DNA of 43,725 bases, from positions 1-43,725 of the forward strand of contig CAZNJA010000004.1 of the NCBI GenBank assembly GCA_964573245.1, written 5' to 3'. Below are positions 1-43,725 of this stretch, piece by piece (positions within the stretch are counted from its first letter, which is position 1; each line of letters starts with the position of its first letter). The position numbers and the translations under genes are program-made. Under the pieces are notes generated by a model that saw nothing but the letters and a program-made list of their open reading frames with translations, did no database searches and was not told where the DNA came from. The DNA comes from an uncultured bacterium (GTDB lineage: Bacteria; CAIJMQ01).

Positions 1-2
1 AC

Positions 3-2504
3 ATAATAATACGATTCAAGAGAATGCAGGGCTTTGATGCATTATGGATACCAGGATGTGACCATGCGGGCATTGCTACCGAAAATGTAATAGAAAGAGA
101 CCTTGCAAAACAAAATATAAGCAAGTATCAACTTGGCAAAGATAAACTTACAAGCAAGATTTGGGATTGGAAACAGCAACAGGAAAAGAAAATAATAAAC
201 CAACTGAAGCGATTAGGGTGTTCTACTGATTGGTCAAGGTTTGCTTTTACGATGGATAAAGAGCATTCCAAAGCCGTGGAAGAAGCTTTCGCTCAATTAT
301 TTGAAACTGGATTGATATACAGGGGGAACTACATTGTTAACTGGTGCCCACGATGCAGAACAGCTCTTTCCAATGTGGAAGTGGAATATCAGGATATAGA
401 GGGCAAATTGTTTTATATAAATTATTCGTTAAAAGACGGCAAGGACCAAATAACTGTAGCTACTACAAGACCCGAAACAATGTTCGGAGATACAGCGGTT
501 GCAGTAAATCCCCAAGACAAAAGATATAAAAGATTCGTAAATAAAACGCTTATTTTGCCTTTGGCAAAAAGAGAAATTCCCGTGATATCCGACGAAAGGG
601 TATCCATGTCGTTCGGGACAGGTGCAGTTAAAGTGACTCCTGCTCATGACCCCGCAGACTTTGAGATTGGCAAGACACATAAGTTAGACGCTCCCGTGAT
701 AATGGACAAAGAAGGTAAAATGAGGCACGTTCCTGAAAAGTATGAAGGGCTTGAGCGATTTAAGTGTAGGGAAGAAGTAATCAATGACCTAAGAAAGAAA
801 GGATATTTGGTAAAGATTGCCCCTCACACCCACGCTGTTGGGCATTGCTATCGCTGCGGTGCCGTTGTAGAACCATATCTTTCCACTCAATGGTTTGTGG
901 ATGTCCAAAAACTTAAAGGATCCGCTGTCAAGGTGGTTAAAAGCGGGAAAATAAAATTTATTCCGCAAAGATGGGAAAAAGTATATCTTAATTGGATGGA
1001 TAATATGAAGGATTGGTGCATTTCCAGACAAATATGGTGGGGACACACTATTCCGGTGTCATATTGCGAAGACTGTGGCGAAATTATACTCAATAGATAT
1101 GTAACCGGACAACCCTGCAGAAAATGCGGTAGTAAAAGAATAACCAAAGAAACCGATGTGCTGGATACATGGTTTTCTTCCAGTTTATGGCCCATGTCAA
1201 CGCTTGGTTGGCCGCAAGATACTGCTGACTTAAAACATTTTTATCCTACATCAACTCTTGTCACAGGATACGAAATAATATACTTCTGGGTGGCGAGGAT
1301 GATAATGATGGGCCTTAAATTAAAAGGCGATGTCCCTTTTAGAACTGTTTATATACATCCCATAATAAGGGATAAAAAGGGGAGAAAAATGTCCAAATCG
1401 AAAGGTAATGTTGTCGACCCACTGGAATTAATAGAAAATTTCGGGACGGATGCTTTAAGAATGGCGCTCGCGCAACTTAATACAGGAGCCGGGCAGGATA
1501 TAATTTTTTCCCTTGATAGGTTTGAGGGCATGAAAAATTTCAGCAATAAAATATGGAATGCTTCCCGCTTTGCTATTGGGAATTTAGGCGAAGATTTTAA
1601 GCCCGCAGCAGACCTATATTCTCTTCCCTTGGGTTTAGATGAGAAATTTATTTTAAGAAAGGTGGAAGAACTAAATCAAAATGTCACTGAACTATTGGAA
1701 AGTTTTCAATTCAGCGAAGCTGCAGAGTCACTTTTTAAATTCTTCTGGCACGAGTTTTGTGATTGGTATATAGAGTTAATCAAATATAAATTCAGGAAAG
1801 AAAATGGCTCTTTCGGCGTGAATTCCACATTATCCGAAACCGCCGAAATCAGCAGGCAGACTTTGTTCTATATCCTGAGTAAAACACTCAGGTTATTGCA
1901 TCCTTTTATGCCTTTCATCACAGAAGAAATATGGCATAATCTCTCACAATATAGCAGCAAGCGTTCCGATAGCATTGCTGTTACGCAATGGCCAATTTCT
2001 AAAATAGAAAAAACAGAAGACCTAGTCGTCAAGGAAGCGATTTGGAAATACGAAGTTATTCAAGCAAGCAGAAACCTTAGGTCTGAATGGAATATCCCGT
2101 TTCGCGAAAAATTGAATTTTATTATAATTCCATCAGACGAAAAAGAGAGAGAAATTTTCATCAAAGAAAAAACCAGTATAATGTCGATTATAAATGCTGG
2201 AGATATTCGGATACAAAAAGAGATACCCACCCAAGAGAAGTTTTCTTCTGGGGTTACTTCGTCTGGGGCTTGTGTTTACCTTCTATTGAAGGACATTGAT
2301 TTTAAAAGAGAAAACATAAAAATAACAGAAGAATTGGCACAATTAGACAAGAAGCTTATAAGGATAGAAAAAAAATTAGCGAATCGGGATTTCATCTCAA
2401 AAGCACAGCCAATTGCTATAGAGAAATGCAAATCGGAAAGAGAAGAATTATTAAAAAAGAGAGAGAAACTACAACAGATATTAAAAACCATTGGAGGAAA
2501 GTGA
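3..2504 (+). CDS. valS: Valine--tRNA ligase, 5'-truncated by the window edge
   Basis: PGCDHAGIAT, ATTRPETMFGD, DWCISRQIWWGH, DVLDTWFSS and KMSKS motifs, plus a C-terminal coiled-coil arm. The frame is open upstream of ATG 24 (IIIRFKRMQG), so the true start lies outside the window. Confidence 0.98.
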   Translation: MIIRFKRMQGFDALWIPGCDHAGIATENVIERDLAKQNISKYQLGKDKLTSKIWDWKQQQEKKIINQLKRLGCSTDWSRFAFTMDKEHSKAVEEAFAQLFETGLIYRGNYIVNWCPRCRTALSNVEVEYQDIEGKLFYINYSLKDGKDQITVATTRPETMFGDTAVAVNPQDKRYKRFVNKTLILPLAKREIPVISDERVSMSFGTGAVKVTPAHDPADFEIGKTHKLDAPVIMDKEGKMRHVPEKYEGLERFKCREEVINDLRKKGYLVKIAPHTHAVGHCYRCGAVVEPYLSTQWFVDVQKLKGSAVKVVKSGKIKFIPQRWEKVYLNWMDNMKDWCISRQIWWGHTIPVSYCEDCGEIILNRYVTGQPCRKCGSKRITKETDVLDTWFSSSLWPMSTLGWPQDTADLKHFYPTSTLVTGYEIIYFWVARMIMMGLKLKGDVPFRTVYIHPIIRDKKGRKMSKSKGNVVDPLELIENFGTDALRMALAQLNTGAGQDIIFSLDRFEGMKNFSNKIWNASRFAIGNLGEDFKPAADLYSLPLGLDEKFILRKVEELNQNVTELLESFQFSEAAESLFKFFWHEFCDWYIELIKYKFRKENGSFGVNSTLSETAEISRQTLFYILSKTLRLLHPFMPFITEEIWHNLSQYSSKRSDSIAVTQWPISKIEKTEDLVVKEAIWKYEVIQASRNLRSEWNIPFREKLNFIIIPSDEKEREIFIKEKTSIMSIINAGDIRIQKEIPTQEKFSSGVTSSGACVYLLLKDIDFKRENIKITEELAQLDKKLIRIEKKLANRDFISKAQPIAIEKCKSEREELLKKREKLQQILKTIGGK

Positions 2505-2507
2505 AAG

Positions 2508-2807
2508 ATGGCAAAAAAAACAGAGGATAAAAAGGTTCATGTCGACAAAGTTTCTGGTAATTCCAAGGGTAAGATTGAAAACGCTTTTGAATTGATCACT
2601 TTGGCACGCAAAAGGGTAAAAGAGTTAGTTTCGGGTGCACCCAAACTAATTCAGTCAGAAATTGAAGACCCAATGCAGATAGCCTTGGAAGAAATTGCTC
2701 AAGGGAAAATAACAGTCGGTAGAAAACAAAATATTCCCGAAAAGAAAGAAGAAAAAAAGAAAAGTAGCCCCACAAAATCAACCAAAACCTTATCTCATAA
2801 GAACTAA
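2508..2807 (+). CDS. rpoZ: RNA polymerase omega subunit
   Basis: NAFELITLARKRVKEL...IALEEIAQGKI omega signature; directly upstream of coaBC as usual; GGAGG upstream. Confidence 0.88.
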   Translation: MAKKTEDKKVHVDKVSGNSKGKIENAFELITLARKRVKELVSGAPKLIQSEIEDPMQIALEEIAQGKITVGRKQNIPEKKEEKKKSSPTKSTKTLSHKN

Positions 2808-2812
2808 AAGTA

Positions 2813-4054
2813 ATGATATTCAAAGGTAAAAATTTAATACTCGGCGTAACAGGTAGTATTGCCGTTTATAAAGCGTGCCAATTGCTAAGAAAATTGCAGG
2901 AAGAAGGCGCGCAAGTTAAAGTCGTTATGACAGACAATGCTTCCAAATTCGTCACCCCTTTGACTTTTCAAACCCTTTCCGGAAACCCGGTATATCTAAA
3001 AATGTTCGATAAACTGGGCAAAAACAGCCTTAATTATTTAAATCACGAAGAGCTTGTTCATATAAAACTTTCCGAGTGGGCTGATGTGATACTTGTCGCT
3101 CCTGCTACAGCCAATATAATATCAAAAACAGCGTGTGGTATAGCCAACGATTTACTCTCTACTCTGCTTGTTTCTTTTCAAGGCCCTATAATTTTCGTTC
3201 CGGCAATGGATAACGGCATGTATAGAAATGCAATTTTTAGAGAAAATTTAAACAAATTAAAAAATAAGGATTATCATATAATTTTCCCCGATAAAGGCGT
3301 TTTAGCAAGCGGTAAAATAGGAGAAGGCAGATTCCCGCAGACAGAAAACATCATAAAACATATCAGCAATGTTTTATCCACAAGAGAAGATTTTAAAGGT
3401 GTAAGGGCTTTGATAACCGCCGGCAGCACCCGTGAATTTTTAGACCCTATCCGTTTTATCGGGAACGCTTCCTCGGGCAAGATGGGTTACGCTTTGGCTG
3501 AAGCAGCGAAGGCAAGAGGAGCGAATGTCAAATTGATTTCGGCGCCGACTCTGCTTTCCAAACCAAATGGGATCAAGATAATAGATGTCGTAACCGCAAG
3601 TCAAATGAAAGACGAAGTGATCAAAAATTTTGCTTCGACCGACATATTGATAATGTCTGCTGCAGTCGGCGATTTCAAGCCCAAAACTTCTGTAAAACAA
3701 AAAAGAAAAAGAGCGCAAGGCAAATGGCATATTGAACTTGTCCCGAATCCGGACATATTGGTGGAAGTCGCCAAATCCAAAAAAAATAAAATAACGGTCG
3801 GGTTTTCAATAGAAACGCAAGACCAAATAAAAAAAGCAAAGGAAAAATTAAAATCCAAAAAGTTAGATTTAATCGTGGCAAATGATATCAATATTGAAAA
3901 TTCAGGATTTTGCAGCGATACGAACAAAGCAGTATTAATCGACGAAAACGGCAAAACAGAAGGACTACCGCTTATTTCCAAAATAGAATTGGCAAATAAA
4001 ATTCTTGATAAAATACAAAACATCGGGAGGACAAAATGGAAAAGGGGAAAATAG
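2813..4054 (+). CDS. coaBC: Bifunctional phosphopantothenoylcysteine decarboxylase/synthetase
   Basis: LGVTGSIAVYKA, APATANII, PAMD, ITAGSTREFLDPIRFIGNASSGKMG, AAVGDF motifs. Confidence 0.97.
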   Translation: MIFKGKNLILGVTGSIAVYKACQLLRKLQEEGAQVKVVMTDNASKFVTPLTFQTLSGNPVYLKMFDKLGKNSLNYLNHEELVHIKLSEWADVILVAPATANIISKTACGIANDLLSTLLVSFQGPIIFVPAMDNGMYRNAIFRENLNKLKNKDYHIIFPDKGVLASGKIGEGRFPQTENIIKHISNVLSTREDFKGVRALITAGSTREFLDPIRFIGNASSGKMGYALAEAAKARGANVKLISAPTLLSKPNGIKIIDVVTASQMKDEVIKNFASTDILIMSAAVGDFKPKTSVKQKRKRAQGKWHIELVPNPDILVEVAKSKKNKITVGFSIETQDQIKKAKEKLKSKKLDLIVANDINIENSGFCSDTNKAVLIDENGKTEGLPLISKIELANKILDKIQNIGRTKWKRGK

Positions 4055-5073
4055 GTGTATTGACAGGCGGAGGAGATGCACCGGGCTTAAACGCAGTAAT
4101 ACGCGCTGTTGTAGTAAAAGGCGAAAAATTGGGATATGAAATAGTAGGAATAAAGGACGGGTGGCGCGGGCTTCTCGAGAGAAAAATAGAAAAAATAACA
4201 ACTGAAACAGTGGAAGATATACATCGCGAAGGCGGAACCATTCTGGGGACCTCAAGAACCAATCCCTATAAAGAAGAAGGCGGGGAACAGAAAACGATAG
4301 AAAACATAACACAACTTGGTCTTGACGCTTTAATTGTCATAGGCGGGGATGACACGCTTGGCGTTGCAAATAAATTGAGCAAAAAAAATGTCAAAGTGGT
4401 AGGAGTTCCCAAAACCATAGATAACGACCTTTCTGCCACTGATATTTGTTTCGGATTCGATACTGCAATAAACCGCGTATCTGAAGCAATAGACTCCCTT
4501 CATACAACTGCAAAATCTCATCATAGAATCTTGGTTGTTGAAGTAATGGGGCGACACGCCGGCTGGATTACTTTGGAAGGTGGCATGGCAGGCGGAGCAC
4601 ACGTAATTCTTATTCCTGAAGAACCATTTGATTTGGATGAAATCTGCAAAACAATAAACAACAGAAAAGAAAACGGAAAACTCTATAGCATAGTTGTGGT
4701 TGCCGAAGGTGCTCTACCTAAAGGAGGAGAAAAATTCTTTACTCAAACTGAAGGGACCGACGCATTCGGGCACGTAAAGTTGGGCGGAATAGCAAAAACT
4801 TTGGAAAAAGAAATCGAAAAACGAACAGGCATTGAAACCCGGTCGGTTGTTTTGGGGCATTTGCAAAGAGGCGGCTCCCCTTCGGCATTCGACAGATATT
4901 TTGCTACTCGGCTGGGACTTAAAGCAATAGATATGATCAAAAAAGGCGAATTCGGCAGAATGGCGGCTTTAAGAAAAGGAGAACTGGTATCTGTCCCCTT
5001 GGAAGAAGCCGTCGGCAAAATGAGAGTTGTCGACAAAGAACTGTTGGAAGAAGCCAAAATTTTCTTCGAATAA
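4036..5073 (+). CDS. pfkA: 6-phosphofructokinase (group III-like, PPi-type residues)
   Basis: TGGGDAPGLN, GGTILGTSR, GGDDT, PKTIDND, EVMGRHAGW, LGHLQRGG; GGGAGG SD upstream. Confidence 0.93.
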   Translation: MEKGKIGVLTGGGDAPGLNAVIRAVVVKGEKLGYEIVGIKDGWRGLLERKIEKITTETVEDIHREGGTILGTSRTNPYKEEGGEQKTIENITQLGLDALIVIGGDDTLGVANKLSKKNVKVVGVPKTIDNDLSATDICFGFDTAINRVSEAIDSLHTTAKSHHRILVVEVMGRHAGWITLEGGMAGGAHVILIPEEPFDLDEICKTINNRKENGKLYSIVVVAEGALPKGGEKFFTQTEGTDAFGHVKLGGIAKTLEKEIEKRTGIETRSVVLGHLQRGGSPSAFDRYFATRLGLKAIDMIKKGEFGRMAALRKGELVSVPLEEAVGKMRVVDKELLEEAKIFFE

Positions 5074-5118
5074 GCAAAAAACTTTTTGTTTTGCGGGGAT
5101 TGTAAAGCGTGAGAGATA

Positions 5119-6342
5119 TTATTCTTTGAAAAAGATGATATCCCCCGAGCTGTCTGGAGACAAATAGCTGTTTTGTTGTGCAAACCCATCTTTCAAATCA
5201 CTTCCTATGCTGTATATTATCCACCCCTTGCCCCTCCTTTGATAAACAAAAGGTTCTTCGCTAAAAGGGTCGTTTGGCAATAAGGGAAGATAATCTGGGA
5301 CAAGCTCTGACAATTTTGCAGGATATGCTTTGTTTTTATCATAATAATATTCCAACCCGATAATTATAAAAGTAGCATCTCGTTCAGTTTCCAATCGCCC
5401 GCATTCTATATACATATTTTTCAATATAGGCAAAAAGACCTGTCTTGCAGGATTTTGTGGCTCTCTTTCCAATATCCATTTTGTTAATCCCTCATTATAA
5501 GACAAACTGATGTATTGAATGGCATCCATATAACAAACCCTCACACTTTGTTCTACGTCTTCTTTTACATATCCGCTTTCTAAATAGCTTTCCAGAAACT
5601 CCTGCCAAGCCATATCTTCTAACAATAACGGGGAAACACCGAACTTAATATCAAAAAATTCCTTTTTCAATATTTGTCCGAAGTGTTCTTTGACATCTAT
5701 GCCCTCCTGCAGAAATCGGATATTCTCCAAAAGATGCGGATAATTCATACGTTTCGGCTGAAGGAAGACCATATTTCTGAAGTTCTTGTACCCATTGGAT
5801 TCTATCGACATGCCTATTCTTTTTAATAGCGAGTTACCTCCCGCCTCTACCATCTGCCCAAACCTTATAATGTTAAAACAAGACTGCACAGCTCCCGTAT
5901 AATCATTTTTATAAATTTGAGACTGCACTCCTAAATTCAACAGTCTTGCGAGTTCACTCCATCTTCCAATGATAAAAAGACGTTTTCTCCTCTCTTCAAT
6001 CGTATTTACGGCAGGCAAAGTAAAACGTTTTTTCTCCAATCCTTCTTGGAATTCTTTGAATGCGGGTCCGTTATCAGAAAGTAACTTCTCCAACTCTTTA
6101 TTTTCTTTTGTCCAGCCTTTATTCAATACCTCCATAATAGGATATTTAAGCGTCATATCCACAGGAATTATAAGTTCAGCAGCAGCTTTGAAATCTTCGT
6201 AAGCATCCTGCTGTGTTGCAATTGCTTGTTCATCCTTCACTATAGAAGCGCGCGGGAATCTTTCGGATTGCTTTACTCCGGTAGCAGCGCAACCGCACAA
6301 AAAAACAAAAACTGCCAAAAAGAACCAAATATTTTTTTCCAT
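5119..6342 (-). CDS. Putative lipoprotein with a GspG/pseudopilin-C-terminal-like tail
   Basis: Hydrophobic N-terminus with lipobox-like LCGC. C-terminal YP..L..LVPDYL...PNDPF....F.Y......IYSIGSD..DG resembles the T2SS GspG C-terminal motif. Start is 6342 or 6363. Confidence 0.6.
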   Translation of the reverse strand: MEKNIWFFLAVFVFLCGCAATGVKQSERFPRASIVKDEQAIATQQDAYEDFKAAAELIIPVDMTLKYPIMEVLNKGWTKENKELEKLLSDNGPAFKEFQEGLEKKRFTLPAVNTIEERRKRLFIIGRWSELARLLNLGVQSQIYKNDYTGAVQSCFNIIRFGQMVEAGGNSLLKRIGMSIESNGYKNFRNMVFLQPKRMNYPHLLENIRFLQEGIDVKEHFGQILKKEFFDIKFGVSPLLLEDMAWQEFLESYLESGYVKEDVEQSVRVCYMDAIQYISLSYNEGLTKWILEREPQNPARQVFLPILKNMYIECGRLETERDATFIIIGLEYYYDKNKAYPAKLSELVPDYLPLLPNDPFSEEPFVYQRRGKGWIIYSIGSDLKDGFAQQNSYLSPDSSGDIIFFKE

Positions 6343-6371
6343 AAGATTATCGCGAATTTTCATTTACTTAC

Positions 6372-7331
6372 TTAAATTATAGAATATTCCCCTATTTTTC
6401 TATATTTTTCGTATCTTTGACTAATAAGTTTTTCAACCGGCCATGAACAAAGTTCATTAAGCGCCTTTTTTAAAGTTGTTTTTATATTTTTTGCGGTTTC
6501 TTCTATCCCGCGATGACTTCCTCCAAGCGTTTCAGGAATTATCCCGTCAATTACTCCAAATTTTAAGAGGTCATTGCCTGTAATACCCTGCAATTCGGCC
6601 GCCACGCTTGCCTTTGATACATCTCTCCACAATATTGAACTGCAAGCTTCGGGACTGCATACATAATATACAGCATATTCCAGCATATAGATATAATTAC
6701 CAACGCTAATACCCAAAGCGCCTCCGCTTCCCCCTTCACCGATTACAACAGTTACTATGGGGACAGCCAAAGAAGCCATTCCTTTCAAATTCGTCGCTAT
6801 GGCGCACGCTTGTCCTCTTTCTTCCGCGCCTATACCTGGATACGCGCCTGGGGTGTCGATAAAAGTTATTACAGGAAAAGAAAATTTTTCAGCAAACTTC
6901 ATTAAGCGAAGTGCTTTTCTATATCCTTCGGGATTAGCCATCCCAAAATTGCGTTTTAAGTTCTCTTTTGTATCTCTTCCCTTTTGATGCCCGATTACAA
7001 CTACCGTCCTTTCATCTAAAGAAGCAATGCCTCCCACAATTGCAAGATCGTCAAAAAATGTTCTGTCTCCATGCAATTCCATGAAATCTTCCATCATAAG
7101 ATTTACATAGTCAAGGGTGTATGGGCGCTTGGGATGTCTTGCTATTTGTGTTCTTTGCCAAGCAGTTATATTTTTGAATATCTCCGTTTTTTTCTCATTA
7201 ACCTTTTTTTCTAAAAATCTTATTTCTTTCGATAAGTCAATGTCTTTATCAGAAGTAGAAGATTTTAGTTCCTGTATTCTCTTCTCCAATTCCATAATCG
7301 GTTTTTCAAATTCCAAATCTTTTGTGGGCAT
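6372..7331 (-). CDS. accA: Acetyl-CoA carboxylase carboxyltransferase alpha subunit
   Basis: LEFEKPI, ARHPKRP, GHQKGRDTKE, PEGYRKALRLM, IDTPGAYPGIGAEERGQ, GEGGSGGAL. Confidence 0.98.
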   Translation of the reverse strand: MPTKDLEFEKPIMELEKRIQELKSSTSDKDIDLSKEIRFLEKKVNEKKTEIFKNITAWQRTQIARHPKRPYTLDYVNLMMEDFMELHGDRTFFDDLAIVGGIASLDERTVVVIGHQKGRDTKENLKRNFGMANPEGYRKALRLMKFAEKFSFPVITFIDTPGAYPGIGAEERGQACAIATNLKGMASLAVPIVTVVIGEGGSGGALGISVGNYIYMLEYAVYYVCSPEACSSILWRDVSKASVAAELQGITGNDLLKFGVIDGIIPETLGGSHRGIEETAKNIKTTLKKALNELCSWPVEKLISQRYEKYRKIGEYSII

Positions 7332-7374
7332 TTGTCCCTCAATCTAAAGTAAAGAGTAGAGATATTTTTTCTTG

Positions 7375-8529
7375 CTATTTGCTACTCTCTTTCATAATTA
7401 CCTGTGTTCCAATTGTAACGATATCATAAAGTTCTTCCAAATCACTTTTTAGCATTCTAATACACCCATTACTTACATATGTGCCTATATCCGATGGCTC
7501 TACTGCTTCATGAATTCCATAACTGGTCTTCTTGCCTTCTTGCCATAAACCTATCCACCTTGCCCCTAAAAGATTTTCGGCTGAATTGGGAGGAACACTA
7601 CCCCCTGTCGAAGGATACCATGTAGGGTCTTTAATTTTTTCTCTTATCTCAAATACCCCTTGCGGAGTAGGCGTCCGTTCGGTTCCAACAGCTATCTTGT
7701 ATCTTTTAAACAACTTGTCATTGTAATTTAAAAATAAATTTTGTTCATCAACATAAACTAAGATGGAAAATCTATTAGGGGTGACTTTCAGCTTTTGATC
7801 AGGTTTTATGATATTGTTTTGTAGATTATTTGCCTGCATTAATAAAGGAATCGTCGTGTTTAGTTTCCTTGCTATTAAAAACAAATTTTCCCCCTGCTTT
7901 ACAACGTAAAACTCGCTTATAGCGCTGGCAAGAGTAGAAAATAATAACCTCACATTGATTTCACCAAGTTTGTCTATCGCCAGTTCTTTAATTTTTAAAG
8001 AATAATCAGGGTTTTTTATTATCTCTTCGCAATGCTGCTTCGCCTTATCAAATTCTTCTTTACTTATGAATATGTCCACCGGACCTAATGTTGCGTTTCC
8101 TGCTAAAGCATGAGAAGGAAATTTTTCTATGATTTGGGAATAATAAAATTGTGCTTCTTCAAAACTTTCTTCTTTTAATCTTTGTCGAGCTAAATCGTAA
8201 TATATTGTAGGATGATAGAATGGATATCTTGAATCCAAAACTTTGTTCCAATACTTTTCAGCTTTCTTCGTTTCGCCAATTTTTTGATAACACATGCCAA
8301 TTTGATAAAGAATTTCCGCCTGCGTTTCCCCTTTAGCTCTTGGATAAATATTTTTAAAAATATCCAATGCTTCTTTGTAATTTGCGTCTTTTAAAAGAGC
8401 ATGAGCTTGTTTGTATCTTATCTTATACAGTTGATTCCTTTTATTCTGGATTAATAACACACTGCCAATTGCTATAAACGCTAAGAGCGCTATTATAAGA
8501 ATGGGAGATAATAAGTTTTTGGCTTTCAT
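7375..8529 (-). CDS. Membrane-anchored TPR-LysM-L,D-transpeptidase (YkuD family)
   Basis: N-terminal TM helix, TPR-like helices (AEILYQIGMCYQKIG), LysM (YVVKQGENLFLIARK...LMQANNL...IKPDQKLKV), YkuD catalytic YGIH...SNGCIRM. Confidence 0.9.
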   Translation of the reverse strand: MKAKNLLSPILIIALLAFIAIGSVLLIQNKRNQLYKIRYKQAHALLKDANYKEALDIFKNIYPRAKGETQAEILYQIGMCYQKIGETKKAEKYWNKVLDSRYPFYHPTIYYDLARQRLKEESFEEAQFYYSQIIEKFPSHALAGNATLGPVDIFISKEEFDKAKQHCEEIIKNPDYSLKIKELAIDKLGEINVRLLFSTLASAISEFYVVKQGENLFLIARKLNTTIPLLMQANNLQNNIIKPDQKLKVTPNRFSILVYVDEQNLFLNYNDKLFKRYKIAVGTERTPTPQGVFEIREKIKDPTWYPSTGGSVPPNSAENLLGARWIGLWQEGKKTSYGIHEAVEPSDIGTYVSNGCIRMLKSDLEELYDIVTIGTQVIMKESSK

Positions 8530-8643
8530 TTAAGATATGATTTTAATACTCTTTTTAAAAGATTACACCGCTTAAGAAATTAATTCATCCGTTATAATTC
8601 CTGCCTACCTACTTCTTATTATCGGTTACGAACAGAACTACAA

Positions 8644-8961
8644 TCATTTCTCTTTAATAATTTCAAGCAACTCTTTTGCCATACGGTAAGGTTTTGACAC
8701 AATCCTAAATGGCAAAGAGGTTAAAAATGATGATATATCCTTTCTTAGTTCATCTGTAAGTCTTTCCGGTTTGGTAAAGAGTCTCTTGATAATATTGGAA
8801 GTGTAAAATTTTAATATTTTTTCCTTATCTATGCGAATCTGTGTGTTGCAAATGGTGCATTCGATTTTATGAACATAATCTCCTACGTATGTTATAACGT
8901 GTGGGGTTTCTTTCTCGCAGTGTAAACAGTAAAGGTTTGTTTTGACAATTTCCGCTTTCAA
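8644..8961 (-). CDS. Hypothetical Zn-ribbon protein
   Basis: TTG start, CLHC...H...CTIC motifs; fills the gap between co-oriented genes. Confidence 0.7.
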   Translation of the reverse strand: MKAEIVKTNLYCLHCEKETPHVITYVGDYVHKIECTICNTQIRIDKEKILKFYTSNIIKRLFTKPERLTDELRKDISSFLTSLPFRIVSKPYRMAKELLEIIKEK

Positions 8962-9006
8962 TTTTTTTATCTATCCTGCAGAGAGATTCGTATTTCTCAT
9001 CAGGAA

Positions 9007-10620
9007 TTAAGTTGCCTTTCTTTTTAACTTTTTTACCATGCTAAGCCCAATTTTCCTTTCTTCAGGGCTAATCCTTGTAATCGCCACTTTTATTTTATCG
9101 TCCACCTTAATCTGCTCCTCAATAGATTCTTTCTGCTCTTTTGCCTCAGAGACATCTGCTGTTTCGCTTTTAATTTGAGATATGTGTAAAAGCCCTTCTA
9201 TACCATCTTCGATTTTTACGAATGCGCCAAAATCAGTTACTTTTGTCACTTTCCCATTCATTTCCATTCCCACCTTGTATTTCTTGTCAATTTCATCCCA
9301 AGGATTGGGAAGTAACTGTTTCCTGCCAAGTGATATTTTTCTTTGAGCAGGGTCTACATCTAAAACCAACACTTCTACTTTTTCGCCTTTTTTGATTAAC
9401 TTGGACGGATGTTCTGTTCTGGGTGCCCAAGATAAATCAGAAATGTGTATCAAACCTTCTATGCCTTCTTCCAACTCGACGAATACCCCATAATCGGTAA
9501 TTGTTCTCACCTTTGTTTTAATTTTGGTCCCTTTTGGGTATTTATCTTTTATCTTAAGCCATGGATCAGCTTCCGTTCTCTTAATAGACAAGGCGATTTT
9601 ATTGTTGGCTCTGTCTATATTTATTACGATTGCTTCGACCACGTCACCAATGCTTAATATTTGAGAAGGGTGCGAGATGTGTTTTGTCCACGAAAGTTCC
9701 GATATATGAATAAGCCCTTCTATACCTTTTTCCAGTTCAAGGAAAATCCCGTAATTAGTTATATTAACAACCGTTCCTTTGACTTTCGAATTAAGCGGAA
9801 ATTTCTTCTCCACCAATTCCCATGGGTCGGCAGTTTTTTGTTTTAATCCCAATGAAACTCTTTTTTTCTCTTTGTCTATTTCTAATATTACCAATTCCAC
9901 CTCTTCGCCTATTGCCAAAACTTCCGAGGGATGAGAAATTCTTCCCCAAGAAATATCAGTAATATGAAGCAAGCCGTCAAGCCCTCCCAAATCTACAAAC
10001 GCACCAAAATCAGTAATATTTTTGACTTTGCCTTTAACTATATCTTTCGGCTTTAAGGTTTCAAGAAGATGTTTTCTTGACTGGTCGCGATTTTCCTCCA
10101 AGAAAGCTTTATGCGAAACAACTACATTCTTTCTCCACTGGTTGGTTTTTAGTATCTTAAACTCTTTTTCTTTTCCTATTAAATCATCCTGATTTTTTAA
10201 TGGCTCTATATCTACCTGTGAAGATGGCAAAAACCCTGGAATGCCTATGTTAACAATAAAACCACCCTTGATTTTTTTAGTGATTTTGCCTTTGATGACT
10301 TCGCCCGAGTTATAAGCCTTTTGGATTTTACCCCAATTTTTTATGAAATCCGCTTTTTCCAAAGAAAGTTCTACCATTCCGTCTTGATTTTCTTTGGATT
10401 CAATAAGCACCTCTATTTCATCTCCGACTTTTAAATCTTGGGGAGAATCGAAATTGGAAAGGGATATAATACCTTCGGATTTATACCCGATATCTATTAA
10501 GGCTTCTCCTTTGCTGATTTGAGCTATTTTACCTTTTACTACCTCTCCCACAGCAATGGGTTTTAAAGTGGAAAAATACATCTCCTCGACACTTTGTATT
10601 TTTTTCTTTGTTTCGGTCAC
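9007..10620 (-). CDS. rpsA: 30S ribosomal protein S1
   Basis: Six S1 repeats (DIGYKSEG; VKNITDFGAFVDLGGLDGLLHITDISW; EGLIHISELSW); GTG start with AAGGAG SD. Confidence 0.97.
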   Translation of the reverse strand: MTETKKKIQSVEEMYFSTLKPIAVGEVVKGKIAQISKGEALIDIGYKSEGIISLSNFDSPQDLKVGDEIEVLIESKENQDGMVELSLEKADFIKNWGKIQKAYNSGEVIKGKITKKIKGGFIVNIGIPGFLPSSQVDIEPLKNQDDLIGKEKEFKILKTNQWRKNVVVSHKAFLEENRDQSRKHLLETLKPKDIVKGKVKNITDFGAFVDLGGLDGLLHITDISWGRISHPSEVLAIGEEVELVILEIDKEKKRVSLGLKQKTADPWELVEKKFPLNSKVKGTVVNITNYGIFLELEKGIEGLIHISELSWTKHISHPSQILSIGDVVEAIVINIDRANNKIALSIKRTEADPWLKIKDKYPKGTKIKTKVRTITDYGVFVELEEGIEGLIHISDLSWAPRTEHPSKLIKKGEKVEVLVLDVDPAQRKISLGRKQLLPNPWDEIDKKYKVGMEMNGKVTKVTDFGAFVKIEDGIEGLLHISQIKSETADVSEAKEQKESIEEQIKVDDKIKVAITRISPEERKIGLSMVKKLKRKAT

Positions 10621-10688
10621 TGTTATTTAACTCCTTATATTTCTCTTGGACTTAATCTATTTGCCGGATTGGGCAAACAAGGGAGCAT

Positions 10689-10769
10689 ATACTATTGCAA
10701 TTTAAGGATTTTGTCAACTTTGGGCAAAATGATAGTCGCAATGTATCACAATGCTTCTTTTGCTGTCAA
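10689..10769 (-). promoter_or_regulatory. Two tandem sigma70-type promoters for rpsA
   Basis: Minus strand: TTGACA(10717-10712)-17 nt-TAGTAT(10694-10689), and TTGACA(10769-10764)-18 nt-TACATT(10745-10740) with an extended TG. Confidence 0.6.
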
Positions 10770-10819
10770 CCTAGTTAGTGCCGAGAAATATTAGCCCGGC
10801 AGAGAAGATTAAAGACAAA

Positions 10820-12109
10820 TCATCTCGTTTTTTCCCAATGAAGCAGTTCCGTTACCCGCGAAAGGGTACTCCCTTCCTTTATTTCTTTGCGAACCCTGTT
10901 TTCCCTTTCCAGCACATCCATCGCGCGATTGGCTATTTCGGCAGCTTTTGATTGAGGTATTACCATTGCTCCGTCTTCATCCGCGATTATCCAATCTCCC
11001 GGAAAAACTTTTACCGAACCTACTTCTACTGGGATTCCTATTTCTCCTAATCCTTTCGGTTCGCCAGCCTGCGGAGTTATTATTTTCGCAAAAGCGGGAA
11101 ATTTTAGTTTCTTGATTTCAGGCACATCTCTTATTGCTCCGTCTATTATCACACCAGCGATGCCTTTTTGTTTTGCACTCCATGAGGCAAGTTCTCCCCA
11201 TACCGCTGGGGTAACACCGCCAGCGTCCACAACTATTACATCTCCTTTTTGTGCTTTATCTATTGCTTCGACCGGTTTCGCCCAATCGCCGGGATAAGTT
11301 CTTACGGTGAATGCTCTACCAACCATTTTTATATTTTCCCACACAGGTCTTATGTTTTTACAAGGATTTCCCCTGTGAAGCGCGTCTGATACATTGGAAG
11401 TGGAAACTTTAAGCAAAACATTTCTTACTTTCTCATCCGTCACTCTCTTATATAAAATAGTTTTTATGGGTTTTTTATTCTTTACGCTTTGCTTGATCAG
11501 GATGGTTGCTTTTTCAGCGTCTTCTGATTTCGTTATTGCGCCACCGACAATTATTATGGAAGCGCCTGCCTTTATCGTTTTTGGAGCGGTTTCGGAATTA
11601 ATACCTCCAGCAACCGCAATCGGGATACTCACCGCCTTGCTTACTTTTTCCAAATCTTTAAATGGGTTCTCTCCTTTCATCTGCGCATCAACCGGAGTGT
11701 GTATGCATAAATAATCCGCGCCCCAACTTTCTACCTGCTTGGCTTTCTTTGCCAAATCTTTTATTTCAAGCAAATCAACCATAATTTTAGCGCCGTAATT
11801 TCTTCCCGCTTCAATGCATTCCTTTATGGTGCTATCGGAGGCAATACCAAGAACACAAACGATATCTGCGCCTGCTTTAGCCGCAATTTCGACCTCTGTC
11901 CTGCCCGTGTCGGCTATTTTCATATCTGCAACAATCGTGCTGTCAGTAAACTCTTTTCTTAAAGTTCTTATCGCGTTCAAACCTTCGCTTTTAATCAGAG
12001 GCGTCCCGGCTTCAAGCCAATCAGCTCCACCCTTTACCGCTTCATGAGCAAGCTTTATAGCTCTCTTTAAGTCGATAAAATCAAGCGCAATCTGTATTAC
12101 GGGTTTCAT
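10820..12109 (-). CDS. 3-hexulose-6-phosphate synthase fused to an RraA/HMG-aldolase-like domain
   Basis: QIALD, WLEAGTPLIKSEG, VADMKIADTG, AVAGGIN (HPS/KGPDC barrel), followed by STSNVSDAL, GRAFTV, DVIVVD, AVWGEL, IDGAIRD, PGDWIIADEDG (RraA family). ATG 12109 has a GGAG SD. Confidence 0.9.
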   Translation of the reverse strand: MKPVIQIALDFIDLKRAIKLAHEAVKGGADWLEAGTPLIKSEGLNAIRTLRKEFTDSTIVADMKIADTGRTEVEIAAKAGADIVCVLGIASDSTIKECIEAGRNYGAKIMVDLLEIKDLAKKAKQVESWGADYLCIHTPVDAQMKGENPFKDLEKVSKAVSIPIAVAGGINSETAPKTIKAGASIIIVGGAITKSEDAEKATILIKQSVKNKKPIKTILYKRVTDEKVRNVLLKVSTSNVSDALHRGNPCKNIRPVWENIKMVGRAFTVRTYPGDWAKPVEAIDKAQKGDVIVVDAGGVTPAVWGELASWSAKQKGIAGVIIDGAIRDVPEIKKLKFPAFAKIITPQAGEPKGLGEIGIPVEVGSVKVFPGDWIIADEDGAMVIPQSKAAEIANRAMDVLERENRVRKEIKEGSTLSRVTELLHWEKTR

Positions 12110-12131
12110 TGTTTTTATTCTCCGACAAGCG

Positions 12132-12160
12132 ATTTTACTATACAAAAATTCTTATTGCAA
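12132..12160 (-). promoter_or_regulatory. sigma70-type promoter of the HPS-RraA gene
   Basis: Minus strand TTGCAA(12160-12155)-17 nt-TAAAAT(12137-12132). Confidence 0.55.
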
Positions 12161-12291
12161 AACACCATTCATCATCATTAACGAGAATATTTTGATAGTG
12201 GGTTCTGCGTTATGCTAATATATCGCATACAATATACACATTGTGAATACTTGTCAGATGATTGGCATTGTTGGGAATAAACAATAAACAG

Positions 12292-12801
12292 ATGAATTTT
12301 TCCGTTCTGGGCTTTGATCCAGGAATAAAAGTAAGCGGTTATGGAATCGTCGCTAAAGACAACAAGTCTAAACTTACCGCAATTAAATATGGGATAATTA
12401 CGAACTCTTCCCCTGAATCGTTTCCTTTGTATCTGGAAAAAATCTATAATAGAGTTATTCAGTTGATGAAAAGATTCAAACCAAATAGTATTGCGATAGA
12501 AGAACCTTTTATTTCCAGAAATCCAAATGCTGGTTTGAAAATCGGACAAATTGTAGGGGTGGTAAGTTTGGCGGGAATTAAAGAAGGGCTTCAGGTTTTT
12601 GGTTATTCAACTCTATCTATAAAACAAGCCGTTACAGGATACGGAATGGCAGAAAAAAAGCAGGTGCAGGAAATGGTGAAAAGGTTTTTGTCTTTGGATG
12701 TAAAATTCGAACGTGTTGATATTTCGGATGCTTTAGGCGCGGCTATATGCTGTATAAATTCTTCGGACTGGAGCAGCAGAATAAAAAAAAATAGTGGGTA
12801 G
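12292..12801 (+). CDS. ruvC: Holliday junction resolvase RuvC
   Basis: VLGFDPG, AIEEPF, IKQAVTGYGMAEKKQVQEMV, DISDALGAAIC; followed by ruvA and ruvB. Confidence 0.95.
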   Translation: MNFSVLGFDPGIKVSGYGIVAKDNKSKLTAIKYGIITNSSPESFPLYLEKIYNRVIQLMKRFKPNSIAIEEPFISRNPNAGLKIGQIVGVVSLAGIKEGLQVFGYSTLSIKQAVTGYGMAEKKQVQEMVKRFLSLDVKFERVDISDALGAAICCINSSDWSSRIKKNSG

Positions 12802-12850
12802 TGACGACTGGTCAGTATAAAGCCGACCATTGAACACCGACAACTAAAAA

Positions 12851-13450
12851 ATGATTGATTCTCTGCGGGGGAAATTAACTTATAAATCGCCGACCTATAT
12901 AAGGGTTGATGTAAAAGGGGTCGGATATGGGATGAATATTCCCGTTTCCACATATAACTTATTAGGTGATATAGGCGATGACGTAAGCGTTTTTACGCAT
13001 CTTCACGTAAGAGAAGACATTATGCGTCTTTACGGATTTAGAACCGAAGACGAACTCACGACTTTTAAACTGCTGATTTCAGTTACTTTGATAGGTCCGC
13101 AATTAGCGCTTGGCATTTTGTCTTCTCTTTCCTCGGAAGAATTAAAAAGGGCAATCACCAAAGATGATTTCAATAAATTGGACAGCGTGCCAGGCGTGGG
13201 CAAAAAAACTGCTCAAAGGATAATTATAGAGCTTAAAGAAAAGATTTCTCCTGTCGGGGAAATATTGGATGATGATGGAAAATTAAACGAAGCAGAGACA
13301 TCGCTCATGGAAGAAGCGGTGCGTGCACTTATATCCCTTGGTTGCAGTAAGAAAGAAGCGCTTTTGGCTATAAAGACTTCATATATGACAATCAAGGATA
13401 AAAAGCCATCTTTGGAAGAACTTATTAAATACTCTTTAAAACAATTATAA
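12851..13450 (+). CDS. ruvA: Holliday junction branch migration protein RuvA
   Basis: DVKGVGY, HVRED...LYGF, HhH motif VPGVGKKTAQRIIIELK. Confidence 0.97.
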   Translation: MIDSLRGKLTYKSPTYIRVDVKGVGYGMNIPVSTYNLLGDIGDDVSVFTHLHVREDIMRLYGFRTEDELTTFKLLISVTLIGPQLALGILSSLSSEELKRAITKDDFNKLDSVPGVGKKTAQRIIIELKEKISPVGEILDDDGKLNEAETSLMEEAVRALISLGCSKKEALLAIKTSYMTIKDKKPSLEELIKYSLKQL

Positions 13451-13553
13451 AAAGGATGATTGCAGGGATTACTAACCAATTACAGCGATTATACTTAACG
13501 GAAATTTTAGTCTCTGAAATCTATTTTAAAATCGTTGGAATCAATTTACAAAA

Positions 13554-14579
13554 ATGGCAAAAGAAAGAGTTATAAATCCAAAACCTACACTTGAAGATAA
13601 AGAATTGGACAATGAATTGCGTCCTATATCCTGGCAGGACTTTGCAGGACAGGGAAAAATAAAAGAGCAATTGTCTATCTTTATAAAAGCGGCAAAGGAA
13701 AGGGGAGAGGCTCTTGACCATATTCTTTTTCATGGCCCTCCGGGCTTAGGGAAAACCACTCTTGCCAATATCGTATCAAGAGATTTAGGGGTTAATCTTA
13801 ACTCCACTTCGGGACCCGTGATAGAAAGACCCGTGGACTTGTCGGCGATTTTGTCGCGTTTAAAGGAAAGAGAGGTCCTTTTCGTAGACGAGATACATCG
13901 TTTGCCGCATACGGTAGAGGAAGTTCTCTACTCCGCTATGGAAGATTATAAATTGGATATAATGGTCGGCAAGGGGCCATCTGCTCGCGCAATAAAACTC
14001 GAACTTCCGCGTTATACTTTAATAGGAGCAACAACCCGCACCGGACTGATTACTTCTCCTTTAAGAGCAAGATTTGGCATGATAATACGAATTGGGTTTT
14101 ATAAAGCAGAAGATTTGACACAAATAATAAAACGGTCTGCGAGAATTCTTGCTATTAAGATAGACGAAGAAGGTGCGCATGAATTAGCAAAAAGAAGTCG
14201 AGGAACCCCGAGAATAGCAAATAGACTTCTTAGAAGGGTCAGGGATTATGCTCAAGTAAAAGCTAATGGTTTTATTGACAAAGATATTACTGTAAGAGCG
14301 TTAGAACTTTTAGGTATAGATGAATACGGGCTTGATGAGATGGATAAACTTTTGCTTAAAGCATTGGTAGAAAAATTTAATGGCGGGCCTGTAGGGATAA
14401 AGACGTTAGCAATAGCTTTAGGTGAAGAAGAAGATACTCTCCAAGAGGTATGCGAAGCATATCTTATTCAACAAGGGCTTATAAAAAGAACCACACAGGG
14501 AAGGGAAGCTACGCCGTTATGTTACGAATGTTTGGGGATTGCTTGCAAAAAACAATCAAGACAAAAAAATCTTTTATAA
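13554..14579 (+). CDS. ruvB: Holliday junction helicase RuvB
   Basis: LRP...F.GQ, GPPGLGKTTLA, FVDEIHRL, GATTRTG, SRGTPRIANRLLRRVRD, GGPVG. Confidence 0.98.
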   Translation: MAKERVINPKPTLEDKELDNELRPISWQDFAGQGKIKEQLSIFIKAAKERGEALDHILFHGPPGLGKTTLANIVSRDLGVNLNSTSGPVIERPVDLSAILSRLKEREVLFVDEIHRLPHTVEEVLYSAMEDYKLDIMVGKGPSARAIKLELPRYTLIGATTRTGLITSPLRARFGMIIRIGFYKAEDLTQIIKRSARILAIKIDEEGAHELAKRSRGTPRIANRLLRRVRDYAQVKANGFIDKDITVRALELLGIDEYGLDEMDKLLLKALVEKFNGGPVGIKTLAIALGEEEDTLQEVCEAYLIQQGLIKRTTQGREATPLCYECLGIACKKQSRQKNLL

Positions 14580-14594
14580 CAAAGGGAGGGTCTT

Positions 14595-14804
14595 ATGCAA
14601 AAAGTAAAACTTTTTATGGGTTCGGCTACGACGGATGGCCTTTCTGAACTTGAAAAATCCATAAATGATTGGATTGAAAAAGAAAAAGTAGAAATTAAAA
14701 ATATTTCCAGTTCCGTAAGGTTGATTCCGTCTGGAGAAAGAGAAAGTTTAACGGCTGAGATTGTGGACCAACTATTGATTTCTGTGACTTATGAAACCAA
14801 ATAA
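14595..14804 (+). CDS. Small hypothetical protein (Cse60-like pattern, weak)
   Basis: Strong GGGAGG SD; overlaps metG start; KVKLF...ELEKSINDWI...I.V.Y pattern. Confidence 0.6.
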   Translation: MQKVKLFMGSATTDGLSELEKSINDWIEKEKVEIKNISSSVRLIPSGERESLTAEIVDQLLISVTYETK

Positions 14805-16326
14805 TACACAAGAAAAATTTTACGTTACTACTCCTATCTATTATGTAAACAGTTCCCCGCATGTAGGACATACTTATACTACTGTTGCCGCCGATGTTTT
14901 AGCCCGTTCATCGCGCCAGATGAGAAAAGACGTTTTTTCCCTGACAGGCACGGATGAACATGGAGATAAAATTGCAAAGGCGGCTCAAGAAGCAGGGAAA
15001 ACCCCTAAGGAGTTTTGCGACGAAATTTCCGGAAAATACAAAAACGCGTGGAATAATCTAAATATTTCTTACGATTATTTCGTGCGGACTACCGATAATA
15101 TTCACGAAGATGCGGTAAAGAAATTTTTGGGCAAATTGTATGAGAAAGGCGTAATTTATAAAGGCAAATATAAAGGGTTTTACTGCAGAGGATGCGAAAA
15201 ATTCCTGCAGAAAAACGATATGGAAGATGGCAAATGTCCTCTACATTTAACCGAGCCGGAATTGATAGAAGAAGACAATTATTTTTTTAAGTTAAGCGAC
15301 TACACACAAAAACTCATAGAACTGATAACGAACGACGAATTGAAAATACTGCCAAATGCGTTGAAAACCGAAGTCTTAAGCAAACTTCAATTGGGAGTAG
15401 ACGATATTAGCATTTCCAGAGAAACCGTTCAGTGGGGGATAAATCTTCCGTTTGATAATTCGCAAACAATTTATGTTTGGATAGATGCTTTAATAAACTA
15501 TATATCGGCGATTGGTTATGGCAACAACAAAGAACAGTTCGCTAAATGGTGGCCTGCGGATGTGCATTTAATGGCAAAAGACATAAGTTGGTTCCACTGC
15601 GTTATTTGGCCCGCGATGCTTTTGGCGGCTGGAGAAAAATTACCCAAAAAACTTTTTATTCATGGATTTTTTACGGTAGAAGGGCAAAAGATGAGCAAGT
15701 CCTTGGGCAATATGATAGACCCTTTGCCGTTGGCAAAAGAATACGGCGCAGACACGATCAGATATTTTCTCCTAACCGAATTTCCATTTGACCATGACGG
15801 AGATTTCTCTGTTTCACGCCTAAAAGAACGTTACAACAAAGACCTTGCAAACGATTTAGGCAATCTGATTTTACGTATATTGACAATGATAGAAAAATAT
15901 TGTGAAGGTGAGATTCCTTCTGTAAGCGATAGAGCAGAGAAAATCAATGCGGAATCGATAAGATTGGATTTGTCTGAACAATTAGATATTCGCAATAGAG
16001 AAATCGAAACTGCCGGTTTTTCCAAGGCGTTGTTCAATATAATGAATTTGGTTCGGGATAGTAATAAAATCATAGAAGAATACGCCCCCTGGAATTTAGC
16101 AAAAGAAAAGAATACTGCTTCCTTGAACACACTTCTTTATTATCTAGCGGACAGACTTTTAATAATCGCTGTATTAATGTATCCTTTTATGCCAAATACA
16201 AGTGAAGCAATAATAAGGCAATTGGGACTTGAAGTTTCGTCTGTTTCTTTGAGCGCAGGAAATCTGAAATCAGTCCTGCCTCATAAGAAAGTGAAAAAAG
16301 AAAAACCGTTATTTCCAAAAAAATGA
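14791..16326 (+). CDS. metG: Methionine--tRNA ligase (short form lacking the C-terminal tRNA-binding domain)
   Basis: YVTTPIYYVNSSPHVGH, TGTDEHG, Zn knuckle CRGC..CPLH, YVWIDALINY, KMSKS. Confidence 0.97.
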   Translation: MKPNNTQEKFYVTTPIYYVNSSPHVGHTYTTVAADVLARSSRQMRKDVFSLTGTDEHGDKIAKAAQEAGKTPKEFCDEISGKYKNAWNNLNISYDYFVRTTDNIHEDAVKKFLGKLYEKGVIYKGKYKGFYCRGCEKFLQKNDMEDGKCPLHLTEPELIEEDNYFFKLSDYTQKLIELITNDELKILPNALKTEVLSKLQLGVDDISISRETVQWGINLPFDNSQTIYVWIDALINYISAIGYGNNKEQFAKWWPADVHLMAKDISWFHCVIWPAMLLAAGEKLPKKLFIHGFFTVEGQKMSKSLGNMIDPLPLAKEYGADTIRYFLLTEFPFDHDGDFSVSRLKERYNKDLANDLGNLILRILTMIEKYCEGEIPSVSDRAEKINAESIRLDLSEQLDIRNREIETAGFSKALFNIMNLVRDSNKIIEEYAPWNLAKEKNTASLNTLLYYLADRLLIIAVLMYPFMPNTSEAIIRQLGLEVSSVSLSAGNLKSVLPHKKVKKEKPLFPKK

Positions 16327-17039
16327 GAAAAGATAAGCCGATAATAGTAGCTTTGGACGTTTTTACAAAAGAAGAAGCCGAAAAATTGGTAGACGAACTG
16401 ATTGAATGTGTCCGAATTTTCAAAATCGGGCATCAGCTTTTTCTAAGAGAAGGAATAAATATTGTCCACATGATTCAAGATAAAGGCGGTGAAGTTTTCC
16501 TGGATTTGAAATTTCATGATATTCCCAGTGTTATATCCAGCGCTGTGGAAGTGGCGTTCAAAGAAAAAATCTATATGCTGACTGTGCACTCTTTGGGCGG
16601 AAGAGCGATGCTTGAGCAAACCGTAAAAAAGGTCCAAACCTTACATAAAGAAACAGGGGGCAGAAAACCATTGCTTTTGGGGGTCACCGTTCTTACAAGC
16701 TTAGACAAAGAGAAATTGAAAGAAACGGGTTTCTCATTGACGATTAAGGACCAGGTTTTAAAACTTGCCAAACTCAGCGAAGAGTGTGGCTTAGACGGAA
16801 TAGTTTGTTCCGGGGAAGAGGTGAATTTAATAAGAAATAACACGAAAAAAGATTTTTTGGTCGTTGTCCCGGGAGTAAGAATGGGGAAAATATCTTCAGA
16901 CGACCAAAGTCGCGTAATTACCGCTGAAAACGCCATAAAAGCCGGAGCGGATTATTTAGTTATGGGTCGCAGCATAATGGAAAGCGAACACCCAAAAAAG
17001 GAAGTGAAATTAATTTTGGAGAAAACAAGCAAATTGTGA
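16323..17039 (+). CDS. pyrF: Orotidine-5'-phosphate decarboxylase
   Basis: IIVALD, FLDLKFHDIP, GVTVLTS, PGVR, DDQSR, GADYLVMGR. Confidence 0.97.
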   Translation: MRKDKPIIVALDVFTKEEAEKLVDELIECVRIFKIGHQLFLREGINIVHMIQDKGGEVFLDLKFHDIPSVISSAVEVAFKEKIYMLTVHSLGGRAMLEQTVKKVQTLHKETGGRKPLLLGVTVLTSLDKEKLKETGFSLTIKDQVLKLAKLSEECGLDGIVCSGEEVNLIRNNTKKDFLVVVPGVRMGKISSDDQSRVITAENAIKAGADYLVMGRSIMESEHPKKEVKLILEKTSKL

Positions 17040-17045
17040 TATACT
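17037..17045 (+). promoter_or_regulatory. Extended -10 promoter for rpsO-infC-rpmI-rplT
   Basis: TGaTATACT 45 nt upstream of the rpsO ATG, with AAGGAG SD downstream. Confidence 0.5.
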
Positions 17046-17089
17046 TTACTCCCATAATTTAAAAATTTAAGGTTAAGGAGTTTGTAATT

Positions 17090-17359
17090 ATGCCTTTTAC
17101 TAAGGAAGACAAAGCTAAAATAATAGAAAAATTCGGGAAAGACCCTAAAAATACGGGTTCGCCGGAAGTGCAGATAGCAATTCTTACACAAAGAATAAAT
17201 ACGCTTTCGCAACATCTTGCGAAGTTTAAACATGACCGCACATCCAAAAGAGGGCTGTTGCAAATGGTCGGAAAAAGAAGGGCTTTGCTAAATTACTTAA
17301 AAAAAGAATCCGAGTCGCGCTATCTGGAAACGCTTAAAAATTTAGACCTGAGAAAATAA
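17090..17359 (+). CDS. rpsO: 30S ribosomal protein S15
   Basis: NTGSPEVQIAILTQRI..L..HL, SKRGLLQMVGKRRALLNYL; 89 aa. Confidence 0.98.
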   Translation: MPFTKEDKAKIIEKFGKDPKNTGSPEVQIAILTQRINTLSQHLAKFKHDRTSKRGLLQMVGKRRALLNYLKKESESRYLETLKNLDLRK

Positions 17360-17367
17360 GTTAAAAT

Positions 17368-17940
17368 ATAACCTTGCAAGCAAAAACACAAAGAGTTCGA
17401 ATAAATAGGTGGATTAGGGCGGAAACGGTTAGAGTAGTAGGACCCGACAGCAAGCAGATAGGCGTTATGCCGTTAAATCGCGCTTTATATATCGCCAGAG
17501 AACTGGAGTTGGATCTTGTAGAAGTAGCTCCCGAAACTAAGCCCCCGGTATGCAGAATAATAGATTTCGGGAAATATAAATACGAACAACAAAAAAGAGA
17601 AAAAAGCCAGAAGAAACAACAGAGAATACAGCAGATGAAGGAAATGGTTTTTAGACCTTCTATCGGCGAGCATGATTTCAAAGTAAAAGTAAAACACATT
17701 AGAGAATTCCTTGAAGATGGTCATAAAACCAAAGTTATAGTACGGTTTAGGAGGGGAGAGATGTCCCGTAAGGAGAGAGGCAATCAGATTATTACGAAAG
17801 TAGAGAAAGAAATGGAAAATATAGGTAAAGTTGTAAAACCTTCTTATATGTTGGGCAAAGCGCTCATGATGGTTCTTGCGCCTATAGAAATTAGGAAAGA
17901 GAAAAATGCCAAAACGGAAAACAAAAAAATCGGCGGCTAA
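17368..17940 (+). CDS. infC: Translation initiation factor IF-3 (non-ATG start: ATA 17368 or TTG 17374)
   Basis: RIN..IRA..VRVV, LDLVEVAP..KPPVCRIIDFGKYKYE, KE..FRPSIGEHDF; in-frame stop at 17362 and no ATG before the conserved N-terminus. Confidence 0.95.
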   Translation: MTLQAKTQRVRINRWIRAETVRVVGPDSKQIGVMPLNRALYIARELELDLVEVAPETKPPVCRIIDFGKYKYEQQKREKSQKKQQRIQQMKEMVFRPSIGEHDFKVKVKHIREFLEDGHKTKVIVRFRRGEMSRKERGNQIITKVEKEMENIGKVVKPSYMLGKALMMVLAPIEIRKEKNAKTENKKIGG

Positions 17941-18103
17941 AAGATTTCATTATTCTGCCACCGGAAAAATAAAAAGAAATAAAGCCGGAAAACGGCACTT
18001 TTTGGGTAAAAAAGGTGTAACACAAAAAAGAAGATTAACTCAAAAAGACACTGTTGATTCAGCAGACTATAATAGAACAAAAGGGATGCTGCCGTACAAA
18101 TAA
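17906..18103 (+). CDS. rpmI: 50S ribosomal protein L35
   Basis: MPKRKTKKSAAKRF...TGKIKR..AGKRH; lies between infC and rplT. Confidence 0.96.
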   Translation: MPKRKTKKSAAKRFHYSATGKIKRNKAGKRHFLGKKGVTQKRRLTQKDTVDSADYNRTKGMLPYK

Positions 18104-18111
18104 TAATTAAA

Positions 18112-18253
18112 AAATCAAAATTCAAAGTCTTTTAAAAATTTTTACATTTTAATATGTATATTTGACTTTTGATATTCCCTCTGGAATCTTTCCAAGATTC
18201 CAGAGGACTTAGTCCCAGAAATTCTTAAAATTTCTCGGGGTAATTTTTGATTT
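18112..18253. repeat. Nested inverted repeats / REP-like hairpins between rpmI and rplT
   Basis: Perfect 13-bp stem CCTCTGGAATCTT(18178-18190)/AAGATTCCAGAGG(18194-18206); second stem AGAAATT(18217-23)/AATTTCT(18229-35) with CCC/GGG flanks; outer imperfect AAATCAAAATT/AATTTTTGATTT. Confidence 0.75.
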
Positions 18254-18268
18254 AAAGGGAGTAAGACA

Positions 18269-18646
18269 ATGCCCAGAGTAAAAAGAGGAACTATAAAAAA
18301 GAAAAAAAGAAGAAGAGTATTAGGCCAGGCAAAGGGATATGTTGCCGGAAGAAGTAAGCTTTATACCACAGCAAAAGACGCTGTTCGTAAGGGGCTTGTC
18401 TATGCTTATAGAGACCGAAGAACAAGAAAGAGAAATTTCCGCAGTTTATGGATACAGAGAATAAATGCCGCCTGCCGAAGTCAGGACATGACCTATTCAC
18501 AGTTAATTGATGGCTTAGCCAAAGCTAAAATTGAGATAAACAGGAAAATGTTAGCAGATATGACAGTCAACGACCCCGCTTCATTTTCCGCATTGGTTGA
18601 AGTTGCTAAGAAACATATTGAAGTAAAACCTGTTAAGGCGAGTTAA
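18269..18646 (+). CDS. rplT: 50S ribosomal protein L20
   Basis: MPRVKRG, AKGY.., YAYRDRR.RKRNFRSLWIQRINAA, INRKMLAD. Confidence 0.98.
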   Translation: MPRVKRGTIKKKKRRRVLGQAKGYVAGRSKLYTTAKDAVRKGLVYAYRDRRTRKRNFRSLWIQRINAACRSQDMTYSQLIDGLAKAKIEINRKMLADMTVNDPASFSALVEVAKKHIEVKPVKAS

Positions 18647-18862
18647 GAGGTTAGGAAGTCAAAATATAAAAGCAAAACTGCAAGTTAAAAATCACTTTTA
18701 TTGTTTCTTTTTTAAAACTTCTCTGATTTCTTTAAGTCCATTTTAAAATTATCCATGTTTTTAAAAAATCCTTCTGCCATATTTCTATATATAGCATATA
18801 GCTTATTGTTTCTTTTTGCTTTCAGATGCTATACTTTGAACAATTGAATAAAAGGAGAATTT

Positions 18863-21800
18863 ATGAAAAAACTAAACTTGTTATTTATTTTCGCTATTTT
18901 ATTGCTATCCGTTTCTGCAAGCTACTGCGCCGGAACAAAAAATCTTCTTACCAATCCCGATTTTGAATCGGATGATTTGTCGGTATGGGCTGCAAGAGGC
19001 GGAGAAATTTCCAGAAGCGACACGCCGGTTTTTAATGGTACCTACAGCCTGAAAATCACCGAAAGAACTAAAAACGATGACGGTGTATTTCAGGATATTA
19101 CCGCTCAAGTTGCCCCCGGATATGTTTATACGGTATCCGGACAAACGAGGACCGGAGAAGAAACCGGCTGGGATAAATTGGCGGTTTATCTTGTATTAAA
19201 CAAAAACGCTGAAGATAAACAAATCTTTCTCGGCAGTTCCGACGAGAATAATACTTCCTGGTCGCATTTTTCTTATAAATTTACGGTGCCGGAAGAAAAC
19301 GAAATCTCTGCATTTGGCCTCTTGTTCCGCCCTTCTTTTTCAACCACTGATTTTTATCTGGATGATTTGTTACTTGAGCCGAGTATTCAGATTAAAACAT
19401 CATCGGCAGAAAAAACAAGCAGGTTAAGCGTGAATATCGGGCCTCTTACCGACAACCAAAAAGGACTAAAAGCCGAAGTTAAGGTCCAGGATGTCCTTGA
19501 TAACAACGTATTTACATTGTCGCTTAACCTTGCCAAAGACACTCTAATAAATCTTGAAAATGGTTTCTATCGCGCCAGCGCTGATGTGACGGATGCGCAC
19601 GAAAAGACCGTGTCGGTCGAGAAGACTTTTTGCGCGGGTGATTTGGATGAAAATATTGCTTCTCTCATCAAGGCAAATCAAGAGATGACTGCTTCTGATG
19701 CAAAAGCCGCTTATCACGGATGGTTAAGATATCTTCAATATCTTCTTGAGGATGCAAAAGAAAGGTTTTTTGAAAATACGGAGGGTACAACGGATGCGGC
19801 TTACCGTCTGGATAAATGGATGACAAAAATAAAAGAAGACCCTGATTTAATAAGTAAACTTAACGCGGTTATTGAGTGGGCGTATCTTTCAAAAGTCGAT
19901 GATTCCGGCCAACCGTTTAAGTTGGCTATTCCAACGGATTATACTCCCGATAAATCTTTTGCTTTAGAGGTAAATTTGCATGGCCATGGTGGAAATCATT
20001 TGGAATATTCGGGTGGTGTTCAAAGCAGACCCGGAACATTTCATCTTGAAGTGTTAGGACGAGCCAGAGGAGGAGGTTTTTTCGACCTCTCCGAAGTGGA
20101 TGTTTTGGATGCTGTTGAATATATAAAAAAATACTGGAATATTGACCCGCAAAGAATTCATCTTGTAGGCACAAGTATGGGCGGTTGGGGCACATATTAT
20201 CTTTGTGCGCGCCATCCTCATATTTTTGCTTCTGCTCGCCCCCAGTGCGGAGCGGGAACGGTGCTTCCGATTAAAAATCTTTTAAACGTGCCCGTATATG
20301 CGACCCACAGCATAGATGACGATACAGTTCCTATATTGCAGGACCGTATTCCTGTTCAAAACCTCATCCGATTCGGCGGAAAAGCAGTCATGGACGAGAC
20401 GTCCGGATTAGGGCACGCGGCATGGAATTATCATGAAGGAAATGCTCGCGCTTATGAATTTGCGTTCAGTCAAATTCTACCTAATATGAGAGATGTCCGA
20501 CGTATTCACTATACTGCAATAGACGGGCTTGCACGACGGGCATATTGGCTTGAAGTAGTCGAATGGGGACATAAGCCGCGCCCTGCCGTAATGGACGCAA
20601 GAGTTGATGAAGCGAATATGCTCTATCTTAATCTCGAAAATATAAATACTTTAAAAGTTGATGTGAGCCGGTCCCCTATAAATGCGAAAGAGAATCTGAA
20701 AGTAGTAGTTAACGCCCATGCCCCGATAACTTATAATGCGCCTTTATCCGAAACGCTTTATGCCAGGTTGCAGGACAACGATTGGGTCATTTCGGATGAT
20801 TTGGGTGAGATCAAACCGTATCGTTTACATTATCCGGGTGGTGTTCATTTGCTTTATCAAGGAGAGCCGTTACTAATTGTTTGGGGCACGCAGTCAGACA
20901 CTGATACTAACAAACGGATATATGATGCGGCTCAGGCAGCAAGAAAAAATCCCAATCCCAACTGGCATGATAGCGATGCGCAGGAGCCCGGAGAAGGCGA
21001 AGGCATTGACGGTATCCCTCATAACAGGATGCTTTACAGTACCTTGCTCGGAAAACCGGATTATGAAATTACTGAAGAGGATATGAAAAAATACAACCTT
21101 GTGCTCATTGGAACTGCGGAACAGAATAGTATCGTTGCGGAAATTGCAGATAAATTGCCTGTGCAGTTGAAGCAAAACAGCATTAAATGTTCCGACGGTA
21201 TTGATTGGGGGATTAGAAATGCAGCTATCGGATTGTCTTTCTATAATCCCAAAGCGCCCAAGCGGCTTATTTTCTGGGTTGCCTGCAATAATCCGGAATT
21301 CTACCAGCCTGAATCAAAAGTCCTGCAAAGGATGGTTTTATCGGATGTTGTCCCGGACATGGTTGTAGCGAGTTTAAAAAACGAAGAAGTTGTTGCTTCA
21401 AGATTTTTTGACAGCCACTGGCAGTGGGAACCCGGTTATGAAAAATCCCGATTTTGTTCGCCTCATATAAGGACAAATAAACAAATGGCAAAAGAAATGG
21501 CAAAGGTTCTCCGAAGAGCTACCGGTAGCGATGTCTCTTTGGTATATATACCGGAAAATCCTGATGATTTGCTGCCCTCTGCGGGTCTGAAGCGAATAGC
21601 CGATTTGACGGCAGATAATTATTATTTGCCTGTTGCCGAAATGACTTTGACAGGTAAAGAATTGCTTGCTTATCAAGAGTGGCTTAAGCAAAATCCTCCC
21701 GAATACGGCGGATGGATTGAATTTTACCCTAAAATAATAAAATTGGCATTTAGAGAAAACGAGCTTTACAAGGTGTCTCTTTATCCGTATGTTCTTTGGG

Positions 21801-21919
21801 ATATGGCTGACATCACAATCCAGTATCCTCCTCACGAATACAAGATTACGGATATGCAGGCAATAGATGTTATAGAACAGTATTTCCCAACATCCTTGCC
21901 GACGCATAGAAGAGATTAG
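18863..21919 (+). CDS. Secreted multidomain protein: CBM4/9-like domain plus alpha/beta-hydrolase (esterase/S9-like) plus uncharacterised C-terminal domains
   Basis: Signal peptide; NLLTNPDFE...W...G.YSLKI..R..DFYLDD CBM-like module; LHGHGG, GTSMGG, HSIDDDTV and GLGH give a candidate Ser-Asp-His triad; AAGGAG SD and TGcTATACT (18827-35) upstream. Confidence 0.8.
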   Translation: MKKLNLLFIFAILLLSVSASYCAGTKNLLTNPDFESDDLSVWAARGGEISRSDTPVFNGTYSLKITERTKNDDGVFQDITAQVAPGYVYTVSGQTRTGEETGWDKLAVYLVLNKNAEDKQIFLGSSDENNTSWSHFSYKFTVPEENEISAFGLLFRPSFSTTDFYLDDLLLEPSIQIKTSSAEKTSRLSVNIGPLTDNQKGLKAEVKVQDVLDNNVFTLSLNLAKDTLINLENGFYRASADVTDAHEKTVSVEKTFCAGDLDENIASLIKANQEMTASDAKAAYHGWLRYLQYLLEDAKERFFENTEGTTDAAYRLDKWMTKIKEDPDLISKLNAVIEWAYLSKVDDSGQPFKLAIPTDYTPDKSFALEVNLHGHGGNHLEYSGGVQSRPGTFHLEVLGRARGGGFFDLSEVDVLDAVEYIKKYWNIDPQRIHLVGTSMGGWGTYYLCARHPHIFASARPQCGAGTVLPIKNLLNVPVYATHSIDDDTVPILQDRIPVQNLIRFGGKAVMDETSGLGHAAWNYHEGNARAYEFAFSQILPNMRDVRRIHYTAIDGLARRAYWLEVVEWGHKPRPAVMDARVDEANMLYLNLENINTLKVDVSRSPINAKENLKVVVNAHAPITYNAPLSETLYARLQDNDWVISDDLGEIKPYRLHYPGGVHLLYQGEPLLIVWGTQSDTDTNKRIYDAAQAARKNPNPNWHDSDAQEPGEGEGIDGIPHNRMLYSTLLGKPDYEITEEDMKKYNLVLIGTAEQNSIVAEIADKLPVQLKQNSIKCSDGIDWGIRNAAIGLSFYNPKAPKRLIFWVACNNPEFYQPESKVLQRMVLSDVVPDMVVASLKNEEVVASRFFDSHWQWEPGYEKSRFCSPHIRTNKQMAKEMAKVLRRATGSDVSLVYIPENPDDLLPSAGLKRIADLTADNYYLPVAEMTLTGKELLAYQEWLKQNPPEYGGWIEFYPKIIKLAFRENELYKVSLYPYVLWDMADITIQYPPHEYKITDMQAIDVIEQYFPTSLPTHRRD

Positions 21920-21944
21920 AAAATAGGCTTTAGCTTTTCATAAA

Positions 21945-21966
21945 TACCGCTAACAATAAAGCGGTA
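21945..21966 (+). terminator. Possible terminator hairpin after the 1018-aa gene
   Basis: TACCGCT/AGCGGTA 7-bp stem; weak U-tract. Confidence 0.35.
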
Positions 21967-22003
21967 GTCTGTTTGCTTGTCCTAGCATCTAAAATGGTCG
22001 TAA

Positions 22004-22012
22004 TGATATACT
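22004..22012 (+). promoter_or_regulatory. Extended -10 promoter immediately before pheS (leaderless geometry)
   Basis: TGaTATACT followed by 7 nt and then ATG 22020; no SD. Confidence 0.6.
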
Positions 22013-22019
22013 TTCAAAA

Positions 22020-23030
22020 ATGCTAAACGAACTTGAAAAAATTAAGAAAGAATTCTTAGATTCGATTGAAACTATAAAAGACAGTAAAGCTTTAGAAGAG
22101 TTAAGAATTAAATTTTTGGGAAGAAAAAGCGGGCTGACTTCTGTTCTTCGTTCTTTGGGGGCGCTTCTTCAGGAAGAACGCATTTTAGTTGGCCAAAAAG
22201 CAAATGCTCTGCGAAAAGAAATAGAAGAGCGTTTGGAGCAAGTAAAAGGTAATCTTAATCAAAAAAGCGATTCGGAAGCCTCTGTTGACTATACCTTGCC
22301 CGGTTTTCCATTGTCGCTTGGCAAAGAACATCCTATAACCAAGACCATTCAGGAAATAGTAGATATTTTTTCACCGTTAGGATTTCAAGTAGCTACCGGT
22401 CCCGAAATAGAGACCGATTATTATAATTTTGAAGCGCTTAATTTTCCAAAAGACCATCCTGCAAGAGACGAACAGGATTCTTTTCAGATTGACGGCGGAA
22501 AATATTTACTTAGAACCCAGACTTCGCCTGTGCAGATAAGAGTAATGGAAAAGACAAAACCTCCGGTTAGGATAATTTCTCCGGGTGTATGCTATAGAAG
22601 AGATAACCCCGACGCTTCACATTCGCCTATGTTTTATCAGGTGGAAGGTTTAGCTGTTGATACGGATATCCATTTTACGGATTTGAAAGGTGTTTTGTCG
22701 GAATTCGTCCATCAAATGTTTGGCAAAGATGTAAAGATGCGGTTTGTCCCTTCATTTTTCCCGTTTACTGAACCCTCGGCTGAAGTTTCTATTTCCTGTA
22801 TTATCTGCGGCGGGAAAGGTTGCCCTACTTGCGGCAGAAGTGGCTGGCTGGAAGTTTTGGGCGCGGGCATGGTCCATCCGAACGTATTCAAATACGTGAA
22901 TTACGACCCTAAAAAATATACGGGGTTTGCATTTGGTATGGGTGTTGAGAGAATAGCAATGCTGAAATATGGTGTTGGTGATATACGTCTTTTCTATCAA
23001 AATCATATGCAGTTTCTTAATCAGTTTTAA
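22020..23030 (+). CDS. pheS: Phenylalanine--tRNA ligase alpha subunit
   Basis: HPI, GPEIETDYYNFEALN..HPARD, LLRTQTSPVQIR, FPFTEPSAEV, GFAFGMGVERIAM. Confidence 0.98.
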   Translation: MLNELEKIKKEFLDSIETIKDSKALEELRIKFLGRKSGLTSVLRSLGALLQEERILVGQKANALRKEIEERLEQVKGNLNQKSDSEASVDYTLPGFPLSLGKEHPITKTIQEIVDIFSPLGFQVATGPEIETDYYNFEALNFPKDHPARDEQDSFQIDGGKYLLRTQTSPVQIRVMEKTKPPVRIISPGVCYRRDNPDASHSPMFYQVEGLAVDTDIHFTDLKGVLSEFVHQMFGKDVKMRFVPSFFPFTEPSAEVSISCIICGGKGCPTCGRSGWLEVLGAGMVHPNVFKYVNYDPKKYTGFAFGMGVERIAMLKYGVGDIRLFYQNHMQFLNQF

Positions 23031-23036
23031 ATTTAT

Positions 23037-23064
23037 TTGATAATTAAAACTTTCCTGTTATAAT
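23037..23064 (+). promoter_or_regulatory. sigma70 promoter of the cobalamin-riboswitch transcript
   Basis: TTGATA(23037-42)-16 nt-TATAAT(23059-64) with extended TG. Confidence 0.65.
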
Positions 23065-23086
23065 TGCTTAAAAATTAAATATAGAA

Positions 23087-23247
23087 TTTCTTTCGGAGTG
23101 AGGAACACCGTGAAAATCGGTGGCAGTCCCGCTACTGTAAGAGGTGACGAAAGCTCTTAAAGTAAACCACTCTTCAATATAATGTTGGAGGGGAAGGTTA
23201 GAGCAAGTAGAATGAACCCTCAAGCCAGGATACTTGCCGAAAGGAAA
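23087..23247 (+). ncRNA. Cobalamin riboswitch
   Basis: GGAA-CACCG-TGAAAAT-CGGTG hairpin, CCCGCTACTGTAA, CCACT...GGGAAGG, B12-box AGCCAGGATACTTGCC; P1 TTTCTTTCGG/CCGAAAGGAAA; B12-related genes downstream. Confidence 0.92.
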
Positions 23248-23257
23248 AAATCGCAGA

Positions 23258-23350
23258 CTTCTTCGCGGAAAAGAAGGTGTGTTTTTTGTTGCATAAAACC
23301 TCCTCAAGCGAAGTTTGTCCTTTGCGAAACAAATTATAAACGGGGAGGTT
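23258..23350 (+). promoter_or_regulatory. Riboswitch expression platform: terminator-like hairpin plus anti-SD
   Basis: CTTCTT/AAGAAG stem (23258-23276) followed by GTGTGTTTTTT; AACCTCCTC(23297-23305) is complementary to the SD region GGGGAGGTT(23342-23350). Confidence 0.65.
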
Positions 23351-24340
23351 ATGATGAATCTCAAGGCTTTTAATAATGGTAAATCCTCAATCCCCATTGA
23401 TTTCTTCGAAATCAGAATATGGGGACAAGTCCGCAACCAGAAATCCCCATTGATTTCTTCGAAATCAGAATATGGGGACAAGTCCGCAACCAGAAATGGG
23501 TTTACCCCGTTAGAGATTAAACCAAGAGAGAATTTTACTCCTAAAAGCATTGTAAAAACTGATAAGAAAACAAAGACTTTTGCGATTAGTTACAGAAATG
23601 TCAAAAGACATTTCTTATCTCTAACGGGGTTTACTCTCATTGAGCTTTTAGTTGTTGTGGCTATTATCGGAATAATTTCTGCGATTCTTCTCCCCGCTTT
23701 GCATCAGGCAAAGGAAAAAGCAAGAACAGCCGTATGCAAGAACAATTTAAGACAATTAGTCATGTCTCTTGAACTATATTCTCAATATGAATATGGTTAT
23801 TATCCTCCAACATATTATTATCCTAATTTTATATCAGAGATTGGATGGGATTTTGCAATTGAGTATGATCCAGTTACTTGGGATGTGGCAAGTTGTCAGT
23901 TGGGAATTGTTGGAGAGACCTTACAGGAAGAAAAGATATTCGAATGTCCTTCAAGAATGTCTTTGCCATCAAGCGGCAGGTCCTTTACAGGATATGCTTA
24001 TAATGCCACGTATATCGGGGGAGGGTATTCGGTATGGAATGGACAAACAGATCCCCCTATAAAAACGACACAAGTAAGAAACCCTTCAGGAACGGTTCTT
24101 TTGGCTGATAGCGCTATATGGGCGGGTTCTTCTGGGGCCATTGGGAACAATTATCTTCGCGCTCCAGGTGACCCTAACTATTATTATGGGCCAAATGTTC
24201 ATTTTAGGCACAGCACTTTTGCGAACGCGGCTTTTTGCGACGGACATGTAGAAGCAAGAAGCGAAATGTATAATGTAACTACTCCTGACTCTTCTTTGGG
24301 AGATTTGTCCGAAGATGACAGTTTATACGATTTGCGATAA
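23351..24340 (+). CDS. Prepilin-type N-terminal cleavage/methylation protein with H-X9-DG motif (DUF1559-like), with an abnormally long insertion-expanded leader
   Basis: [31 protein letters not shown]...[34 protein letters not shown] 23351 follows GGGGAGG. Confidence 0.9.
23389..23494. repeat. Two identical tandem 53-bp units, each a 39-bp palindromic REP-like element (23391-23429, 23444-23482) plus 14 bp of heptamer repeat
   Basis: AATCCCCATTGATTTCTTCGAAATCAGAATATGGGGACAAGTCCGCAACCAGA x2; internal stems TCCCCAT/ATGGGGA and TGATTTC/GAAATCA. Confidence 0.9.
23504..23630. mobile_element. 127-bp MITE-like element with perfect 14-bp terminal inverted repeats, inserted in frame at the prepilin cleavage site
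   Basis: ACCCCGTTAGAGAT(23504-17) / ATCTCTAACGGGGT(23617-30); flanked by TT on both sides; GGGTTTAC is repeated 129 bp apart (23498, 23627); internal 9-bp hairpin AGAAATGTC/GACATTTCT (23594-23615). Confidence 0.8.
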
Positions 24341-24370
24341 CGTTTGAGATTTGTGTTGTGAATGTGTATG

Positions 24371-24399
24371 TTGTTAAAAAGTATTTAAGATTGTAAAAT
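24371..24399 (+). promoter_or_regulatory. Internal promoter with leaderless geometry before the Hcy methyltransferase gene
   Basis: TTGTTA(24371-76)-17 nt-TAAAAT(24394-99)-7 nt-ATG 24407; no SD. Confidence 0.5.
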
Positions 24400-24406
24400 A
24401 AACTTT

Positions 24407-25303
24407 ATGAGCAAATTTCAAAAACTCTTGAAAGGTAAAAAAGTTCTCGTTGCCGACGGCGCATGGGGAACTGAACTAATAAAAAAAGGGCTTGCAGTCG
24501 GAGACTTTCCCGAAGTTTGGAATTTGGAAAAGCCTTCTATTGTTAAACAAATTGCTCAAGGATATAAAGAAGCGGGAGCAGATATTATTTTGACCAATAC
24601 TTTCGGAGCGAACAGACTTAAATTAAAAAGAACGGGTTTTACCGGGGAAGTAGTGGAAATAAATAGGATAGGAGTCGAGCTCTCAAAAACAGTTGCAGGA
24701 GATTGTTTGGTTTTTGCTTCTATAGGCCCGACTGGTGAATTTTTAAAACCGATAGGGGATTTAGATGAGAAAGATTTTATGGAAGTGTTTACTGAACAAG
24801 TGAAAGGGTTTTTAAAAGGTGGAGTCGACGGTGTAATGATAGAAACGATGAGCGACACAAAAGAAGCTTTATGCGCTCTGGAGGCGGTTAAAAAAAATTC
24901 GTCGTTGCCTGTTGGCGTAACCTTTAGTTTCAATAAAGGGCACAAGGGTTTTGCCACAATGATGGGTCTATCTCCCGAACAGGTTGTCAAAGACATCGCA
25001 GGGAAAAAACCGGACTTAATAGGCGCAAACTGTGGTTCTATTACCATAGAAGATATGATAGACATTGCAAGGACAATGAGAAAATTTACGTCTTTACCGC
25101 TGTGGATAAAACCTAATGCAGGTCTTCCGCTGCTCAAGAATAAAAAAACCATTTATCCGCAAACTCCCGAAGAAATAACTCCTTTTATTTTTAACCTGAT
25201 AGAAGCAGGAGCAAACATTATTGGGGGTTGTTGCGGGACTACGCCCGAACACATAAAAAAAATCAGAGAAAAGGTAGACCAGTATCTAAAGAAAACAAGA
25301 TAA
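24407..25303 (+). CDS. Homocysteine S-methyltransferase domain protein (MetH N-terminal-like)
   Basis: VADGAWGTEL, GADIILTNTFGAN, ASIGPTG, IETMSD, GANCG, KPNAGLP, IIGGCCGTTPEHI (Zn-binding cysteines). Confidence 0.93.
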   Translation: MSKFQKLLKGKKVLVADGAWGTELIKKGLAVGDFPEVWNLEKPSIVKQIAQGYKEAGADIILTNTFGANRLKLKRTGFTGEVVEINRIGVELSKTVAGDCLVFASIGPTGEFLKPIGDLDEKDFMEVFTEQVKGFLKGGVDGVMIETMSDTKEALCALEAVKKNSSLPVGVTFSFNKGHKGFATMMGLSPEQVVKDIAGKKPDLIGANCGSITIEDMIDIARTMRKFTSLPLWIKPNAGLPLLKNKKTIYPQTPEEITPFIFNLIEAGANIIGGCCGTTPEHIKKIREKVDQYLKKTR

Positions 25304-25321
25304 ATCAGGAGGACATAAAAG

Positions 25322-26140
25322 ATGTTTACGGTAATTGCAGAAAGAATTAACATGACCAGAAAAAGGATAAGGGAAGAAGTTTGGAAACGAAACGAAGAAT
25401 TTATCGTTTCGGAAGTGAACAAACAAGAAAAGGCCGGAGCCACTCATATTGACGTCAACGCCGGAGGCGACCCGAAAAAAGAAATCGAAGACATGATCTG
25501 GCTTACCAATGTTGTGTCTAAAGCCACAAATCTGCCTTTGGTTTTTGATTCTGCCAGCGGGAAGGTAATTGAAGAGGGACTCAAAATTTGTAACAGAGAA
25601 GGAACCATAGTCAATTCTATTACTGCCGAAAAACATCAAATTGAAGATATCTTGCCTATGGTCAAAAAATATTCTGCATCCGTAACAGTTCTTACTATGG
25701 ATGACAAAGGCATGCCTTCCGATTATGAAGGAAGAATGGATATTGCCAGAAGAATGATAAAACTTCTGGAATCGGAAGGTATCCCCCAAAACAAGATATA
25801 TATAGACACGCTGGTACGACCTATATCCGCAGAACCCGAGCAGACGCGTTTTGTTTTACAGACCGTAAGGACAATAAAAAAAGAATTCCCTTCTGCTCAT
25901 CTATGTTTCGGGCTTTCCAATATATCGTTTGGCTTGCCTCAAAGAAATAATTTAAATAGAGTTTTCTTTGCAATGTTAATCGAAGCCGGCTGTGACGGAG
26001 TAATTATCGACCCTACAACGCCAGGGATGATGAACACTTTGTTTTCTGCGCGAGCAGTTGCAGGTTTTGATGAATATTGCATGGAATATATTAAAGCATA
26101 TAGAAACGGTAAATTATCACAACCTGATAAGAATGATTAA
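25322..26140 (+). CDS. Pterin-binding methyltransferase (methyl-THF:corrinoid methyltransferase / MetH folate-domain-like)
   Basis: IAERIN..RK, GA..IDVNAG, PLVFDS, IVNSI, IYID.LV.P, GLSNISFGLPQR..LN..F; AGGAGG SD. Confidence 0.88.
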   Translation: MFTVIAERINMTRKRIREEVWKRNEEFIVSEVNKQEKAGATHIDVNAGGDPKKEIEDMIWLTNVVSKATNLPLVFDSASGKVIEEGLKICNREGTIVNSITAEKHQIEDILPMVKKYSASVTVLTMDDKGMPSDYEGRMDIARRMIKLLESEGIPQNKIYIDTLVRPISAEPEQTRFVLQTVRTIKKEFPSAHLCFGLSNISFGLPQRNNLNRVFFAMLIEAGCDGVIIDPTTPGMMNTLFSARAVAGFDEYCMEYIKAYRNGKLSQPDKND

Positions 26141-26981
26141 CAATAGAAGGCCCCCCCATTCCAAATTCCCAATATACCTGTGTTTTGGAATTTGTCTGAT
26201 TATTAGTTTTGCTCTCTTTGCTCAAGATTCCACCCCTCAAAAAATAATTTCTCTCGGCCCTGCGATTACCAGACAACTTTCTATTTTGAAAGCAGAAGAT
26301 GATATCGTCGGGGTTACAACGTACTGCGAAATCAAGGGAAAAGAGATAATCGGAACAGTCACGGACGCAAATATTGAAAAAATATTGCTGCTTAAACCCG
26401 ATGTTGTTCTTGCCACCAGATTGACCAACATCAGAACAATACAGAAACTGGAAAATTTGAACGTAAAAGTCGAAATATTCGACGAGGTCAAAAGTTTTAA
26501 GCAGCTGTGCAAACAATTTTTGAGATTGGCGCGGATTGTGGGCAAGGAAAAAATCGCCGGTGAAATCGTTTCGGATGTTAAAGAAAAAGTTCTCGGGATT
26601 TCTCTTAGAAGCGAAAATTTGCCGAGGAAAAAAATTATTGTCCAAATAGGGGCAAATCCGCTTTGGGTAGCTACGAAGGATTCTTTGATAAACGATTTTA
26701 TCGAAATGGCGGGAGGGATAAATGCAGGGCCTGAAGGAGAAACCGGTCTTGTCAGCAGGGAATATATTGTGCGACAAAATCCCGATGTAATAATTATTAT
26801 TGACATGGGCATACCGGCGGAAGAGGAAAAGGCAAATTGGCTGAAACTGGAAAACATCAAGGCTGTTATAGAAAAGAGAATACACATAATTGATTCCTAT
26901 GGCATCTGCAGCCCGACTCCATTAAGTTTTGTTGAAACATTGAAAGAATTGTCGGTAATTCTTCACAGCGAAACGGAATAA
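26133..26981 (+). CDS. btuF: Cobalamin/Fe-siderophore ABC transporter substrate-binding protein (BtuF-like)
   Basis: Signal/TM segment, KIISLGPAIT, IVGVTTYC, NIEKILLLKPDVVL, INDFIEMAGGIN, VSREYI..NPDVII; ATG 26133 overlaps the upstream stop. Confidence 0.8.
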   Translation: MINNRRPPHSKFPIYLCFGICLIISFALFAQDSTPQKIISLGPAITRQLSILKAEDDIVGVTTYCEIKGKEIIGTVTDANIEKILLLKPDVVLATRLTNIRTIQKLENLNVKVEIFDEVKSFKQLCKQFLRLARIVGKEKIAGEIVSDVKEKVLGISLRSENLPRKKIIVQIGANPLWVATKDSLINDFIEMAGGINAGPEGETGLVSREYIVRQNPDVIIIIDMGIPAEEEKANWLKLENIKAVIEKRIHIIDSYGICSPTPLSFVETLKELSVILHSETE

Positions 26982-26986
26982 ATCTT

Positions 26987-28006
26987 ATGTTTAGACAAAA
27001 AGAGAACAAATTGATGAATTGGGCAGTTTGGATTTGTATACTTCTATTCCTTGTTTTAATTATCGCTTCTCTTTCGTTATGCATCGGGTCTGGAGGATTT
27101 TATTTTAAGGAAATACTATCAGCTGTTTCAAAAACAGATTCACCTGAATTCAGTATTCTTTTTGATATAAGACTGCCAAGAATAATTCTTGGGTTTGCTG
27201 TCGGGGGGGCATTATCTTTGGCAGGTGTAATCTTGCAGGGAATTTTCAGAAATCCCTTGGTTGAACCCTATACTCTCGGAATTTCCGGCGGAGCTATCTT
27301 GGGAGTGACTTTGAATATAGTTTTCGGGATAGCAAGGGTTTTCGGAGTGATATCAATGCCGATATCGGGTTTTTTGGGTGCCGGCATTGTGATTATCCTG
27401 TTGTATTTTTTGAGCATCAATAAAAGGATACTTAAAATGCATGAACTTCTTTTGTGCGGGGTGATGATAAGTTTTGTTTGTTCTTCGCTCCTTATGCTTT
27501 TGATGGCTATTTCCAAAACGGAAGATTTGCACGGCATTATATTCTGGATGATGGGTTCTTTGGAACAACCGAACACAAGTTTAATATGGATGACAACTCT
27601 TATATCTGTTGCAGGGTTGGTTGCTTCTTATTTTTTCTGTTTCGACCTGAATGCTTTGCTCCTGGGGGAAGAAGAGGCGATCCATTTGGGAGTGAATGTA
27701 GAAAAAACAAAAAGAGCGCTTTTTATAATAGCCGCTGTTCTTACAGGATTTAGCGTTTCCGTTGCCGGAATAATCGGGTTTGTGGGGCTTTTAGTTCCGC
27801 ATCTTGCACGTATATTTATAGGCAACGATTATCGTATTCTCAATATTTCGGCTTTTCTTTTGGGCGGCGCTTTTCTTGTATTTTCAGACACTTTGGCAAG
27901 AGTTGTGATTGCTCCTTTGGAATTGCCCGTGGGAGTAATCACGGGAATATTGGGAGGAACGTTGTTTATCTACGCAGTCCTTAAAAAAAGACTGATTTTC
28001 GGGTAG
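26987..28006 (+). CDS. btuC: FecCD/BtuC-family ABC permease
   Basis: IRLPRI, LQGIFRNPLVEPYTLGISGGA, LLGEEEAIHLGV, GIIGFVGLLVPHLAR, ELPVGVIT. Confidence 0.88.
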   Translation: MFRQKENKLMNWAVWICILLFLVLIIASLSLCIGSGGFYFKEILSAVSKTDSPEFSILFDIRLPRIILGFAVGGALSLAGVILQGIFRNPLVEPYTLGISGGAILGVTLNIVFGIARVFGVISMPISGFLGAGIVIILLYFLSINKRILKMHELLLCGVMISFVCSSLLMLLMAISKTEDLHGIIFWMMGSLEQPNTSLIWMTTLISVAGLVASYFFCFDLNALLLGEEEAIHLGVNVEKTKRALFIIAAVLTGFSVSVAGIIGFVGLLVPHLARIFIGNDYRILNISAFLLGGAFLVFSDTLARVVIAPLELPVGVITGILGGTLFIYAVLKKRLIFG

Positions 28007-28012
28007 AGAAAA

Positions 28013-28813
28013 ATGTTAGAAGTAAAAAATCTTACTTGCGGATATGCTTCGGGATTTGCTCTTGAGGATATAAATTTCCGACTAAATGAAAAAGAATTTT
28101 TGGGAATTGTAGGCCCTAACGGTTCCGGAAAAACCACGTTTATCAGAGCGATTACAAAACTTTTACCGATTCGAAAAGGAGAAATTGTTCTCGATGGGAC
28201 GAATATCGACAAAATGAGCTTGAAGGAAATTGCCAGAAAGATAGCCGTCGTTCCGCAAAGCTTTAATATGGAATTCGATATAAGTGTCGAAGAATTCATT
28301 TTCCTTGGTAGGATTCCGCATAAGGGCGCTTTTCAGTTTGTTGAGGACAAAAAAGACATAGAAATGGTTACAAACGCGATGGAGTTGACAGAAATATTGG
28401 AACTGAAAGATAGAACGGTCAACAGCCTTAGCGGAGGGGAGATTCAACGCGTTGCGATAGCGCGCGCTTTGGTTCAAGAACCGCAGCTTCTCTTATTAGA
28501 CGAGCCCACCTCCCATTTGGATATAGGGCATCAAATTAAAATTTTAGATTTATTGAGCAATTTGAACAAAGAAAAAATGTTGACAATTATTTCTATTTTT
28601 CACGACCTTAATCTTGCGAGCGAATATTGCAACAAGTTACTGCTTTTAAAGGAAGGCAGGACTTATTCTGTAGGCAAACCCGAAGAAGTATTAACCTACC
28701 AAAACTTAGAACAAGTATACAGAACACCGGTTTTAGTCCAAAAAAACACTGTGTCTGGCAAACCCTATGTGTTAGTTGTCCCTCATCCCGAGGAATATTC
28801 CTGCCGATTTTAA
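28013..28813 (+). CDS. btuD: ABC ATPase (BtuD/FepC-like)
   Basis: GPNGSGKTT, LSGGEIQRV, LLLDEPTSHLD, HDLNLA. Confidence 0.85.
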   Translation: MLEVKNLTCGYASGFALEDINFRLNEKEFLGIVGPNGSGKTTFIRAITKLLPIRKGEIVLDGTNIDKMSLKEIARKIAVVPQSFNMEFDISVEEFIFLGRIPHKGAFQFVEDKKDIEMVTNAMELTEILELKDRTVNSLSGGEIQRVAIARALVQEPQLLLLDEPTSHLDIGHQIKILDLLSNLNKEKMLTIISIFHDLNLASEYCNKLLLLKEGRTYSVGKPEEVLTYQNLEQVYRTPVLVQKNTVSGKPYVLVVPHPEEYSCRF

Positions 28814-28926
28814 GCGGAGAAAATAATTTCCCCATTCTGTTGAGTTCTTAACCTATTTTGTATCTGTATATTGTGTTAATCACTTCCAAAATCCTTTTTA
28901 CCTAAGGTAATAAAAAATGTTTACAC

Positions 28927-28980
28927 TTGACAGATTAAAGAGATATTCTATAATTGTGGTGTGGAGTGGGGAAAAGTGGG
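28927..28980 (+). promoter_or_regulatory. dcw promoter with MraZ operator repeats
   Basis: TTGACA(28927-32)-16 nt-TATAAT(28949-54); GTGG boxes at 28956, 28966 and 28976 (10-bp period), plus 28961. Confidence 0.8.
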
Positions 28981-29431
28981 TAATAATGCTAAAAGACTTT
29001 ATGGGGAATACTGGCATACTCTTGACGAGAAGAATCGTCTTTTTATTCCTGCCAAACTTAGAAAAGCTTTTAAAAAAGGGGAAAAGCTTGTTCTATCAAG
29101 AGGGTTGGATGGCTGCCTTTTCCTTTTCCCTCAAGACGAATGGGAAAAGTTAGAAGACAAAGCCAAATCCTTACCTATTACTGCCCGGGATGCTCGCGCA
29201 TTTACACGCCACCTATTTTCTGGCGCTTCCTTATCCGTTGTGGATTCTCAAGGGAGAATTCCCTTTCCCCCTTCACTGAAGGAATATGCTCGAATCGTTA
29301 AAGAAGTAGTGATTATCGGAGTTTCCAGCAGAATAGAAATATGGGCGAAGCAAAGATGGGAAAATTATTCTAAAAATGCGGAAAATAAAGTCGAGGACAT
29401 CGCCGATAAGTTGGACGAATTCCGAATTTAA
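28961..29431 (+). CDS. mraZ: Transcriptional regulator MraZ (start uncertain: GTG 28961 or GTG 28976)
   Basis: YGEY.HTLDEKNRLFIPAKLR, RGLDGCL.LFP, DSQGRI, IIGVSSRIEIW. Confidence 0.95.
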   Translation: MEWGKVGNNAKRLYGEYWHTLDEKNRLFIPAKLRKAFKKGEKLVLSRGLDGCLFLFPQDEWEKLEDKAKSLPITARDARAFTRHLFSGASLSVVDSQGRIPFPPSLKEYARIVKEVVIIGVSSRIEIWAKQRWENYSKNAENKVEDIADKLDEFRI

Positions 29432-29470
29432 ATTATGGCTGTTCGGTTGTAGGTTTAGGTTATTTTGAAA

Positions 29471-30415
29471 ATGAACAAATTATTAATAAAGACCGAAAAG
29501 GAAAAACCGAGAACCGAGAGAATAGTTCATATCCCTGTCCTTCTTAAAGAAGTTTTACAATATTTGAATTTAAAGGAGGGCGGAATTTACATAGATTGCA
29601 CGGTGGGCGAAGGCGGACATTCCGAACAGATTCTTAAAAACATTGGAAAAAAAGGTTTTCTTGTTGGGTTGGATAAGGACGGCGAATTATTAGATGTAGC
29701 CGAAAAAAGACTTGCTAAAATAAGCAGAAATTTTGCGTTGTTCAATGATGATTTTTTAAACCTCTCTTTTTGCCTTGAAACATTGAAAATTAAAAAAGCA
29801 AACGGCATTTTGTTTGACTTCGGAATATCTTCTTTTCAACTCGAAAATTCTTCAAGGGGCTTTTCTTTTAAAAACAACGGCCCGTTGGATATGAGATTTG
29901 ACATATCATCTTTACTGACTTGCGAACGATTGGTAAACGAAGCCAATTATGAGGAACTTGTTGAAATTTTGAAAAACTTCGGAGAAGAGAGACGCGCATC
30001 ATTAATAGCCAAAAGAATAATTCAAAAACGCAGGGAAAAAAGAATAAAAACAACTTTTGAATTGGCTGAAATAGCCAGCAAAGCACTCGGCAAGGGCAAA
30101 GGCAAAATAGACCCTGCCACAAGAACGTTCCAAGCGTTCAGAATAGCAGTAAATAAAGAAATAAACTCAATAGAAAAAATATTACCTAAAATTCCCGATT
30201 TACTCGCGGATAAAGGCAGAGTTTGTGCGATATCTTATCACTCCCTGGAAGACAGATTAGTTAAAAGAGCTTTTAAGGCGGAAAAAGAAAAAGGGACATT
30301 GCAAATTATCACAAAAAAACCCATTCGAACTACATACGATGAAATTATGAAAAACTCCCGCTCGCGCTCTGCTAAATTGCGCGCGGCAGAAAAAATAGGA
30401 TTTATACAGGATTAA
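29471..30415 (+). CDS. rsmH: 16S rRNA m4C1402 methyltransferase
   Basis: HIPVLLKEV, DCTVGEGGHS, DFGISSFQL, RGFSF...PLDMR, ATRTFQAFRIAVN, ISYHSLEDR, RSRSAKLR. Confidence 0.97.
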   Translation: MNKLLIKTEKEKPRTERIVHIPVLLKEVLQYLNLKEGGIYIDCTVGEGGHSEQILKNIGKKGFLVGLDKDGELLDVAEKRLAKISRNFALFNDDFLNLSFCLETLKIKKANGILFDFGISSFQLENSSRGFSFKNNGPLDMRFDISSLLTCERLVNEANYEELVEILKNFGEERRASLIAKRIIQKRREKRIKTTFELAEIASKALGKGKGKIDPATRTFQAFRIAVNKEINSIEKILPKIPDLLADKGRVCAISYHSLEDRLVKRAFKAEKEKGTLQIITKKPIRTTYDEIMKNSRSRSAKLRAAEKIGFIQD

Positions 30416-30418
30416 AAA

Positions 30419-30721
30419 ATGAGAAAGATAACAAAGGGACGAGAAAATATTAAAACAAACAGCAAAACCTTTTTTGCGATTTTCTTTGTTTTAATAGCTG
30501 CCCTGTTTATTGTTCATTTGCGTGTGCTTATAAATAATTTGCAATACGAAATTTCCGGGAAAAATAAAACGGAAAAAGAATTATTAAAGGAAAGAGAAAT
30601 TTTAAAGGAAAAATTGGAATTTTTAAAATCGCCTTCAAGAATAGAAAAAGAGGCCATACGTAACGGCATGACTTTCCCAAAAGAATGGCAGATTAAGACA
30701 ATTATAGTTAAGAAAAAATGA
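30419..30721 (+). CDS. ftsL: Cell division protein FtsL-like
   Basis: Single TM helix, coiled coil and LKSPSRIEKEA...GM..P; located between rsmH and the PBP gene. Confidence 0.75.
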   Translation: MRKITKGRENIKTNSKTFFAIFFVLIAALFIVHLRVLINNLQYEISGKNKTEKELLKEREILKEKLEFLKSPSRIEKEAIRNGMTFPKEWQIKTIIVKKK

Positions 30722-32412
30722 TTATAAAAAGAAAACTTTATTTCGTTATTATCTTTCTTATATGTATGCTCTTTTCGCTTGTTTTAAGGTTGGTGACTTT
30801 ACAGATAGTTAATGGCAATGATTTCGTCATGGATGCGGAAAACCTACACAACACAACCATTGAAATACAAGCCGAGAGAGGAAGAATTTTCGATAGGAAT
30901 GGCAATCCCCTAGCGTTGAATGTTCCTTCCTACGAAATTTTTTGGAGGAGAATTTCCGATTCTATTGATAAAGAGAAATTAAAAGAACTTTTCACACTTG
31001 CCGGGCAAGATTGGGCAAGTGTAGAGAAAAAAATTGATAGTGGAGCAAATTTCATATATTTGGACCGTTTCGCTGATGAAAGCTTTCTAGCCCTAATAAA
31101 GAAAAATATAACAAAGGGTATAGAATGGAAAGAGCATAAAAACAGAATTTATCCCTGCGGAGAGTTAGCTGCTAATGTTATAGGGTTTGTTGGGACAGAC
31201 CAAGGATTAGAAGGCATTGAAAGAGATTACGAAGATTACCTCAAGGGGAAATCCGGATTTAAATTGGCGCAAAGAGACGCAAAAGGAAATGTTCTCTATA
31301 CTTTAGACGGCAAAGTATCCGCTCTTAAGCCAGGTTGTGATATTTATCTTACAATAGACAGGATTATCCAGCATATTGCGGAAAAAGAAATTAGTAAAAT
31401 ACAACAAAAGTTTAACCCTGCATCGGTTGTTGCTATAGTTTTGGAGCCAAGGACAGGGAAAATTCTTGCGTTGGCAAATTATCCTTCTTATGACCCGAAC
31501 AGATTTAAAGAATTTTCTACGTCTGATTTTAGAAATAGAGCCATAACCGACCTTTACGAGCCAGGCTCCACATTTAAAATATTTACCGCTTCCGCTGCTT
31601 TGGAGGAGAAAATAGTTACTCCCAACGACCAAATATTTTGCGAGAATGGCAGTTACGAACTAGCCGGACATACTATTCACGATGTGCATCCCTATGGATG
31701 GCTAACTTTTAAAGAAGCGCTGTTATATTCCTCAAATATAGCTTTTACCAAGGTTGGCCAGAAAATTGGCGAAAAAGAATTATACCGATATCTCAAGAAA
31801 TTCGGTTTTGGAGAAGAAACGCAAATAGAACTGGGAGGGGAAGCCAGCGGGTTATTGCGCAATGTGAATCAATGGTCGAAGTTGTCCATAGGCGCTATTC
31901 CTTATGGACAAGAAATAGGCACTACTCCATTACAGATAGCCTCGGCGGCGGCCGCGGTAGCTAACGACGGAGTGCTTTTAAAACCGTTTTTGATTAATGA
32001 AATTGTCAACGACAAAGGTGTAGTCGTTAAGAAAAATTTCCCAACTGTGAAAAGAAAGGTGATTTCCAATCATTCTGCAAAGCTTTTAACAAGTCTGCTT
32101 GTTGATGTTGTAGAAAACGGAACTGGGAAAGCGGCGGCCATAAATGGCTACAGCATAGCCGGAAAAACAGGGACATCCCAAAAATATATTCCAGGGAAGG
32201 GATATTCTCAAACAAAATTTGTGTCTTCCTTTGTCGGGTATGCTCCGGCCAATAATCCTCAAGTGCTGGTTTTATTAGTGATAGATGAACCGCAAGGCGC
32301 CTATTATGGCGGACAAGTAGCTGCTCCTTCCTTCAAAAATATAATGAAAAAAACCTTAAGATATTTAGAAATTCCGCCTGACAAAATGCGTTTAGAAATA
32401 GCAGGCCTGTAA
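30718..32412 (+). CDS. ftsI: Class B penicillin-binding protein (FtsI/PBP3)
   Basis: RGRIFDRNG, R.YP.G, G.EG.E, EPGSTFK (SxxK), SSN (SxN), GKTGT (KTG). Confidence 0.93.
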   Translation: MIIKRKLYFVIIFLICMLFSLVLRLVTLQIVNGNDFVMDAENLHNTTIEIQAERGRIFDRNGNPLALNVPSYEIFWRRISDSIDKEKLKELFTLAGQDWASVEKKIDSGANFIYLDRFADESFLALIKKNITKGIEWKEHKNRIYPCGELAANVIGFVGTDQGLEGIERDYEDYLKGKSGFKLAQRDAKGNVLYTLDGKVSALKPGCDIYLTIDRIIQHIAEKEISKIQQKFNPASVVAIVLEPRTGKILALANYPSYDPNRFKEFSTSDFRNRAITDLYEPGSTFKIFTASAALEEKIVTPNDQIFCENGSYELAGHTIHDVHPYGWLTFKEALLYSSNIAFTKVGQKIGEKELYRYLKKFGFGEETQIELGGEASGLLRNVNQWSKLSIGAIPYGQEIGTTPLQIASAAAAVANDGVLLKPFLINEIVNDKGVVVKKNFPTVKRKVISNHSAKLLTSLLVDVVENGTGKAAAINGYSIAGKTGTSQKYIPGKGYSQTKFVSSFVGYAPANNPQVLVLLVIDEPQGAYYGGQVAAPSFKNIMKKTLRYLEIPPDKMRLEIAGL

Positions 32413-32502
32413 TCGATTTATGGAAATGACACCCCGGCATTTGCTTAGGACTTTATTTACCCCTTTCATTATCATTCCTAAGTGGAATTGAAGGTTGGAT
32501 TT

Positions 32503-34008
32503 ATGCAACTCAGACAACTTCTAAAAGATATACCTGTCGAAAGAATAGTAGGCAATAATGATATTATCATCAAAGGAATAGCCGCCCATTCGGCGGAAGC
32601 AAAACAAGGATATCTATTTGTGGCTTTAAGAGGTAAATCTCATGATGGCCATGATTTTGTGGCGGAGGTCATCAAAAAAGGTGCTGCTGCAGTCGTGATA
32701 GACGAAAAATTCGCATCTCCCGTCAATGGCACAACCTATATTTACGTTCGGGATACACAGGAAGTTCTTGCCAAAATAGCAAATAATTTTTATGACAATC
32801 CCACACAGGATATAAAAATCATAGGGATTACCGGCACCAACGGGAAAACCACGACTTCCTATCTTATAGATGTTATCCTACAATCGCAGGGTCTGGTTAC
32901 AGGAAGAATAGGGACAATAAATTATTGTTGGGGAGCGAGAGTCATTCCGTCTTCTCACACCACTCCTCCTCCTATTTTCCTAAGCGAGATCTTCAACAAA
33001 ATGCGCGCTGACCAAGTAAAGGCAGTAGTTATGGAAGTGTCTTCTCACTCTCTTGCGCAAAAGCGAGTGTATGCAATTCAATTTGATTCGTGCATTTTTA
33101 CCAATATTGAAAGAGACCATCTTGATTATCACCCCACTATTTCAGATTATATTTCGTCTAAAGCCCGATTGATACAATTGCTTCATTCAAGCAACAAACA
33201 AAATAAATTTTTGATTGCAAACGGCGATGACAAGGTCTTGAAGAGTTTTCCGCTTTCAAATTTACCGTGTGTTTTTTACGGTTTAAACGAAACGAATAAC
33301 GTTTACGCCTCGGGGGTAGAGTTTGATTGGAACGGCACAACATTTACTCTGAATTCACCCTGGCATAAAGGCAGGATAAGGATTCCCTTAGTTGGTGATT
33401 TCAATATCTACAATATTCTTGCCGCAATATCTTGGGCTGGTATGGATGGGTTAAATGTTGCTGAAGTTGTTGAACATCTTAAAGATATAAAGCAAGTGCC
33501 GGGTCGTTTTCAGGTATTCAAAAATAATGGCATGACAGCAATCGTGGATTATGCCCATACTCCCGATGCGCTAGAAAAAGTAATTAAAACCGCCAAGAAA
33601 CTCGCAAAAGGGAAAGTAATAACTATATTTGGATGCGGAGGAGATAGGGATAAGGGCAAAAGACCCATTATGGGAGAGATTTCATCGAAGGAATCGGATT
33701 ATACGATCCTAACTTCCGATAATCCCCGCTCTGAAGACCCATTGGGAATAATTGAAGACATAAAAAAAGGGCTTGCAGGGGAGAATTGGGAAATAGAAAT
33801 TGATAGAGCAAAAGCTATCCAGCAGGGAATTAATATGTTAAATAAAGACGATGTTTTGCTGATAGCAGGGAAAGGGCACGAAAACTATCAGGTTTTGAAA
33901 GATACCGTTATCCCTTTCAGTGATATAGAGATTATAAAGAAGCGTTTGTTTTATACACGCGACAACAAAGAAAATTATAATGGATCTCAAGATTGCAGAA
34001 ATTCTTAA
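32503..34008 (+). CDS. murE: UDP-MurNAc-tripeptide synthetase (meso-DAP type)
   Basis: GITGTNGKTT, MEVSSH, DHLDYH, VDYAHTPDA, FGCGGDRD..KRPIMG, SDNPR, AGKGHE. Confidence 0.97.
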   Translation: MQLRQLLKDIPVERIVGNNDIIIKGIAAHSAEAKQGYLFVALRGKSHDGHDFVAEVIKKGAAAVVIDEKFASPVNGTTYIYVRDTQEVLAKIANNFYDNPTQDIKIIGITGTNGKTTTSYLIDVILQSQGLVTGRIGTINYCWGARVIPSSHTTPPPIFLSEIFNKMRADQVKAVVMEVSSHSLAQKRVYAIQFDSCIFTNIERDHLDYHPTISDYISSKARLIQLLHSSNKQNKFLIANGDDKVLKSFPLSNLPCVFYGLNETNNVYASGVEFDWNGTTFTLNSPWHKGRIRIPLVGDFNIYNILAAISWAGMDGLNVAEVVEHLKDIKQVPGRFQVFKNNGMTAIVDYAHTPDALEKVIKTAKKLAKGKVITIFGCGGDRDKGKRPIMGEISSKESDYTILTSDNPRSEDPLGIIEDIKKGLAGENWEIEIDRAKAIQQGINMLNKDDVLLIAGKGHENYQVLKDTVIPFSDIEIIKKRLFYTRDNKENYNGSQDCRNS

Positions 34009-35383
34009 AATAACAAGAGCCGGAACGCTCCTGCAAGGATGTAAGCAGGAATTTCTCAATAGGAATGTTGTTGGCATATCTACAGACTCAAGAAAGTTAA
34101 AAAGGGGCGAACTATTTATTGCTTTAAGAGGCGACAAATTTAACGGAAACGACTTTGTTTCAAAAGCTCTTCAAAAAGGCGCTGTCGGAGCTATTGTGTC
34201 TGGAATAAATTCACAATTCCCACTTCCTGGTTCCCAAAAACCAAGAACTAATAACCAATTCATAATTCAGGTTCCTGATACCCTCAAAACTCTGGGAGAC
34301 ATCGCAAAATATTACAGGAGTAAATTCAAAATACCTTTAATTGCCATAACCGGCAGTTGCGGCAAAACAACTACAAAAGAAATAATATTCGCGTTACTCT
34401 CATCAAAATTCAAAGTTTTAAAAACAAAGGCAAACTATAATAACCTTATAGGTTTACCGCTTACTTTATTTGATATTGATGATAAATACGATGTTGCAGT
34501 GCTCGAAATGGGAATGTCTAGGGCCGGGGAAATTAAAAGATTGGCAGAGATAGCACAAGCGAACACTGTGGTTATAACAAATGTCGCAAAAGCACATAAA
34601 GAATTTTTCCGTTCGTTGAAAGATATCGCGGAAGCAAAATCCGAAATCTTCAAAATATCTCCACAACCGAAAATTTCCATATTGAATCGAGATGATAAAT
34701 TCTTCTCTCGTTTTGCATCCAAAACAAAGGGAGAAATAATTACTTTTGGGATAGACAGGAAAAGCGATTTTCGCGCGGAAGAAATAACTTTTGATTCTTT
34801 TGGAAGGCCATCCTTTTATCTAAACGGGAAAATGAAAATAAAAACGCCTTTTCTTGGACGGGGAAACATATACAATATCCTCGCCTCTTTTGCCGTTGCA
34901 TTTTCCTTGGGAACAGACATAAAAGAATCCATTTCTGCTTTGTCCGAAATAGAATTACTTCCGGGTAGGGCAAACTTTTACAAAGCAAAAGATATATATA
35001 TTCTTGACGACACTTATAATGCAAACCCGTTATCTTTTGCTAATTTAATCCGGCTCATCGATGAAATAAAAATTGAAGGGAAAAAAGTTCTTGTGTTGGG
35101 AGATATGTTGGAGTTGGGGAAAGACTCAAAAGAGGAACACATCAAAGCTGGGAAATTGATTTCCGATTCATCAGTTGATATCCTGATAACCATCGGACAA
35201 AAAACCAAATTTACGGCTGAAACCATATCAAAAGATAAAAAAGCATGGCATTTTAACGATAAAAATAAGGCAAAGAAAAAACTTGAAATTTTGGCGAATA
35301 AAGGAGATTTACTCGCGATTAAAGGTTCCAGAGCTTTAGAAATGGAAAAAATGATTACAGCGATTAAAGGAGGATTACAGTGA
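33980..35383 (+). CDS. murF: UDP-MurNAc-pentapeptide synthetase
   Basis: STDSR, ITGSCGKTTTKE, NYNNLIGLP, LEMGMS, DDTYNANP, LGDMLELG, KGSR. Confidence 0.96.
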   Translation: MDLKIAEILKITRAGTLLQGCKQEFLNRNVVGISTDSRKLKRGELFIALRGDKFNGNDFVSKALQKGAVGAIVSGINSQFPLPGSQKPRTNNQFIIQVPDTLKTLGDIAKYYRSKFKIPLIAITGSCGKTTTKEIIFALLSSKFKVLKTKANYNNLIGLPLTLFDIDDKYDVAVLEMGMSRAGEIKRLAEIAQANTVVITNVAKAHKEFFRSLKDIAEAKSEIFKISPQPKISILNRDDKFFSRFASKTKGEIITFGIDRKSDFRAEEITFDSFGRPSFYLNGKMKIKTPFLGRGNIYNILASFAVAFSLGTDIKESISALSEIELLPGRANFYKAKDIYILDDTYNANPLSFANLIRLIDEIKIEGKKVLVLGDMLELGKDSKEEHIKAGKLISDSSVDILITIGQKTKFTAETISKDKKAWHFNDKNKAKKKLEILANKGDLLAIKGSRALEMEKMITAIKGGLQ

Positions 35384-35467
35384 TTGTTATAAATAATCTC
35401 TATAATAATCACATGAAGTTGTTGTAATCTTTGCGGAAATTTTATCTTATATAGTGGAGGGATTAAA

Positions 35468-36565
35468 TTGTTTCTTAAATTTTTTGATGCACTTGTAAAT
35501 TTTTTCTCGGGATTCAATGTAATTCAATACATCACTTTTAGAGGTGCTTTCTCTGCAGTTACCACTTTTTTAATTGCAATGTTTTTAATGCCTATTTTGA
35601 TTAAAAAATTGAAAAACAAAAATATTGTGGACATGAATAAACGAGAATACTGCCATACTCTTAATATTTTACATAAGGATAAACATGGAACCCCGACTAT
35701 GGGCGGAATAGTTATTGTTCTTTCTTTTCTTATCTCTATCTTATTCTGGGGAAATTTGCAGAATTCTTATGTTTGGCTTGTCGTCATTTCCATGCTGATG
35801 ATGGGGGCATTGGGATTTGTCGACGATATTTTGAAAATAAAGAACAAAAGCAACAAAGCTCTATCCATAAGAAGCAAACTGACAGTTCAAATTTTAGTCG
35901 GGCTTATGATTGGAACATATCTTTATATACATCCTGTCCATCCAGTTTACGGAACTTATCTGCAGTTTCCTTTTTTCAAAAAATTGATTTTTGACATGGG
36001 CATCTTTTATATTCCGTTCGCAGTGTGCGTAATTTTGGCTACATCGAATGCGGTCAATATAACAGATGGATTAGACGGGTTGGCTGTGGGTTCGATAATG
36101 ATATGCACAGGCGCTTATGCTGTCATATCATACTTGACGGGACATATCGAATTTGCGAACTACCTCCAAATCCTGCCGATTGCCGGAAGTGGTGAACTGG
36201 CGGTTTGCTCTACGGCTTTAGTTGGCGCTTCTTTAGCTTTTTTATGGTTTAATACGAAACCCGCGCAAATTTTTATGGGCGACGTTGGCTCGTTACCCTT
36301 AGGAACAGCTATCGGTGTGGTAGCTTTGATAACTAAGCAAGAATTATTGCTATTCCTTGTCGGCGGTGTCTTTGTTATGGAAATATTGTCTGTGGTAATT
36401 CAAATTATATCCTATAAAATTTGGCACAAAAGAGTTTTTAAAATGGCGCCTATTCATCATCATTTTGAAAGATTGGGATGGCAGGAAACCCAGATTACCG
36501 TTCGGTTTTGGATCATCGGAATAATTCTTATGCTATTGAGTTTAAGTACGCTTAAATTGAGATGA
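35468..36565 (+). CDS. mraY: Phospho-MurNAc-pentapeptide translocase
   Basis: GTPTMGG, GFVDD, SNAVNITDGLDGLA, IFMGDVGS, MAPIHHHFE; TTG start after GGAGG. Confidence 0.98.
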   Translation: MFLKFFDALVNFFSGFNVIQYITFRGAFSAVTTFLIAMFLMPILIKKLKNKNIVDMNKREYCHTLNILHKDKHGTPTMGGIVIVLSFLISILFWGNLQNSYVWLVVISMLMMGALGFVDDILKIKNKSNKALSIRSKLTVQILVGLMIGTYLYIHPVHPVYGTYLQFPFFKKLIFDMGIFYIPFAVCVILATSNAVNITDGLDGLAVGSIMICTGAYAVISYLTGHIEFANYLQILPIAGSGELAVCSTALVGASLAFLWFNTKPAQIFMGDVGSLPLGTAIGVVALITKQELLLFLVGGVFVMEILSVVIQIISYKIWHKRVFKMAPIHHHFERLGWQETQITVRFWIIGIILMLLSLSTLKLR

Positions 36566-37935
36566 TCGATTTAAAAGATAAAAGGGTTTGCGTTTTAGGT
36601 TTGGGAGTGAGCGGTTTTGCCGCATGTGAGCTTTTAATTGACAAGGGAATTAACGTCAAAGTATCGGAAGCAAATGATAATTCGCATATAAAAGACAAAT
36701 TGAAATCGCTTTATGATAAAGGCGTCAAGGTTGAAATAGGCGGACACTCCGATGAATTTGTTTTATCGAGCGATTTGATTGTAGTGTCCCCCAGTGTAAG
36801 GTTCGATTTGCCCGTCTTGCAAAAAGCAAAACAAAAAAAAATACCCGTAATAAGCGAAATCGAACTTGCTTTTTGGTTTTGCCCTTCGAGAATTGTTGCG
36901 GTTACCGGCACAAACGGCAAAACGACCACTGTAAAACTTATATTTCATTTGTTAAAAGAAAAATTCAAAGCGCACGAAGGTGGGAATCTGGATATTCCTT
37001 TTGAAATCCCTTTCTCTTCTTTTGTGGAAAGACTTTCCTCCGAAGACATAGTTGTTTTAGAAACAAGTAGTTTCCAACTCCAAAATATTTTATCTTTTAG
37101 ACCATATATTTCCGTGACGCTCAACATCACTCCTGACCACCTCAATATGCATAAAGACATGAAAGATTACATAAATTCCAAAATGAAAATTTTTTCAAAT
37201 CAAAAACAAGAGGATTTTGCCGTTATCAATGCTTGCGATAAGCAACTAATGCAAATAAGAGATAAAATAAATGTTCCTCTTTACTATTTTTCTCTGGATA
37301 AACCTGTTGCTCAAGGCGCGTACATTAACGAAGACGATATAATTTTTGCCGAAAACGGAATAAGTGAAATGATATGCAAACGCGATATTTTTGCTTTGCC
37401 GGGAGATCACAACTCGGAGAATTGTCTTGCGGCAGTGGTCGTGGCAAAAATTCTGGGATTGAATAAATTGCAGATAATAAAGGCATTAAGAACTTTCCGA
37501 AATGTGGAACACAGATTAGAAAAGATTGGGGAAATAAAAGGAGTTGAGTTTATTAATGATTCCAAATCTACAAATGTCGCGTGCGTAGAAAAAGCGCTTA
37601 TTACGCTTCAATCTCCTTTACTTCTCATTTTAGGCGGACAAGATAAAGGCAATGATTACTTCCAAATAGAAAAACTTGCAAAAGAAAAAGTGAAATGTAT
37701 TTTTGCAATTGGAGAAAGCAAAGAAAAAATCGCAAATAGTTTTAAAGGCATTGTCCCTGTGTCTTTGCATGATACATTGGATGACGCCACAAAATATGCT
37801 TTCAAAAATGCAAAATCAGGCGATAAAATTCTGCTCTCTCCCGCTTGTGCTTCTTTTGACATGTTTAAAGATTACAAAGATAGAGGCGAACAATTCAAAA
37901 AAAAATTTTTCACACTCAAGGAAGAATATGAATAG
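36562..37935 (+). CDS. murD: UDP-MurNAc-L-Ala--D-Glu ligase
   Basis: GLGVSG, VTGTNGKTT, ETSSFQL, LNITPDHL, HRLE, INDSKSTN, LSPACASFDMF. Confidence 0.97.
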   Translation: MIDLKDKRVCVLGLGVSGFAACELLIDKGINVKVSEANDNSHIKDKLKSLYDKGVKVEIGGHSDEFVLSSDLIVVSPSVRFDLPVLQKAKQKKIPVISEIELAFWFCPSRIVAVTGTNGKTTTVKLIFHLLKEKFKAHEGGNLDIPFEIPFSSFVERLSSEDIVVLETSSFQLQNILSFRPYISVTLNITPDHLNMHKDMKDYINSKMKIFSNQKQEDFAVINACDKQLMQIRDKINVPLYYFSLDKPVAQGAYINEDDIIFAENGISEMICKRDIFALPGDHNSENCLAAVVVAKILGLNKLQIIKALRTFRNVEHRLEKIGEIKGVEFINDSKSTNVACVEKALITLQSPLLLILGGQDKGNDYFQIEKLAKEKVKCIFAIGESKEKIANSFKGIVPVSLHDTLDDATKYAFKNAKSGDKILLSPACASFDMFKDYKDRGEQFKKKFFTLKEEYE

Positions 37936-39016
37936 AAACAATTTTATGTTGCTTATAGTAGTTGCCCTCCTTTCTTCTATTGGGCTCATCATGGTTTACT
38001 CCGCATCTTCGGCGTATGCAATGGATAAATTTGGAAGCAGTTACTATTTTTTTCAAAGACAGCTCTTGTGGTTAATAATCGGCAGCATGGGGCTAATACT
38101 TACTTATAATTTGCCTTACCAAAAATGGGAATCCGCCAGCAAGCCGCTAATAATTCTCTCAATGTTACTATTGTTGTTGACTGTCAGTCCTTTCGGACGT
38201 CAGGCAGGAGGTGCCAAACGATGGATAGGTTTCGGGGGATTTCTTCTCCAACCCTCCGAAATAGCAAAACTTTGTTTCCTCATATATATAGCGGACTTTT
38301 TGTCAAGGAAAAAAATAAAAGTAAAAAGTTTTTGGCATGGATTATTCCCGCCTCTTTTTATTCTTTCAGTGTTTGTAATGATTCTTTTGATTCAACCAGA
38401 TTTTGGCACGGCGGCTCTTATCGCCATTCTTACTTTTATTCTTTTCTTCGTAGGAGGAGGCAATCTTGTTTATCTGCTATCGCTTTTTTTCTTTTCTTTG
38501 CCATTGGCTTATTATCTTGTATTTAGTGTCGGTTACAGAAGAGAAAGAGTCATGACCATTTTGAATCCCTATAAGGACCCCCAAGGTGCAGGTTTTCAAC
38601 TTATACAATCCATTATTGCCATCGGCTCAGGCAGAATTTTTGGTAAAGGGATTGGCGAATCAAAGCAAAAGTTGTTTTTTCTGCCTGCTTCTCATAATGA
38701 TTTCGTTTTTTCTATAATAGGAGAGGAATTGGGGTTTATAGGCGCAACGGTTATAATACTGCTTTTTGTAGTTTTTGTTATTCTCGGTTTCCAAATCGTT
38801 TTAAAAGCGAAGGAATCAAAAGATGACTTTGCAGTTTTACTCGCATTGGGGATTATTATGCTAATTGCCATACAAGCTTTTATACATATTGGAGTATGCA
38901 CAGGAATTCTTCCTACAAAAGGTTTATGCCTCCCGTTTGTATCATATGGCGGAAGTTCGTTGGTGGTTAATTTGACATCTGTCGGCATTCTTCTTAACAT
39001 TGGAAAGTCTCATTAA
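37928..39016 (+). CDS. ftsW: SEDS peptidoglycan polymerase FtsW
   Basis: GLIMVYSAS, GAKRWI, QPSEIAK, QPDFGT, LPASHNDFVFSIIGEELG, LPFVSYGGSS; ATG 37928 overlaps the murD stop. Confidence 0.95.
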   Translation: MNRNNFMLLIVVALLSSIGLIMVYSASSAYAMDKFGSSYYFFQRQLLWLIIGSMGLILTYNLPYQKWESASKPLIILSMLLLLLTVSPFGRQAGGAKRWIGFGGFLLQPSEIAKLCFLIYIADFLSRKKIKVKSFWHGLFPPLFILSVFVMILLIQPDFGTAALIAILTFILFFVGGGNLVYLLSLFFFSLPLAYYLVFSVGYRRERVMTILNPYKDPQGAGFQLIQSIIAIGSGRIFGKGIGESKQKLFFLPASHNDFVFSIIGEELGFIGATVIILLFVVFVILGFQIVLKAKESKDDFAVLLALGIIMLIAIQAFIHIGVCTGILPTKGLCLPFVSYGGSSLVVNLTSVGILLNIGKSH

Positions 39017-39036
39017 AAATAAAAAGGGAGATTGAT

Positions 39037-39474
39037 ATGAAAAAAGAGAAAATAACGGCTCCTGAAAGAAGAAAATATGTTAGGTTTGCTTATCCCTTTT
39101 TCATCCGTGTCAGAAGAAAAGGAGGGAAAGAAGATTTTTCCAGGCAAGAACAACCGATTATAACTTTCAAAGAATTCAAAGAAGACAACATAAGCATATC
39201 TAAAAACATATCCGTGCAGGGAATTTGCTTTACCACCAGCAAGAATTATCCTGTTAACACTCTTGTTGCCTTGGAAATTTTCAGCCCCACAAGAAAAATG
39301 CCGTTCAATATGTTGGCAAAAGTGAAATGGAAAAACAAAAGGGTTGTGGGGAAATCCACAGAACACGTGTATGATGTAGGTGTTGAATTTCTTAAAATAG
39401 ATGCGGACGGCGAATTTCACGATTTGCTCGAACAATTGGTAAATAGCAAATTGGAAAAGGTGTTATTGGATTAG
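39037..39474 (+). CDS. Stand-alone PilZ-domain (c-di-GMP-binding) protein
   Basis: ERRKYVRF (RxxxR), NISVQG ((D/N)xSxxG), AKVKW, YDVGVEF; GGGAG SD. Confidence 0.85.
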   Translation: MKKEKITAPERRKYVRFAYPFFIRVRRKGGKEDFSRQEQPIITFKEFKEDNISISKNISVQGICFTTSKNYPVNTLVALEIFSPTRKMPFNMLAKVKWKNKRVVGKSTEHVYDVGVEFLKIDADGEFHDLLEQLVNSKLEKVLLD

Positions 39475-39537
39475 AAGGCAAAGCAATGTTTATCTCGTTT
39501 TTGCGGATGATTCTTATACAGCTACGAAGAGGAACCT

Positions 39538-40632
39538 TTGAAAAATAAAATAGTCATAGCAGTAGGTTCCACGGGCGGACATTTTTTCCCAGGGTTGGCA
39601 GTAGCACGTTATTTAAGAGAAAAATACAAAGTGGAATCTATGTTTTGGGGACCCATCAAACTGAATTTCCAAAATATACTTCAAGAAGAAAAATTTTCCT
39701 TCGTTAACCTCTCTATTCCTTCCACTTCAGGCAATATAATTACGGTGGTCTTCTCTTATTATCCCTCAATGTTCAAAGCAGTCATTCAATCGTTTTTTTT
39801 TCTCTGCCATGCAAGACCAAAACTTGTGATGGGAACGGGGAGTTTCGGAAGTTTTCCTGCTTGTATATCCGCTTATTTGTTAAGAATTCCGTTACTCCTG
39901 CACGAACAAAACATAGTATCGGGAAAAGCAAATAAATTTTTGGCTAAATTTGCTCAAAAGATATTTCTTGCGTTTCCAAATTCTTCCTTAATTTCGAAAA
40001 AAAGTTTAGTGGTCGGCAACCCCGTTGAAAAATTCAAGCCGAATCCGGACAAACAAACCTGCTATAAAAATTTTGGGTTAGATAAAAACAAAAAAACCTT
40101 ACTTGTATTCGGAGGGTCTCAAGGCGCAGTTTCATTGAATACTTGGACTGTGGATGTATTGGAAAAATTGTCGGATTTTGAAAATTGGCAAGTAATCCAT
40201 ATTACAGGAGAAGCGGATTACTGGAGGGTTAGAGAGAAATATATAAAATTAGGAACATCTTCGGTTGTTCTGCCCTTTTTATTCCCAATGGATTGCGCTT
40301 ATTTAATTTCGGACTTGGCAATCACAAGAGGCGGAGCACTCTCGCTTTCGGAACTTTCTTTCTGGGGAGTCCCTTCGTTAATCGTGCCTTATGTTTACGC
40401 AAAAGATAACCACCAGAAATATAACGCTCTTTACTTCCAAGAAAAAAGTGGGGCATATCTTTTAAAAAAAACGGATATCGAAAAAAGTCGCGTCCCCAAA
40501 ATTTTACAAGAATTGATAAACAGTCCCGACAAACTAAAAAAGACAAGCGAAAACATAAAAAAGGTAATGCCCAATGATGCTTTGGAAAAGATATGTGAGG
40601 AAATTTATAAATATATAAAATCCAATGACTAG
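39538..40632 (+). CDS. murG: Lipid II GlcNAc transferase
   Basis: GSTGGHFFPGLA, HEQN..GKAN, GNP, FGGSQGA, RGGA, HQKYNA. Confidence 0.95.
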   Translation: MKNKIVIAVGSTGGHFFPGLAVARYLREKYKVESMFWGPIKLNFQNILQEEKFSFVNLSIPSTSGNIITVVFSYYPSMFKAVIQSFFFLCHARPKLVMGTGSFGSFPACISAYLLRIPLLLHEQNIVSGKANKFLAKFAQKIFLAFPNSSLISKKSLVVGNPVEKFKPNPDKQTCYKNFGLDKNKKTLLVFGGSQGAVSLNTWTVDVLEKLSDFENWQVIHITGEADYWRVREKYIKLGTSSVVLPFLFPMDCAYLISDLAITRGGALSLSELSFWGVPSLIVPYVYAKDNHQKYNALYFQEKSGAYLLKKTDIEKSRVPKILQELINSPDKLKKTSENIKKVMPNDALEKICEEIYKYIKSND

Positions 40633-42001
40633 ACAACAATTACAAGACCCTGTTCATTTCATAGGTATTGGCGGTTGCTCTATGAGTGGCATTGCTTCTG
40701 TTCTTTTCAAAAAAGGATACGAAGTCCAAGGAACGGATTTACAGGAGAGCTTATACTCAAAACAACTTGCGAAAACAGGAATAAAAGTTTATTTCGGGCA
40801 CACTAAAGAAAATATTAAGAACGCTAAAACAATAGTTTATTCAAGCGCTATTTCCCCTGATAACAAAGAAATCTTGTTTGCAAAGCAAAATAGACTAAAG
40901 ATTTTTTCAAGGGGACAAATGCTGGCAAATTTAATGAACAACAGCATTGGGATTACTGTCTGTGGCAGTCACGGAAAAACAACTACATCTTCGTTGATAT
41001 CTTTTCTTTTTTTTCGGGCGGGGTTTGAGCCCAGTTTTATAGTCGGCGGGAATATAAACAATCTTGATGCAAATGCGCGTTTCGGCTCAAGTAAATTATT
41101 CATCGCCGAAGCCGATGAATCCGACGGTTCATTTTTGCTGTTGTCGCCTTCGTTTGAAGTGATTACCAACATAGAAGAGGAGCATCTGGATTACTATAAA
41201 AATTTCCAAAATCTTAAAGACGCTTTTTTAAAGCACATCCATAATATAAAAAAAGGCGGTTTTCTTATCGCGGGCGGAGACGACAAAGTTATACAAAATA
41301 TTCTGACGACGCATAAAAAAAATATCAGAGCGCAGATTATAACTTACGGGCTGGAACCATCCAATTTGATTTACGCGTCCAATGTCATTGCCGACAACGA
41401 AAAAACATATTTTGACGTTACTTTTAAAGGAAAAAATCTTGGCAACATCAAAATGCCCTTACTGGGAATTCATAATGTAAAAAATGTTCTCGCGTGTATT
41501 GCTGTCGGCTTGTTAAATGGAATCAAGTGGGAAAATATAGCGGAAATATTGCCGGAATTTCAAGGCGTAAGCAGAAGATTCCAGGTAAAAGGCAGATATA
41601 ATAATGCTTTGATAATAGACGATTACGCGCATCATCCGACGGAAATAAAAGCTTCTCTTAAAATGGCGGATGAATTAAACCCTTTGAGGAAAATAGCCGT
41701 ATTCCAGCCGCACAGATATACCAGAACAAGGCAATTGGCTAAGGAATTTGCCGAAGTGCTGCGAAATGTGGAAATTCCCATCCTTATCCCGATATATGAA
41801 GCAAGTGAAAGACCTATTAAAGGCGTGAATTCCCGGCTTATTTGCGAACATTTGGAAAAATTCGGGGTATCGGCTTTGCACTTTGAAAAAAAAGAAGAGG
41901 CAGTCGCGTATCTTAAAAAAACAATTAAACCCAAAGATGTTGTTTTGACTATAGGCGCAGGAGATGTCTATAAAATAGGAGAGATGCTTTTAAAAAGCTA
42001 A
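40625..42001 (+). CDS. murC: UDP-MurNAc--L-Ala ligase
   Basis: HFIGIGGCSMSGIA, GSHGKTTTSS, EADESDGSF, DDYAHHPTEI, FQPHRYTRT, GAGDV. Confidence 0.97.
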   Translation: MTRQQLQDPVHFIGIGGCSMSGIASVLFKKGYEVQGTDLQESLYSKQLAKTGIKVYFGHTKENIKNAKTIVYSSAISPDNKEILFAKQNRLKIFSRGQMLANLMNNSIGITVCGSHGKTTTSSLISFLFFRAGFEPSFIVGGNINNLDANARFGSSKLFIAEADESDGSFLLLSPSFEVITNIEEEHLDYYKNFQNLKDAFLKHIHNIKKGGFLIAGGDDKVIQNILTTHKKNIRAQIITYGLEPSNLIYASNVIADNEKTYFDVTFKGKNLGNIKMPLLGIHNVKNVLACIAVGLLNGIKWENIAEILPEFQGVSRRFQVKGRYNNALIIDDYAHHPTEIKASLKMADELNPLRKIAVFQPHRYTRTRQLAKEFAEVLRNVEIPILIPIYEASERPIKGVNSRLICEHLEKFGVSALHFEKKEEAVAYLKKTIKPKDVVLTIGAGDVYKIGEMLLKS

Positions 42002-42035
42002 TTATTTTTGAAAACCAAAGTTTTAAACTGTCTGC

Positions 42036-43016
42036 CTACAATTTGCTTTTTATCAATTCGTCCGAAGATTTAATCGAGAGATAACCGATCGGCACATCAA
42101 AAACAGTTTTTGCCCCAATGCTCCCTTCCTTGTTTAGCCGGTATGCTGCCCGCGCATACGCAAGTAAAACATTTGCCGTAAATTCCGGGTTGCTGTCCAA
42201 TTTCAGTTTGAATTCCATTAAGTGTTTGTGATTTTTCCCTGTTGAACCCGTTCTTATCACGATGCCTCCGTGAGGCATTTCGGAATGTTTCGATAACATT
42301 TCCTTCTCGGATATAAAGGTAACCTTCGTGTCATAATCTGCAAAGTAATGAGGCATGATTTTTATTTCCCGCTCGATTTTTTTTAAGTCCGCGCCGCACT
42401 CTGCAACAACATAACAATCTCTTAAATGCATTTGCCTGCTTTTTAATTTAGGAGTTTTTCCCACGCTAATTTTTTTAATAGTATCTTTAATCGGAATCGT
42501 ATATTGTCGTGCGTCTTTTACTCCCTTGATTCTTCGGATTGCGTCGGAATGCCCCTGGCTTACTCCTGGCCCCCAAAAAGTATATCCCGACCCTTGAGGC
42601 AACGCTGACTCTTCTATTATGCGCAGAAGCGAAAATAACCCCGGATCCCACCCGGTCGATATAATGCTTGTCTTTCCTGCTTTTCGCGCAGCTTTATCAA
42701 CAGCATTAAAGTAATCGTATATCTTTGCATGTGTGTCATAACTATCTACCGTGTTAAAAACAGAAGCAAATTCTGGTCCCTGTTTTGGTAGGTCCGTTGC
42801 CGAGCCGCCGCAGAGAATTGCCACATCTATTTTATCGGAAAACTTTTTTATCTGCGAAACAGAGATGATTTTGGAATTTTTACTTTTGATTTTTTCGGGA
42901 TTTCTTCTCGTAAAAATCGCCGCAAGCTGCATATCGGGATTTTGTCCGATCGCCAGTTCCACGCCTTTGCCGACATTTCCGTATCCTATTATTCCGATTC
43001 TAATTTTACTGTCCAT
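42036..43016 (-). CDS. ddh: meso-diaminopimelate D-dehydrogenase
   Basis: GYGNVG, CGGSATDLP, NTVDSYDTHA, GWDPGLFS, TFWGPGVSQGHSDAIRR, HGG, SNPEFTA; GGAGG SD. Confidence 0.96.
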   Translation of the reverse strand: MDSKIRIGIIGYGNVGKGVELAIGQNPDMQLAAIFTRRNPEKIKSKNSKIISVSQIKKFSDKIDVAILCGGSATDLPKQGPEFASVFNTVDSYDTHAKIYDYFNAVDKAARKAGKTSIISTGWDPGLFSLLRIIEESALPQGSGYTFWGPGVSQGHSDAIRRIKGVKDARQYTIPIKDTIKKISVGKTPKLKSRQMHLRDCYVVAECGADLKKIEREIKIMPHYFADYDTKVTFISEKEMLSKHSEMPHGGIVIRTGSTGKNHKHLMEFKLKLDSNPEFTANVLLAYARAAYRLNKEGSIGAKTVFDVPIGYLSIKSSDELIKSKL

Positions 43017-43036
43017 TTAGTCCTCCCTAAATATTT

Positions 43037-43725
43037 TTATTTCGTTTTCACAAAAAACATCCCTGGTAGTTGTCTTGCCATTCCTTTTAGTTCCAACGAC
43101 AATAAAGCGGACAGTGCTTTGGAAGAAGAAATTCTGCTCTCCTTGAGAATTTCTTCTATTTGTTTTGGTTCTGTGGAAAGCAAAGTATAAATTTTTTCTT
43201 CAAATTCTTCAAGTTTTATTTTGGTTTTTTCTTTCGTTTTATTTTTTGTTTCCCAATCTATCTCATGTATCAGTTCCGAAGCGATATCTTTCCAGTTTGT
43301 AACGAGTTTCGCACCGTCCTGAATGAGTTTATGTGTCCCTTTGGAATAATCGGAATCTATTTTGCCGGGGACCGCAAACACGTCTCTTCCTTGTTCGGAC
43401 GCAAGATTTGCCGTAATCAGCGCGCCGCTTCTCTCTTCCGCTTCCACAACGACTACTCCCAAAGATAATCCCGATATTATTCTGTTCCTTCGTGGAAAAT
43501 TAAATTTATCAGGCGGAGTGCCCATCGGAAATTCGGATATTAAAACCCCGTTTTGAGTTATTTTTTCGGATAATTTTTTGTTTTCGCGCGGATATATGTA
43601 ATTTAAACCGCTTCCCAAAACAGCGATAGTTCTTCCCTTTTTCAAAGCACCCTGATGCGCGGATGTGTCTATCCCACGCGCCATTCCGCTTACGATAGTA
43701 AAACCGGCGCGCGCCAAATTCTCCG
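43037..43725 (-). CDS. dprA: DNA-processing protein DprA, 5'-truncated by the window edge
   Basis: IVSGMARGIDTSAH, FPRRNRIISGLS, VVEA..RSGALITA, GRDVFAVPG, C-terminal winged helix; the frame is open to the window end. Confidence 0.96.
   Translation of the reverse strand, partial: ENLARAGFTIVSGMARGIDTSAHQGALKKGRTIAVLGSGLNYIYPRENKKLSEKITQNGVLISEFPMGTPPDKFNFPRRNRIISGLSLGVVVVEAEERSGALITANLASEQGRDVFAVPGKIDSDYSKGTHKLIQDGAKLVTNWKDIASELIHEIDWETKNKTKEKTKIKLEEFEEKIYTLLSTEPKQIEEILKESRISSSKALSALLSLELKGMARQLPGMFFVKTK

Follow-up and report, generated by a model that had tools for sequence, protein, structure and literature searches.

Described systems closest to the element

Classical MITEs such as Correia/CREE and ERIC carry terminal inverted repeats (TIRs) and a short target duplication, contain no open reading frame (ORF), occur in many copies and are accompanied by a longer element that shares their ends. 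REP and REPIN elements are hairpin-containing repeats kept by a single-copy RAYT transposase gene that they flank, with the REPs located outside genes. Inteins and self-splicing introns with homing endonucleases represent inserts in coding regions that are removed after expression, and GIY-YIG enzymes are known among these homing nucleases. Correia/CREE and ERIC are also named in a recent review of MITEs (PMC10969869). The same review describes the Rickettsia palindromic elements (RPEs) as small palindromic repeats that lie in frame in protein-coding genes and are read as an extra peptide, and the terms "pilin," "signal peptide" and "GIY-YIG" are absent from it. Chenal et al. (2025, PMC11893778) describe Ssn, ssDNA nucleases that consist of a single GIY-YIG domain and are associated with NTS/SRM hairpin repeats. 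Those authors liken the layout of the gene with its flanking repeats to an insertion sequence and cite REP/REPIN elements in the discussion.

The window analyzed here, a stretch of 43,725 nucleotides from an uncultured bacterium (source genome G000; 1,456,377 bp, or 1.46 Mb; 93% complete), contains a 127-bp element that belongs to a family with TIRs, a short target-site duplication and dispersed copies without coding capacity, as is typical of MITEs. In contrast to classical MITEs, the partner encodes a GIY-YIG nuclease and not a DDE transposase, and the candidate autonomous unit comprises only ∼281 bp. REP/REPIN elements differ in the type of enzyme (Y1 HUH versus GIY-YIG) and in their extragenic position, whereas the window family often lies in frame within genes. 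With inteins and introns, the element shares the logic of a selfish coding insert that is spared harm by removal after expression; here, however, a host peptidase acting at a rebuilt host site would remove the insert, which is located upstream of the mature protein. Palindromic structure and in-frame insertion in coding genes are shared with the RPEs. For these, no cognate enzyme is given in the passages considered from the review (PMC10969869), whereas a GIY-YIG gene is found within identical ends in the window family. Furthermore, the preferred site of the window family is a processing site, and the extra peptide would be discarded instead of being kept in the mature protein. The window family and the Ssn system both combine a single-domain GIY-YIG gene of ∼90 to 100 aa located between its own repeats with hundreds of orphan repeats; the family nuclease P0001 (86 aa) agrees with the described ∼100-aa single-domain protein. 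Unlike the Ssn/SRM system, the window family has true TIRs, a 2-bp target duplication and an ORF that ends inside the repeat. The SRM motif HGTCWY..RNCYNB yields two matches in G000 compared to one to five in shuffled sequences and is found in none of 33 elements of G000 and not in the nuclease-bearing unit described below. No description of insertion at prepilin cleavage sites was found in literature titles and abstract openings; the supplementary lists of Chenal et al. might include such proteins.

Structure and insertion point of the element

The first-pass annotation of the window described an element of 127 bp with perfect 14-bp TIRs, a TT duplication and 43 stop-free codons, and the sequence confirms this description (Table 1). 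ACCCCGTTAGAGAT forms the left end and its exact reverse complement the right end, with 14/14 bp complementary. These are the only two matches to ACCCCGTTAGAGAT in the window at ≤2 mismatches; shuffled windows contain a mean of 0.18, and 2 of 100 shuffles reach two. The TT duplication comprises positions 23502-23503, the last two bases of GGG TTT, and 23631-23632, and GGGTTTAC is repeated in the window at a spacing of 129 bp. The ORF 23315..24340 is stop-free across the element, and the insertion adds 43 codons. The ends together with the subterminal hairpin fold as ssDNA with −23.1 kcal/mol (z = −6.2). An Rfam search with the 127-bp element gave no family above its gathering score (best E value of 0.29). 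Apart from the rebuilt cleavage site, the left junction also spells G-F-T-P-L-E, a look-alike of such a site. The nearest copies in G000 are C17:9830-10114 (83% over 89 nt), C79 (93% over 44 nt) and C53 (90% over 39 nt).

Table 1. Features of the prepilin-type gene and the inserted element (window coordinates)
Feature	Coordinates	Strand	Remarks
Cobalamin riboswitch aptamer upstream of gene	23077..23255	+	RF00174
Shine-Dalgarno GGGGAGG, then ATGATG start	23342..23356	+	
Prepilin-type DUF1559 gene, 329 aa from first ATG	23351..24340	+	Stop codon within coordinates
Predicted leader ending at Gly(-1), 93 aa (92 from second ATG)	23351..23629	+	
Hairpin-containing 53-bp unit of the leader, tandemly repeated in two perfect copies	23389..23494	+	
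Original Gly-Phe codons GGG TTT	23498..23503	+	By comparison with empty sites
Non-autonomous MITE, ACCCCGTTAGAGAT family	23504..23630	+	127 bp
Left terminal inverted repeat	23504..23517	+	Encodes T-P-L-E-I in prepilin gene frame
Subterminal 9-bp hairpin AGAAATGTC/GACATTTCT	23594..23615	+	Adjoins right end
Right terminal inverted repeat	23617..23630	+	Gives S-L-T-G codons and base 1 of Phe
Rebuilt cleavage site GGG TTT ACT CTC ATT GAG (G|F-T-L-I-E)	23627..23644	+	

Contigs from other sequencing runs (X1 to X4) bridge the left junction (X2, X3 and X4; 23468-23604, -23634 and -23619) as well as the right junction (X1; 23529-23797). No empty-site allele (joint 23503->23631) occurs in these contigs, which carries little weight because contigs lose rare variants. 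One X2 contig of 1761 nt contains both end-plus-flank words 1.1 kb apart.

The insertion at Gly-Phe-Thr codons and the rebuilding of G|FTLIE, as originally proposed, are evident in the window and from the empty orthologous sites of two relatives. The search for orthologues lacking the 43 residues led to G001 (MMNLRIDKFRIQDLIGTG|FTLIE) and G004 ((L)GKNRVG|FTLIE), with leaders of ∼6 and ∼18 aa. The orthologous sites of G002 and G003 are occupied by other small repeats, and the inserts of G000, G002 and G003 at this locus are unrelated in sequence. All orthologous loci in G001 to G004 are open from the same start, including that of G002, with an open 95-aa leader.

Host gene, leader and translation start

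The host gene product matches the profiles TIGR02532 (26.2 bits; cut-off, 16.3), PF07963 (24.2 bits; cut-off, 21.2) and PF07596 (DUF1559; 31.3 bits; cut-off, 23.3). The N_methyl motif covers residues 93 to 114, numbered from the ATG at 23351, and Gly(-1), Phe(+1), Glu(+5) and the hydrophobic N-terminal helix are all present. With a predicted 93 aa, the protein departs from the short leader of prepilins, compared to ∼6 and ∼18 aa at the empty sites. G000 encodes a Peptidase_A24 protein (PF01478; C77:3721-4092; 80.2 bits) in an open frame of 274 aa.

The riboswitch upstream of the gene reaches 81.6 bits (gathering score, 31.5), and its region is 79 to 81% conserved in G001 and G004. The Shine-Dalgarno sequence with ATGATG is common to the window gene, G001 and G002, and G003 has the same arrangement with a single ATG. 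Together, riboswitch, Shine-Dalgarno sequence and ATGATG fix the start of the gene. As read from its sequence, the element contains no in-frame ATG, GTG or TTG, so the first start is the conserved one behind the riboswitch.

The 53-bp tandem copies inside the leader (23389-23441 and 23442-23494) are not mentioned in the first-pass annotation. The duplication amounts to 106 nt, which is no multiple of 3 and counts against a working long leader. The unit occurs in G000 at the window locus only; G001 and G002 show weak partial matches. Contigs of X1 to X3 that span 23415-23497 run across the boundary between the two copies.

A repeat family with a preference for pilin sites

The TIR pair was predicted to belong to a repeat family, which is borne out by 68 end matches (≤1 mismatch) in G000, compared to 0 with a reversed-pattern control, and by 52, 88 and 34 end matches in three genomes of the same genus. 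A looser end pattern detects 97 ends in G000, forming 33 pairs (32 to 285 bp) and 31 solo ends. The family is spread beyond pilin genes, with many copies in intergenic regions or in frame within ordinary genes; the latter applies to 8/33 pairs and 18/31 solo ends. A length of 1 mod 3 is found in 21/33 paired copies, in line with the suggested preference for in-frame lengths. The 2-bp flank repeat accompanies 15/33 pairs, compared to 15% in a mismatched-pair control, and is missing from the other 18/33. The flanks show a T at position -3 in 57/66 ends and at position -2 in 42/66. All four long copies within coding sequences of G000 are open in the frame used, whereas 16/19 long copies outside coding frames contain stops in all six frames.

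At the G|F site, at least 22 prepilin genes of G000 can be compared, and 4 of them are occupied, compared to 1 of ∼280 non-pilin GGNTTTAC words, which agrees with the preference for pilin G|F-T codons put forward initially. The four copies have lengths of 127, 153, 52 and 130 bp, represent at least three sequence types and retain different Gly codons in their left flanks (GGG, GGT and GGA). In one of them, C13:1165, a net gain of 155 nt disrupts the original frame, and an internal ATG is required. Three further occupied prepilin genes are present in G003; in G001 and G002, copies are many, yet none is located at a pilin site. Two copies outside pilin genes, C5:32810 with the flanks ggtttt|..|ttaa and C13:31305 with gggttt|..|ttac, are consistent with the earlier suggestion that the ends mimic the target.

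In metagenome contigs, 83/84 pattern matches precede a hydrophobic pilin-like N-terminus, a proportion partly built in because the scan pattern required F-T-x-x-E codons. A left end is present in 70 of the 83. Among these 70 elements, 58 have a length of 1 mod 3, 46 have the left flank GGNTT[TC] and 62 leave the frame open across the element. For copies with a length of 1 mod 3, the frame is open in 55/58; 3/10 of the long copies of this length class contain stops, with an internal ATG being used. Altogether, 69 distinct elements precede 67 distinct N-termini, and their interiors differ widely.

A GIY-YIG nuclease within the same ends

The absence of a cognate transposase or recombinase, as stated by the first-pass annotation, holds for the window itself but not beyond it, since a candidate cognate enzyme, a GIY-YIG nuclease, is encoded in G003 and G018. 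In the sister genome G003, a 282-bp unit with identical ends contains as its sole ORF the gene of the 86-aa GIY-YIG nuclease P0001 (PF01541 over residues 1 to 69; E value of 1.5e-16). The unit is inserted at aaaGGTTTT|..|TTAC of a pseudopilin gene whose orthologue in G000 is empty. A copy of 280 bp in the distant genome G018 shows the same ends and only an 86-aa GIY-YIG ORF with 70% amino acid identity. In both, the 14 bases of the right end encode the C-terminus ..FLSLTG of the nuclease. The copies C13:1165 and C56 match the G003 unit beyond the ends by 22 and 33 nt.

Of 80 loci with a gene for a relative of the nuclease, 31 have both ends, and 22 of these 31 show the 2-bp flank repeat. In 4/80 loci, from three phyla as labelled in the records, the nuclease ORF is continuous in frame with a downstream prepilin. 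In CPR bacteria, an end variant ..GGGAT is found whose junction ATG serves in 17/31 copies as the start of an ORF (79 to >500 aa), and the TGA of the nuclease overlaps this ATG as ATGA. The nearest solved structures to P0001 are UPF0213 proteins (1zg2; E value of 6e-9), and its score on TIGR01453 (28.8 bits) is below the cut-off of 56. GIY-YIG proteins of this kind are not known to transpose DNA.

The search of G000 (93% complete) gave no nuclease gene with exactly these ends. Its six small GIY-YIG genes were considered as the parent and rejected, none being bounded by ACCCCGTTAGAGAT; the small GIY-YIG gene on C27 has related ends (ACCCC[GA]CACC..GGTGCGGGGT). The long end pairs of G001 and G002 (∼250 to 320 bp) are nested or adjacent non-coding copies and, lacking a nuclease ORF, are ruled out as an autonomous parent. 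IS982 elements have "AC" ends and a size of ∼1 kb. An IS982-like partner was dismissed: the NF033520 model exceeds its cut-off in 0/21 genomes, with a single 19-bit match in G004. Thus, no DDE transposase was found with the IS982 model in 21 genomes.

Proposed mechanism and rival explanations

The evidence makes it likely that a non-autonomous member of the ACCCCGTTAGAGAT family was recently inserted at the G|F site of the prepilin-type gene, with the cleavage site being rebuilt and the enlarged leader translated and cut off. The full form of the family would be the ∼281-bp unit whose only ORF, of ∼86 aa, ends inside the right end. Its GIY-YIG nuclease may be the mover of the elements. The target in the window was GGG TT|T AC (Gly-Phe-Thr) of a prepilin-type gene, possibly picked for its resemblance to the element's own end, and insertion duplicated 2 bp. 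The right end (..CTA ACG GGG T) and the duplicated TT regenerate L-T-G|F-T. Since 127 + 2 bp correspond to 43 stop-free codons, translation from the conserved start should pass through the insert. The long leader would thus be made and subsequently removed by the prepilin peptidase of G000, which would cut after the rebuilt Gly and shed 93 aa. A prepilin leader may in this way provide a "cost-free" site. As related elements do likewise in many uncultured bacteria, the host gene probably still works despite the element.

An unlikely explanation is that the insertion and the 53-bp duplication inactivated the gene or force the use of another start, the open frame being tolerated decay. The excess of the leader over those at the empty sites, the 106-nt duplication, the frame-breaking sister case C13:1165 and the long metagenome copies with stops all speak for it. 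However, the element offers no in-frame start of its own behind the conserved ATGATG, ∼78 inserted codons are stop-free at a genome GC content of 38%, and G002 holds a 95-aa leader open. The high proportion of open frames at pilin sites, as opposed to the stops in long copies outside coding frames, further argues against decay. Co-option of the insert, either as an mRNA hairpin tuning translation after the riboswitch or as a leader peptide with its own role, is quite improbable. Such a role fits the strong fold, the position of the gene behind a cobalamin riboswitch and the independent enlargement of the leader in G000, G002 and G003, but these three inserts are unrelated, the interiors of the 69 pilin-site elements vary widely, the family also occurs in unrelated genes and spacers, and no Rfam family matches.

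Long identical stretches are common to prepilin N-termini, and the window copy forms one subfamily with C53, as expected if one or a few insertions had been passed between pilin paralogues through gene conversion across the conserved N-terminal codons, without target choice. This is very improbable given the different lengths, sequence types and Gly codons of the four G000 copies, the occupied non-pilin GGNTTT targets at C5:32810 and C13:31305 and the variety of metagenome elements and N-termini. The view that the segment is ancestral and conserved in the protein, without any insertion, would account for the open frame alone and is hardly credible, being refuted by the empty sites in G001 and G004 and the 68 end copies in the genome.

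Beyond the insertion reading for the window, a wider proposal is put forward tentatively, with confidence a little short of even. With ∼281 bp and a single 86-aa GIY-YIG nuclease as their product, these elements may be smaller than any other known autonomous DNA transposon. They would be specialized for the first codons of host genes and would restore these codons from their terminal bases together with the 2-bp duplication. Ends with ..GGGGT would rebuild the prepilin Gly|Phe site, whereas in CPR bacteria the ..GGGAT ends would rebuild the start codon ATG of housekeeping genes. The prepilin leader at pilin sites would be the nuclease, freed in the cytoplasm by the prepilin peptidase of the host.

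Implications

If true, these elements add to self-splicing introns and inteins a third strategy by which selfish DNA occupies coding sequence without doing harm, with the insert borrowing the signal-peptide cleavage of the host or rebuilding the start codon. Moving tiny TIR elements would be a candidate role for small orphan GIY-YIG proteins of the UPF0213-like or Ssn-like type. The insertions would also account for unusually long leaders of prepilins and for "duplicated cleavage sites," both of which complicate pilin annotation in Omnitrophota, Planctomycetota and CPR genomes. The proposal predicts prepilin peptidases that tolerate leaders of ∼90 aa and can even cope with a folded nuclease domain as leader, and such tolerance of long leaders would be of use to pilin biology and protein engineering.

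The element and its host gene

The insert is a 127-bp element with TT at each flank and perfect 14-bp terminal inverted repeats, as the first-pass annotation had described it. Within the window, ACCCCGTTAGAGAT matches only the two ends of the element (at most 2 mismatches), and the octamer GGGTTTAC is repeated at a spacing of 129 bp. Both junctions, left and right, are present in contigs of other sequencing runs. ORF 23315..24340 contains no stop across the element, in agreement with the earlier reading, and its product is a prepilin-type DUF1559 protein with PF07963, PF07596 and TIGR02532 each above cut-off. The methylation motif comprises residues 93 to 114, numbered from the ATG at 23351. 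The element itself offers no in-frame ATG, GTG or TTG, so the only plausible start gives a 93-aa leader; the SD plus ATGATG start is common to the source genome G000 and the same-genus genomes G001 and G002.

The leader also contains a perfect 53-bp tandem duplication, absent from the first-pass description. Its unit holds an internal hairpin (TCCCCAT..ATGGGGA) and is found nowhere else in G000. The duplication accounts for 106 nt, a length not divisible by 3; the frame is nevertheless open. A cobalamin riboswitch directly precedes the gene; control by B12 is unexpected for a pilin-like protein and may point to a function in B12 uptake. In a 1761-nt contig of another sequencing run (X2, depth 87), the two end-plus-flank words are separated by 1.1 kb, so that this contig could represent either two independent copies or one larger element with cargo.

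Coordinates of features in the window and of related copies and genes in the source genome (G000)
Feature	Position	Strand	Remark
Cobalamin riboswitch	23077-23255	+	81.6 bits; just 5' of the prepilin-type gene
Prepilin-type DUF1559 gene	23351-24340		directly 3' of the riboswitch
53-bp tandem duplication	23389-23441 and 23442-23494		perfect; within the leader
Left terminal inverted repeat	23504-23517	+	14-mer ACCCCGTTAGAGAT
Right terminal inverted repeat	23617-23630		exact complement of ACCCCGTTAGAGAT, 14/14
Homocysteine S-methyltransferase gene (PF02574)	24407-25303		3' of the DUF1559 gene
Pterin-binding gene (PF00809), separate	25322-26140		3' of the DUF1559 gene
In-frame copies or single ends in ordinary genes	C3:10902-11819, C3:12721-13338, C22:7466-8065, C22:9452-9913		G000
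GIY-YIG gene with related but different ends	C27:11452-11706		G000
Other small GIY-YIG genes	C1:10068-10280, C14:13250-13456, C23:234-437		G000; the C14 region contains an N run

Comparison with orthologous loci, in which the conserved upstream region and the downstream homocysteine methyltransferase gene are both kept, identifies the element as an insertion. Empty-site orthologues, proposed for search by the first-pass annotation, are found in G001 (MMNLRIDKFRIQDLIGTG/FTLIE; slashes mark the site) and in the relative G004 ((L)GKNRVG/FTLIE). In the same-genus genome G003 (L016, G003:C46), the G/F spot is filled by a different mini-hairpin, CCCCGCACC..GGTGTGGGG, and in G002 (L013, G002:C16) by other hairpin repeats, giving a 95-aa leader with RNGF duplicated. 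The leader of the window-gene orthologues has been enlarged independently in these two genomes by unrelated hairpin repeats.

Repeat family and target sites

The end motif matches 68 times in the 1.456-Mb G000 genome (at most 1 mismatch) versus 0 for the reversed control, confirming the recurrence expected earlier. Matches number 52, 88 and 34 in the same-genus genomes, 5 in another genus of the family, and 15 and 27 in the distant genomes G015 and G018. A looser pattern gives 97 ends in G000, comprising 33 inverted pairs (32 to 285 bp) and 31 solo ends. The interiors are highly variable; the window copy clusters with C17:9830-10114, C79 and C53. Lengths are 1 mod 3 in 21 of the 33 pairs, as predicted for in-frame elements, and 0 and 2 mod 3 in 6 each. 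Two of the three frames of the ends are open, reading TPLEI..SLTG or PVR[DNS]..[IT]SNGV, and the third has TAG or TAA. When an open frame of 40 codons or more is required on each side, 8 of the 33 pairs and 18 of the 31 solo ends lie in frame within ordinary genes. Some of the host ORFs look RibF-, TruB- and ferredoxin-reductase-like (names read off translations only), the last holding two family copies.

In G000, 15 of the 33 pairs lie between 2-bp direct repeats (mismatched-pair control, 15%), and the repeat is TT in seven of these. Of the 66 ends, 57 are flanked by T at -3, 42 by T at -2 and 30 by G at -4. The TT repeats are found at four pilin sites and at C5:32810 (KKGF/KFLK of a non-pilin ORF), C13:31305 and C50:9414. 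The word GGNTT/TA is therefore also a target outside pilins, which fits the earlier proposal of a target resembling the element end plus flank (CGGGGT/TT).

Prepilin N-termini number at least 22 in G000 (21 from a pattern search, plus GFTFLEIS found separately), and a copy abuts G/F in four prepilin genes: that of the window, C13:1165, C17:24154 and C53:8879. The word GGNTTTAC is present 301 times in G000, with 14 occurrences at prepilin sites, including the 4 occupied ones; one occupied non-prepilin word was found, C13:31305. Across the genus, CTAACGGGGTTTAC occurs 22 times (controls, 0) and precedes pilin N-termini in 7 cases. Of these 7, G000 has 4 and G003 has 3; in G001 and G002, CTAACGGGGTTTAC precedes no pilin N-terminus. 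Net inserts at the four pilin sites of G000 are 129, 155, 54 and 132 nt, with the original start in frame in three. At the fourth, C13:1165 (155 nt), the old start is stranded (MKKYQFSISNFQLLNAKGF..stop), and an internal ATG behind AAGGAA gives a 32-aa leader. Of the long G000 copies (≥100 nt), the 4 within coding frames have no stop in the frame used, and 16 of 19 outside coding frames have stops in all six frames.

In metagenome contigs, a pattern joining the right end to F-T-x-x-E codons matched at least 114 stretches. The 80 loci listed contain 84 matches with 24 aa or more downstream, and 83 of these show a hydrophobic pilin-like N-terminus; since the pattern itself demanded F-T-x-x-E, independent evidence comes only from the left flank, the frame and the hydrophobic stretch. 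The left end lies within 420 nt in 70 of the listed matches, and these two-ended elements have a length of 1 mod 3 in 58 cases, 0 in 9 and 2 in 3, a left flank GGNTT[TC] in 46 and a frame open throughout in 62. For the listed elements of 1 mod 3, the frame is open in all 48 that are shorter than 100 nt and in 7 of the 10 that reach 100 nt, the remaining 3 having an internal ATG. The listed set includes 69 distinct elements and 67 distinct N-termini, with ATG-led leaders of 12 to 96 aa (median, 32.5).

A GIY-YIG nuclease within identical ends

A 282-bp unit of G003, with ends identical to those of the window element, encloses an 86-aa ORF (P0001) that matches PF01541 (E = 1.5e-16); its closest solved chain is 1zg2, a UPF0213 protein. 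The last residues of P0001, ..FLSLTG, are encoded by the right end, and the ORF has no stop of its own. The unit is located at aaaGGTTTT/../TTACTTTTTTAGAA of a pseudopilin, into whose FTFLEISLVILVIG.. the nuclease ORF continues in frame; the G000 orthologue of this pseudopilin (KKTG/FTFLEISL) is an empty site. A 280-bp copy in G018 shows 70% amino acid identity to P0001, and its stop is formed by the final T of the end plus flanking AA. Nuclease relatives with 60 to 80% identity were collected from 80 loci, whose record titles name Omnitrophota, Planctomycetota and many Patescibacteria. In the alignment, the GIY, YIG, Arg and Glu positions are conserved, as is the tail KRFLSLTG. Both ends are present at 31 of the 80 loci (units of 231 to 301 bp), with a 2-bp duplication in 22 of the 31. 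These longer copies, of the kind sought for a transposase, enclose a GIY-YIG ORF, which is no known transposase.

No nuclease gene with window-element ends is found in G000. Past the terminal repeats, C13:1165 and C56 still share 22 and 33 nt with the G003 unit, a pattern expected of deletion derivatives. The GIY-YIG element on C27 of G000, with ends ACCCC[GA]CACCTT..AAGGTGCGGGGT, is a sister family within this genome; 3' of its gene, CGGGGT-GA-ACCCCG represents two ends back to back. Other small GIY-YIG genes, on C1, C14 and C23 and at loci L061, L073 and L075, lie either between duplicated 5' segments of tRNA genes or directly beside a tRNA, and tRNA genes may be a second target class for GIY-YIG mini-elements.

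Seventeen of the 31 nuclease-bearing units (within L094-L127, CPR genomes) end in ..GGGAT. Here, AT+G at the junction creates an ATG, the start of an ORF of 79 to >500 aa. The N-termini that follow resemble MurG, exonuclease III, topoisomerase I, SMC and PheT (names read off sequences); this variant coincides exactly with the start codons of such housekeeping genes. The nuclease TGA overlaps the rebuilt start as ATGA in most of the 17 units, and in 12 the last bases of the left flank are ATGA, or GTGA in one case. At 4 of the 80 loci (L084, L085, L088 and L091), the nuclease ORF is fused in frame to a prepilin. Together, the start-codon units and the nuclease-prepilin fusions indicate that the element seems to rebuild whichever first codon gets interrupted. 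In L088 (Omnitrophica), a short family element (..CPVRND..ISNGA..) is nested in frame within the GIY-YIG ORF of the prepilin-fused unit.

Proposed mechanism and relation to known elements

The first-pass interpretation is supported overall, with leader removal by the peptidase standing as a prediction from sequence. The precursor would probably be translated from 23351 or 23354 through the 2x53 bp and then the element, its hydrophobic segment would enter the membrane, and the A24 peptidase encoded on C77 would cut after the rebuilt Gly. GIY-YIG homing and restriction enzymes make 2-nt staggered cuts, expected to yield a 2-bp duplication. There is a roughly even chance that the GIY-YIG protein described here makes such a cut and mobilizes the elements, with nuclease supplied in trans to non-autonomous copies.

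Rickettsia palindromic elements are similar in being in-frame palindromic inserts (PMC10969869), and NTS-ssnA-NTS has a similar layout, with a nuclease gene between repeats (PMC11893778). The SRM motif published in the latter source is not matched by the element family, which is therefore not assigned to Ssn/SRM. Neither the titles and abstract openings from literature searches nor the MITE review PMC10969869 described elements inserted at prepilin cleavage sites. The element has the structural characteristics of MITEs, except for its putative partner enzyme, which is none of the known transposases. It is classed here with in-frame MITEs and GIY-YIG-associated repeats, with an unusually neat target logic.
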